In this document: positions 1 to 32,000 of the stretch, piece after piece | How the letters are laid out: each line of letters starts with the position of its first letter | Numbering within the stretch: position 1 is the stretch's first letter | Assembly: GCF_016127575.1 (NCBI RefSeq) | Contig: NZ_CP066018.1 | Coordinates: forward strand, 1,590,001-1,622,000 | Direction of reading: 5' to 3' | Length of the DNA: 32,000 bases | Origin: Cupriavidus necator | GTDB taxonomy: Bacteria > Pseudomonadota > Gammaproteobacteria > Burkholderiales > Burkholderiaceae | Position numbers and translations under genes: made by a program | Notes under the pieces: model-generated | The model's input: only the letters and a program-made list of their open reading frames with translations | Database searches by the model: none | Told to the model about the DNA's origin: nothing

Positions 1-1
1 G

Positions 2-532
2 CTGTCGATCGCGGTAGCCGCGGCCGGGGTGGCCTGGCTGACGGTGGCGGCAGGCCAGCTGCCGTGGATCGCGCTGGGGCTGGCGGCCAGTTTCGGCGGC
101 TATGGCCTGCTGCGCAAGACCGGCGCGCTGGGTGCGCTGGAAGGGCTGTCGCTGGAGACGCTGCTGGTGTTCCCGATGGCCGCGGCGGCACTGGCCTGGC
201 TGTTCGCGACCGGCCAGGACAGCTTCACCCACGCAGCGCCGGGTACGCAGTGGCTGCTGCTGCTGGCCGGGCCGGTCACGGCGGTGCCGCTGCTGTTCTT
301 TGCGGCCGGCGCGCGGCGCATTCCGCTGTCGTTGCTGGGCCTGCTGCAGTACACCGGGCCGACGCTGCAGCTGCTGCTGGGCGTGTGGCTGTGGAACGAG
401 CCGTTCCCGGCGCAGAAGCAGGTCGGCTACGCGCTGATCTGGCTATCGCTGGCCTTGTATGCAGCCGAGGGGCTATGGATGAATACGCGGCAGAAGCCCG
501 CTATCATCCAGTCGACCAATGAAATCAACTAA
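2..532 (+). CDS. rarD: RarD/EamA-family (DMT superfamily) permease, C-terminal part; the 5' end lies upstream of the window
   Basis: The frame is open from position 2 to the stop at 530-532. The product is hydrophobic and multi-helix, and the segment LLQYTGPTLQLLLGVWLWNEPF is typical of RarD-type EamA repeats. The overlapping alternative frames are Arg/Ala-rich shadows. Confidence 0.75.
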   Translation: MSIAVAAAGVAWLTVAAGQLPWIALGLAASFGGYGLLRKTGALGALEGLSLETLLVFPMAAAALAWLFATGQDSFTHAAPGTQWLLLLAGPVTAVPLLFFAAGARRIPLSLLGLLQYTGPTLQLLLGVWLWNEPFPAQKQVGYALIWLSLALYAAEGLWMNTRQKPAIIQSTNEIN

Positions 533-585
533 AAATCAACTCATTTCATTTGTCACACGCATAACTGATACGGTGCCTGGCCACC

Positions 586-1665
586 ATGTCTGCCCCGCCT
601 GATGCCACTCCCGCAGTCCAGCGCAAGATCATCCATTGCGACTGCGACTGTTTCTACGCCTCGGTCGAGATGCGCGACGACCCCTCGCTGCGCGGCCGCC
701 CGATGGCCGTGGGCGGCTCGCCCGACCGGCGCGGGGTGATTGCCACCTGCAACTATGAAGCGCGCGCCTTTGGCGTGCGTTCGGCGATGCCGTCGGCGCA
801 GGCGCTCAAGCGTTGCCCGGACCTGCTGATCGTGCGCCCGGCGATGGACAAGTACCGCGAGGTCTCGCGCCGGATCTTCGCGATCTATCGCGAATACACC
901 ACGCTGGTCGAACCGCTGTCGCTGGACGAAGCCTACCTGGACGTGAGCCTTTGCACCCGCCACGCCGGCAGCGCCACCCGCATCGCCGAGGAAATCCGCC
1001 AGCGTGTGCGCGATGAAGTGGGCGTGACGGTATCGGCCGGGGTGGGGCCGAGCAAGTTCGTGGCCAAGATCGCCAGCGACTGGAACAAGCCCGACGGGCT
1101 GTTCGTGGTCAAGCCGGCGGCGGTCGATGGCTTTGTCGCCGCGCTGCCGGTGGAACGCATCCACGGCGTAGGCAAGGTCACCGCGGCCAAGCTGCGGCGC
1201 CTGGGTGCCGGGACCTGCGGCGACCTGCGGCCGTGGTCGCCGGACCGGCTGCACCGCGAGTTCGGCGTCTTCGGGGCGCGGCTCTACAAGCTGTGCCGCG
1301 GGGTCGACGAGCGCGAGGTCACGCCCGAGCGCGAGCGCAAGTCGATCAGCGTGGAAGAGACCTATGCCGACGACCTGCCCGACCTGCAGGCCTGCATGGC
1401 CGAGCTGGAACCGCTCATCGCCATGCTGGAAGCCCGCATTGAGCGGGCTCAGGCACACGACACCATCGACAAGCTGACCGTGAAGCTGCGCTTCTCTGAC
1501 TTCCGCCAGACCACGGTGGAATGCCGCGGCCACGCGCCGGACCGCACCGTCTACGCGCGCCTGCTGGCCGAGGGCCATGCGCGCCGGGGCTTGCCAGTGC
1601 GGCTGCTGGGGGTGGGGGTAGGGACCAGCGACCGGGATACGTCGCAGCTGGAACTGTTCGACTGA
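586..1665 (+). CDS. dinB: DNA polymerase IV (Y-family translesion polymerase)
   Basis: 359 aa. The N-terminus KIIHCDCDCFYASVEMRDDPSLRGRPMAVGG matches the DinB/UmuC catalytic motif (compare E. coli IIHVDMDCFFAAVEMRD). SLDEAYLDV and the little-finger region are present. Confidence 0.95.
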   Translation: MSAPPDATPAVQRKIIHCDCDCFYASVEMRDDPSLRGRPMAVGGSPDRRGVIATCNYEARAFGVRSAMPSAQALKRCPDLLIVRPAMDKYREVSRRIFAIYREYTTLVEPLSLDEAYLDVSLCTRHAGSATRIAEEIRQRVRDEVGVTVSAGVGPSKFVAKIASDWNKPDGLFVVKPAAVDGFVAALPVERIHGVGKVTAAKLRRLGAGTCGDLRPWSPDRLHREFGVFGARLYKLCRGVDEREVTPERERKSISVEETYADDLPDLQACMAELEPLIAMLEARIERAQAHDTIDKLTVKLRFSDFRQTTVECRGHAPDRTVYARLLAEGHARRGLPVRLLGVGVGTSDRDTSQLELFD

Positions 1666-1671
1666 GCGCAG

Positions 1672-1691
1672 GATTATTCGAGCGAATAATC
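1672..1691. terminator. AT-rich hairpin GATTATTCG-AG-CGAATAATC in the convergent dinB / lipoprotein gap
   Basis: The inverted repeat was read directly. It has no clear U-tract, so terminator function is uncertain. A second 7-bp inverted repeat, CAATAGC-caa-GCTATTG, lies at 1729-1745 and overlaps the stop codon of the minus-strand gene. Confidence 0.3.
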
Positions 1692-1739
1692 AACGCACCT
1701 TAAATAATGGTGTATTGATAAATCGCATCAATAGCCAAG

Positions 1740-2660
1740 CTATTGCAGGTCGTTGCGCATCACCAGCAGCCACGGCATATGCGAATTGGTGACGCCGTCG
1801 AGCCGGCCCGAATCGCCCAGCTCGATCTCCTCCATCGACACCGACTGCTGGACATTGCCGCCGATGGCACGCACCACGCGCGTGGCCGGATCCACGCCGA
1901 CCACGATGTCGCAGTGCATAGGGGTGGTGCCGAAGCCGATTTCGGCGATGTCCTCCAGATAGCGGTCGCGTCCGCGCCCGGCGCAGATGATGTCGCCGGG
2001 CCGGGGCATGGCGGGGACGGGCTCGATATGGAAGGCTGGCCTGGGCAGGATGCCGTCGCGGGCATCGACCACGTACATCGAGTGCGACTGCCCGGTCAGG
2101 AACTGGCGCTCGTCCAGCCCCGCCTTGCGCAGCACCCATGAGATAAACACCGCCGACCAGGCCCAGGATCCCTGCGTCACCTGCCGGCAGCCGGGCGCTT
2201 CGCCGACGATGCCCCAGTAGCGGCGCGCCAGCGAGCAGCCCAGGGGCGTGGCTTCCATGCCGGTGCCGTCCGGAAAGGACAGGCAGCTGGCGGCCGGTGG
2301 CGGATTGCCGTTGGTCTTGGATTCGGTATCGGTGGTGGCGGCAGCGGGTGCCCCGGCCTCCGCGGGGGACGGTGGCTGGGCCTCCGGGATCTCTGGCAGT
2401 GGCGCAGGCAGTTCCGGTGCGGGCACCGGGCTGTAGGTGACGCAGGAGGTGTCGTCCCGGCCCAGCCGCACCACCTGCCCGCCCCAGCGGGCCCATTCCT
2501 GCGTGGCGATCTCGACGATGCGTTCGCGCGGCGTGGCGCCCGGGCGCGTCACCGGCCTTTCGGTGTCGGGCAGCGCGCGCGCCTGCGGCCGCACCGGCTC
2601 GCTGACGGTGGTGCAGGCACTCAGCAGTGCCAGCGCCACGGCAACACAGGCCGCGCGCAT
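1740..2660 (-). CDS. Lipoprotein with a C-terminal DUF2272-like domain (function unknown)
   Basis: The ORF is 1740-2774. I place the start at the internal ATG at 2660, which gives MRAACVAVALALLSAC, a canonical lipoprotein signal with lipobox LSAC. A Pro/Ala-rich linker follows, then WAWSAVFISWVLRKAG...PRPGDIICAGRG...MHCDIVV, which I recognise as DUF2272-like from memory and have not searched. The start could instead be upstream at 2774 or 2756. Confidence 0.65.
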   Translation of the reverse strand: MRAACVAVALALLSACTTVSEPVRPQARALPDTERPVTRPGATPRERIVEIATQEWARWGGQVVRLGRDDTSCVTYSPVPAPELPAPLPEIPEAQPPSPAEAGAPAAATTDTESKTNGNPPPAASCLSFPDGTGMEATPLGCSLARRYWGIVGEAPGCRQVTQGSWAWSAVFISWVLRKAGLDERQFLTGQSHSMYVVDARDGILPRPAFHIEPVPAMPRPGDIICAGRGRDRYLEDIAEIGFGTTPMHCDIVVGVDPATRVVRAIGGNVQQSVSMEEIELGDSGRLDGVTNSHMPWLLVMRNDLQ

Positions 2661-2672
2661 GGTGCCTGCAGC

Positions 2673-2732
2673 CTGTGGAGAAAGCTGTGGAACCGGCTGT
2701 GGAAAGCGCTGTGCATAACGCTGTGGAGATCT
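2673..2732. repeat. Five head-to-tail 12-bp units: CTGTGGAGAAAG / CTGTGGAACCGG / CTGTGGAAAGCG / CTGTGCATAACG / CTGTGGAGATCT
   Basis: The CTGTG(G/C)A cores start at 2673, 2685, 2697, 2709 and 2721, an exact 12-bp period. The array begins 13 bp upstream of the lipoprotein start. Each unit contains a 9-mer resembling the reverse DnaA box TGTGNAWAA, scoring 8/9, 7/9, 8/9, 9/9 and 7/9 by my count. Confidence 0.85.
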
Positions 2733-2995
2733 GCGGCGCGGCGGACGGGCAAGCATGGAGGCCCCATGTGGCACGGCACCCGGTCCGGCCTGTCACGGCC
2801 ACGGCTGGACGCCTGTTGGAAGACTTCGCGCGCGATCGCTCCGGCGACGGATTCAGCGATGCGGCGGATACTGCAGAAAATCAGCTTACCGCTGTGGATA
2901 ACGTCCCCCGCCTGGCGCTCGCCAGCGCCCTCGGGCACCGGGCGGCGGCATGGCGGGGTCTGACAATTCGGGCCCTGCAGTGCAGCCCGTCAGGC

Positions 2996-3274
2996 TCACT
3001 GGTTGACAGCGTCCTTGAACTTCTGGCCAGCCTTGAACTTCACGGTCTTGGCTGCTTCGACCTTGATTTCTTCGCCGGTACGCGGGTTGCGCGCCATGCG
3101 CTCGCCACGCTCGCCCTTGCTGAACGTGCCAAAGCCGATGAGGCTCAGCGTTTCGCCCTTGGCCACGGCGTCCATGATGGCCGACAGGGTCACGTTCAGT
3201 GCCTGTTCCGCCTTGGACTTGGTCAGACCGTCCACCCCGGCTGCGATAGCGTCGATCAGTTCGGTTTTCGTCAT
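2996..3274 (-). CDS. hupB: HU-family nucleoid-associated DNA-binding protein
   Basis: 92 aa: MTKTELIDAIA...FGTFSKGERGERMARNPRTGEEIKVEAAKTVKFKAGQKFKDAV. It shows the classic HU/IHF fold signature, including the RNPxTGEEI arm. Confidence 0.95.
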   Translation of the reverse strand: MTKTELIDAIAAGVDGLTKSKAEQALNVTLSAIMDAVAKGETLSLIGFGTFSKGERGERMARNPRTGEEIKVEAAKTVKFKAGQKFKDAVNQ

Positions 3275-3815
3275 GCTTCACTCCGTATCGAGTTGATAAA
3301 ACACAGGCGTCCGCATGCCGGGCGGCCTGACTGGCACCGCTCCGGCAAAGACACCGCGGGCCACATGATACCGTGTCGGACAAGGCGCACCGGGAACAGA
3401 TTGTTACCTGGCAGTTTCCGCGAGGCCGCGCCAGGCTGGGCTTCGCGGCAAATCGACGCAGCTGGGTACAGCCATCGCAAGCCGCGGAAGGTGACGAAAG
3501 CGTCCTAAGCTGACAGGCAGGGGCCCCCAGGTCGCGCAGGCGAGATAGCGGGCGGGCCGCGTACCTAGCCTCTCACCCATCCCTCGCCAGAGGCCCTCAG
3601 AGGCCCTCTGCCCACGCGCAGGCGCATTGGACAGGGCTGGAGAGCTACTGACGGCCAGAAACGCTTGCAGGCGCTCTGGCAGCCTCGGAGGCGCAGACTG
3701 CACTATGTTGCATGTTGTCGGATCATTGGGCTGGCGGCGAACCCAGCCGCTATTCGGCGCATGCATGGCACCTTGCCGGGGCGGTTTACGAACCGGCTCC
3801 AGATCCTGCGGGCGG

Positions 3816-3864
3816 CGTATACGTGAAAGTCGGTGTGGTTGGGCGTATACGCCCGAGGTATACG
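3816..3864. repeat. Left CGTATACG module: CGTATACGTG-N15-GGGCGTATACG-N5-GGTATACG
   Basis: GTATAC hexamers lie at 3817, 3845 and 3858. GGCGTATACGCC (3843-3854) is a perfect 12-bp palindrome. Confidence 0.85.
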
Positions 3865-3980
3865 CCGAATCTTCAAATCCAAAACCACAAAGCTTCGCGC
3901 TATCGCGACGTTTACAGTCCCGGCCATTTGGATGATGCCTTGGGGGCATTCTTTTGCTGACGCCGTTGGTTCGTTCTTTC

Positions 3981-4048
3981 GGTTTACCTTCTTCTTTCAT
4001 GTATACAAATAGTAGTAGTAAGTAAACACCCGCCCCCGCTGTGGAAAA
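3981..4048. promoter_or_regulatory. AT-rich tract + TAGTAGTAGTAA run (4010-4021) + 11-nt pure G/C cluster (4029-4039) + consensus DnaA box TGTGGAAAA (4040-4048)
   Basis: Read directly: cttctttcatGTATACaaaTAGTAGTAGTAAGTAAACAcccgcccccgcTGTGGAAAA. The order and orientation (AT-rich, then G/C cluster, then TGTGGAWAA) parallel the DUE / R1-box junction of E. coli oriC. The 5'-TAG-3' repeats equal the 3'-GAT-5' DnaA-trio motif. Function is inferred only. Confidence 0.4.
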
Positions 4049-4074
4049 CCACGTAAACGTCTTTCGGTTCAACG

Positions 4075-4086
4075 GTTTACGTAAAC
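4075..4086. repeat. Perfect 12-bp palindrome GTTTACGTAAAC, part of a CG(G/T)TTTACG motif family
   Basis: GTTTAC occurs at 3784, 3910, 3982 and 4075. GTAAAC occurs at 4022, 4053, 4081 and 4262. Motif orientation flips around the AT-rich core near 4000-4020. Confidence 0.8.
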
Positions 4087-4221
4087 GAGAAGTGGTCGTA
4101 TCCAATGTTGGTCGAGGTGGATGACTCAACCATCCGGAGGAGGCCAGTGCCGCAAGCCCTCCGACTTATGCCTGAGGCATCCCCATGCCAGCCCCAGGCA
4201 GCCCACATCCAATCCGCGTGC

Positions 4222-4252
4222 TTGTCCACAGTTCGAGGCGGGGTTATCCACA
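4222..4252 (+). promoter_or_regulatory. Tandem, same-orientation DnaA-box-like 9-mers TTGTCCACA (4222-4230) and TTATCCACA (4244-4252)
   Basis: The second is a perfect match to the TTATCCACA consensus and the first matches 8/9. Their starts are 22 bp apart. Confidence 0.5.
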
Positions 4253-4298
4253 CGCGGGGACGTAAACGGGCGTCGCGGCTGAGGCGGAAATGGGGTGC

Positions 4299-4370
4299 CG
4301 TATACGTGTCAATCGCAACCAGGGCGTATACGGTGAGGTCGCCGGAAAGGGGTGTTACGTATACGTGTCA
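4299..4370. repeat. Right CGTATACG module: CGTATACGTGTCA-N11-GGGCGTATACG-N25-CGTATACGTGTCA
   Basis: GTATAC lies at 4300, 4326 and 4359. The 13-nt direct repeat CGTATACGTGTCA sits at 4299-4311 and 4358-4370. The CGTATACGTG-N13-GGGCGTATACG arrangement mirrors the left module as a direct repeat about 483 bp away. Confidence 0.85.
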
Positions 4371-4458
4371 CGGTTGCACCGGTATCATCCCCGATCGCGC
4401 CGGAACGGCCGGCACAGCGGGCCACTCAGGCAAACAGGCGACGAGCACGGAAAGGCAA

Positions 4459-4974
4459 ATGGCGGACAAGGCAAAGCGCAAGGCAGCGGACGAGGGCAAG
4501 AAGAAGACGGCGAGCGACCGGATCGAGGTGCGCCAGTCAGGCGTGCACGGCAAGGGCGTCTATGCGATCGGCCAGATCGCCGAAGGCGAACGCGTGATCG
4601 AGTACAAGGGCGAGCACATTTCGTGGAAGAAGGCGCTGGAGCGCCATCCGCACGATCCCAGCGATCCCAACCACACTTTCTACTTCAGCCTGGACGACGG
4701 CAGCGTCATCGACGCCAAGTACGGCGGTAACCGCGCGCGCTGGATCAACCACGCCTGCGAACCCAACTGCGAAGCGCGCGAGAAAAAGGGCCGCGTCTTC
4801 ATCCACGCGCTGCGCGACATTGCCGAGGGCGAGGAGTTGTTCTACGACTACGGCCTGGTCATCGACGCGCGCTATACCGCCAAGCTGAAGAAGGAGTTCG
4901 AGTGCCGCTGCGGCAGCCCGCAATGCCGCGGCACCATGCTGGCACCGAAAGAAAAGAAGAAGAAGGCCAAGTAA
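4459..4974 (+). CDS. SET-domain protein (putative protein-lysine N-methyltransferase) with Lys-rich N- and C-terminal tails
   Basis: I start the gene at ATG 4459, preceded by GGAAAGG. This gives 171 aa: MADKAKRKAADEGKKK...VRQSGVHGKGVYA...RWINHACEPNC...GEELFYDYG...CRCGSPQCRG...KEKKKKAK. The SET signatures NHxCxPN and ELxYDY and a post-SET CxCxxxxC are present. The 4105-4458 part of the ORF looks non-coding. Confidence 0.85.
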   Translation: MADKAKRKAADEGKKKTASDRIEVRQSGVHGKGVYAIGQIAEGERVIEYKGEHISWKKALERHPHDPSDPNHTFYFSLDDGSVIDAKYGGNRARWINHACEPNCEAREKKGRVFIHALRDIAEGEELFYDYGLVIDARYTAKLKKEFECRCGSPQCRGTMLAPKEKKKKAK

Positions 4975-5017
4975 GGCGCGCGTCCCAACCCGCGCCTCCG
5001 CCAGCGCAGCGGCGGGT

Positions 5018-6697
5018 TCAGGCCACCGATCCTGGCGGTTCGCAGGGGATCCGGATCACGAAGCGCATGGTCGGCCGCCGTTCGGGCGCGCCGTCCGCGG
5101 CCGGGGTATCGCCGGCCGCACCTGGAACCGGCGGCACGTCCTCGATGCGGATGGTGCCCTGGTGCAGCGTCACGATCTCATGGACGATGGCCAGCCCCAG
5201 CCCGGCGCCGCCGCTATGGGCCGCCCGCCCGCCGCCCGGCTCAGGGGCGCGGTCGCCGCGGAAGAAGCGCTTGAAGACTTCCTCGCGCCGCTGCGGCGGG
5301 ATGCCGGGGCCGTTGTCTTCCACCATCACCACCGCCATGCCGCGGTGACCCATGGCCTCGCCGCCGGCGCGCACCGTGATGCGCCCGCCCGCGGGCACGT
5401 ACTTCACCGCGTTGTCGATCAGGTTGGACAGGGCCTCGCGCATCAGCAGCCGGTTGCCGCGCACCACCGCGGGCGCGCTGCCGGTGAAGGTGGGGCCGGG
5501 CAGGATCTCGAAGCCCAGGTCGATGCGTTGCGCCAGCGCCTGCGGCACCCACTCGGCGCCGATCTCGAAGGCCAGCTCGGCCAGGTCGAAGTGTTCCACC
5601 GGCCCGAGACGCTCCAGCGACAGCCCCGGCTCGGCGCGCGCCAGCGACAGCAACTGGTTGGACAGCCGCACCGCGCGGTCGGCGGCGGTCTGCACCTCGC
5701 GCAGCGCATGCCGGGCAACTTCCAGCGAATCGGCTTCCTGGGCCCGGTCGGCATGCAGCTTGACCGCGGTCAGCGGGGTGCGCAGCTGGTGCGCGGCATC
5801 GGCAATGAACTTGCGTTGCGCGTCGAGCGCGTCGCGCAGCCGCGCCAGCAGTGCATTGAGGCCGCGGATCAGCGGCGCCACCTCGGCCGGCACCTGGGTC
5901 TCGTCGAGCGCGGCGAGTGAGCGGGCAGTCTGCCGGTTGAGCTTGTCGGCCAGGATCTGCAGCGGCACCAGCTCTTCCTTGAGCACGTGCGACAGGATCA
6001 GGCTGCCGACCAGCAGCAGCAGGATCAGCGGCACCGACACCGACAGCAGGATCTCGTTGGCGGCGGTCTCGCGCCGGTCCAGCAGCTCCGCCACCTCCAC
6101 CACGATCGGCCCGCGCGCGGGTTTGCCGGCCTCGCTGGTGCCGAGTTCGTCCACCGCGGCGCTGGGCAGCATCACCGGCAGCCGCACCGCGCGCACCTGG
6201 CGTCCGCTGAACCAGGCGTAGAACAGGCGCGCATCGTGCAGCGTGGTCTGGCCGGTGCCGTAGCCCAGCCAGGTGTCCATGCCGCCGATCAGCCCGTCGG
6301 GGCCATGGATGCGCCAGTAGATGCGGTCGGTGCCCTCGGCCTCGACCAGCGTCTGCGCGATCATCGGGATGTCGTGCTCCAGGCGCGGGCCGGCAATGCG
6401 GATCTGCTGGGCGATGTTGTTGGCCACGCCATACAGCGCGCGGTCGAATACCTGCGTGGTGTAGTGCGCCGCCAGCCAGTACGACAGCGAGCCGCTGGTC
6501 AGCACCAGTGCAAACAGCGGCGTGGCCAGAGCGCGCAGCAGGTGCGCGCGCAGGCTGATGTTGGAGCCGGGGCGGGACGCCTGGCGCGTCGCCGCGGGGG
6601 TGTCGCCGGCGGCGGAGGCCGGGGGCACGTTCCGCGTTGCGATGCGGGAGGCCGTGCGCCAGGAAACCCGGGAGGAGGTGCGGGAGCGAGGCCACAT
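5018..6697 (-). CDS. Two-component sensor histidine kinase (TctE/QseC-like), membrane-bound
   Basis: The H-box is DAAHQLRTPLTAV. N/G boxes are present (LIDNAVKY, DNGPGIP, GGAGLGLAIV), along with two predicted TM segments and a periplasmic loop. An in-frame stop at 6704-6706 prevents any start upstream of 6697. A later non-ATG start is possible. Confidence 0.9.
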   Translation of the reverse strand: MWPRSRTSSRVSWRTASRIATRNVPPASAAGDTPAATRQASRPGSNISLRAHLLRALATPLFALVLTSGSLSYWLAAHYTTQVFDRALYGVANNIAQQIRIAGPRLEHDIPMIAQTLVEAEGTDRIYWRIHGPDGLIGGMDTWLGYGTGQTTLHDARLFYAWFSGRQVRAVRLPVMLPSAAVDELGTSEAGKPARGPIVVEVAELLDRRETAANEILLSVSVPLILLLLVGSLILSHVLKEELVPLQILADKLNRQTARSLAALDETQVPAEVAPLIRGLNALLARLRDALDAQRKFIADAAHQLRTPLTAVKLHADRAQEADSLEVARHALREVQTAADRAVRLSNQLLSLARAEPGLSLERLGPVEHFDLAELAFEIGAEWVPQALAQRIDLGFEILPGPTFTGSAPAVVRGNRLLMREALSNLIDNAVKYVPAGGRITVRAGGEAMGHRGMAVVMVEDNGPGIPPQRREEVFKRFFRGDRAPEPGGGRAAHSGGAGLGLAIVHEIVTLHQGTIRIEDVPPVPGAAGDTPAADGAPERRPTMRFVIRIPCEPPGSVA

Positions 6698-6756
6698 TGC
6701 CGGCTAGGCCGAAGGGCAGGGCCGCGTGTCGGATGACCGTGGCGGCCGGAGCGGTT

Positions 6757-7461
6757 TCATTGTCCGGCGCGGATCTGCAGCAGGTAGCCGAAGCCGCGCA
6801 CGGTGACGATCTCGACATCGCTGTCCTCGAGCTTCTTGCGCACGCGGTGCACATAGACCTCGATCGCGGTGTCGCCCACGGTGTCGCCGCCTTCGCCGGC
6901 GGGGTGGGCAAAGGTGGCCAGGTGGTCCTGCAGCTGCGCCTTGCTGACCACGCGGCCCTGGCGCTGCAGCAGCAGTTCCAGCACCGCGAACTCGCGCGGC
7001 GACAGCTCCAGCGGGCGGGCGTCGATAAACATGCGGCGGTCGTTGCCCGACAGCCGCAGGCGCCCCAGGCGCACGTCGCGCTCGGGGGCGGCCTCGCCGT
7101 GCTGGCTGCGGCGCAGCAGCACGCGCACGCGCGCTTCCAGCTCGGGCAGGGCGAACGGTTTGATCAGGTAGTCGTCGGCGCCGGCGTTCAGGCCCGAGAG
7201 CTTGTCTTCCAGCTCGTCGCGCGCGGTCAGGATGATGACCGGGGTGGTGCGGTTGCGGGCGCGGTAGCGCGCCAGCAGGGTCATGCCGTCGATGCCGGGC
7301 AGGCCCAGGTCGAGGATGACCAGGTCGTGCTGCTCGCGCAGCAGGTGTTCGGTGGCATAGACGCCGTCGTGGACGACGCGCATCTGGTGGCCAGCGCGGG
7401 ACAGGCCGGCTTCGACGCCGCTGGCAATCTGGCGGTCGTCCTCGATCAGCAGGATACGCAT
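6757..7461 (-). CDS. OmpR-family response regulator (TctD/QseB-like)
   Basis: MRILLIEDD...DLVILDLGLPGIDG...ADDYLIKPF is a receiver domain. The C-terminal winged-helix region reads TVRGFGYLL. Confidence 0.93.
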   Translation of the reverse strand: MRILLIEDDRQIASGVEAGLSRAGHQMRVVHDGVYATEHLLREQHDLVILDLGLPGIDGMTLLARYRARNRTTPVIILTARDELEDKLSGLNAGADDYLIKPFALPELEARVRVLLRRSQHGEAAPERDVRLGRLRLSGNDRRMFIDARPLELSPREFAVLELLLQRQGRVVSKAQLQDHLATFAHPAGEGGDTVGDTAIEVYVHRVRKKLEDSDVEIVTVRGFGYLLQIRAGQ

Positions 7462-7619
7462 GGCGGCAGCTCGGGCAGGAAGTTGGGCATGGCTGGAGGG
7501 AAGGCCTCTTGGCGCACACGGGAGGTGCGGGCCTGCCGCAGATTGTACTAGGCGCGGGCCTCCGCTTCCTTACGGATTGCCTACAGCGGCCCGATCCGGC
7601 GCTGCCGCCGCGCCCGCGC

Positions 7620-7919
7620 TTAGTCGGTCACCGCGTCGGCGGCGCGCTCGATGAAGTGGGCCAGGTCGATATCGCGCTGGGTCAGGCCGTTGGCATCGTG
7701 CGTGGACAGCGTGATGTCGACCCGGTTGTAGACGTTGAACCATTCCGGGTGGTGGTCGGCCTTCTCGGCCTGGATCGCCACGCGGGTCATGAAGCCGAAG
7801 GCGGCATTGAAGTCATGGAAGGTGAAGCGCTTGAAGATCGCGTCGCGGTCCGGGACGGTGGTCCAGCCGGGCAGGTCTGCCAGCAGCGTGGCACGGGCTT
7901 GCGGGGAAAGCGGAGTCAT
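7620..7919 (-). CDS. phhB: Pterin-4-alpha-carbinolamine dehydratase
   Basis: Diagnostic segments are [47 protein letters not shown]. The start is placed at the internal ATG 7919 (MTPLSPQ..., 99 aa) and not the ORF start at 8003. Confidence 0.88.
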
Positions 7920-8069
7920 AGGGGGCTCGATCTGGTCGTAACGAAAACGAAGGCCGCAAATCAATGCGGACAGCCGGCCCGCCCGCGCCGTGGCGGCGGG
8001 CATGCCGGCATTGTTTCACAAAGCGGGAAGCGGGGCAGGGCGCCCCGGGTTTGCCGGCAAGGGGCCGGA

Positions 8070-8999
8070 TCAGATGTCTTCGGTATCGGCCCAGCCTTCG
8101 CGGGTGCCGACATTGAGCACCTGGTCGCCCGGGGCCACGTCGCCCGCGCCCAGCGTCGGCTGCGCGCGCAGTTCTTCGTACAGCGGCGCAAAGTCCGGCC
8201 GGGTGGCGTCGAACAGCTGTTCGAAGCTGTCGATCACGAAGTAGGTCTTCTGGAAGGTGTCGATGCGGTAGCGCGTGCGCATGATGCGGCGCACATCGAA
8301 GCCGATCCGGTTGGGGCTGGCCGAATCCAGGCTGTAGATCGACTCGCCCTGGCTCGACAGGATGCCCGCTCCGTAGATGCGCAGGCCCTGCGCGGTGCGG
8401 ATCAGACCGAATTCAACCGTGTACCAGTACAGCCGCGACAGCATGTCCAGCGCGCCCAGCCCGTTCGCCTTCAGGCCGCCCTTGCCGTAGGCCTCCATAT
8501 AGTCGGCAAAGACCGGGTTGATCAGCAGCGGCACATGGCCGAACACGTCGTGGAAGCAGTCCGGCTCCTGCAGGTAGTCCAGCTGCTCGGGCTTGCGCAT
8601 CCACCAGCTGGCCGGGAAGCGGCGGTTGGCCAGGTGCTCGAAGAACACCTGGTCCGGCACCAGGCCGGGCACGGCCACGACCTGCCAGCCGGTGGCGCGC
8701 ATCAGGGTTTCATTGAGCTGGTCGAAATCGGGGACGCGGTCCTTGTCCATGCCCAGCGTGGCCAGGCCCTGCAGGAATTCATCGCTGACACGGCCCTGCA
8801 GCATCGCGGCCTGGCGCTCGTACAGCTTGCGCCAGATGGCGTGGTCGGTGCTGGTGTAGCGGTGCACTGGCTGGGCGATGGTGAAGTCCGGGCGCAGTTC
8901 CTGGCCGGACAGCAGGCCGGCGTCGAACTGTTCCTTGAGCTTGTCGGTCAGGGTGCCCTGGAAGGCGCCGGGGGCTTCGGTGGCCGTGGCGATGGACAT
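8070..8999 (-). CDS. phhA: Phenylalanine 4-hydroxylase
   Basis: The segment PDCFHDVFGHVPLL carries the iron-binding His pair, with typical bacterial PAH sequence throughout. The start ATG 8999 is preceded by AAGGAG (9010-9015 on the minus strand). The ORF extension up to 9140 is rejected. Confidence 0.95.
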   Translation of the reverse strand: MSIATATEAPGAFQGTLTDKLKEQFDAGLLSGQELRPDFTIAQPVHRYTSTDHAIWRKLYERQAAMLQGRVSDEFLQGLATLGMDKDRVPDFDQLNETLMRATGWQVVAVPGLVPDQVFFEHLANRRFPASWWMRKPEQLDYLQEPDCFHDVFGHVPLLINPVFADYMEAYGKGGLKANGLGALDMLSRLYWYTVEFGLIRTAQGLRIYGAGILSSQGESIYSLDSASPNRIGFDVRRIMRTRYRIDTFQKTYFVIDSFEQLFDATRPDFAPLYEELRAQPTLGAGDVAPGDQVLNVGTREGWADTEDI

Positions 9000-9154
9000 A
9001 GGTGCGCGTCTCCTTGTAATGCGTGCTTGCTGCATCGGTGGCAGCATCAATGCGGATTTACTGCGTAGTTTAGACATCCAGGCGCGCAGAAAGGCCGCAA
9101 AATCCGCTTTTATTGGTGTTGTGACGCATATAATGTGCATTATTCAACTGAAGA

Positions 9155-9655
9155 ATGCGGGATTTGTGTATGACTGCCTCCGGCGTCTCCCTGGACCCCT
9201 TCGACCTCGCGCTGCTGGCCGTCCTGCAGGCCGACGGCCGCACCACCCACCAGCAGCTGGCCGAACGCGTGCACCTGTCGCCCAGCCAGGTCGGGCGCCG
9301 GCTGGCGCGGCTGGAAGCCGACGGCGTCATCACCGGCTACCGCGTCAACCTGTCATCGCAGGCGCTGGGCCTGGGGGTGATGGTCTTTATCAGCGTCAAG
9401 CTGGCCCACCATGCCGACACCATCATCGAACGCTTCCGCGAAGAGATCCTGCTGCTGGAAGAGGTGCAGGAGTGCTATTCGGTGGCCGGCGAGGCTGACT
9501 ACCTGATCCGCGTGGTCGTGCCCGACCTGCCCACGCTGGCCGAATTCACCATGAAGCGGCTGATGCGGGTGCCGGGCGTGGAAAGCGTGCGTTCGAACAT
9601 CGTGCTGACCGCGATCAAGTGCGACGGCCCGCTGCCGCTGTCGCACCTGCGCTGA
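9155..9655 (+). CDS. Lrp/AsnC-family transcriptional regulator, divergent from phhA
   Basis: LDPFDLALLAVLQADGRTTHQQLAERVHLSPSQVGRRLARLEADGVI is the HTH_AsnC region, and it is followed by a RAM/AsnC_trans_reg domain. An alternative start lies at 9170. Confidence 0.9.
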   Translation: MRDLCMTASGVSLDPFDLALLAVLQADGRTTHQQLAERVHLSPSQVGRRLARLEADGVITGYRVNLSSQALGLGVMVFISVKLAHHADTIIERFREEILLLEEVQECYSVAGEADYLIRVVVPDLPTLAEFTMKRLMRVPGVESVRSNIVLTAIKCDGPLPLSHLR

Positions 9656-9764
9656 ATCTTTTCCTGCGGCGCGTTGCAGGTTTGCGTGCCGGTCTTGCGC
9701 TCCTGTGGCGTGCGTGTCACCCTCGCCGGGTGCCGCAAACGTGGCGGGAACGGAGGATGGCAGG

Positions 9765-12700
9765 ATGAAGGGAATCGTCGCCCGAGCCGATCGGGGTCTT
9801 GGCAGGATGCCAATGCAATTGCATGCGCGGCGCGCAGTCCTGGCCCTGGTGGCCACGCTTGGAATCCTGGCAGCGGGCGGCGCGCAGGCCGCGCAGGTGA
9901 CGCGCTTCTCCCCTGAAGGCACGGTCGGGCAGGTGCGGCAGGTGGCGATCCGCTTTGACGAGGCCATGGTGCCGATGGGCGACGTCCAGGCCACCGCGCC
10001 CGCGGCGGTTTCCTGCACCGGTGCCGGCACCGGCGGGCAGGCCCGCTGGATCGATGCGAAGAACTGGGTCTATGACTTTGCCAGCGACCTGCCGCCGGGA
10101 GTGCGCTGCACCGTGCGCATGCGCACCGGCCTGCGCAGCGTGGCCGGCACCGCCTATGCCGGCAAGCCGGAGTACCGTTTCGAGACCGGCGGCCCGACGG
10201 TCGTGTCCAGCCGGCCTGCGGGCGGCGAGATCGAGGAAGACCAGGTCTTTGCGCTGCGCTTCAATGGCGCCGCCACCGCGGCCTCGGTGCGCGAGCACGC
10301 CTGGTGCCAGGCGCAGGGGCTGGGCGAGCGCATCCCGGTGCGCTTGCTCGCCGGCAAGGAGCGCGATGCCGTGCTCGACGCCATCCACTGGGAACGCATC
10401 GCCAAGCAGGCGCCCGATGCCGTGCACCTGCTTGCCTGTCAGCAGCGGCTGCCGGCCGCGGCGCGGGTGCAACTGGTGCTGGGCGCGGGCATTGCCACGC
10501 CCTCCGGCGTGGCCACGCGCGACGAGCGCCGCTTTGACTACACCGTGCGCGAACCCTTCACCGCCAGCTTCAGCTGCGAGCGTGAACACGCGCAGTCGCC
10601 GTGCACGCCGCTGCGGCCGATGTCGGTCAGCTTCTCCTCGCCGGTGCCGCGCAAGCTGGCCGAGAGCGTGGTGCTGAAGACGCCGTCCGGCCCGCGCGCG
10701 CCGCAGTTCGATCCCGACCTGGCGCCGGACGCCAGCGTCAGCGCGCTGACCTTTGCCGCGCCGTTCGCGGAGAAGGCCCAGTTCACCATCGAAGTGCCGC
10801 GCAACCTGAAGGACGACAGCGGCCGCACGCTGGCCAATGCCGACCTGTTCCCGCTCAAGGTGGCCACGGCATCGATGCCGCCGCTGGCCAAGTTTGCCGC
10901 GGCGCCGTTTGGCGTGGTGGAACGCTTCGGCGAGCTGCCGCGCGGCAAGGCGCCGGCCGACTACCCGCCGCTGCTGCCGGTGACGCTGCGTAACGTCGAG
11001 GCTGACCTCGCCGTGCGCGGCGTGCAGGCCAGGGCCGGCACCGTGATGAAGCTGCGCGTGGACGACGACACTGCCGTGATGCAGTGGTTTGGCCTGGTGC
11101 GCCGCATGCATGAGGCCAGCTATACCCGGGCCGAGCTCGACGCCGTGCTGGCGGGCCGCTCCCCGTATCGAGTCAACAACCCGCGCAATGCCGTGTCGAT
11201 CGAGACGCGCTCGGTGTCCCTGCTCGAGCGCGCCCCCGGCGTGCAGAAGCTGGCCGTGCCCAAGCCTTCGGGCGATGCGCCGCGGCCGTTCGAGGTGGTG
11301 GGCATCCCGCTGCCGGAACCGGGCTTCCATGTGGTGGAGATCGCCTCGCCGATGCTGGGCGAGTCGCTGCTGGGCAAGCGTGCGCCGATGTACGTGCGCA
11401 CCGCGGCGCTGGTCACCAACCTGGGCGTGCATTTCAAGCTCGGCCGCAGCGCCGGCAATGAAGACGATGGCAGCCGCAGCGGGCTGGCCTGGGTCACCGC
11501 ACTGGACGACGGCAAGCCGGTTGCCGATGCCGCCGTGGCGGTGCGCGACTGCAGCGGCCGCCTGCTGGGCGAAGGGCGTACCGATGCCAGCGGCGTGGTG
11601 CGCTTTGCCAGGCTGGCTGCCGCGCCCGAGGGCGCCTGCGAGCAGAACGGGCTGTCGGGCTATTTCGTCTCGGCCCGCATCGGCGTCGGCCACCCGCAGG
11701 CACGCGGCAAGGCCGACATGGCCTTCGTGATGTCGGACTGGAACCGCGGCATCGAGAGCTGGCGCTTCAATGTGCCGACCGACACCGGCACCGCACCCAC
11801 GGTGCGCGCCCACACCATCTTCGACCGCACGCTGCTGCGCGCCGGCGAGACCGTGTCGATGAAGCACGTGATCCGCGCCGAGACCGCGCAGGGCTTTGCC
11901 CTGCCGCCGGCCAGCCGACCGCTCCCCACGCGCGTGGTGATCCGCCATGAAGGCAGTGGCCAGACCTACGAGCTGCCGCTGCAATGGCGCCAGACCGCGA
12001 CCGGCGGGCGCAGCGCGGAAAGCAGCTTCCAGGTGCCGGCGGCGGCCAAGCTGGGGGTCTACAGCGTCGAGCTGGAAACGCAGAAGGGCGAAGGCGCGCA
12101 GGACAATGGCGGTGCGCGCGGCTACACCAGTGGCAGTTTCCGGGTCGAGGCATTCCGCTTGCCGGTGCTGGCCGGCACGCTACAGGTGGCAGGCAAGGCG
12201 GGGCCCATGGTGGCGCCTGCCGAACTGCCGGTCGGCGTGGAGATCCACTACCTCTCCGGCGGCGGTGCGGCCGGGCTGCCCGTGCGCGTGTCCGCGCTGC
12301 TGCGCGACAAGTACGTCAGCTTCCCCGGCTATGACGAGTTCTCGTTCAACCCGCCGCGCGCGCAGCGCGAAAGCGCCAGCGGCGACGAGGAGATGGATGA
12401 GGACGAGCAGGGCGATGCCAGTGCCGACAGCCAGAAGCTGGTTGCCGACAAGCTGCCGGTGACGCTCGACAAGAACGGCAACGGCACCGTCACGCTGCGC
12501 AAGCTGCCCAAGATTGAAGCCCCGCGCGACCTGCTGCTCGAAGCCGGCTTTGCCGACCCCAACGGCGAGATCCAGACGCTGCGCCAGACCGTGCCGGTGT
12601 GGCCGGCGGCGGTGGTGGCCGGCATCCGCACCGATGGCTGGGTCTCGGTCAAGCAGAAGCTGGCCGTGCACGGCGTGGTGCTGGACGTCAACGGCAAGCC

Positions 12701-15700
12701 GGTGGCGGATGCGCCGGTCAAGATCAACGCGCGGGCACGCATCACCACCTCGGCGCGCAAGCGCGTGGTGGGCGGCTTCTACCGCTATGACAACCGCTCC
12801 GAAACGCGCGACCTCGGCACCGTGTGCGAGACCCGCACCGATGCGCAGGGCCGTGCGCGCTGCGACGTGGCGCTGGAGCAGGCCGGCCAGATCGAACTGG
12901 TGGCGAGCGCGCGCGACAAGGACGGGCGCACCGCGCAGGCGGCCTCGACGGTCTGGGTCACGCGCCAGGGCGAGCTCTGGTTCGGCGGCGAGAACCATGA
13001 CCGCATCGACCTGCTGCCGGAGAAGAAGTCCTACGCGCCGGGCGACACCGCCGTGTTCCAGGTGCGCATGCCGTTCCGCCATGCCACCGCGCTGGTGGCG
13101 GTGGAGCGCGAGGGCATCTACCAGACCCAGGTGGTGGAACTGCATGGCAGCGATCCCACCGTGCGCGTGCAGGTGAAGCCGGAGTGGGGGCCCAACGTCT
13201 ACGTGTCGGTGCTGGCCTTGCGCGGGCGCCTGCATGAGGTGCCCTGGTATTCGTTCTTCACCTGGGGCTGGCGCCAGCCGGGCGAGTGGTGGCGCGCGTT
13301 CCGCAGCGAGGGCCGCGAATACGCCGCGCCGACCGCGCTGGTGGACCTGTCCAAGCCGGCCTTCCGGCTGGGGCTCGCCGAGATCCGCGTCGGCAATGCG
13401 GGCCACCGGCTCGACGTTACCGTGACGCCGGACAAGGCCAGCTATCCGGTGCGCGGCAAGGCGCGCGTGGCGATCCAGGTGAAGCTGCCAGAAGGCAAGC
13501 CCGCCGCCAACGGCGAAGTGGCGCTGGCCGCGGTGGACCAGGCCTTGCTGGAACTGATGCCCAACACCAGCTGGGATCTGCTCGATGCGATGCTGCAGCG
13601 GCGCGGCTACGGCGTGGAAACGTCGACCGCGCAGATGGAGATCATCGGGCGCCGCCACTACGGGCGCAAGGCGGTGCCGGCGGGCGGCGGCGGCGGCAAG
13701 AGTCCCACGCGCGAGCTGTTCGACACGCTGCTGGTATGGAACCCGCGCGTGCAGCTCGACGCCGAGGGCCGCGCCAGCATCGAGGTGCCGCTCAACGATT
13801 CGTTGACCAGCTTCCGCATCGTCGCGGTGGCGGACCTCGGCCTCGGCCGCTTCGGCACGGGCAGCGCCACCATCGCCGCCACGCAGGACCTGCAGGTGAT
13901 TTCCGGCCTGCCGCTGCTGGTGCGCGAGGACGACCGCTACCGAGCCATGTTCACGCTGCGCAATACCACCAGGCGCGCAATGACGGTGCAGGCCAGCGCG
14001 CGCGGCACGCTGCTCGGCAATGAGGCCAGCCTGCCGGCGCAGACCGTGCAGATCCCTGCCGGCGAAGCGCGCGAGATCGGCTGGGACGTGACCGCGCCAG
14101 CGTTGCTGGCGTACTCACGCAGCGGCACCGTGATGTGGGAAGTGCAGGCGAGCGAGCAGGGCACGGGGGGCGCGGCCGACCGCATCAAGGTGTCGCAGCA
14201 GATCGTGCCGGCGGTGCCGGTGACAGTGCAGCAGGCCACGCTGGCGCAGGTGTCGCCGTCGCTGTCGGTGCCGCTCAAGGCACCGCCGGGCGCGCTGGCG
14301 GATCCTGCGGGCAAGGTGCGCGGCGGGCTGCAGGTGAACTTCCAGTCGTCGCTGGCGGGCGGCATGCCGGGCGTGCGCGAGTGGTTCCGCAACTACCCGT
14401 TCACCTGCCTGGAGCAGCGCGCATCGAAGGCCATCGGCCTGAACGACACCGCCGCGTGGGACGCGCTGATGACGCAGCTGCCGTCCTACCTCGATGCCAA
14501 CGGGCTGGCCTCGTACTTCCCGCTGAACGCCGACGGCGACTTCGGCAGCGAAGTGCTGACCGCCTACCTGCTGGCGGTCACCGACGAGGCCGCGCGCGCC
14601 GGGCTGGCGCTGCGCATCCCCGACGCGCAGCGCACGCAGATGGAGCGCGGGCTGACCGACTTCGTCGAAGGCCGCATCCGCCGCGACAGCTGGGCCCCGG
14701 TGGCCGGCACGCAGTACCTGGACGCGCGCAAGCTGGCCGCGCTAGAGGCGCTGTCGCGCACCGGCCATGCTCAGGCGCGCATGCTGGGCTCGATCCAGAT
14801 CCTGCCGGCGCAATGGCCGACCTCGGCGCTGCTGGACTGGACCCTGCTGCTCACGCGCATGCAGGACATCCCGCAGCGCGAGCAACGCCTGGCCGAGGCG
14901 CAGCAGCTGCTGCGCTCGCGCCTGACGGTGCAGGGCACGCGCCTGGCGTTCTCCACCGAGCGCAACGACAACTGGTGGTGGATGATGGCCGGCGGCGACA
15001 CCAATGCCGCGCGCCTGCTGGCGCTGGCGTCGGAACTGCCGGGCTGGAAGGAAGAAGCGCCGCAACTGGCCACCGGGCTGCTGGGCCGGCAGGTGCATGG
15101 TGCCTGGGGCACCACCACTGCCAACGCGTGGGGCATGCTGGCGGTGACGCGCTTCTCGCAGGCGTTCGAGAAGACACCGGTGGCGGGCACCACGCGGGCG
15201 AGCGTGAGCAATGCGGCCGACGCCTCGCGCAGTTTCGACTGGGCGCGCGCGCAGCGCACCGACGGCGTGGCCCAGGGCAGCCTCGACCTGCCGTGGCCGA
15301 CCGGCGCCGACGGCGGCACGCTGCAGGTGGAGCACGCCGGCGCCGGCCATCCGTGGGCCACGGTGCGGGCGCTGGCGGCGGTGCCGGTGACCGCGCCGCT
15401 GGCCGCGGGCTACCGCATCAGGCGCACCGTGACGCCGCAGGAGCAGGCGGTGCAGGGCAAGTGGTCGCGCGGCGATGTGTACCGCGTCAAGCTGGAGATC
15501 GATGCGCAGGCCGACATGACCTGGGTGGTGGTCAGCGATCCGGTGCCTGCCGGCGCCACCATCCTCGGCAGCGGCCTGGGCCGTGACTCCACGATCGCCA
15601 CGCGCGGCGAGCGGCGCAAGGGCGCGGCCTGGCCGGCCTACACCGAGCGCACGCCGCAGGCCTACCGCGAGTACTTCGGCTACCTGCCCAAGGGCACGGT

Positions 15701-15836
15701 ATCGGTCGAATACACGGTGCGGCTGAACAACGCCGGCGACTTCGCGCTGCCGCCCACGCGCGTGGAAGCGCTGTACGCGCCCGACGTGTTCGGTGTGGCG
15801 CCCAATGCGCGGCTGGCGGTGGGGGCGCGCCCATGA
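9765..15836 (+). CDS. yfhM: Bacterial alpha-2-macroglobulin family protein (YfhM/ECAM-like) with an intact thioester motif
   Basis: The ORF is about 2,000 aa. The thioester CLEQ is encoded at 14406-14417 (NYPFTCLEQRASK). MG-domain-like repeats are present, and the signal peptide reads ...AVLALVATLGILAAGGAQAAQ. The start ATG 9765 lies 8 nt after GGAGG (9752-9756), with alternatives at 9807 and 9813. No lipobox Cys is present. Confidence 0.92.
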   Translation: MKGIVARADRGLGRMPMQLHARRAVLALVATLGILAAGGAQAAQVTRFSPEGTVGQVRQVAIRFDEAMVPMGDVQATAPAAVSCTGAGTGGQARWIDAKNWVYDFASDLPPGVRCTVRMRTGLRSVAGTAYAGKPEYRFETGGPTVVSSRPAGGEIEEDQVFALRFNGAATAASVREHAWCQAQGLGERIPVRLLAGKERDAVLDAIHWERIAKQAPDAVHLLACQQRLPAAARVQLVLGAGIATPSGVATRDERRFDYTVREPFTASFSCEREHAQSPCTPLRPMSVSFSSPVPRKLAESVVLKTPSGPRAPQFDPDLAPDASVSALTFAAPFAEKAQFTIEVPRNLKDDSGRTLANADLFPLKVATASMPPLAKFAAAPFGVVERFGELPRGKAPADYPPLLPVTLRNVEADLAVRGVQARAGTVMKLRVDDDTAVMQWFGLVRRMHEASYTRAELDAVLAGRSPYRVNNPRNAVSIETRSVSLLERAPGVQKLAVPKPSGDAPRPFEVVGIPLPEPGFHVVEIASPMLGESLLGKRAPMYVRTAALVTNLGVHFKLGRSAGNEDDGSRSGLAWVTALDDGKPVADAAVAVRDCSGRLLGEGRTDASGVVRFARLAAAPEGACEQNGLSGYFVSARIGVGHPQARGKADMAFVMSDWNRGIESWRFNVPTDTGTAPTVRAHTIFDRTLLRAGETVSMKHVIRAETAQGFALPPASRPLPTRVVIRHEGSGQTYELPLQWRQTATGGRSAESSFQVPAAAKLGVYSVELETQKGEGAQDNGGARGYTSGSFRVEAFRLPVLAGTLQVAGKAGPMVAPAELPVGVEIHYLSGGGAAGLPVRVSALLRDKYVSFPGYDEFSFNPPRAQRESASGDEEMDEDEQGDASADSQKLVADKLPVTLDKNGNGTVTLRKLPKIEAPRDLLLEAGFADPNGEIQTLRQTVPVWPAAVVAGIRTDGWVSVKQKLAVHGVVLDVNGKPVADAPVKINARARITTSARKRVVGGFYRYDNRSETRDLGTVCETRTDAQGRARCDVALEQAGQIELVASARDKDGRTAQAASTVWVTRQGELWFGGENHDRIDLLPEKKSYAPGDTAVFQVRMPFRHATALVAVEREGIYQTQVVELHGSDPTVRVQVKPEWGPNVYVSVLALRGRLHEVPWYSFFTWGWRQPGEWWRAFRSEGREYAAPTALVDLSKPAFRLGLAEIRVGNAGHRLDVTVTPDKASYPVRGKARVAIQVKLPEGKPAANGEVALAAVDQALLELMPNTSWDLLDAMLQRRGYGVETSTAQMEIIGRRHYGRKAVPAGGGGGKSPTRELFDTLLVWNPRVQLDAEGRASIEVPLNDSLTSFRIVAVADLGLGRFGTGSATIAATQDLQVISGLPLLVREDDRYRAMFTLRNTTRRAMTVQASARGTLLGNEASLPAQTVQIPAGEAREIGWDVTAPALLAYSRSGTVMWEVQASEQGTGGAADRIKVSQQIVPAVPVTVQQATLAQVSPSLSVPLKAPPGALADPAGKVRGGLQVNFQSSLAGGMPGVREWFRNYPFTCLEQRASKAIGLNDTAAWDALMTQLPSYLDANGLASYFPLNADGDFGSEVLTAYLLAVTDEAARAGLALRIPDAQRTQMERGLTDFVEGRIRRDSWAPVAGTQYLDARKLAALEALSRTGHAQARMLGSIQILPAQWPTSALLDWTLLLTRMQDIPQREQRLAEAQQLLRSRLTVQGTRLAFSTERNDNWWWMMAGGDTNAARLLALASELPGWKEEAPQLATGLLGRQVHGAWGTTTANAWGMLAVTRFSQAFEKTPVAGTTRASVSNAADASRSFDWARAQRTDGVAQGSLDLPWPTGADGGTLQVEHAGAGHPWATVRALAAVPVTAPLAAGYRIRRTVTPQEQAVQGKWSRGDVYRVKLEIDAQADMTWVVVSDPVPAGATILGSGLGRDSTIATRGERRKGAAWPAYTERTPQAYREYFGYLPKGTVSVEYTVRLNNAGDFALPPTRVEALYAPDVFGVAPNARLAVGARP

Positions 15837-16537
15837 GCTGGCTGGCAATGATGATGCCGGCACGCGTGCGCGAGTGGTGGCTCGCGGGCACGCTGGCCGG
15901 CATCATCTACGGCGCGCTGCTGGTGCAGGTGGCGATCGAGCTGCCTGAAGGCGCGCCGCTGACCGGGCATATCGCCATGCAGCCCGCGTGGAAGACCGCG
16001 ATGGCGCTGCTGCTGGCACGCGCCGCGTGGTTCCACCGGCCGCTGGTTGAGCGCCGCTGGCTGGTCACTGCGCTGCTGTTCTCGGCCCTGGGCGACCTCC
16101 TGCTGGCGCTGCCGACGCTGACGTTTTCGTTCATGGGCGGGCTTGGCGCCTTTTTGCTCGCGCACCTGGCCTACCTGCGCGTGCTGGTGCCGCTGGCGGG
16201 CGACACGCGTCCGCACCGGCTGATTGCGTGCGGCGCCATGCTGGGCGTGGCGGGCACCATGCTGGGCCGCTTCTGGCCCAATATGGGCCCGCTGACGGTG
16301 CCGGTGGCGGTATACGTGGGCGTGCTTGCGGCGATGGCCTGCAGCGCGCTGGTGGCGCGCCTGCCCACGCCGCTGGCGGCGCTGGGGGCGCTGTGCTTTG
16401 CCGCATCGGACATGATGATCGGCATCGCGCGCTTCCTGGTGCCGTTCGAATCTTTCCAGCTTGGCATCTGGTGGACCTACGCCGCGGCCCAGGTGCTGCT
16501 GGTGGCGGGCATCGTGGCGGGACGCGAGCAGGCATGA
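15833..16537 (+). CDS. YhhN-family membrane protein (lysoplasmalogenase-like)
   Basis: 234 aa and polytopic. YhhN-like segments include SALGDLLLAL, FLLAHLAYL and FAASDMMIG. Its start overlaps the upstream stop as ATGA (15833-15836), and its stop overlaps the pbpC start as ATGA (16534-16537). Confidence 0.75.
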   Translation: MSWLAMMMPARVREWWLAGTLAGIIYGALLVQVAIELPEGAPLTGHIAMQPAWKTAMALLLARAAWFHRPLVERRWLVTALLFSALGDLLLALPTLTFSFMGGLGAFLLAHLAYLRVLVPLAGDTRPHRLIACGAMLGVAGTMLGRFWPNMGPLTVPVAVYVGVLAAMACSALVARLPTPLAALGALCFAASDMMIGIARFLVPFESFQLGIWWTYAAAQVLLVAGIVAGREQA

Positions 16538-18774
16538 AGCAGCGCTGTATTCGCATGGTGCTGGCGACGGCGTTGATCTGGTCCGCGCCGGCCATGGCGC
16601 TGCCGTCCTTCGAGCAAGTCCGTACCGACTGGCGCAGTGCCGACGTGGTGGTGCTGGACCGCCACGGCGATACCGTGGGCCGCGTGCGCGACGACTTCCG
16701 CGCGCGCCGCGGCGACTGGGTCGCGCTGGCCGATACCTCGCCCGCGCTGCGCACTGCCATCGTGCTGTCGGAGGACCGGCGCTTCTATGCCCACAGCGGG
16801 GTCGACTGGCAGGGCGTGGCGGCCGCGGCCTGGGCCAACCTGTGGAACACACGCACGCGCGGCGCCTCGACGCTGACCATGCAGCTGGCGGGCCTGCTCG
16901 ATGAGGACCTGCGCCGGCCGGGCGCGCCGCGGCAGGGCCGCAGCTTGACGCAGAAGCTGGGGCAGGCCGCCGGTGCGGCGGCGCTGGAGCGCAGCTGGAG
17001 CAAGGACCAGATCCTGGAGGGCTACCTGAACCTGGTGCCGTTCCGCGGCGAGCTGGTGGGCCTGTCTGCGATGTCGCAGGTGCTGTTCGGCAAGTACCCC
17101 GAAGGGCTCAACGCGAGGGAATCGGCCCTGGCGGTGGCGCTGGTGCGCGCGCCCAATGCCAAGGCCGCCCAGGTGGCAAGCCGCGCCTGCGGCATCCTGC
17201 GCGAGATGCGCCTGCCGCGCGAGTGCGAAGGCCTGGAAGGCTTTGCGCAACTGGCGCTGCTGCGCACCGGGCCGGTCGCACAGCGCGCCGCGGCCGCCAC
17301 GCCATCGGCGGCGTTGCCGCAGCTGGCACCGCACCTGGCACCGCACCTGGCACGGCGCCTGGTCGGCGAAGCGCGCTCGCAACTGGCCGCGGGCGTACCC
17401 ATGCCTGCGCGCATCGCGTCCACGCTCGATGCCCGCCTGCAGCGCGAGGCTGCCACCAGCCTGGACCGGCACCTGCGCGAACTGGCCGGGCGCAATGTCG
17501 AGGACGGCGCGGTGGTGGTGATCGACAATGCCAGCGGCGACGTGCTGGCCTATGTGGGCTCGTCGGGCACGCTGTCAGGCGCCGCGCAGGTGGACCACGC
17601 GGCGGCGCTGCGGCAGGCGGGCTCGACGCTCAAGCCCTTCCTGTACGAGCAGGCGCTGGAAGAGAAGCGGCTGACCGCGGCTTCGCTGCTGGACGACCGG
17701 CCGGTGAACCTGCCGGTCGGCGGCGGGCTCTACGTGCCGCAGAACTACGACCACCGCTATGCCGGCTGGGTCAGCCTGCGCGCGGCGCTGGCCGCGTCGC
17801 TGAACGTGCCCGCAGTGCGCACGCTGGTGATGGTGACCCCGCACCGCTTCCACAAGCGGCTGGTGGCGTTGGGGCTGCCGTTGACCGAGGCCGGCGACTA
17901 CTACGGGTTCAGCCTGGCGCTGGGCAGCGCCGACGTGTCGCTGCTGGCGCTGACCAATGCGTACCGGGCACTGGCCAATGGCGGGCGCTACGCGCCGCCA
18001 CGGCTGCGGGAAGGGGCGCCGCCAGCCGCATCGATGACAGTGGTGATGCAACCAGGCGCCAGCTACGTGATTGCCGACATCCTGTCGGACCGCCATGCGC
18101 GCGCGCGCACCTTCGGCCTGGACAGCCCGCTCACCACGCGCTTCTGGACCGCGGTGAAGACCGGCACCAGCAAGGACATGCGCGACAACTGGTGCATCGG
18201 CTGGTCGCAGCACTACACCGTGGGCGTGTGGGTCGGCAATGCCAGCGGCGCCAGCATGCACGAGGTCTCGGGCGTATCGGGCGCAGCGCCGGTCTGGCAC
18301 GACATCATGGAAGCGCTGCACCGCACGCGCGCCAGCCACGCGCCCGCCATGCCCGACGGCGTGCAGCGCGTGGCGCTGAGCTTCGACGACGGGCTGGAGC
18401 CGGCGCGCGATGAAGTCTTTCTGGCCGGCACGGCGATCCGGCGCGTCAGCGTGAGCGCACCCGCCGCGCGCCCGACCGCACCCGTGATCGCCAATCCCGC
18501 CGACGGCACCGTGTTTGCGCTGGACCCCGACATGCCGCCCGCGGCGCAGCGGGTCTGGTTCCATGCCGAGGGCGTGGCCGGCCAGACCGCGCGCACGGTC
18601 AGCTGGCGCATGGACGGCAAGCCGCTGGGGCGCGGCGGCGAGGTGGCATGGCTGCCGTGGCCGGGGCGGCACCAGGTGGAGTTGCTCGATGCGTCTGGCA
18701 AGGTGGTGGACCGCATCGGCATCGAGGTGCGTGGCGCGTCAGTGCGCGCGCCGGTGCCAGCGGCCAAACGCTGA
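16534..18774 (+). CDS. pbpC: Penicillin-binding protein 1C (bifunctional transglycosylase/transpeptidase-like)
   Basis: GT51 motifs are SEDRRFYAHSGVDW and GASTLTMQLA. Transpeptidase motifs are STLKPF, SLN and KTGTS, and a C-terminal PbpC domain is present. The start is at MKQRCIRMVLATALIWSAPAMA. The ORF part 16228-16533 overlaps yhhN and is rejected. Confidence 0.93.
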   Translation: MKQRCIRMVLATALIWSAPAMALPSFEQVRTDWRSADVVVLDRHGDTVGRVRDDFRARRGDWVALADTSPALRTAIVLSEDRRFYAHSGVDWQGVAAAAWANLWNTRTRGASTLTMQLAGLLDEDLRRPGAPRQGRSLTQKLGQAAGAAALERSWSKDQILEGYLNLVPFRGELVGLSAMSQVLFGKYPEGLNARESALAVALVRAPNAKAAQVASRACGILREMRLPRECEGLEGFAQLALLRTGPVAQRAAAATPSAALPQLAPHLAPHLARRLVGEARSQLAAGVPMPARIASTLDARLQREAATSLDRHLRELAGRNVEDGAVVVIDNASGDVLAYVGSSGTLSGAAQVDHAAALRQAGSTLKPFLYEQALEEKRLTAASLLDDRPVNLPVGGGLYVPQNYDHRYAGWVSLRAALAASLNVPAVRTLVMVTPHRFHKRLVALGLPLTEAGDYYGFSLALGSADVSLLALTNAYRALANGGRYAPPRLREGAPPAASMTVVMQPGASYVIADILSDRHARARTFGLDSPLTTRFWTAVKTGTSKDMRDNWCIGWSQHYTVGVWVGNASGASMHEVSGVSGAAPVWHDIMEALHRTRASHAPAMPDGVQRVALSFDDGLEPARDEVFLAGTAIRRVSVSAPAARPTAPVIANPADGTVFALDPDMPPAAQRVWFHAEGVAGQTARTVSWRMDGKPLGRGGEVAWLPWPGRHQVELLDASGKVVDRIGIEVRGASVRAPVPAAKR

Positions 18775-18833
18775 GGCCGCTGGCGCTCTGTGCGCAATAA
18801 TGGCGCTTCGCAACGTCTTGCCGGAGCCAGCGC

Positions 18834-19787
18834 ATGTCCCTCGTCCCCCTCGATGCCGCCAGCACGGCGGCGCGCCTGCCGTATCCCGAACTGGCGCAAG
18901 CCATCGCCGACATGCTGGCCGAGCTGCGCGACGGCACCGCCATGGCGCCGCCGCGCATTGCGCTGCCGGTGGGCGATGCGCAAGGGGGCGAAGGCACGCT
19001 GCTGGTGATGCCCGCGCGCAACCGCAGCCTGGTGATGACCAAGAACATCACCGTCCATCCCGGCAACCCGCGGCGCGGGCTGCCCAATATCCTCGGCGAG
19101 GTGGTGGTGGCCGACGCGCACACCGGCGCGCGCATCGCCATGCTCGACGGCCCCACGGTGACGGGACGGCGCACTGCGGCCGTGTCGCTGCTGGCGGCGC
19201 AGTGCTTTGCCGCGCGCAAGGATTGCGAGTTGCTGATCGTCGGCGCCGGCGTGCAGGCGCTGACGCACCTGGAGGCCTTCGTGGCCGGGCTGGGCGTGCG
19301 CAAGGTGTGGCTGCATTCGCGCACGCGCGACAAGGCCGAGGCACTGGCCGCGCACGCGCGCACGCTGGGCGTGGAAGCGCAGGTAGCCGAGTCGGTCGCT
19401 GCAGTATTGCCTCGTGTATCGATGGTGGTCACGGTCACGTCCAGCCGCAGCCCGGTGCTGCCGGACCTGGACAGCGGCCTCTGGCGCGACGATCACTTCA
19501 TTGCCGCGGTCGGTGCGTTCCGGCCCGACATGTGCGAACTGCCGCCGGCGCTGTGCCATGCGGCCGCGGATAGCGGGCGGCTGCTGGCCGATACCCTGTT
19601 CGGGATCGAGGACGAAGCCGGCGACCTGCTGCAGGCCGGCATCGACTGGGCCGACGTGCAGCCGTTCGAGACCGCGATCCTGCAGGCCGATGCCATCCGT
19701 GCGCGGGCCGGCAGCCCGCTGGTGTTCAAGAGCGTGGGCTACGCGCTGTGGGACCTGGCGGCCTGCGTGCTGGCCAGCCGCGGGTGA
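18834..19787 (+). CDS. Ornithine cyclodeaminase / mu-crystallin family protein
   Basis: 317 aa. TGRRTAAVSLLAAQCFA...LLIVGAGVQA is a Rossmann GxGxxA motif, and the overall pattern is OCD/mu-crystallin. The specific substrate cannot be determined from sequence alone. Confidence 0.8.
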   Translation: MSLVPLDAASTAARLPYPELAQAIADMLAELRDGTAMAPPRIALPVGDAQGGEGTLLVMPARNRSLVMTKNITVHPGNPRRGLPNILGEVVVADAHTGARIAMLDGPTVTGRRTAAVSLLAAQCFAARKDCELLIVGAGVQALTHLEAFVAGLGVRKVWLHSRTRDKAEALAAHARTLGVEAQVAESVAAVLPRVSMVVTVTSSRSPVLPDLDSGLWRDDHFIAAVGAFRPDMCELPPALCHAAADSGRLLADTLFGIEDEAGDLLQAGIDWADVQPFETAILQADAIRARAGSPLVFKSVGYALWDLAACVLASRG

Positions 19788-19797
19788 CTAACCCGCG
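19779..19797. terminator. Hairpin CGCGGGT-gacta-ACCCGCG whose loop contains both convergent stop codons
   Basis: The TGA at 19785-19787 ends the plus-strand gene. The CTA at 19788-19790 is the TAG of the minus-strand TetR gene. A 7-bp perfect stem flanks them. Confidence 0.4.
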
Positions 19798-20420
19798 CCA
19801 TCGCGGGCACGCAGCCAGTCGCTGAAAAGCTCGCGCGCCGGTGCCAGGAAGCCGGCGATCGGTTCGCTGCGGTCGCTGGCATACCAGTGGCAGTAGCAGC
19901 CGTGGATGGTCGCCACCATCAGGCGCGCCATCGGCGCGGGCAGTGGGCGCCCGGGGGCGGACAGCGCATCGACCAGGTCCTGCACATGCGCGTCCCAGCT
20001 GCGGCGGATCTCCTCGCGCACGTTGGGCGGCACGCTGCCTGAGAACAGCAAGGCCAGCACGACACCCTTGGCTTCCGGATTGGCCGTGAAATAGTCGGCC
20101 ACCCGGTCGAAGGCGTTTTCCAGCCGCCGCGCCGCGGTCTTGCCCCGGTGCGGCTCCGTGCCGAGCTCCTCGCCGATATCCCGGAACAGGCTGGTTGCGG
20201 CCTCCGCCAGCAGCATTTCCTTGCTGCCGAAATGCCACAACAGGCTGCTCTTGGCCACGCCGGCCTCGGCGGAAATCTGGTCGAGGGTCACCTCGGCGTA
20301 GCCGTGTGCGCTGATCAGCCCGCGCGTCACGGCAAGGACGCGTTCCCGGGTTTCCAGGCCGCGGCGGTTCTTGGTGACGGAGGCTGGAGGCTTTTGTGCG
20401 GCCGGGCGGGTCGGTGGCAT
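19788..20420 (-). CDS. TetR/AcrR-family transcriptional regulator
   Basis: The N-terminal HTH reads RERVLAVTRGLISAHGYAEVTLDQISAEAGVAKSSLLWHFGSKEMLL. Confidence 0.9.
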   Translation of the reverse strand: MPPTRPAAQKPPASVTKNRRGLETRERVLAVTRGLISAHGYAEVTLDQISAEAGVAKSSLLWHFGSKEMLLAEAATSLFRDIGEELGTEPHRGKTAARRLENAFDRVADYFTANPEAKGVVLALLFSGSVPPNVREEIRRSWDAHVQDLVDALSAPGRPLPAPMARLMVATIHGCYCHWYASDRSEPIAGFLAPARELFSDWLRARDGAG

Positions 20421-20517
20421 GGGCGGGGGCGGAAGACAGGTGGTGCCGGCAGCAATTTATGAGTATTCGGGCCGGATGCCTATTTGACAGCGGCCGGGGT
20501 CTGCCAGCAAACTCCAG

Positions 20518-20541
20518 TATTGTACTGAACGTTCAGCACAA
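20518..20541. promoter_or_regulatory. Near-perfect 24-bp palindrome ATTGTACTGAACGTTCAGCACAAT; candidate TetR operator
   Basis: 22 of 24 positions are self-complementary. It lies in the divergent TetR / sulfatase intergenic region, 60 bp upstream of the sulfatase ATG. Confidence 0.6.
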
Positions 20542-20600
20542 TTACGGAAGTGTTGCAGGCCGGATACGGACATCCGGCCCAGGATTTCCAGGAGACCAGG

Positions 20601-22589
20601 ATGTCGTACCCGACTGCCATTGCCGCCGCCGCCGCCGCGCTGGCTGCAGCCGCCATCAGCCTTGCCGGCACCGCCGGCGCCGCACCTGCCCCGGCCACCG
20701 CGGGCAATCCCGCCACCGATGCCACCGCCCGTGCCAATGCGGCCGTGCTGCAACAGCTGCCGTTCCAGGACCGGCGTGACTTCGAGGCCGCGCGCCGTGG
20801 CTTTATCGGCACGCTGGATAACACCGAGATCCGCGATGCCAAGGGCAATGTGGTTTGGGCGCTGGCCCCCTATGGCTTCCTCAAGCAAGACCGGGCGCCG
20901 GCCACCGTGAACCCCAGCCTGTGGCGCCAGGCGCAGCTGAACATGCACAACGGGCTGTTCCAGGTGACGGATCGGATCTACCAGATCCGTGGCTTCGATA
21001 TCGCCAACATGACGATCATCGAGGGCGATACCGGCCTGATCGTGATCGACCCGCTGACAGCGATGGAGACCTCGCGCGCCGGCCTCGACCTGTACTTCAA
21101 GCACCGGCCCAGGAAGCCCGTGGTCGCGGTGATCTATACGCACAGCCATGGCGACCACTTCGGTGGGGTCAAGGGCTTCGTCAGCGAAGACGACGTCAAG
21201 GCCGGGCGGGTCAAGGTGCTGGCCCCGGAAGGTTTCATGGAAGAGGCCGTCAGCGAGAACGTCTTCGCCGGCAACGCCATGAGCCGGCGCGCGCAGTACA
21301 TGTATGGCTTCAACCTTCCGCGCTCGGCAACCGGGCAGGTGGATGCGGGGCTGGGCAAGGGGGTGGCGCACGGCACGCTGACGCTGATCCCGCCGACGGA
21401 CCTGATCCACAAGACCGGCGAGACGCGCACCATCGATGGTGTGCAGATCGAATTCCTGATGGCGCCGGGCACCGAGGCCCCGGCCGAGATGCTGATGTAC
21501 TTCCCGCAGTGGAAGGCACTGTGCGCCGCCGAGGACGCCACCCACAACCTGCACAACCTGTACACCATCCGCGGCGCCCAGGTGCGCGACGCCAACCAGT
21601 GGTGGCGCGCGCTGGACGAGACCATCGACCGCTTCGGCGGCCGCACCGAGGTCCTGTTCGCCCAGCACCACTGGCCTACCTGGGGCCGCCAGGACATCGT
21701 CACTTACCTGGGCAAGCAGCGCGACGGCTACAAGTACATCCATGACCAGTCGCTGCGGCTGGCCAACATGGGCTATGTGCCGGCCGAGATCGCCGAGCGC
21801 GTGAAGCTGCCGCCGTCGCTGGCCGCCGAATGGCATCTGCGCGACTACTACGGCACCGTCAGCCACAACGCCAAGGCGGTATACCAGCGCTACCTCGGCT
21901 GGTATGACGCCAACCCTGCCAACCTGAACCCGCTGCCGCCGGAAGAGGCGGGCAAGCGCTATGTCGAATTCATGGGCGGCGCGGCGCGCGTGCTGGAGCA
22001 GGCGCGTGCGGCGTATGCGCGTGGCGAATACCGCTGGGTGGCCGAGGTGGTCAAGCACGTGGTCTTTGCCGATCCGTCCAACCAGGCTGCCCGCCGGCTG
22101 GAAGCCGACGCGTTGGAGCAGCTCGGCTACCAGGCCGAATCCTCGACCTGGCGCAATGCCTACCTGACCGGTGCCGCCGAACTGCGCAGCGGCCCGCCCC
22201 AGGCCGGCCGCCGCGCCGGCAGCCCGGACGTGCTGCGCGCCATGACCGACACCATGTTCCTGGACTACCTGGCGATCAGCCTGAATGGCGACCGCGCCGC
22301 GGGCAAGACGCTGGCGCTGAACTGGGTACAGCCGGACACCGGCAAGCGCTTTGCGCTGACGGTGGAGAACGGCGTGTTCCGCTACAAGCCCGACGCGCAG
22401 CACGCGTCCCCGCAGGCCACGCTTACCATGCCGCGCGCCGTGCTGATGGGCGTGCTGGCCGGCCAGACCACACTGCAGGCCGAGACCCAGGCGGGCCGCG
22501 CCCGTGTGGACGGCGACCCGCAGGCGCTGGCGACGTGGACGGCGCTGATGGACAAGTCCGAGCCGAACTTCAGCATCGTGACACCCTAA
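20601..22589 (+). CDS. Alkyl/aryl-sulfatase, metallo-beta-lactamase fold (SdsA1/YjcS/BDS1-like), secreted
   Basis: The start ATG 20601 follows AGGAG. An Ala-rich signal peptide is present. The MBL motif is YTHSHGDHFGG, followed by a dimerisation domain and a C-terminal SCP2-like domain typical of type III sulfatases. Confidence 0.85.
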   Translation: MSYPTAIAAAAAALAAAAISLAGTAGAAPAPATAGNPATDATARANAAVLQQLPFQDRRDFEAARRGFIGTLDNTEIRDAKGNVVWALAPYGFLKQDRAPATVNPSLWRQAQLNMHNGLFQVTDRIYQIRGFDIANMTIIEGDTGLIVIDPLTAMETSRAGLDLYFKHRPRKPVVAVIYTHSHGDHFGGVKGFVSEDDVKAGRVKVLAPEGFMEEAVSENVFAGNAMSRRAQYMYGFNLPRSATGQVDAGLGKGVAHGTLTLIPPTDLIHKTGETRTIDGVQIEFLMAPGTEAPAEMLMYFPQWKALCAAEDATHNLHNLYTIRGAQVRDANQWWRALDETIDRFGGRTEVLFAQHHWPTWGRQDIVTYLGKQRDGYKYIHDQSLRLANMGYVPAEIAERVKLPPSLAAEWHLRDYYGTVSHNAKAVYQRYLGWYDANPANLNPLPPEEAGKRYVEFMGGAARVLEQARAAYARGEYRWVAEVVKHVVFADPSNQAARRLEADALEQLGYQAESSTWRNAYLTGAAELRSGPPQAGRRAGSPDVLRAMTDTMFLDYLAISLNGDRAAGKTLALNWVQPDTGKRFALTVENGVFRYKPDAQHASPQATLTMPRAVLMGVLAGQTTLQAETQAGRARVDGDPQALATWTALMDKSEPNFSIVTP

Positions 22590-22859
22590 CCGCACCGAGA
22601 TGGGGCAGGCGCGCGGCCACTGTTGCGTGCCCGCCCTATAAAACCGCTCTTGCCTCAGGGTTTTTTCCTGCGCGCGGCATAAACCGTTGTGCGGATGCCT
22701 CGGTGAACGGCCCTGAGAGCCGCTCCCATGCTGGTTTCTTAGTGGTTAACCCTCCCTTTAGGGGGCGTCCTCTACGAATCAGTGTCATCGGTGAAACAGT
22801 CGTGCTCCGGCTGGCCGGATAATGCACACGGCAGTAACCGAAAGAGGAGTAAGAGGATT

Positions 22860-23582
22860 ATGAAATCGACCTATAAGAAGATGCTGGCGGCAGGCGCTGT
22901 CATGGCGCTGGCCGGAGCCGCACACGCGCAGTCCGCCGGCAGCAATATCGTCAGTCTGGGCTGGTTCCGCGTGATGCCGAACAGCTCCGCCGATCCGCTG
23001 ACTGTCGACAGCATCAACGGCCGCCCGGTCGGCATGACCCGGCCGAACACCGGCGCGGAGATCGAATCTGCCGACACGCTGGGCCTGGCCTTCACGCACT
23101 TCTTCACCGACAACATCTCCGGTGAAATCGTCGCGGGCATTCCGCCCAAGCATGACGTCAAGGGCACCGGCAACTATGCCCAGTATGGCAAGCTCGGTTC
23201 GGTCAAGCAGTGGAGCCCGGCGCTGCTGGTCAAGTACCACTTCTTCGACGCCAAGACCAGGTTCCGTCCCTATGTCGGCATCGGCGTGAACTACACCTGG
23301 TTCACCGACGAGACCATCACCAACCAGAACTTCGTGAACCGCGAGTTCTTGCCGGGTGCGCGCATGACCGCCAGCGCCAAGCCGTCGTGGAACCCGGTCT
23401 TCAACATCGGCGCCAACTACGCCATCAACGACAACTGGTTCGTCGGCCTGTCGGTCTCGTACGTGCCGCTGTCGACCCGCGCGTCCTTCACCACGCAGGC
23501 GGGCCCGGTAACGATCCAGTCACACACCAAGATCAAGATCGATCCGGTGGTGACCTTCCTGAACGTGGGCTACCGCTTCTGA
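22860..23582 (+). CDS. ompW: OmpW-family outer-membrane beta-barrel protein
   Basis: The start ATG 22860 follows AGAGGAGTAAGAGG. The signal peptide is MKSTYKKMLAAGAVMALAGAAHA. OmpW-like strands are present, and the C-terminus is VGYRF. Confidence 0.85.
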   Translation: MKSTYKKMLAAGAVMALAGAAHAQSAGSNIVSLGWFRVMPNSSADPLTVDSINGRPVGMTRPNTGAEIESADTLGLAFTHFFTDNISGEIVAGIPPKHDVKGTGNYAQYGKLGSVKQWSPALLVKYHFFDAKTRFRPYVGIGVNYTWFTDETITNQNFVNREFLPGARMTASAKPSWNPVFNIGANYAINDNWFVGLSVSYVPLSTRASFTTQAGPVTIQSHTKIKIDPVVTFLNVGYRF

Positions 23583-23600
23583 GCGCGGCACACTGACGGC

Positions 23601-23628
23601 AGAAAGGGCACCCGGGGGTGCCCTTTCT
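23601..23628. terminator. Bidirectional intrinsic terminator AGAAAGGGCACC-cggg-GGTGCCCTTTCT
   Basis: A 12-bp perfect stem with a 4-nt loop sits between convergent ompW and copZ. T-rich flanks (CTTTCTTGTT) follow on the plus strand, and A-rich sequence precedes it. Confidence 0.8.
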
Positions 23629-23654
23629 TGTTGGCGCCGGCTGCGGTGGCCAGC

Positions 23655-23855
23655 TTACGCCACCGACTTGACCGGATAGCCGGCCTCTTCGATGGCATCG
23701 CGCAGGGCCTCTGGGTCGGCGCTGCTCTCGACGCGTACGGCCTGGGCGGGCACATCCGCGCTGACACGCGCGGCCGGGTCAACCGTCTGTACGGCACGCG
23801 TGATGGCGCCCACGCAGTGGTTGCACGACATGCCTTCGACCTGGAACTGGATCAT
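23655..23855 (-). CDS. copZ: Heavy-metal-associated (HMA) copper chaperone, CopZ/CupC-like
   Basis: 66 aa: MIQFQVEGMSCNHCVGAITRAV..., carrying the MxCxxC motif. The start ATG 23855 follows AGGAGAG. The longer ORF up to 24152 is rejected. Confidence 0.9.
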   Translation of the reverse strand: MIQFQVEGMSCNHCVGAITRAVQTVDPAARVSADVPAQAVRVESSADPEALRDAIEEAGYPVKSVA

Positions 23856-23908
23856 GGTGGGACTCTCCTGAACGGGATGAGACGGGCGGCGGGTGCCGCG
23901 ACAGATGC

Positions 23909-23939
23909 AGTTTGAACCTTCCCATGGTGGGAAGCGCAA
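23909..23939 (-). promoter_or_regulatory. MerR/CueR-type promoter for copZ: TTGCGC - 19-bp spacer TTCCCACCATGGGAAGGTT - CAAACT (minus strand)
   Basis: The spacer carries the dyad CTTCCCA-N3-TGGGAAG (CTTCC-N7-GGAAG). It starts and ends like the E. coli PcopA spacer (TTCCC...GGAAGGTT). A 19-bp spacer is the MerR-family hallmark. Confidence 0.7.
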
Positions 23940-23988
23940 GAGGAATTTGTTGGCGCCGATGTGACGGTAATACCATGTGCATCCGGCC

Positions 23989-24019
23989 TTGACCTTCCAA
24001 TGATGGTAAGGTCCATGAT
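23989..24019 (+). promoter_or_regulatory. MerR/CueR-type promoter for copA-cueR: TTGACC - 19-bp spacer TTCCAATGATGGTAAGGTC - CATGAT
   Basis: The dyad is GACCTT-N11-AAGGTC (CCTTCC-N7-GTAAGG). The -35 TTGACC is identical to that of E. coli PcopA. Confidence 0.7.
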
Positions 24020-24052
24020 GCTGACATCGACACTGTGGATGACTCAGGACCC

Positions 24053-26530
24053 ATGCCAAATTCCAGCGCTGTGCTCGCTTCACAACCTGTCCGGCCGGCC
24101 GACGAAATGCCCGAATGGCGCCTGCCGGTCGACGGCATGACCTGCGCCTCATGCGTGCGCCGCGTGGAGAACGCGCTGGCCCGGGTGCCGGGCGTGCGCG
24201 ACGTGGCCGTCAACCTGGCAACTGAAGCCGCAACGCTGCGCGCCGACTCGGGCGCGGTGCTGCCGGCCGCCGCCCGTGCCGTGGCCGATGCCGGCTACAC
24301 GGTGCCGCAGGACACCATCGGACTGAATATTGCCGACATGACCTGCGCCTCATGCGTGTCCCGGGTCGAAAAGGCGCTGCGCGCCGTGCCGGGCGTGATG
24401 GAGGCGCAGGTCAACCTGGCGACCGAGCGCGCCAGCGTCACGCTGCTGCGCGGCGCGGCGGATACTGCGGCGCTGGTGGCCGCGGTCGCGCGCGCGGGCT
24501 ATGGTGCGACGCCGGTGGCCGATGCCGCATCGCAGGCGCCGCAGGCCGCGCAGGGCACTGCCTTCTGGGATGGCCCCTGGCCGGTGGCGATCTCGGCGGC
24601 GCTGTCGCTGCCGCTGGTGGCACCCATGGTGCTGGAATGGCTCGGCGTGCACTGGATGCTGCCGGCATGGGTGCAGTGGCTGCTGGCCACGCCGGTGCAG
24701 TTCGTGTTCGGCTGGCGCTTCTACAAGGCTGGCTGGAAGGCGGTGCGCGCCGGCGCCGGCAATATGGATTTGCTGGTGGCGCTGGGCACGACGGCGGCCT
24801 ATGGGCTGTCGCTGTGGCTGATGTGGCGCACGCCGGCCGACGCCATGCCGCACCTGTACTTCGAAAGCGCGGCGGTGGTGATCACGCTGGTGCGCCTGGG
24901 CAAGTGGCTGGAGACCCGCGCCAAGCGCCAGACCGCCGATGCCATCCGCGCGCTCGCGGCGCTGCGTCCCGATACTGCCCGCGTGCGCCGCGGCGGCGTG
25001 GAGCAGAGCGTGCCGCTGGCGGCGGTGCGCGTGGGCGACGAGGTGGTGGTGCGCCCCGGCGAGCGCATCCCGGTGGACGCCGAGGTGATCGAAGGCAACA
25101 GCCACGCGGACGAATCGATGCTGACCGGTGAAAGCGTGCCCGTGCCGAAGAAGCCCGGCGACCGCATCACCGGCGGCGCCATCAATTTCGAAGGGCTGCT
25201 GGTTGCGCGCACCGAGGCGGTGGGCGCCGAGACCGTACTGGCACGCATCATCCGCATGGTCGAGCACGCACAGGCGGCCAAGGCGCCGATCCAGCGCATG
25301 GTCGACCAGGTCAGCGCGGTGTTCGTGCCGGTGGTGCTGGGCATCGCGCTGCTGACGGTGCTGGGCTGGGGCCTCTTTGCCGGCGACTGGGAAACCGCAT
25401 TGCTCAACGCGGTGGCGGTGCTGGTGATCGCCTGCCCGTGCGCGCTGGGCCTGGCCACACCCACGGCAATCATGGCCGGCACCGGCGCCGGCGCGCGCGC
25501 CGGCATCCTGATCAAGGATGCCGAGGCACTGGAGGTGGCGCACCGCGTCAGCGTGGTGGCATTCGACAAGACCGGCACGCTCACGGTGGGCAAGCCGGAA
25601 GTGGTGGCGCTGCATGCGGCCGATCCCGCCGATGCCGACGGCAGCGCGCTGCTGGCGCGGCTGGCCGCGCTGCAGGCCGGCAGCGAGCATCCGCTGGCCC
25701 GCGCCGTGCTGGCCGCAGCGCAGGCGCGCGGCATTGCCGCGCCGCAGGCCACGGAAGTGCAGGCCCTGCCAGGCCGCGGCATTGCCGGCGTGGTGGACGG
25801 CCAGGCGCTGCAACTGGGCAGCGAGCGCCTGCGTGAAGCGCTGGGCGCAGCGGCAGGCACGCTGGCAACGCTGGCGGAGCAGTTACGCGCGGACGGCCGT
25901 ACCGTGTCGTGGCTGGTCGAAACCACGCTGCCGCGCGTGGCCGGGCTGGTCGCGTTCGGCGATGCCATCAAGCCGGGCGCGCCGGCGGCGATCGCCAGGC
26001 TGCGCGCGGCCGGTGTGCGCACCGTGATGCTGACCGGCGACAATGCCGGCGCGGCGGCGCGCGTGGCGCAGGCGCTGGGGCTGGACGACGTGCAGGCCGA
26101 GGTGCTGCCCGAGGACAAGGCTGCCCGGGTGCAGGCGCTGGGGCGCGATGGCGCGGTGGTGGCGATGGTGGGCGACGGCATCAACGATGCGCCGGCGCTG
26201 GCGGCGGCGGATGTGGGCATTGCCATGTCGACCGGCACCGACGTGGCCATGCACGCCGCCGGCATCACGCTGATGCGCGGCGACCCGGCGCTGGTGGCCG
26301 ATGCGCTGGCGGTCTCGCACCGCACCGTGCGCAAGATCCGGCAGAACCTGTTCTGGGCTTTTTTCTACAACGTGGTAGGCATTCCGCTGGCAGCGGCCGG
26401 GTTGCTGAATCCGGTGGTGGCGGGTGCGGCGATGGCTTTCTCCAGTGTCAGCGTGGTCAGCAATGCGCTGCTGCTGCGCCGCTGGCGTCCGCAGGCCGGG
26501 GCTGCCACGGCACAGGGAGGCGAGCGATGA
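24053..26530 (+). CDS. copA: Cu(I)-translocating P1B-type ATPase with two N-terminal HMA domains
   Basis: The two HMA motifs are [12 protein letters not shown] and [12 protein letters not shown]. Other motifs are TGES, the transmembrane CPC ([11 protein letters not shown]), DKTGTLT and GDGINDAP. I prefer ATG 24053 because the ORF-track start, GTG 24035, would lie only about 9 nt from the predicted transcription start. Confidence 0.95.
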
Positions 26531-26946
26531 ATATCGGCGAAGCGGCGCAGGCGTCGGGCGTGTCGGCCAAGATGATCCGGCACTATGAATCGATCGGGCT
26601 GGTGGCGGCACCGCCGCGCACCGAGGGCGGCTACCGTCGCTATGACGAACGCGCCGTGCACAACTTGCGCTTCGTGCGGCGCGCCCGTAATCTGGGATTC
26701 TCGCTCGACGAAATCCGCAACCTGCTGTCGCTTTGGCATGACCGCGGCCGCGCCAGTGCCGACGTCAAGGCGCTGACGCTGCGGCATGTGGCCGACCTTG
26801 AGCTGCGCATCGCTGAACTGGCCGCCATGCGCGACACGCTGCGCGAGCTGGCGCAGCACTGCAGCGGCGACGATCGGCCGGATTGCCCGATCCTCGCCGA
26901 TATGGCGCAGCCGGAAGCGCAGGGCAGGCTTGCCTGCCACGGTTGA
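26527..26946 (+). CDS. cueR: MerR-family Cu(I)/Au(I)-responsive regulator (CueR/CupR-like)
   Basis: [25 protein letters not shown] is the MerR HTH. The C-terminal [11 protein letters not shown] matches the CueR metal loop (E. coli CPGDDSADCPI). The start overlaps the copA stop as ATGA (26527-26530). Confidence 0.9.
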
Positions 26947-27002
26947 GCGGGACAGAGTGCAAGGCAGGCAGCAGGCAGCACCACAAAGAATAACGACAGC
27001 CG

Positions 27003-27023
27003 GCGCCAGCCTTTTGCTGGCGC
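27003..27023 (+). terminator. Hairpin GCGCCAGC-ctttt-GCTGGCGC downstream of cueR
   Basis: An 8-bp GC-rich stem was read directly. No U-tract follows, so function is uncertain. Confidence 0.35.
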
Positions 27024-27049
27024 TCCGTGCCGGGAGGAGACTTGCGCGA

Positions 27050-27982
27050 ATGGAACAACCGATGACGGACGATCCTGCTATTGCCGGTGTTGCCGGCATG
27101 CCTGCCGATACCCCAGCCGGCACGCACGCGCCGGTACAGAGCCGCCAGCGCATGCGCGACGGCACCGAGCTGCTGCTGCGCACCTGGCAGCCCGATCCGG
27201 CGCGCTTTGCCGAGCCGCTCGGCTCGGTGCTGCTGGTGCATGGGCTTGCCGAGCATGCCGGACGCTACCAGCATGTGGCCGATGTGCTGTGCGGGCTGGG
27301 CCTGCGCGTGCGCGCGCACGACCTGCGCGGCCATGGCGCCAGCGGCGGCGCGCGCATGGTGGCGGACCATCAGGATGCCTACCTCGACGACCTCGCCGAG
27401 ATCTATGATGCCGCGGTGCCGGGCTGGAACGAGTTGCCGATCCTGCTCGGCCACAGCATGGGCGGGATGATCGCGGCGCGCTTTGCCACCGCGCGCGTGC
27501 GCCCGGTGCGCGCGCTGGTGCTGTCCTCGCCTGCGCTGGCGCTGCGCCTGTCGGGCCCGATGCTGGCGCTGCACCGCGTGCTGCTGGCGCTGGCGCCGCG
27601 GCTGCGCGTGCCCAATCCGATCGATGCGCGGCTCTTGTCGCACGATCCCGCCGTGGTGGCCGCCTACCGCTCAGACCCGCTGGTGCAGACCACCATCACC
27701 GCCAGCGTACTGGAGAGCTTTATCCGCGGCATGGCGCAGGCCCAGGCCGATGCCGCGCTGCTGGAGGCCCCCATGCTGATGCTGGTCGGTGGCGCCGACC
27801 GCGTGGTGGACCCGGCCGGCAGCCGCAGCTTCTTCGACCACGCGCCGCCGGAGTTGCGCGAACAGGTCTGGTTCGAGCACGGCTACCACGAGATCTTCAA
27901 TGAAGCGCAGCCGCTGCGCGGCGAAGTGTTCGCGGCGCTGACCGGCTGGCTGCAGCGTCACCTGCAGCAGCAGGGACACTAA
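27050..27982 (+). CDS. Alpha/beta hydrolase, lysophospholipase / monoacylglycerol-lipase-like
   Basis: The start ATG 27050 follows GGGAGGAGA. Motifs are LLVHGLAEHAGRY and the nucleophile elbow GHSMGG. Late Asp and His residues (the His in the GYHEIFNE segment) could complete a Ser-Asp-His triad. Confidence 0.8.
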   Translation: MEQPMTDDPAIAGVAGMPADTPAGTHAPVQSRQRMRDGTELLLRTWQPDPARFAEPLGSVLLVHGLAEHAGRYQHVADVLCGLGLRVRAHDLRGHGASGGARMVADHQDAYLDDLAEIYDAAVPGWNELPILLGHSMGGMIAARFATARVRPVRALVLSSPALALRLSGPMLALHRVLLALAPRLRVPNPIDARLLSHDPAVVAAYRSDPLVQTTITASVLESFIRGMAQAQADAALLEAPMLMLVGGADRVVDPAGSRSFFDHAPPELREQVWFEHGYHEIFNEAQPLRGEVFAALTGWLQRHLQQQGH

Positions 27983-28866
27983 GTCCGGAACACCGACTCG
28001 GCCACGCCGAACACTGCCGCGACGACCGGGTCGTCGCGGCGCGTGGCCAGGCATACCAGCGTCAGCTCGGTCTGCACCGAGACCCCTTCAACGATCACCA
28101 GCCCGTGCGCATGCGATTCGCGCAGCGCGATCGCGTCGCGCACCAGCGACAGCCCCACGCCGGAGCGCACCAGGTCCAGCATCGAAGCCTCCTGGTCGAC
28201 ATGCGCCACCTTGGGCACGCCGGCCGGGTCGACGCCGGCCTGCGCAAAGCGCGCGGACAAGAGCCGGTTGTGCGCCGATTCGGGCGGCGTCCAGATCCAC
28301 GGCAGCGTTGCCAGCTGCGCCCATGAACGCAGCGCGGTGCGCTCTTTCCAGCCCTTGGGTGCCACCACATAGTAGGAGAACGGCGTCAGCGTCAGCGCAT
28401 GGAAGCCGGCGTCAGGCGGCTGGCCCAGGTAGAAGCCCACGTCGAGCGCGCCGCTGCGTACCTGTTGCAGCACCCAGCCCGACATGCCGTGGCGCAGTTC
28501 TGTGCCGATCTGCGGGTGGCGTTCCACCAGCGTGCGCAGCATCGGGCCCAGCCGCGTGAATTCCGGATCGAGGATGGTGCCGATCGCCAGCCGGCCGCGC
28601 ACGGTGTGATGCATCGCGCTGACGGTGTGCTGCAGGTTGCCCACGCCGTCGAGGATGCGTTCGGCCAGCGGCAGCAGTGCGGCGCCGTCGGCGGTCAGCG
28701 TCAGGCCCGCGGCAGTGCGCTCGAACAGCCGGATGCGCCACGCCGATTGCAGCGCCTTCAACTGCAGGCTGACTGCGGGCTGGGTCAGGTGCAGCCGCTG
28801 CGCGGCGCGGGTCAGGTTGCCCTCGCGCGCGACGGCAACGAAGGCGCGCAGGTGGTGGAGGTCCAA
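27979..28866 (-). CDS. LysR-family transcriptional regulator, divergent from mmsA
   Basis: The HTH reads [38 protein letters not shown] favour the TTG start at 28866, giving MDLHHLRAF... (295 aa). The upstream ATGs (28956, 29007) would place a LysR-box-like palindrome inside the coding region. Confidence 0.88.
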
Positions 28867-28912
28867 GGCAGTGTCGGGGCGAAAGGTGGCGCAGGGGCGA
28901 GGCGTGGTGCGG

Positions 28913-28940
28913 CGCAATATTTTGCGCGGCTTATATTGCG
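28913..28940. promoter_or_regulatory. Inverted repeat CGCAATAT-N12-ATATTGCG; candidate LysR recognition site
   Basis: 8-bp perfect arms lie in the LysR / mmsA divergent region. The AT-rich T-N11-A-like architecture is typical of LysR-type regulator sites. Confidence 0.5.
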
Positions 28941-29096
28941 ATTGACGATAAATCATTGGACGGGGCCGCGCAACTGCACCAAGCTTGCGCTCAATACGGC
29001 CCGGCACGCCTTGTGCGGCGCGGCATCGATGCCAGCGCGAGACTGGCGGATGTTTGCGCCAGCGTCTTCACCAGACGCAAAGATCGGGCGAGCCGC

Positions 29097-30656
29097 ATGC
29101 CGTCAGCGACCCAGCATTCAGGAGCGGAAGTGGAAGACATCCTTGCAGAAGCCAGCGCGGTGCAGACCATCATCGGCCATAGCATCGCAGGCCGGCAGAC
29201 ACGCGGCGCATCGCAGCGTCTGGCCGATATCTATAACCCCGCCACCGGCGAAGTCGCAGCACGCGTGGCGCTCGGCACCACGCAGGACGTGGCCGACGCC
29301 GTCGCCGCCGCCCATGCGGCATTCCCCGCCTGGGCCGACACCCCGCCGCTGCGCCGCGCGCGCATCCTGTTCAAGTTCAAGGAGCTGCTCGACCAGCACC
29401 ACGACGACCTGGCCGCGCTGATCACGCGCGAGCACGGCAAGGTGTTCTCGGACGCCAGGGGCGAAGTCACGCGCGGCATCGAGGTGGTGGAATTTGCCTG
29501 CGGCATCCCCAGCCTGCTCAAGACCGACTTCACCGACAACATCGGCGGCGGCATCGATAACTGGAACCTGCGCCAGCCTCTGGGCGTGGTGGCAGGCATC
29601 ACGCCGTTCAACTTCCCGGTGATGGTGCCGATGTGGATGTTCCCGGTGGCGCTGGCGTGCGGCAATACCTTCGTGCTGAAGCCGTCGGAACGTGATCCGT
29701 CGCCGAGCCTGCTGATTGCCGACCTGCTGCGCCAGGCTGGTTTGCCCGATGGCGTGTTCAATGTCGTGCAGGGCGACAAGGAAGCGGTCGATGCACTGCT
29801 GGCGCATCCGGATGTGCAGGCGCTGTCGTTCGTCGGTTCGACGCCGATTGCCGAGTACATCTATACGGAAGGCACCAAACACGGCAAGCGCGTGCAGGCA
29901 TTGGGCGGCGCCAAGAACCACCTGGTGGTGATGCCCGATGCCGATCTCGACCAGGCGGTCGATGCGCTGATCGGTGCCGCGTATGGTTCTGCCGGCGAAC
30001 GCTGCATGGCGATCTCGGTCGCCGTGGCCGTGGGCGATGTCGCTGACAAGCTCGTGCCGCGCCTCGCCGAACGTGCGAGCTCGCTGAAGATCCGCAACGG
30101 CATGGAGTCCGACGCCGAAATGGGTCCGCTGGTAACCGCTGCGCACAAAGCGAAGGTGGAGGGCTATATCGCCAAGGGCGTGGAAGAGGGCGCGACGCTG
30201 GTCACCGATGGCCGCGGTCATACCGTACCCGGCCATGAGAACGGCTTCTATGTCGGCGGCACGCTGTTCGACCACGTCAAGCCGGATATGACGATCTACA
30301 AGGAAGAGATCTTCGGCCCGGTGCTGTCGGTAGTGCGCGTGCATGACTTTGCCGAAGCGGTGGCGCTGATCAATGCGCATGAATTCGGCAACGGCGTGTC
30401 GTGCTACACCAGCGACGGCGGCATCGCGCGTGCGTTCGCGCGGCAGATCCAGATCGGCATGGTCGGCATCAATGTGCCGATCCCGGTGCCGATGGCGTGG
30501 CATTCTTTCGGTGGCTGGAAGCGATCGCTGTTCGGCGACCATCACGCCTATGGCGAAGAGGGTGTGCGCTTCTACACGCGCTACAAGAGCGTGATGCAGC
30601 GTTGGCCGGATTCGATCGCCAAGGGCGCCGAGTTCACCATGCCGGTGGCGAAATAA
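29097..30656 (+). CDS. mmsA: Methylmalonate-semialdehyde dehydrogenase (CoA-acylating)
   Basis: Diagnostic segments are [37 protein letters not shown], the catalytic GERCMA, and EEIFGPVL. An alternative start, GTG 29130, lies 5 nt after AGGAG (29120-29124) and may be the true one. The ORF part 28956-29096 is rejected. Confidence 0.92.
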
Positions 30657-30665
30657 GCCGCAACG

Positions 30666-32000
30666 ATGACGACAAGAACAGCGATGGAGACATTCGACTA
30701 CATCATCGTGGGGGCCGGTTCGGCAGGCTGTGTCCTGGCCAACCGCCTGACGCAGGATGCGGACGTCAGCGTGCTGCTGCTGGAGGCCGGCGGCAAGGAC
30801 GACTACCACTGGATCCATATCCCAGTGGGCTACCTGTACTGCATCGGCAACCCGCGCACCGACTGGCTCTATCGCACCGAGGCCGAGGCCGGCCTGAACG
30901 GCCGCTCGCTCGGCTATCCGCGCGGGCGCGTGCTGGGCGGTTGCTCGTCGATCAACGGCATGATCTATATGCGCGGCCAGCGCGAGGATTATGACGAGTG
31001 GGCGCGGCTCACCGGTGATGCTGGCTGGCGCTGGGACAATGTGCTGCCGTTGTTCAAGCGCAGCGAGGACCACCACCGCGGCCCGAGCGAATTCCATGGC
31101 GCCGGCGGCGAATGGCGCGTGGAAGGCCAGCGCCTGCGCTGGGACATCCTGGAGCGCTTTGCCGATGCCGCCGAAGAGGCGGGGATTCCGCGCACGGAGG
31201 ACTTCAACCGCGGCGACAACTTCGGCGTCGGCTATTTCGAAGTGAACCAGCGCCGCGGCATCCGCTGGAACACGGCCAAGGCGTTCCTGCGGCGTGCGTC
31301 GGAGCGTCCCAACCTGACCATTGTCACCGGGGCGCAGGTGAGCGGGCTGACCTTCGACGGGCGCCGCTGCACCGGCGTGAACTATATCGGCGGCGGCCGG
31401 CCGCACACGGTGGCGGCCACGCAGGAAGTGATCCTCGCCGCGGGCGCGGTCAATACGCCGCAGCTGCTGGAGCTGTCGGGCATCGGCCAGGCCGAGCGCC
31501 TGCAGGCGCTGGGTATCCCGGTGCGCCATGCGCTCGCCGGCGTGGGCGAGAACCTGCAGGACCACCTGCAACTGCGCTCGGTGGTGAAGGTCAGCGGCGT
31601 GCGCACGCTCAACACGCGCGCCGCGAGCCTGTGGGGCAAGTTCTGCATCGGCGTGCAGTACGCCTTCAACCAGAGCGGGCCGATGAGCATGGCGCCGTCG
31701 CAGCTGGGTGCCTTTGCGCGCTCGGACCCGGCGCAGGCGCGGCCGAACGTGGAGTACCACGTGCAACCCTTGTCGCTGGACAAGTTCGGCGACCCGCTGC
31801 ATGCGTTCAACGCCTTTACCGCGAGTGCCTGCAACCTGCGGCCGACCTCGCGCGGCAGCGTGCATGTCGGCAGCGCGGATTTCCGCCAGGCGCCGGTGAT
31901 CGCGCCCAATTACCTGGCGACCGACGAGGATCGGAAAGTCGCGGCCGACTCCATCCGGCTCACGCGCCGCATCGTGGCGTCGCCGGCGCTGGCACCGTTC
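30666..32000 (+). CDS. GMC-family FAD oxidoreductase (choline/alcohol dehydrogenase-like); the 3' end lies beyond the window
   Basis: This gene is not in the ORF track because no stop falls inside the window. My translation from ATG 30666 gives MTTRTAMETFDYIIVGAGSAGCVLANRLT...GGCSSINGMIYMRGQ...EVILAAGAVNTPQLLELSGIG, showing the FAD GxGxxG motif and GMC signatures. The frame stays open to 32000. Confidence 0.9.
   Translation, partial: MTTRTAMETFDYIIVGAGSAGCVLANRLTQDADVSVLLLEAGGKDDYHWIHIPVGYLYCIGNPRTDWLYRTEAEAGLNGRSLGYPRGRVLGGCSSINGMIYMRGQREDYDEWARLTGDAGWRWDNVLPLFKRSEDHHRGPSEFHGAGGEWRVEGQRLRWDILERFADAAEEAGIPRTEDFNRGDNFGVGYFEVNQRRGIRWNTAKAFLRRASERPNLTIVTGAQVSGLTFDGRRCTGVNYIGGGRPHTVAATQEVILAAGAVNTPQLLELSGIGQAERLQALGIPVRHALAGVGENLQDHLQLRSVVKVSGVRTLNTRAASLWGKFCIGVQYAFNQSGPMSMAPSQLGAFARSDPAQARPNVEYHVQPLSLDKFGDPLHAFNAFTASACNLRPTSRGSVHVGSADFRQAPVIAPNYLATDEDRKVAADSIRLTRRIVASPALAPF

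Follow-up and report, generated by a model that had tools for sequence, protein, structure and literature searches.

The 32,000-nt stretch of Cupriavidus necator DNA analyzed here (hereafter the window) contains a gap of 1184 nt (positions 3275-4458) between hupB and a gene for a SET-domain protein. What does such a long gene-free region do? An initial annotation, made from the sequence, had offered four answers, namely a replication or segregation-related site, a regulatory hub serving hupB or SET, a structured non-coding RNA, and a decayed mobile or plasmid remnant. These proposals were partly supported by our analysis. With a probability of about 90%, we conclude that the region is oriC, the DnaA-dependent origin of the primary chromosome (chromosome 1) in the C. 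necator group of Cupriavidus. Its identity as an origin is already known from the mapping of a sister strain, and its origin status is demonstrated by published work on the ortholog, rather than in the present analysis. The density of GTWWAC sites at this origin looks unreported so far.

Gene Content and Composition of the Intergenic Region

The gap was the largest between GC3-supported genes of the window. On its left, the called gene hupB (HU, 92 aa; 2996-3274; Pfam Bac_DNA_binding, E = 2.8e-29) is read on the minus strand, away from the origin core. On its right, the gene for the 171-aa SET-domain protein (4459-4974; Pfam SET, E = 9.5e-23) is read on the plus strand, also away from the origin, with its ATG at 4459, not 4460. 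The flanking genes encode HU, DUF2272, DinB and SET proteins and a two-component system. The claim that about 1.18 kb was free of genes held, as none of the ORFs in the gap had coding-type GC3. The ORFs present in or over the gap include one of 241 aa on the minus strand (3404-4129) and one of 289 aa that extends SET in frame (4105-4974), and both were included in a Pfam search of eight ORFs from the region, which gave no match at E ≤ 0.01 (best E = 0.088). The extension of SET back to 4105 was rejected as coding on the basis of indels, the lack of conservation in the upstream arm and the start at 4459 chosen by gene callers. These callers left the gap empty in three of four assemblies and called an 83-aa ORF in the other, and an alignment across Cupriavidus showed that relatives differ from this region by many indels.

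Searches for other types of elements were mostly negative. Rfam gave no match at gathering thresholds over the whole window and none at E ≤ 1 over 3200-4520, and a structured non-coding RNA was therefore not supported. The same applies to a decayed mobile element or plasmid, since the region had no Pfam match, matched none of the 72,556 plasmids of PLSDB (blastn, distant mode) and is syntenic in 14 Cupriavidus and Ralstonia. Neither an adjacent rep gene nor a 17-22-bp direct-repeat array, as in plasmid-type iteron origins, was found at the locus, where the repeats are 6-8-bp palindromes with irregular spacing. A sigma-70 consensus scan of the region revealed no promoter-like site, and a terminator consensus scan revealed one terminator-like hairpin (3934-3950), which is within chance. 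No site matched the chromosomal parS consensus with up to three mismatches anywhere in the window; therefore, of the proposed replication or segregation-related site, there is no evidence for the segregation role, and only the replication half was supported, by a marker-frequency-mapped ortholog and a conserved module of DnaA boxes, trios and AT-rich DNA.

The G+C content of 3981-4030, previously hand-counted at about 32%, was exactly 32%, and the lowest value of any 50-mer in the window (28%) belongs to the one starting at 3977, a short distance upstream of the DnaA box at 4040. Four kinds of short motif had been described as concentrated here. All are present, but two of them, CGTATACG (3816, 3844, 4299, 4325, and 4358) and GTTTAC/GTAAAC (eight copies, every one within the region), represent a single motif, GTWWAC. 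The DnaA boxes reported in the region were also recovered, one of them perfect (4244) and two with one mismatch (4040 and 4222). Two further repeats were examined as functional candidates and dropped. CTTTCGGTT does occur at 3976 and 4061, with a further reverse-strand copy at 22836, and the tandem CAGAGGCCCT x2 exists, at 3588-3607 and thus 2 nt away from the 3590-3609 first given. Neither the second CTTTCGGTT copy nor the CAGAGGCCCT tandem is conserved in relatives, and both are probably incidental. The comparison with related genomes proposed in the initial annotation placed the region between hupB and SET in 14/14 Cupriavidus and also in Ralstonia, with the GTWWAC density and the arrangement of the DnaA boxes kept in the 14 Cupriavidus.

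Correspondence With Mapped Origins

The window is identical to part of CP196472.1 (4,049,929 bp), where the region lies at approximately 3.969-3.970 Mb, some 80 kb from where the record ends. The origin of C. necator N-1 chromosome 1 has been placed at 3,792,937-3,794,114 (1177 nt), in the hupB-SET intergenic region (PMC13342612, Supplementary Data 2b), and is described as "confirmed by MFA", about 80 kb off the DoriC prediction (PMC13342612, 2026). The 399 nt of this origin printed by the authors align to 4063-4458 of the window (minus strand) with 92% identity, beginning at the base that precedes the SET ATG. The resolution of MFA is 1-10 kb, and the entire intergenic region was taken as 'ori' (PMC13342612). 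In Cupriavidus metallidurans CH34, the chromosome-wide GC-skew transition is found about 90 kb from dnaA and adjoins '213 nt with 3 perfect DnaA boxes' (PMC2864759), the same span as the boxes at 4040-4252 of the window. Finally, a core at 3961-4255 is conserved. It combines AT-rich DNA with DnaA-trios of the TAG type, a GC spacer, DnaA boxes and an IHF-like site, and it aligns with Ralstonia, Paraburkholderia and the MFA-confirmed ori1 of Burkholderia cenocepacia J2315.

Architecture of the Origin

Six of the eight DnaA boxes of the window (TTATCCACA, at most one mismatch), including both perfect ones, fall within 2674-4252, and their arrangement around the intergenic region is fixed in 14 Cupriavidus. 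Three of them form a minus-strand cluster on the far side of hupB (2674-2901), with TGTGGAGAA at 2674, TGTGCATAA at 2710 and a perfect TGTGGATAA at 2893; the second of these holds the Burkholderia origin 7-mer CTGTGCA (2709). The three boxes have the same orientation and spacing (24-36 nt and about 183 nt) in the 13/13 Cupriavidus with enough left flank, and one Cupriavidus locus (L014) has a fourth. At one mismatch or fewer, this cluster is absent from the Ralstonia locus L016. It may contribute to initiation.

Inside the gap, the segment next to hupB (3275-3480, minus strand) is conserved, with 58-95% identity to ten of 11 other Cupriavidus and 34% to C. basilensis OR16, and is a probable promoter and 5' leader. 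It carries a TATCAT hexamer (3365-3370, minus strand); because the sigma-70 consensus scan was blank, we infer a probable hupB promoter here from conservation. GTWWAC is missing from this segment in nine of the 11 other Cupriavidus and occurs once in each of the other two. A variable GC-rich spacer follows (3481-3779; no strand), with 19-76% identity and varying length, in which small boxes are conserved, CTGCACTAT..TGCATG (approximately 3693-3712) and TATTCGGCGCATGCATGG (approximately 3752-3770). Some species have extra GTWWAC sites in the spacer, six in C. pauculus and six in the MAG RH59. The left GTWWAC arm (3780-3960; no strand) contains sites at 3784, 3817, 3845, 3858, and 3910, mostly in the extended form CGTATACG. 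It cannot be aligned within the genus (with the closest strain set aside, identity is 11-47%), yet 1-5 sites are kept; only to the closest strain do the arms reach 69-73% identity.

The core contains a putative AT-rich unwinding region (DUE; 3975-4009, plus strand), which includes an invariant GTTTAC (3982) and ATGTATAC (3999-4006). Its columns are invariant in the Cupriavidus alignment, and their conservation extends to Ralstonia, to Paraburkholderia and to ori1 of B. cenocepacia. It leads into a plus-strand DnaA-trio array of six NAN trios, TAC AAA TAG TAG TAG TAA (4004-4021; (TAG)3 at 4010-4018), whose TAGTA is invariant across the four genera. Downstream of the trios are GTAAAC (4022), a GC spacer (4028-4039) and the minus-strand DnaA box TGTGGAAAA (4040-4048), which has one mismatch and is expected to nucleate DnaA onto the trios. 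This box reads TGTGGATAA in seven of 14 Cupriavidus loci and also in Ralstonia and Burkholderia, and CTGTGGA.AA is invariant at this position in the four-genus alignment. The following stretch (4053-4086; no strand) has GTAAAC at 4053, the IHF-like sequence TTCAACGGTTTA (4068-4079), whose TCA-N5-TT does not vary among the four genera, and a palindrome of 12 bp, GTTTACGTAAAC (4075-4086; no strand), made of two overlapping GTWWAC sites. IHF would bind at the putative site at 4068-4079, and Du et al. (2016) include an IHF site in their features of the c1 origin of B. cenocepacia. The right half of the core (4116-4252, plus strand) holds a weak box GGTGGATGA with two mismatches (4116), TTGTCCACA (4222) and the perfect TTATCCACA (4244). 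The boxes from 4040 to 4252 cover 213 nt, with spacings of 181-182 and 22 nt that are fixed in 14/14 Cupriavidus.

Beyond the core, the right GTWWAC arm (4256-4375; no strand) has sites at 4262, 4300, 4326, and 4359, three of them as CGTATACGT(GTC). Its identity is 23-69%, yet 1-5 sites are kept in every Cupriavidus. The last segment (4376-4458, plus strand), next to SET, is again conserved (34-96% identity, with GGTATCAT invariant in the Cupriavidus alignment). It has TATCAT at 4383-4388 and is a probable promoter and leader, the SET promoter being assigned from these sequence features.

Density and Conservation of GTWWAC Sites

GTWWAC is the target of an orphan m6A methylase conserved in Burkholderiaceae. 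In C. necator H16, the orphan methylase E6A55_RS13360 has been assigned to this motif, and 95.3% of GTWWAC sites are methylated genome-wide. Of the 18 sites of the window, 15 are located within approximately 580 bp (3784-4364), when 0.86 would be expected from a first-order Markov model built on the composition of 3784-4364 itself. This represents an enrichment of about 17-fold, and the maximum in 2000 simulations was five sites. Over the whole window, dinucleotide-preserving shuffles gave 3.6 sites against the 18 observed, the three outside the origin being at 16310, 21879, and 22745. Every one of the 14 Cupriavidus origins carries 12-18 of these sites, even though their flanking arms cannot be aligned. 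In the window, the unwinding and trio element holds three of the origin sites, a further two are found 4-9 nt away from DnaA boxes and nine are in the fast-evolving arms, with the overlapping pair at 4075/4081 bringing the total to 15. The helical periodicity of their spacing is weak (R of about 0.18 at 10-10.5 bp, from genomes that are not independent). The homologous origin of Ralstonia has only 2-3 sites, and no comparable cluster was seen upstream of SET genes outside Burkholderiaceae.

This density suggests an origin control of the Dam/SeqA type. What methylation does at these sites we infer by analogy, and we regard an effect on initiation as possible rather than probable. Tentative, and a step less probable again, is a Dam-like origin clock in Cupriavidus, in which GTWWAC sites would be hemimethylated at initiation and a putative reader would hold the origin refractory. 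Under such a clock, the 12-18 sites may be held dense by selection while the arm sequence turns over, and one candidate reader may be the dimer of the methylase, which binds a pair of sites simultaneously. To our knowledge, no hemimethyl-reader is known in Betaproteobacteria, and we know of no SeqA outside Gammaproteobacteria. The origin of the chromid carries the same CACGTATACGT element, and the methyl mark might therefore help order initiation of the two replicons. The flanks of the sites show a strong CG preference, with C at -1 in 57% of them and A in 1%, which could mean that the real reader of CGTATACG is a sequence-specific protein, not one that reads the methyl mark. In B. cenocepacia, methylated GTWWAC sites are found between the DnaA boxes of origins (Vandenbussche et al., 2020), and the methylase mutant has normal exponential growth, its only phenotype being an enlarged nucleoid. 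The growth of this mutant, the low site number in Ralstonia and the lack of a known reader count against the methylation mechanism.

Alternative Roles of the Region

The region could be mainly a shared regulatory region, with GTWWAC sites overlapping the promoter elements of hupB and SET and methylation tuning their transcription. We consider this unlikely as the main role. It is how the homologous Ralstonia region has been read: the HU-SET region of R. solanacearum and the megaplasmid repA are among just five loci with multiple conserved GTWWAC sites, and in the 640 bp of the HU-SET region three conserved methylated sites lie on predicted -35 boxes of both genes, interpreted as promoter control (Erill et al., 2017). 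GTWWAC methylation also alters promoter activity elsewhere in B. cenocepacia (Vandenbussche et al., 2020). In the window, the segments adjoining both genes are conserved (about 200 nt by hupB and 80 nt by SET) and must hold promoters, so that the proposed regulatory hub is correct in a trivial sense only. However, these gene-proximal segments have no GTWWAC sites. The conserved sites are in the core of AT-rich DNA, trios and DnaA boxes, at a distance of 370-480 nt from the SET ATG and of over 700 nt from the start of hupB. In addition, the sigma-70 scan found no promoter in the region, SET genes beyond Burkholderiaceae have no such cluster upstream, and the region is an MFA-supported origin. 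A shared regulatory role can coexist with the origin but not replace it.

Strand polarity raises a second alternative, that of a DnaA-titrating or reactivating site (datA, DARS) or of a former origin surviving as a relic, with the active one elsewhere, for example by dnaA about 80 kb away. Polarity was measured by GC skew (in 1-kb steps and at flank scale), per-gene GC3 skew and the orientation of KOPS-like GGGNAGGG sites. The GC skew was +0.012 to +0.019 in the left 12.4 kb versus +0.039 on the right, with no sign change at the region. The GGGNAGGG sites were few on the left and had the same direction as those on the right, and nine of 12 left-flank genes were directed towards the region. Within the necator clade, the same measures ranged from equivocal to mildly contrary to a replichore switch. 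Flanks compatible with a switch were observed in Ralstonia (left skew -0.007 to +0.018, right +0.03 to +0.05) and in Paraburkholderia (negative left skew). The left flank lacks synteny from one Cupriavidus species to another, and the 12 kb examined there may therefore have been recently rearranged. In favor of an origin elsewhere are this missing sign change within 12 kb leftwards, the distant DoriC call, and the one perfect and three degenerate DnaA boxes found upstream of dnaA in CH34 (PMC2864759). Against it, both the MFA of N-1 and the chromosome-wide skew transition of CH34 indicate the hupB-SET locus, not dnaA. Moreover, a complete unwinding module (AT-rich DNA, trios, spacer, and box) is conserved in four genera, including at the MFA-confirmed B. 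cenocepacia ori1, and datA and DARS require no such module. We therefore judge a titration site or relic very improbable.

The unusually long 1.2-kb gap, the 241-, 289-, and 83-aa ORFs and the tandem 10-mer in the spacer might suggest a decayed gene, the remnant of a mobile element or plasmid, or a locus for a structured non-coding RNA. This third alternative is effectively refuted by the absence of coding-type GC3 and of Pfam (E ≤ 0.01), Rfam (E ≤ 1) and plasmid matches, of a Rep gene and of an iteron array, by the many indels in relatives, and by the same two flanking genes in 14/14 Cupriavidus and Ralstonia.

Proposed Mechanism and Significance

For the region as oriC, a sequence of events can be proposed from its sequence layout and established oriC biology. 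DnaA would bind the fixed boxes at 4040, 4222, and 4244, to which the weaker box at 4116 and the 2674-2901 cluster may add. From the 4040 box, DnaA would oligomerize over the GC spacer onto the TAG-type trios (4004-4021), and engagement of the trios would open the adjacent AT-rich DNA (3975-4009), probably with bending by IHF or HU at 4068-4079. As hupB and SET are transcribed outward, their transcription should add negative supercoiling between the two genes. Passage of the fork would leave GTWWAC sites hemimethylated, a state that may modulate re-initiation through DnaA access, duplex stability, or a putative reader protein, in analogy to the systems of E. coli (GATC/Dam/SeqA) and Caulobacter (GANTC/CcrM).

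Automatic tools (DoriC, assemblies started at dnaA) put the Cupriavidus origin about 80 kb off, and the window displays the real one at base resolution. C. necator is an industrial host, and where its origin lies matters when its genome is engineered, since gene dosage, the rotation of the chromosome and the design of minichromosomes depend on it. For methylome studies, the Ralstonia HU-SET locus with multiple GTWWAC sites, highlighted as promoter control, is the chromosomal origin. Marker-frequency origin mapping, Burkholderiaceae methylomes and work on the basal unwinding system (BUS) are three literatures joined here, and a testable hypothesis results, namely that a conserved orphan methylase of Betaproteobacteria has a Dam- or CcrM-like role in origin control. 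With the highest site density, Cupriavidus would be the most favorable organism for such a test.

Comparison With Known Origins

The closest known systems are the N-1 origin and the CH34 cluster. They share with the window the hupB-SET locus, 92% identity over 399 nt and the 213-nt span of three boxes, as well as a large distance from the DoriC prediction (about 80 kb, N-1) or from dnaA (about 90 kb, CH34). The window strain differs from both N-1 and CH34, and the papers on these strains give coordinates only, describing neither the unwinding module nor the cluster beyond hupB nor the GTWWAC density. The ori1 of B. cenocepacia J2315 has a homologous core, with GTATA(T)AC, TAG-trios, a spacer, CTGTGGATAAC and an IHF-like site. 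It likewise has GTWWAC sites between DnaA boxes and is located apart from dnaA. This origin is rich in CACAG/CTGTGCA 7-mers, of which the window cluster has one, and its printed 399 nt contain four GTWWAC sites, compared with 15 in 580 nt of the window. In Paraburkholderia, and by homology in Burkholderia, the module has the opposite orientation with respect to SET and lies about 6.5 kb away from that gene, by mnmC. The 655-aa gene beside the Paraburkholderia cluster was considered as gidA and rejected, since it is mnmC-like (DAO + Methyltransf_30).

As in E. coli oriC (Dam/SeqA) and Caulobacter Cori (CcrM), sites of an orphan adenine methylase crowd the origin, including the unwinding element and the sides of DnaA boxes. 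The oriC of E. coli packs 11 copies of GATC into about 245 bp, and GATC is also the start of each 13-mer. Unlike at the Dam and CcrM origins, the motif is GTWWAC, the methylase belongs to another family and the number of sites varies from 2 to 18 between genera; we know of no SeqA homolog in Betaproteobacteria. The core also resembles the BUS (Richardson, 2016; Pelliciari, 2021, PMC8287927), in which a DnaA box is followed by a spacer, at least three NAN trios (5'-TAG-3') and AT-rich DNA, and the polarity of trios and box is that of the tested Deinococcus radiodurans origin. The spacer between box and trios in the window is 18 nt for uninterrupted trios, or 12 nt when AAC (4025-4027) is included as a trio. 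The published BUS search used a spacer of up to 16 nt, with a peak at 10-13, and (.A.)≥3 (PMC8287927). Lastly, like the bipartite origins of B. subtilis (incAB-dnaA-incC) and H. pylori (oriC1-dnaA-oriC2), the locus has two box clusters, about 1.1 kb apart, with a gene between them. Unlike in these two species, the embedded gene is hupB, not dnaA, and the cluster on the left lacks AT-rich and trio elements and is absent from Ralstonia. If both clusters act in initiation, the locus would offer a second, independent novelty, namely a bipartite origin whose two DnaA-box clusters enclose the HU gene.

Identity of the hupB-SET intergenic region

The island is 1184 nt long (3275-4458). On its left lies hupB (2996-3274, minus strand; Pfam Bac_DNA_binding, E=2.8e-29) and on its right a SET-domain gene (4459-4974, plus strand), and nowhere in the window does a larger gap separate genes whose GC3 is of the coding type. 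Its G+C content is 61% vs. 69% for the window, and no 50-mer in the 32 kb is poorer in G+C than the one beginning at 3977 (28%). The initial annotation had counted 32% G+C by hand at 3981-4030, which we matched exactly, and had placed its motifs correctly to within 2 nt. The proposed absence of a credible CDS was also confirmed, as no ORF in the island had coding-type GC3, the best Pfam match among eight island ORFs reached only E=0.088, and many indels separate the island from the sequences of relatives in our alignment across Cupriavidus (A1). Three of four assemblies leave the island without gene calls.

The island's identity is decisively established by a 2026 Nature Communications study (PMC13342612, Supplementary Data 2b), which places the ori of Cupriavidus necator N-1 chromosome 1 at 3,792,937-3,794,114 (1177 nt), confirmed by marker-frequency analysis and approximately 80 kb from its DoriC position. 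The 399 nt printed for this ori are 92% identical to window 4063-4458 on the minus strand and begin at the base preceding the SET start codon; therefore, the N-1 "ori" is the hupB-SET intergenic region, i.e., the island. The same table gives ori1 of Burkholderia cenocepacia J2315, likewise confirmed by marker-frequency analysis and approximately 48 kb from its DoriC position, and this is the sequence that aligned with the island core. The exact c1 origin had been called unclear (Du et al., 2016). In CP196472.1 (4,049,929 bp), which is identical to the window, the island lies at approximately 3.969-3.970 Mb, which leaves about 80 kb to the end of the record; in C. metallidurans CH34, the GC-skew transition is located approximately 90 kb from dnaA (Janssen et al., 2010, PMC2864759). 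Among the four readings first offered, a replication site was the right one, and the island is a known kind of element; for a sister strain, the literature already describes this same locus as an origin. A regulatory hub or a mobile or plasmid remnant was not supported, nor was a structured non-coding RNA, as Rfam had no match in the island even at E<=1.

Other elements were observed in and around the island. Copies of GGTATCAT precede both start codons, that of hupB by 91 nt (3365-3370, minus strand) and that of SET by 71 nt (4383-4388, plus strand), the SET-side copy being invariant in Cupriavidus; the element may be a shared -10-like element of divergent hupB and SET promoters. A tandem CAGAGGCCCT x2 (3588-3607), for which we suggest no function, lies within the variable GC-rich spacer, and relatives have a loosely similar CTCAGARGGCC element without the tandem. 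Unrelated to the origin, a 2043-aa ORF at 9705-15836 codes for a bacterial alpha-2-macroglobulin-type protein (bMG3, MG2, A2M, and bMG10 domains in the gene calls of locus L081).

GTWWAC sites at the origin

At least four kinds of motif had been described as concentrated in the island. The concentration was confirmed, but the two main kinds are one: CGTATACG contains GTATAC, and GTATAC, GTTTAC, and GTAAAC are all forms of the single motif GTWWAC. Fifteen of the window's 18 GTWWAC sites fall within 3784-4364, where 0.86 are expected and the maximum was 5 in 2000 simulations (first-order Markov, own composition of this ~590-nt region). The three sites outside are at about chance level, since 3.6 are expected when the entire window is shuffled with its dinucleotides preserved. 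In C. necator H16, 95.3% of GTWWAC is methylated, and the assigned enzyme is an orphan without a restriction role. The orphan m6A methylase targeting GTWWAC (M.BceJIV/BCAM0992) is conserved across Burkholderiaceae (PMC5390034).

With the SET protein as query, our genome collection returned 80 loci. All 14 Cupriavidus loci had 12-18 GTWWAC sites in the 800-1000 bp that precede SET. Ralstonia kept the hupB-island-SET order with 3-5 perfect DnaA boxes (four in tandem in locus L016) and only 2-3 GTWWAC sites. In Paraburkholderia/Trinickia, 5-16 GTWWAC sites and DnaA boxes were clustered approximately 5.5-7 kb upstream of SET, flanked at locus L033 by an mnmC-like gene and a Na/H exchanger gene, with a MarR gene nearby. 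At a distance of about 3 kb from this main origin cluster, Paraburkholderia has a second, small one (3-5 GTWWAC sites and two DnaA boxes) upstream of a MarR gene (L033, 6681-6898; L040, 6661-6886). Rubrivivax, Rhizobacter, Comamonadaceae, and others had SET without the cluster, so the cluster does not come with the SET gene as such. Most 20-kb loci among L022-L080 (Rubrivivax, Rhizobacter, Roseateles, Polaromonas, and others) contained no GTWWAC. By a rough composition-based estimate, a few per 20 kb are expected there, and GTWWAC looks avoided outside Burkholderiaceae.

Segment identities between the window's island and other Cupriavidus (A1) were 58-95% for the hupB-proximal segment (3275-3480; one outlier at 34%), 19-76% for the GC-rich spacer (3481-3779), 11-47% outside the closest strain for the left arm (3780-3960), 66-92% for the core (3961-4255), 23-69% for the right arm (4256-4375), and 34-96% for the SET-proximal segment (4376-4458). 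The core holds 4-7 GTWWAC sites and each arm 1-5; here the two gene-proximal segments and the spacer have none, with up to 6 in the spacer elsewhere. The arms are unalignable, yet every Cupriavidus genome keeps GTWWAC sites there, and genomes with few left-arm sites have more in the spacer. Since the total is held at 12-18 despite unalignable arms, selection appears to act on site density, not position. Of the sites, 56% have the form GTATAC.

In B. cenocepacia origins, at least two methylated GTWWAC lie between DnaA boxes; replication control was raised, with the growth of a methylase mutant little affected (Vandenbussche et al., 2020). In R. solanacearum, no more than five loci have several GTWWAC sites that are both conserved and methylated, among them the HU-SET region, read as promoter control, and the megaplasmid repA (Erill et al., 2017, who adopted the position of the origin given in the original genome publication). 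Hence two of these five loci are replication origins, and the Cupriavidus oriC with its 12-18 sites is the extreme case. The printed N-1 chromosome 2 origin contains CACGTATACGT, the same extended form as window 4356-4366, and that of J2315 chromosome 3 opens with GTTTAC, GTAAAC, and GTTTAC in ~35 nt. PMC13342612 gives coordinates only, its main text mentioning methylation solely for another organism, and a text search of the M.BceJIV structure paper for "origin" gave nothing. We found no description of GTWWAC density at a Cupriavidus origin in the open-access literature mentioning GTWWAC, and it seems previously unreported. Of remaining interest are the unified motif, a density of sites that appears to be under selection, the connection with the Ralstonia methylome result, and the cluster of DnaA boxes conserved beyond hupB.

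DnaA boxes and core module

The window has two perfect TTATCCACA boxes (2893, 4244) and six with one mismatch; both of the former and four of the latter (2674, 2710, 4040, 4222) lie in or around the island. These six boxes recur in the Cupriavidus loci, and in-island spacings are constant (181-182 and 22 nt) in all 14. Beyond hupB, TGTGGAGAA, TGTGCATAA, and TGTGGATAA (2674-2901) share one orientation, with spacings of 24-36 and ~183 nt, the latter mirroring the island's 182 nt; hupB is therefore flanked by two DnaA-box clusters. The left cluster keeps its position in each of the 13 Cupriavidus loci whose flank is long enough, two of its three boxes fall within the 5' end of DUF2272 as called, and none was found in Ralstonia (L016, <=1 mismatch). 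The only CTGTGCA of the window (2709-2715) overlaps the 2710 DnaA-like box; this 7-mer has been reported as clustered in all B. cenocepacia origins.

On the plus strand, the core begins with an AT-rich stretch (3975-4009) carrying an invariant GTTTAC and ATGTATAC, followed by the putative DnaA-trios TAC AAA TAG TAG TAG TAA (4004-4021; NAN trios, 5'-TAG-3' consensus), GTAAAC and a GC run CCCGCCCCCGC, the DnaA box TGTGGAAAA (4040), GTAAAC (4053), an IHF-like TTCAACGGTTTA (4068-4079), the palindrome GTTTACGTAAAC (4075-4086), a weak box (4116), and the boxes at 4222 and 4244. By this layout, the core reads as an unwinding module. It is alignable across Cupriavidus, Ralstonia, Paraburkholderia, and B. 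cenocepacia J2315 ori1, inverted relative to SET in the latter two, with TAGTA, CTGTGGA.AA, and TCA-N5-TT invariant.

Strand polarity and left flank

GC skew is weakly positive (+0.012 to +0.019) over the 12.4 kb left of the island and +0.039 on the right. The left-side minus-strand genes LamB and DUF2272 have a C-rich coding strand, as do right-side minus-strand genes; 9 of 12 left-flank genes are oriented towards the island, and the few GGGNAGGG sites there point forward. Left-flank skew is slightly negative in C. pauculus, C. campinensis, and Paraburkholderia, and near zero in Ralstonia (-0.007 to +0.018). Local skew and orientation in this genome do not fit the origin reading neatly, the chromosome-scale evidence coming from PMC2864759 and PMC13342612. 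Beyond EamA, synteny is lost between Cupriavidus species. In some strains whose locus is otherwise identical (L082, 5269-7471; L083, 5759-7471), a group II intron-type gene (RVT_N, RVT_1, GIIM, HNH) separates the LamB-like gene from the DctP gene, ~5-7 kb to the left of the island. The region directly beside the origin is flexible, and the left flank may therefore have been recently rearranged.

Proposed mechanism and comparison with known origins

Applying established oriC biology to this anatomy, DnaA would occupy the fixed boxes and extend from the 4040 box across the spacer onto the trios, opening 3975-4009, probably assisted by bending at 4068-4079 by IHF or by HU, whose gene is adjacent. 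We infer that outward transcription of hupB and SET would favor opening and that, by analogy with Dam/SeqA and CcrM, GTWWAC sites hemimethylated after initiation would delay re-initiation. Three GTWWAC sites lie inside the unwinding/trio element and two are 4-9 nt from DnaA boxes. We consider an effect of methylation on initiation possible but less likely than not. Caution is called for, as the homologous Ralstonia origin has only 2-3 sites, the phenotype of the B. cenocepacia methylase mutant is mild, and no reader protein is known. A sequence-specific protein, not the methyl mark, could be what matters at these sites, as their flanks favor CG (position -1 is C in 57% and A in 1%).

The basal unwinding system is defined by a box, a spacer, DnaA-trios, and AT-rich DNA (PMC8287927). 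The core has these elements in this order and may be an example of such a system; its spacer measures 12-18 nt depending on how the trios are counted, around or slightly above the published maximum of 16. The module has the same polarity as the published D. radiodurans origin. In C. metallidurans CH34, the skew transition is directly preceded by 213 nt with three perfect DnaA boxes (PMC2864759), and the island boxes (4040-4252) also span exactly 213 nt.

Follow-up and report, generated by a model that had tools for sequence, protein, structure and literature searches.

Between hupB and a SET-domain gene on chromosome 1 of Cupriavidus necator, a short palindrome recurs at a density that raises the question of what this intergenic DNA is for. 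The window, meaning the whole 32-kb stretch of DNA that was analysed, shows full identity to a chromosome-1 record of C. necator. It contains five copies of the octamer CGTATACG, at 3816, 3844, 4299, 4325 and 4358, all within 3816-4365, and none in the remaining 31 kb; only 0.07 copies are expected per window, and five were never reached in dinucleotide shuffles of the whole window. Of the nine GTATAC hexamers in the window, seven fall in 3817-4364 and two lie at 16310 and 21879. These positions agree with a preliminary description made from the letters alone, which had also noted the related sites GGTATACG at 3857 and TGTATACA at 4000, a left module CGTATACGTG-N15-GGGCGTATACG at 3816-3851, a right module CGTATACGTG-N13-GGGCGTATACG at 4299-4332, and a 13-nt repeat CGTATACGTGTCA at 4299 and 4358, all of which can be read in the sequence.

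The GTWWAC cluster and the layout of the hupB-SET region

What recurs is a degenerate hexamer, GTWWAC, and the octamers, each of which includes GTATAC, are a subset of a 15-site cluster. Sites matching GTWWAC on both strands start at 3784, 3817, 3845, 3858, 3910, 3982, 4001, 4022, 4053, 4075, 4081, 4262, 4300, 4326 and 4359, so that the whole cluster, with its five CGTATACG, occupies 3784-4364; three CGTAAACG and several GTTTAC among these sites had been missed in the first reading. The window holds 18 GTWWAC sites against 3.6 expected from shuffles, 15 of them inside this 581-bp segment and three in the other 31 kb. When the segment is shuffled alone (GC 0.55), the mean is 0.9 and the maximum 5 in 2000 shuffles, and local AT-richness therefore does not explain the enrichment; the observed counts were reached in none of the 100 whole-window or 2000 local shuffles. 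The octamer itself was rejected as the functional unit, because CGTATACC is equally frequent across species (52 vs 50). Moreover, C at position -1 is also found at about 50% of GTWWAC sites beyond the cluster, so that the C/G flanks are not specific to the region, and the flanking positions carry at most 0.37 bits. Among the hexamer variants, GTATAC is over-used, accounting for 127 of 225 cluster sites across species.

The cluster spans the 1.18-kb intergenic region bounded on the left by hupB (2996-3274, minus strand), which encodes an HU-type DNA-binding protein (PF00216, Bac_DNA_binding), and on the right by the divergently transcribed SET-domain protein gene (4459-4974, plus strand; PF00856). 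The site scan delimits a left arm with five GTWWAC (3784-3915), comprising the left module described above together with GTTTAC at 3784 and 3910. It is followed by an AT-rich block (3960-4027), identified from the GC profile as a candidate unwinding region, which holds the sites at 3982, 4001 and 4022, includes the start (3966) of the 60-bp stretch with the lowest GC content (0.32) between the two genes, and is near-invariant in alignments of Cupriavidus and Ralstonia. At 4010-4021 on the plus strand lie TAG TAG TAG TAA repeats (TAGTAGTAGTAA) that resemble DnaA trios, running as 3'-GAT-5' toward a DnaA box. A GC-rich spacer, ACCCGCCCCCGC (4028-4039), leads from these repeats to that box, TTTTCCACA (4040-4048, minus strand), which has one mismatch and faces the trio-like repeats. 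To the right of the box are the core GTWWAC sites at 4053 and, as an abutting pair GTTTACGTAAAC, at 4075 and 4081 (4053-4086). Two further boxes lie on the plus strand (4222-4252): TTGTCCACA at 4222, and TTATCCACA at 4244, which is a perfect match. The right arm (4262-4364), which corresponds to the right module, has four GTWWAC at 4262, 4300, 4326 and 4359. On the far side of hupB, a second cluster of three DnaA boxes lies on the minus strand (2674-2901), with boxes at 2674, 2710 and 2893, the last being perfect. A conserved small ORF was considered for the intergenic region and rejected: an 83-aa gene (L083) is annotated there in one assembly, and the cross-species alignment at that place is rich in indels.

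The orthologous hupB-SET region of fourteen other Cupriavidus species contains 12-20 GTWWAC each. Together they carry 210 sites in the 1 kb preceding SET (15.2 per kb) and nine in flanks of about 100 kb (0.09 per kb), an enrichment of about 170-fold at the locus. The motif is rare beyond the region and present in the orthologous intergenic regions of relatives, the two points on which the preliminary description had made its reading depend. In the 15 Cupriavidus sequences, position-conserved sites keep G, T, A and C fixed, and the W positions alone vary between A and T. The site at 4053 (+13), for example, is GTAAAC in nine sequences, GTATAC in five and GTTAAC in one, a pattern of variation that matches the degenerate specificity of the methyltransferase discussed below. 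Conservation is highest for the sites on either side of the TAG repeats and DnaA box in the AT-rich core, which are 380-470 bp away from the start of SET and about 700 bp away from hupB. The arms are more fluid: the left arm has 3-9 sites elsewhere in Cupriavidus, at positions that shift between species, and the right arm has 0-5. The two direct-repeat modules are real in this genome, but their exact positions are not kept in other Cupriavidus, where only the number of sites per arm persists; as a conserved feature they were rejected, the similarity between modules 483 bp apart being lineage-specific.

In every Cupriavidus and Ralstonia locus the box at 4040 occurs at an identical position and in an identical orientation, and it is perfect in several species; the spacings counted from it (182 nt and 22 nt) are identical in both genera. 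In species related to C. metallidurans all three boxes are perfect, and in Ralstonia a degenerate second box, GGTGGATAT, takes the place of the GC-rich spacer. The combination of TAG repeats, spacer and DnaA box is kept in four genera (Cupriavidus, Ralstonia, Paraburkholderia and Trinickia), and the Paraburkholderia and Trinickia loci share the same core order of GTWWAC, TAG repeats, GTWWAC and DnaA box. The second box cluster (2674-2901) is present in all 14 Cupriavidus loci and absent from Ralstonia. The orthologous Ralstonia region has 2-3 GTWWAC in 640 bp, and a dense cluster is therefore not required for the region to work.

GTWWAC methylation and related loci

Methylation of GTWWAC has been detected at 95.3% of its sites in C. 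necator H16 (PMC6742796), and the motif has been attributed to an orphan methyltransferase whose gene belongs to the C. necator core genome (PMC12645576; PMC12291605). This gene, H16_A2613 (E6A55_RS13360, outside the window), belongs to the M.BceJIV/BCAM0992 family of beta-class N6-adenine methyltransferases. By its match to this specificity, the cluster is a set of target sites for an orphan m6A methyltransferase conserved in Burkholderiaceae, and m6A is predicted at the 15 sites themselves. In B. cenocepacia, strains without the enzyme are viable and show normal exponential growth (PMC7364216; bioRxiv 10.1101/2020.03.09.983379), and any replication role of GTWWAC methylation would therefore be modulatory; some genes of this organism are repressed by methylated GTWWAC near -35 or -10 (PMC7364216). 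Structurally, the M.BceJIV dimer holds two GTWWAC duplexes simultaneously (PMC11380664).

The closest known counterpart is the SET/HU region of R. solanacearum (RS_RS16825/RS_RS16830), which Erill et al. (2017, PMC5390034) place among only five loci of that organism where two or more conserved GTWWAC sites are methylated; methylation was shown there experimentally in two strains. The two loci are orthologous, with the same flanking genes, motif and core sites, and GTTTAC and GTATAC adjoin the TAG repeats in all Ralstonia loci examined. They differ in that Ralstonia has 2-3 sites in 640 bp and C. necator 15 in 1.18 kb, the left and right arms being extra here. The sites were treated in that study as promoter elements, with the origin placed at dnaA, and no link to DnaA boxes or an origin was made (PMC5390034). 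In B. cenocepacia, GTWWAC lies between the DnaA boxes of all origins (Vandenbussche et al. 2020, PMC7364216), and the J2315 strain shares the methyltransferase family (PMC7364216; Du et al. 2016, PMC4948915). The enriched motif at B. cenocepacia origins is nevertheless CACAG, which belongs to a type III system, and GTWWAC sites there are few, whereas C. necator amplifies GTWWAC alone; CACAG methylation is not reported for C. necator H16.

A parallel also exists in more distant systems. In E. coli, oriC is crowded with GATC sites, which are methylated by Dam and sequestered by SeqA. As at that origin, a short palindromic adenine-methylation motif is over-represented here in a candidate origin, inside an AT-rich unwinding region and beside DnaA boxes, and the enzyme is an orphan; the roughly 170-fold enrichment over flanks in 14 species is the pattern looked for in a sequestration-type system. 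The motif differs, and the enzyme is of the beta-class M.BceJIV family and dispensable in B. cenocepacia, in contrast to the alpha-class Dam. To our knowledge, SeqA is confined to some gammaproteobacteria, and we know of no reader of hemimethylated GTWWAC. The GANTC/CcrM system of Caulobacter is similar in having a beta-class orphan adenine methyltransferase with sites in the origin and in cell-cycle promoters, but CcrM is under cell-cycle control and matters for viability, and no such properties are known for the GTWWAC enzyme. The suggestion in the preliminary description that the palindromes mark a methylation or sequestration-type site analogous to GATC at oriC has gained support: m6A at GTWWAC is documented for Cupriavidus, Ralstonia and Burkholderia, and the sites here surround conserved DnaA boxes, the trio-like repeats and the AT-rich block.

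Evidence on origin identity

The hupB-SET intergenic region is most likely the chromosome-1 replication origin of Cupriavidus, an assignment that is based on its trio of DnaA boxes, the TAG repeats, the AT-rich block, and its proximity to dnaA and to the skew switch. Six of the eight DnaA-box matches in the window (at most one mismatch) fall in 2674-4252, compared with 1.2 expected in the whole window, and the clusters of 2674-4252 are the only DnaA-box clusters in 41 kb around the skew switch. The AT-rich element stands beside a DnaA box and trio-like repeats in the manner of the basal unwinding system (Pelliciari et al. 2021, PMC8287927), in which a box points to three or more 3'-GAT-5' trios with AT-rich DNA beyond them. 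Two departures from that system are evident. The distance from the trio-like repeats to the box is 18 nt in Cupriavidus, exceeding the 16-nt limit of the published search for such elements (PMC8287927), and in Ralstonia the spacer holds the degenerate second box; in addition, GTWWAC sites directly flank the trios, a feature outside the published definition.

In CP196472.1 the chromosome end is about 80 kb from the locus, with dnaA about 80 kb away. In C. metallidurans CH34, three DnaA boxes within 213 nt are directly followed by the GC-skew transition, about 90 kb from dnaA (Janssen et al. 2010, PMC2864759), and the distance from first to last box is likewise 213 nt here (4040-4252). The distance to dnaA is also similar (about 80-100 kb), although CH34 is likened through the published description, with placement of its region between hupB and SET assumed from the geometry. 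That paper leaves methylation sites at the region unmentioned, and its supplements contain no text on the locus (PMC2864759). To the right of the region the GC skew is +0.04 to +0.05; on the left, the ntrYX region of C. metallidurans has values of -0.02 to -0.05, the left flank having been extended for this estimate by chained protein look-ups. Against the assignment, the cumulative skew minimum and the KOPS switch do not coincide with the boxes but are located 2-14 kb to their left, at a resolution of about 10 kb; in C. nantongensis, both signals are displaced about 7-14 kb leftward from the DnaA boxes. In an H16-like genome, the 13 kb to the left is slightly positive in skew and has one '+' KOPS. 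The genes between ntrYX and hupB vary among species, which may blur the skew signal, and in Ralstonia ntrX is about 190 kb from the SET locus.

A literature search found no experimental origin mapping in Cupriavidus or Ralstonia, and origin activity is accordingly a matter of prediction. The B. cenocepacia origin repeat ATCCGCGCW is not enriched here, and a second repeat of that origin, CTGTGCA, is present in one copy that overlaps a DnaA-like box at 2709. Rfam returned no match, either for the whole window at gathering thresholds or for 3200-4500 at E<=1. A plasmid-derived origin or mobile element was considered and set aside, since blastn of 3700-4460 against PLSDB gave no match.

Possible roles of the cluster

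Taken as a whole, the locus is probably a cluster of GTWWAC methyltransferase sites at a likely chromosome-1 oriC where methylation would mark the origin, any regulatory consequence being proposed on the model of GATC/Dam at the E. coli origin and of GANTC/CcrM in Caulobacter. Before initiation, the GTWWAC sites would be fully methylated, and passage of the replication fork would leave them hemimethylated. This transient state could flag the origin as having just fired, until remethylation is completed by the methyltransferase. A putative reader protein might convey the signal; so might a change in DnaA binding or in duplex melting at the three sites that lie within the unwinding region, or an effect of the site that covers the SET -35. 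A more elaborate and rather doubtful version involves SeqA-independent licensing, in which a lineage-specific expansion from 2-3 sites in Ralstonia to 12-20 in Cupriavidus, arranged as two arms about the unwinding core, would recruit a putative binder of hemimethylated GTWWAC, or a methyltransferase dimer would bridge the two arms, thereby occluding the DnaA boxes after firing.

It is also conceivable, though unlikely, that the cluster serves promoter control only, with GTWWAC rendering divergent hupB and SET transcription sensitive to methylation, the DnaA boxes being incidental or DnaA-dependent operators, and no origin being present. This interpretation was given for the R. solanacearum orthologue, where sites overlie predicted -35 elements on both strands (PMC5390034), and it accords with the repression of some B. 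cenocepacia genes by methylated GTWWAC near promoter elements (PMC7364216). On the plus strand here (4359-4388), a conserved GTATAC (4359-4364) lies 18 nt 5' of a conserved -10-like TATCAT (4383-4388), a hexamer already placed there in the preliminary description; it lies 17 nt past the last octamer. The proposal that this last site covers the SET -35 position is plausible, most Cupriavidus species having retained both the site and GGTATCAT, but a strict scan of 2900-4600 finds no sigma-70 consensus promoter; by its sequence context, the 4359 site is a plausible candidate for a methylation-sensitive SET promoter element. For such control, however, one or two sites would suffice, yet Cupriavidus keeps 12-20 over about 600 bp, and the best-conserved of them sit in the AT-rich core, far from both genes, where false promoter predictions are common, as in AT-rich unwinding regions generally. 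Promoter control is in any case compatible with the origin reading, and the two are not mutually exclusive. Quite improbable is an operator array, in which a dedicated dimer would bind (C)GTATAC(G) irrespective of methylation and cooperatively on both arms, looping out the core. The excess of GTATAC, the presence of arms on both sides of the core, and site spacings that concentrate near 19-22, 31-34, 42 and 48-53 nt are in its favor. Nevertheless, GTAAAC, GTATAC and GTTAAC interchange at conserved positions, the motif coincides exactly with the documented methyltransferase specificity, and the spacing signal comes mostly from the shared core (R 0.25-0.30 for periods of 9.5-12 nt); helical phasing of the sites was likewise dismissed, the period being non-specific and the signal dominated by the common conserved core. 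No evidence emerged for the octamer-specific, cooperatively looping dimer of the preliminary description, the octamer flanks being neither conserved nor confined to the region, while looping as such is still feasible in view of the M.BceJIV dimer that binds two duplexes.

Two further explanations bear on the origin and on the cluster itself. The region might be a DnaA titration or reactivation locus resembling datA or DARS, or a relic origin near the true one, as the offset of 2-14 kb between boxes and the GC-skew/KOPS switch would allow; in CH34, boxes also precede dnaA itself, and a third cluster is noted at another place (PMC2864759). This is very improbable, given that box, spacer, TAG repeats and AT-rich block form an arrangement specific to unwinding elements in four genera, and that the 41 kb around the skew switch contains no DnaA-box cluster outside 2674-4252. 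An account by chance, by local base composition or by a dispersed REP-type repeat has the lower GC of the region (0.55) as its sole support and is refuted by the counts, given the shuffles, the scarcity of GTWWAC in the rest of the window and in the flanks of relatives, the retention of the cluster in 14 species, and the lack of Rfam, plasmid or repeat-family matches.

Under the preferred reading of a methylation-marked origin, the analysis suggests that three observations reported apart, namely the hypermethylated SET/HU region of Ralstonia, the box trio of C. metallidurans, and the GTWWAC sites at B. cenocepacia origins, describe one conserved element, the chromosome-1 origin of Burkholderiaceae. 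The Ralstonia GTWWAC locus and the B. cenocepacia origin sites were already known, and the expanded Cupriavidus version is new. For the engineering of C. necator, the locus provides a likely oriC fragment, with the warning that DNA carrying it from hosts without GTWWAC methylation will behave differently. Since Cupriavidus has the most extreme version, it is the best organism in which to test the control of replication timing by a beta-class orphan methyltransferase, a test that would go beyond the Dam and CcrM paradigms and would also allow a search for a putative protein that reads the mark. An example of a probe sequence for work on such a GTWWAC reader is ACGTATACGTGTCA.

Enrichment and conservation of GTWWAC

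The preliminary description placed five copies of the octamer CGTATACG at 3816, 3844, 4299, 4325 and 4358, positions that are correct, and direct reading of the sequence confirms its module structures, its 13-nt repeat and TATCAT at 4383. These are all the copies in the 32 kb (0.07 expected from dinucleotide-preserving shuffles), and seven of the nine GTATAC hexamers in the window lie within 3817-4364. Because three copies of CGTAAACG and several of GTTTAC also occur in this region, the degenerate hexamer GTWWAC (W, A or T) was considered; 15 of its 18 sites in the window fall within 3784-4364, with a whole-window expectation of 3.6. When the 581-bp segment (GC 0.55) is shuffled on its own, 0.9 sites are expected and none of 2000 trials exceeds 5, which rules out lower GC as the cause.

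The 1,184-bp intergenic gap filled by the cluster is bordered by hupB (HU family; minus strand, 2996-3274) and by a SET-domain gene on the plus strand (4459-4974). Comparison loci were retrieved by a SET-protein search of genomes, covering 14 other Cupriavidus species, several Ralstonia and more distant Burkholderiales. Each Cupriavidus locus carries 12-20 GTWWAC sites, nearly all within ~1 kb upstream of SET, where the total reaches 210 sites in 13.8 kb (15.2 per kb); the flanks, ~100 kb in all, contain 9 (0.09 per kb), so the enrichment is ~170-fold. Six core sites keep an exactly constant distance to a DnaA box in the Cupriavidus loci, and their G, T, A and C never vary while the two middle bases swap between A and T; at one of them, nine sequences have GTAAAC, five GTATAC and one GTTAAC. 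The flanking bases carry little information, as CGTATACC is as frequent as CGTATACG, and C precedes G at ~50% of GTWWAC sites elsewhere as well. Since only the middle bases vary and the flanks are uninformative, the unit under selection is GTWWAC, and the octamer is rejected in that role. The two direct-repeat modules about 483 bp apart (octamer pairs at 3816-3851 and 4299-4332) do exist in this genome, but the positions of these outer sites shift between species, the left arm containing 3-9 and the right arm 0-5 GTWWAC sites across Cupriavidus. Ralstonia has 2-3 sites; the retrieved loci carry two, equivalent to 3982 and 4001.

Variant usage was also tabulated for the clusters of the window (3784-4364) and the 14 Cupriavidus loci (n=225), giving GTATAC 127, GTAAAC/GTTTAC 92 and GTTAAC 6; GTTAAC is thus under-used within clusters (6/225 versus 11/71 outside).

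Origin-like architecture of the hupB-SET region

DnaA-box matches, allowing at most one mismatch, are concentrated in 2674-4252 (six of eight in the window), and no other box clusters are found in 41 kb. The boxes at 4040 (minus), 4222 (plus) and 4244 (plus) are separated by 182 and 22 nt, spacings that hold without exception in the Cupriavidus and Ralstonia loci. The 4040 box faces left, and directly next to it on that side come a GC-rich spacer, TAG TAG TAG TAA repeats (4010-4021) and the region's most AT-rich stretch. This is the same order as in the basal unwinding system of bacterial origins, which consists of a box, a spacer, 3'-GAT-5' trios and AT-rich DNA (PMC8287927); it is kept in Cupriavidus, Ralstonia, Paraburkholderia and Trinickia, and in three of the four the trios have GTWWAC sites to either side. 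In C. metallidurans CH34, a 213-nt region containing three perfect DnaA boxes comes directly before the GC-skew transition, which is ~90 kb from dnaA (Janssen et al., PMC2864759). The span 4040-4252 is likewise 213 nt, and metallidurans-related species among the retrieved loci have three perfect boxes. Based on the clustering and fixed spacings of the boxes, the unwinding-system order and the match to the CH34 region, the hupB-SET region is probably oriC.

The computed skew evidence is approximate only and constitutes the weak point of this assignment. Right of the region, GC skew is +0.04 to +0.05; left of it, around ntrYX, C. metallidurans has -0.02 to -0.05. In C. nantongensis, both the cumulative skew minimum and the switch in KOPS orientation are displaced ~7-14 kb leftward from the boxes, and the neighbouring 13 kb in the H16-like genome has slightly positive skew. 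Species-specific gene content in the ntrYX-hupB interval may disturb the signal. The literature search found no experimental origin mapping. Over 11.6 kb the window matches CP196472.1, a 4.05-Mb C. necator chromosome-1 record, without a difference, and in that record the cluster locus lies ~80 kb from the end.

Beyond hupB, on the minus strand, is a second box cluster (2674-2901) made up of TTCTCCACA, TTATGCACA and the perfect box TTATCCACA; hupB is thus bracketed by two clusters, an arrangement seen in bipartite origins. This second cluster is kept in 14/14 Cupriavidus loci, absent in Ralstonia and free of GTWWAC sites.

GTWWAC methylation and its possible role

An orphan beta-class methyltransferase that is conserved across Burkholderiaceae targets GTWWAC for m6A modification. 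Deletion of BCAM0992 (M.BceJIV) abolishes this methylation in B. cenocepacia (PMC7364216); in C. necator, the motif has been assigned to the orphan enzyme E6A55_RS13360/H16_A2613, a species core gene (PMC12645576, PMC12291605), and 95.3% of GTWWAC sites in strain H16 were detected as methylated (PMC6742796). Only five loci of R. solanacearum have more than one conserved methylated GTWWAC site, one being the common upstream region of SET-domain and HU genes, whose sites were read as overlapping the -35 elements of both promoters, the origin being taken as at dnaA (Erill et al., PMC5390034). That region is the orthologue of the cluster locus.

Methylation is thus reported for GTWWAC in C. necator and for the orthologous Ralstonia sites (PMC6742796, PMC5390034). 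By analogy with GATC in the E. coli origin oriC, replication would be expected to render the GTWWAC sites hemimethylated, and this transient state could delay re-initiation or change local transcription until remethylation. Sites 3982, 4001 and 4022 lie inside the candidate unwinding region, and site 4359 is 18 nt upstream of the conserved TATCAT before SET. The M.BceJIV dimer can hold two GTWWAC duplexes simultaneously, so the enzyme might conceivably bridge the two arms; its methylation events are independent of one another (PMC11380664). Normal growth of B. cenocepacia lacking the GTWWAC enzyme (PMC7364216) and the mere 2-3 sites in Ralstonia count against a strong role.

The motif, the methyltransferase, the hypermethylated Ralstonia SET/HU locus, the GTWWAC sites at the B. 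cenocepacia origins and the CH34 skew-switch DnaA boxes have all been published. As far as the literature search reached, what is new is that these form one conserved element, with an unwinding-system architecture whose trios are flanked by methyl sites and a five- to ten-fold cluster expansion in Cupriavidus. The region would thereby belong with origins rich in methylation sites, as an expanded case.

Variable flank and minor sequence features

In loci left of the window (L081 1-12700, L087 and L091), the ntrYX-hupB interval encodes LysE, MIP, LamB, DctP, EamA and DinB in C. necator and C. nantongensis and SSF, amidase, LysR and Tct in C. metallidurans, with a group II intron reverse transcriptase in two C. 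necator strains; a variable island directly adjoins the putative origin. In Ralstonia sp. 25C (CP196737.1; loci L016 and L098), ntrX lies ~190 kb from the SET locus, with H-NS-like and many unannotated genes between, which suggests a large insertion or rearrangement beside the putative origin.

Paraburkholderia and Trinickia (L029 670-905; L033, L044, L057) preserve the core found here, reading GTTTACGTATAC, TAGTAGTA, GTTAAC and then CTGTGGACAA, with a perfect DnaA box ~170 nt beyond; in these genera three other ORFs separate it from SET, which is ~3 kb downstream, and hupB is not adjacent.

The 9-mer CGGTATCAT, invariant across the Cupriavidus alignment, occurs in inverted orientation at 3365-3373 and 4380-4388, before hupB and SET respectively, and the divergent genes seem to share it as a -10-like element. 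The hupB-proximal part of the intergenic region contains an exact tandem duplication of CAGAGGCCCT (3588-3607). A plus-strand hairpin with a T-rich tail, resembling a terminator, is present at 3934-3950, a little to the left of the AT-rich block; such matches are no more frequent here than in shuffled sequence.

Follow-up and report, generated by a model that had tools for sequence, protein, structure and literature searches.

The DNA analysed here is a stretch of 32,000 nucleotides, referred to throughout as the window, from a genome with a GC content of 68%. Comparison with CP196472.1, the 4,049,929-bp (∼4.05 Mb) main chromosome of a Cupriavidus necator-type bacterium, gave no mismatches over the ∼2.6 kb overlapping the fetched locus. 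The element under study is housed in a 1.18-kb non-coding gap between two divergent genes: hupB on the minus strand (2996–3274) and a gene for a SET-domain protein on the plus strand (4459–4974). The gap was defined from codon-position GC content, Pfam matches, plasmid homologues of HU and public gene calls. The hupB product is an HU family DNA-binding protein (Pfam Bac_DNA_binding) whose plasmid homologues are annotated as HU; the right-hand neighbour matches Pfam SET (9.5e-23) and adjoins the element in both Cupriavidus and Ralstonia. The element lies at ∼3.969 Mb in the CP196472.1 record, ∼80.3 kb from its end, and is unlinked to dnaA, the two being about 80 kb apart. As the initial annotation had stated, neither dnaA nor parAB nor mnmG is among the genes called in the window.

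Other explanations for the gap were tried and rejected. Three long ORFs run across the region (3404–4129 on the minus strand, an N-terminal extension at 4105–4974, and 1690–2802), and these were rejected as coding because they either had no Pfam match or were wrong-frame artefacts of a high-GC genome. A plasmid origin was dropped when a blastn search of 2600–4460 against PLSDB matched only the hupB gene, and a phage origin when 3300–4460 gave no phage match. For structured RNA, there was no Rfam match at the gathering score in the window, nor at E ≤ 1 in 2600–4500. A tRNA search of the window found none.

Direct reading of the sequence confirmed all six motif positions given by the initial annotation between 4010 and 4252. 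Allowing at most one mismatch, the window contains eight DnaA boxes where 1.19 would be expected, and none of 100 shuffled sequences reached eight. Six of these boxes fall within 2674–4252, and there was no other DnaA-box cluster in the scanned 52-kb stretch from −19.9 to +32 kb. The motif observation is confirmed and is not due to chance.

Three of the boxes form a core region of exactly 213 nt (4040–4252), in which one box is perfect and two have a single mismatch. The R1-like box (4040–4048) reads TTTTCCACA on the minus strand, or TGTGGAAAA on the plus strand; in most other species this position is occupied by a perfect TTATCCACA. The R4-like box, TTGTCCACA(G), is on the plus strand at 4222–4230, inverted with respect to the R1-like box and 182 bp from it measured start to start. 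Written with its trailing G as TTGTCCACAG, it is of the TTRTCCACA type. A perfect plus-strand TTATCCACA follows in tandem at 4244–4252, 22 bp from the R4-like box start to start. The 173-bp spacer between the R1-like and R4-like boxes contains a weak internal box on the minus strand (4116–4124; TCATCCACC, two mismatches), which lies within a conserved GTGGATGACTC block. This weak box, which reads GTGGATGA, is itself conserved and is probably a low-affinity site. No site within one mismatch of the IHF consensus WATCAANNNNTTR was found in 3950–4300; at the same place some relatives have GATCAAnnnnTTA, a weak hint of IHF.

To the left of the R1-like box is a candidate DNA-unwinding element (3969–4028, plus strand; GC 0.32), in which a T-rich upper strand is followed by an AT-rich tract. 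Stability was compared over 63 kb of the chromosome (−30.9 to +32 kb), which we reconstructed via flanking-protein look-ups. The AT-rich tract described in the initial annotation proved to be real and to contain the least stable 40-mer of the entire 63 kb. This 40-mer starts at 3988 (GC 0.28), has a dG of −43.0 compared with a mean of −64.3 (sd 4.3), and ends 12 nt before the R1-like box. The second least stable 60-nt segment in the 63 kb starts at 3970. A GGTTTAC...CTTTTTCTTT...ATGTATACA block of the unwinding tract is kept in Cupriavidus and Ralstonia.

The DnaA-trio-like run TAG TAG TAG TAA (TAGTAGTAGTAA; 4010–4021, plus strand) shares its strand with TGTGGAAAA and precedes it on the 5′ side. 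The exact sequence TAGTAGTAG occurs only once in the 32 kb. Between this run and the R1-like box lie GTAAACA (4022–4028) and then an 11-nt G/C run, cccgcccccgc (4029–4039). The T-rich sequence, the 5′-TAG-3′ repeats and TGTGGAWAA are all carried by one strand. With dinB as a neighbour, we also considered TAGTAGTA as a LexA box, presumably of the Xanthomonas type, and dropped the idea when no palindromic partner was found.

A scan with the SET protein gave 80 loci, and the boxes were examined in 20 of these, from Cupriavidus and Ralstonia. All 20 loci have the three boxes in the same orientation and at the same spacings (181–182 and 22 bp). In most species the core boxes are perfect TTATCCACA; the C. 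pauculus and C. campinensis loci, from close relatives of C. metallidurans CH34, have three perfect boxes each, and some Ralstonia have two to three extra copies of the 4244–4252 box at a 13-bp period. In all 19 sources that keep TAGTAGTA, the distance from the start of the TAG run to the box is exactly 30 nt; these sources come from four genera including Paraburkholderia and Trinickia. Loss of the boxes or of the trio run in relatives had been named in the initial annotation as evidence against an origin; what we found was the opposite, both for the boxes and their spacing in Cupriavidus and Ralstonia and for the TAG offset across the four genera.

The same picture is given by a MAFFT alignment of 15 sequences from the four genera (alignment A1). 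The invariant columns are GGTTTAC, ATGTATACA, ATAGTAGTAG, CTGTGGA.AA, TCAA, GTGGAT and CTTATCCACAG, while the remainder drifts; columns T51–T57, which correspond to the TAG run, are likewise invariant. It is on the functional motifs that the invariant blocks fall. The module can still be recognised in Paraburkholderia and Trinickia; the Paraburkholderia relatives have two inverted modules 3.1 kb apart rather than one. The G/C run is present at 4029–4039, as had been reported, but is kept only as general GC-richness within the C. necator clade and not in other Cupriavidus or in Ralstonia. At the corresponding position Ralstonia has a weak tandem box, GGTGGATAT, plus CTTC.

The gap is filled with GTATAC and GTAAAC/GTTTAC repeats, every one of them a GTWWAC site. 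Fifteen of the 18 GTWWAC sites in the window (seven GTATAC and eight GTAAAC/GTTTAC) fall within 581 bp (3784–4364), and the density in the element is ∼17-fold over expectation. Local dinucleotide-preserving shuffles contained 0.88 ± 0.95 sites, with a maximum of five in 1000 shuffles. In 11 Cupriavidus loci, the hupB–SET intergenic kilobase holds 12–18 GTWWAC sites out of 15–24 per 20 kb. Ralstonia retains only two sites, those inside the unwinding tract. These two are common to all four genera, being recognisable also in the Paraburkholderia and Trinickia sequences of alignment A1.

GTWWAC is the m6A target of an orphan type II methylase that is conserved across the Burkholderiaceae, and the motif is methylated in R. 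solanacearum (PMC5390034). In C. necator H16 it is an m6A motif with 95.3% of sites detected, and the H16 methylome data list no CACAG methylation (PMC6742796). In B. cenocepacia it is methylated by M.BceJIV/BCAM0992, with sites located between DnaA boxes in all origins (PMC7364216). The HU–SET region of R. solanacearum is one of five loci that have more than one conserved methylated GTWWAC site, and the megaplasmid repA region is another (Erill et al., PMC5390034).

A further group of boxes lies on the far side of hupB, so that this gene sits between two DnaA-box clusters. Five tandem DnaA-box-like units, CTGTG(G/C)A, are repeated with an exact 12-bp period on the minus strand (2673–2733), just upstream of the start of a DUF2272 lipoprotein gene; CTGTGCA occurs within the array at 2709–2715. 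A perfect minus-strand box, TGTGGATAA on the plus strand, is found at 2893–2901, downstream of hupB. In 10 Cupriavidus species the units of the five-box array do not vary, whereas the spacers between them drift (alignment A2), and TGTGGATAAC around the 2893–2901 box is invariant in the same alignment. The array is absent in Ralstonia. Neither the upstream boxes (2673–2901) nor the GTWWAC cluster had been noticed in the initial annotation.

The strand asymmetry around the element was followed through the 63-kb reconstruction. GC skew is positive throughout the window. In this reconstruction the cumulative G−C curve declines gently until about −9 to −5 kb, where it has its minimum, 9–13 kb left of the element; it then rises, steeply so to the right from the element. 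Over the 13 kb immediately left of the element the skew is weakly positive, and in related loci the 10 kb on that side has a skew near zero, not negative. The GC3 skew sorted by gene orientation flips near −10 kb, with plus as the leading strand to the right and as the lagging strand further left. Of the 16 genes in the interval that begins with def (−15 kb) and ends with dinB, 15 are oriented toward the element. Across loci, every copy of the KOPS-like sequence GGGNAGGG counted to the right of the element is on the plus strand (25:0); to the left the plus strand still predominates (20:6 across loci and 5:1 in 27 kb of this genome, both small numbers), and the KOPS polarity shows no flip at the element. 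The skew switch is therefore placed roughly within 10–15 kb of the element and not onto it, and the KOPS result argues mildly against the element being an oriC.

In C. metallidurans CH34, the GC-skew transition of CHR1 is at ∼3,837,500, ∼90 kb from dnaA, and is immediately preceded by a 213-nt region with three perfect DnaA boxes (Janssen et al. 2010, PMC2864759). The element resembles this predicted CHR1 origin in its 213-nt three-box region and in its distance from dnaA (∼80 kb here), and differs in that one box is perfect and two have one mismatch, compared with three perfect boxes in CH34. The topB...ntrYX synteny to the left of the element is kept in C. metallidurans strains other than CH34. 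From geometry and synteny, we infer that the element is homologous to the CH34 213-nt region. The CH34 paper describes neither the trio run nor the unwinding tract, and neither the GTWWAC cluster nor the upstream five-box array (PMC2864759). Oric1 of B. cenocepacia J2315 is also alike, with boxes ending in CACAG, a CTGTGCA 7-mer, GTWWAC between boxes, an AT-rich block and a location far from dnaA (PMC4948915; PMC7364216), but there the features are scattered, and its authors were unable to assign the origin a position (PMC4948915).

The layout matches that of E. coli oriC, as the initial annotation had proposed for the DUE–R1 junction from the order and orientation of the motifs. The polarity is the same, with a T-rich upper strand, TGTGGAWAA and then an inverted TTATCCACA-type box, and the distance from R1 to R4, start to start and in the same relative orientation, is 180 bp in E. 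coli MG1655 and 182 bp here. Both have a cluster of methylation sites (11 GATC in 232 bp in E. coli oriC and 15 GTWWAC in 581 bp here), with such sites inside the unwinding tract, and both are unlinked to dnaA, which is 42 kb away in E. coli and ∼80 kb away here. Unlike E. coli oriC, the element has no recognisable 13-mer repeats and no close IHF consensus, has a second tandem box after the R4-like box, and uses a methylation motif and enzyme unrelated to Dam. Its neighbours are hupB and the SET-domain gene rather than mnmG and mioC.

A second point of comparison is the basal unwinding system (BUS) of B. subtilis and H. pylori, which consists of one or more DnaA boxes, a short spacer, 3′-GAT-5′ DnaA-trios and AT-rich DNA (Richardson 2016; Pelliciari 2021, PMC8287927). 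Here, 5′-TAG...TGTGGATAA-3′ is the reverse complement of a box followed by 3′-GAT-5′, that is, the BUS layout, and the suggestion that the 5′-TAG-3′ repeats correspond to DnaA-trios is upheld by their strand and side. As in a BUS, there are at least three trios, with a central A, on the correct strand and side of the box; the four genera have three to four perfect 5′-TAG-3′ repeats in this predicted arrangement, followed by AT-rich DNA. The difference is in the spacer. The published BUS search allows spacers of 0–16 bp, the modal value being 10–13 (PMC8287927), whereas the nearest TAG/TAA here is 18–21 nt from the box (18 nt for the TAA and 21 nt for the last TAG); only by counting the imperfect triplet AAC can the gap be brought down to 12 nt. 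Where C. necator has the pure G/C run in this gap, Ralstonia has the weak box GGTGGATAT, by way of which it comes within the BUS spacer rule. By analogy, the element would work like a BUS, yet it does not cleanly fit the definition used in the search.

Taken from its sequence, the hupB–SET region is very likely to hold the main-chromosome oriC of this Cupriavidus necator-type bacterium, DnaA-dependent and unlinked to dnaA. Among the features by which an oriC is recognised, a significant box cluster, an AT-rich tract adjacent to a box, and conserved motifs and spacing are present. The reading draws on the motif enrichment, the extreme local instability, the E. coli-like geometry and the conservation of motifs and spacings across genera; from the literature, it draws on the genome-wide skew transition at the orthologous CH34 site and on GTWWAC methylation. 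The initial annotation had offered three readings (an unlinked chromosomal oriC, a secondary or cryptic origin, and a datA/DARS-like site), and the first of these is best supported, by polarity, conservation and the CH34 skew. A literature search found no marker-frequency, ChIP or autonomous-replication data for the element, and the accessible part of a 2026 marker-frequency study of C. necator (Nat Commun, PMC13342612) gave no origin coordinate.

E. coli oriC and the BUS suggest, by analogy, a course of initiation. DnaA-ATP would occupy the strong boxes at both ends of a ∼210-bp assembly region, that is, 4040–4048 and the opposed pair at 4222–4252, and would oligomerise inward over weak sites such as 4116–4124. 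An oligomer anchored at the R1-like box would extend over the upper-strand TAG repeats; the adjacent T-rich/AT-rich tract (3969–4028) would then open, and the helicase would be loaded there. The 15 GTWWAC m6A sites would become hemimethylated on firing and might time or limit re-initiation, like GATC in E. coli and GANTC in Caulobacter. This timing step is speculative because we know of no SeqA-type reader of GTWWAC. In Cupriavidus specifically, the five-box array and the perfect box beyond hupB may add to DnaA loading or titration.

The lack of an asymmetry flip at the element raises the question of whether the origin lies elsewhere, at the skew minimum ∼10 kb to the left or beside dnaA, with the element instead regulating DnaA through datA-like titration/hydrolysis or DARS-like reactivation. 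We regard this as improbable. Neither GC skew, GC3 skew nor KOPS polarity flips at the element, and the 12-bp array at 2673–2733, which could serve a datA-like titration role, does resemble a titration array. A datA-type locus pairs its DnaA-box cluster with an essential IHF site; in 3950–4300 no IHF consensus turned up within one mismatch. A DARS core, however, has three closely packed boxes within ∼50 bp and no unwinding element, and such packing is not seen here, the boxes being 182 and 22 bp apart. Both datA and DARS can do without an unwinding element or a trio run, whereas the element has both, with the TAG run held at its fixed 30-nt offset in four genera. The box spacing is that of an E. 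coli-like origin, and there is no rival box cluster from −19.9 to +32 kb. In CH34, the region upstream of dnaA also has DnaA boxes (one perfect and three imperfect), but it is the orthologous site, not dnaA, that coincides with the genome-wide skew transition (PMC2864759).

The region might alternatively be merely the shared control region of the divergent hupB and SET genes, with the boxes as operators and GTWWAC methylation as an epigenetic promoter switch, which we consider quite improbable. Both genes need promoters within the 1.18 kb, and Erill et al. took the R. solanacearum HU–SET region as promoter control, three conserved methylated GTWWAC sites there overlapping the predicted −35 elements of both genes (PMC5390034). 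A sigma-70 consensus scan of 2600–4500, a weak and uninformative test, found no promoter-like site. Promoter control leaves unexplained the spacing of the inverted boxes, the fixed-offset trio run, the extreme instability and the co-location with the CH34 skew transition, and in Paraburkholderia the module is 3.3 kb from the SET gene with other genes between them. Origin and promoter-control roles are in any case compatible; in E. coli, too, oriC has regulated promoters on its flanks.

Least probable of all is an ancestral or cryptic origin, kept by descent and no longer the main initiation site: the asymmetry markers to the left have the wrong sign for 10–27 kb, as such a relic might allow, but an unused origin would decay, whereas here strong purifying selection acts across genera on the motifs and on the exact distances between them, against a background of drifting intergenic sequence on either side, and the right-hand arm has a clean leading-strand signature that starts at the element.

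As a discovery, an oriC at this position is modest. The type of element is textbook, and the orthologue was flagged as a likely origin in CH34 in 2010 (PMC2864759). What is new are refinements: the fixed-offset trio run, the 182-bp E. coli-like geometry, the identification of the repeats as the GTWWAC motif, and the upstream five-box array.

The refinements bear on organisms of some importance, since bioproduction from CO2 and H2 uses C. necator H16 as a major chassis and the Burkholderiaceae are model multipartite genomes. To our knowledge, the exact main-chromosome origin has never been mapped by experiment in this family. That of B. cenocepacia c1 was called unclear by Du et al. 2016 (PMC4948915). 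The comparative anatomy narrows the candidate to a conserved module of ∼290 bp, a concrete fragment for mini-chromosome or vector building, DnaA ChIP and mutagenesis. It also recasts the HU–SET GTWWAC hotspot of R. solanacearum as a replication origin and not merely a promoter region, which makes a role of the orphan methylase in replication timing directly testable.

A wider proposal concerns the methylation itself. GTWWAC N6-adenine methylation by an M.BceJIV-type orphan methylase could conceivably be an origin-licensing mark, an independent analogue of Dam/GATC/SeqA and CcrM/GANTC, although we hold this to be doubtful at present. The proposal is based on the packing of GTWWAC into the putative oriC, on the conservation of the two unwinding-tract sites across four genera, and on the recurrence of the motif in secondary replicons, at the repA region of the R. 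solanacearum megaplasmid and at the replication regions of B. cenocepacia c2 and c3. If it is true, a corollary would be that the Cupriavidus origin is bipartite, with hupB rather than dnaA between two conserved DnaA-box clusters, and a putative reader of hemimethylation could coordinate the firing of all replicons in these multipartite genomes.

Most of the DnaA boxes in the window carry one extra flanking base, giving TCCACAG or CTGTGGA (4039–4048, 4222–4231, 2673–2727 and 2892–2901), and four genera share an invariant C immediately before TGTGGA. One methylation motif of B. cenocepacia is CACAG. The published methylome of C. necator H16, however, lists only GAYNNNNNCTTGY and GTWWAC as motifs (PMC6742796), and the extended form of the box may therefore be caused by a preference of DnaA rather than by methylation.

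In some Ralstonia species the right-hand tandem DnaA boxes of the candidate origin are present in four or five copies with a 13-bp period (TTATCCACA / CTATCCACA; related-genome loci L015 9759–9815, L016 and L019 9756–9812). Paraburkholderia and Trinickia have two modules, each consisting of a minus-strand box and a plus-strand box 170–181 bp apart, with ∼3.1 kb between the modules (locus L029, 3346–3590 and 6690–6905; also L033, L039, L040, L042, L044, L057, L063 and L076). Module ‘b’ is orthologous to the element in the window; module ‘a’ adjoins mnmC and holds 9–10 GTWWAC sites. At the right edge of module ‘a’, the unit GTATAC-GTAGTA-GTTAAC-16 nt-box is present as an inverted copy. Therefore, the putative unwinding ends of the two modules face each other across the Na/H-exchanger and GCS2 genes that lie between them.

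Over 27 kb leftward from the putative origin, the KOPS-like sequence GGGNAGGG favoured the plus strand by five occurrences to one in the merged sequence (a 63-kb reconstruction that extends beyond the window start; window coordinates −23357 to +1616). Between def and dinB, 15 of the 16 genes are oriented towards the putative origin. Both polarities are opposite to those predicted for a leftward fork from 4.0 kb; one possibility is a past rearrangement adjoining the origin.

Some C. necator strains, not including that of the window, have an insertion flanked by the LamB-like porin gene and dctP (L082 and L083, 5759–7471). It lies ∼3 kb to the left of where the window begins and encodes a group II intron-type reverse transcriptase with RVT_N, RVT_1, GIIM and HNH domains. 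To the right, a large alpha-2-macroglobulin-family gene (2043 aa) and, after it, one for a PBP1C-type penicillin-binding protein (9705–18774) form the A2M-PbpC pair usual in bacteria, which has no relation to the candidate origin.

Within the intergenic gap, the third nearest to hupB (3400–3780) is GC-rich, contains a perfect tandem CAGAGGCCCT CAGAGGCCCT (3588–3607) and gave no alignment when several other Cupriavidus species were compared by blastn. Beyond hupB, between its stop codon and the start of the DUF2272 lipoprotein gene, lie five tandem DnaA-box-like CTGTG(G/C)A units with an exact 12-bp period (2673–2733) and a perfect DnaA box, TGTGGATAA (2893–2901). The boxes are unchanged across ten Cupriavidus species while the spacers between them drift; in Ralstonia, the array and the perfect box are absent. 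With this arrangement, hupB would be embedded with one DnaA-box cluster on each side.
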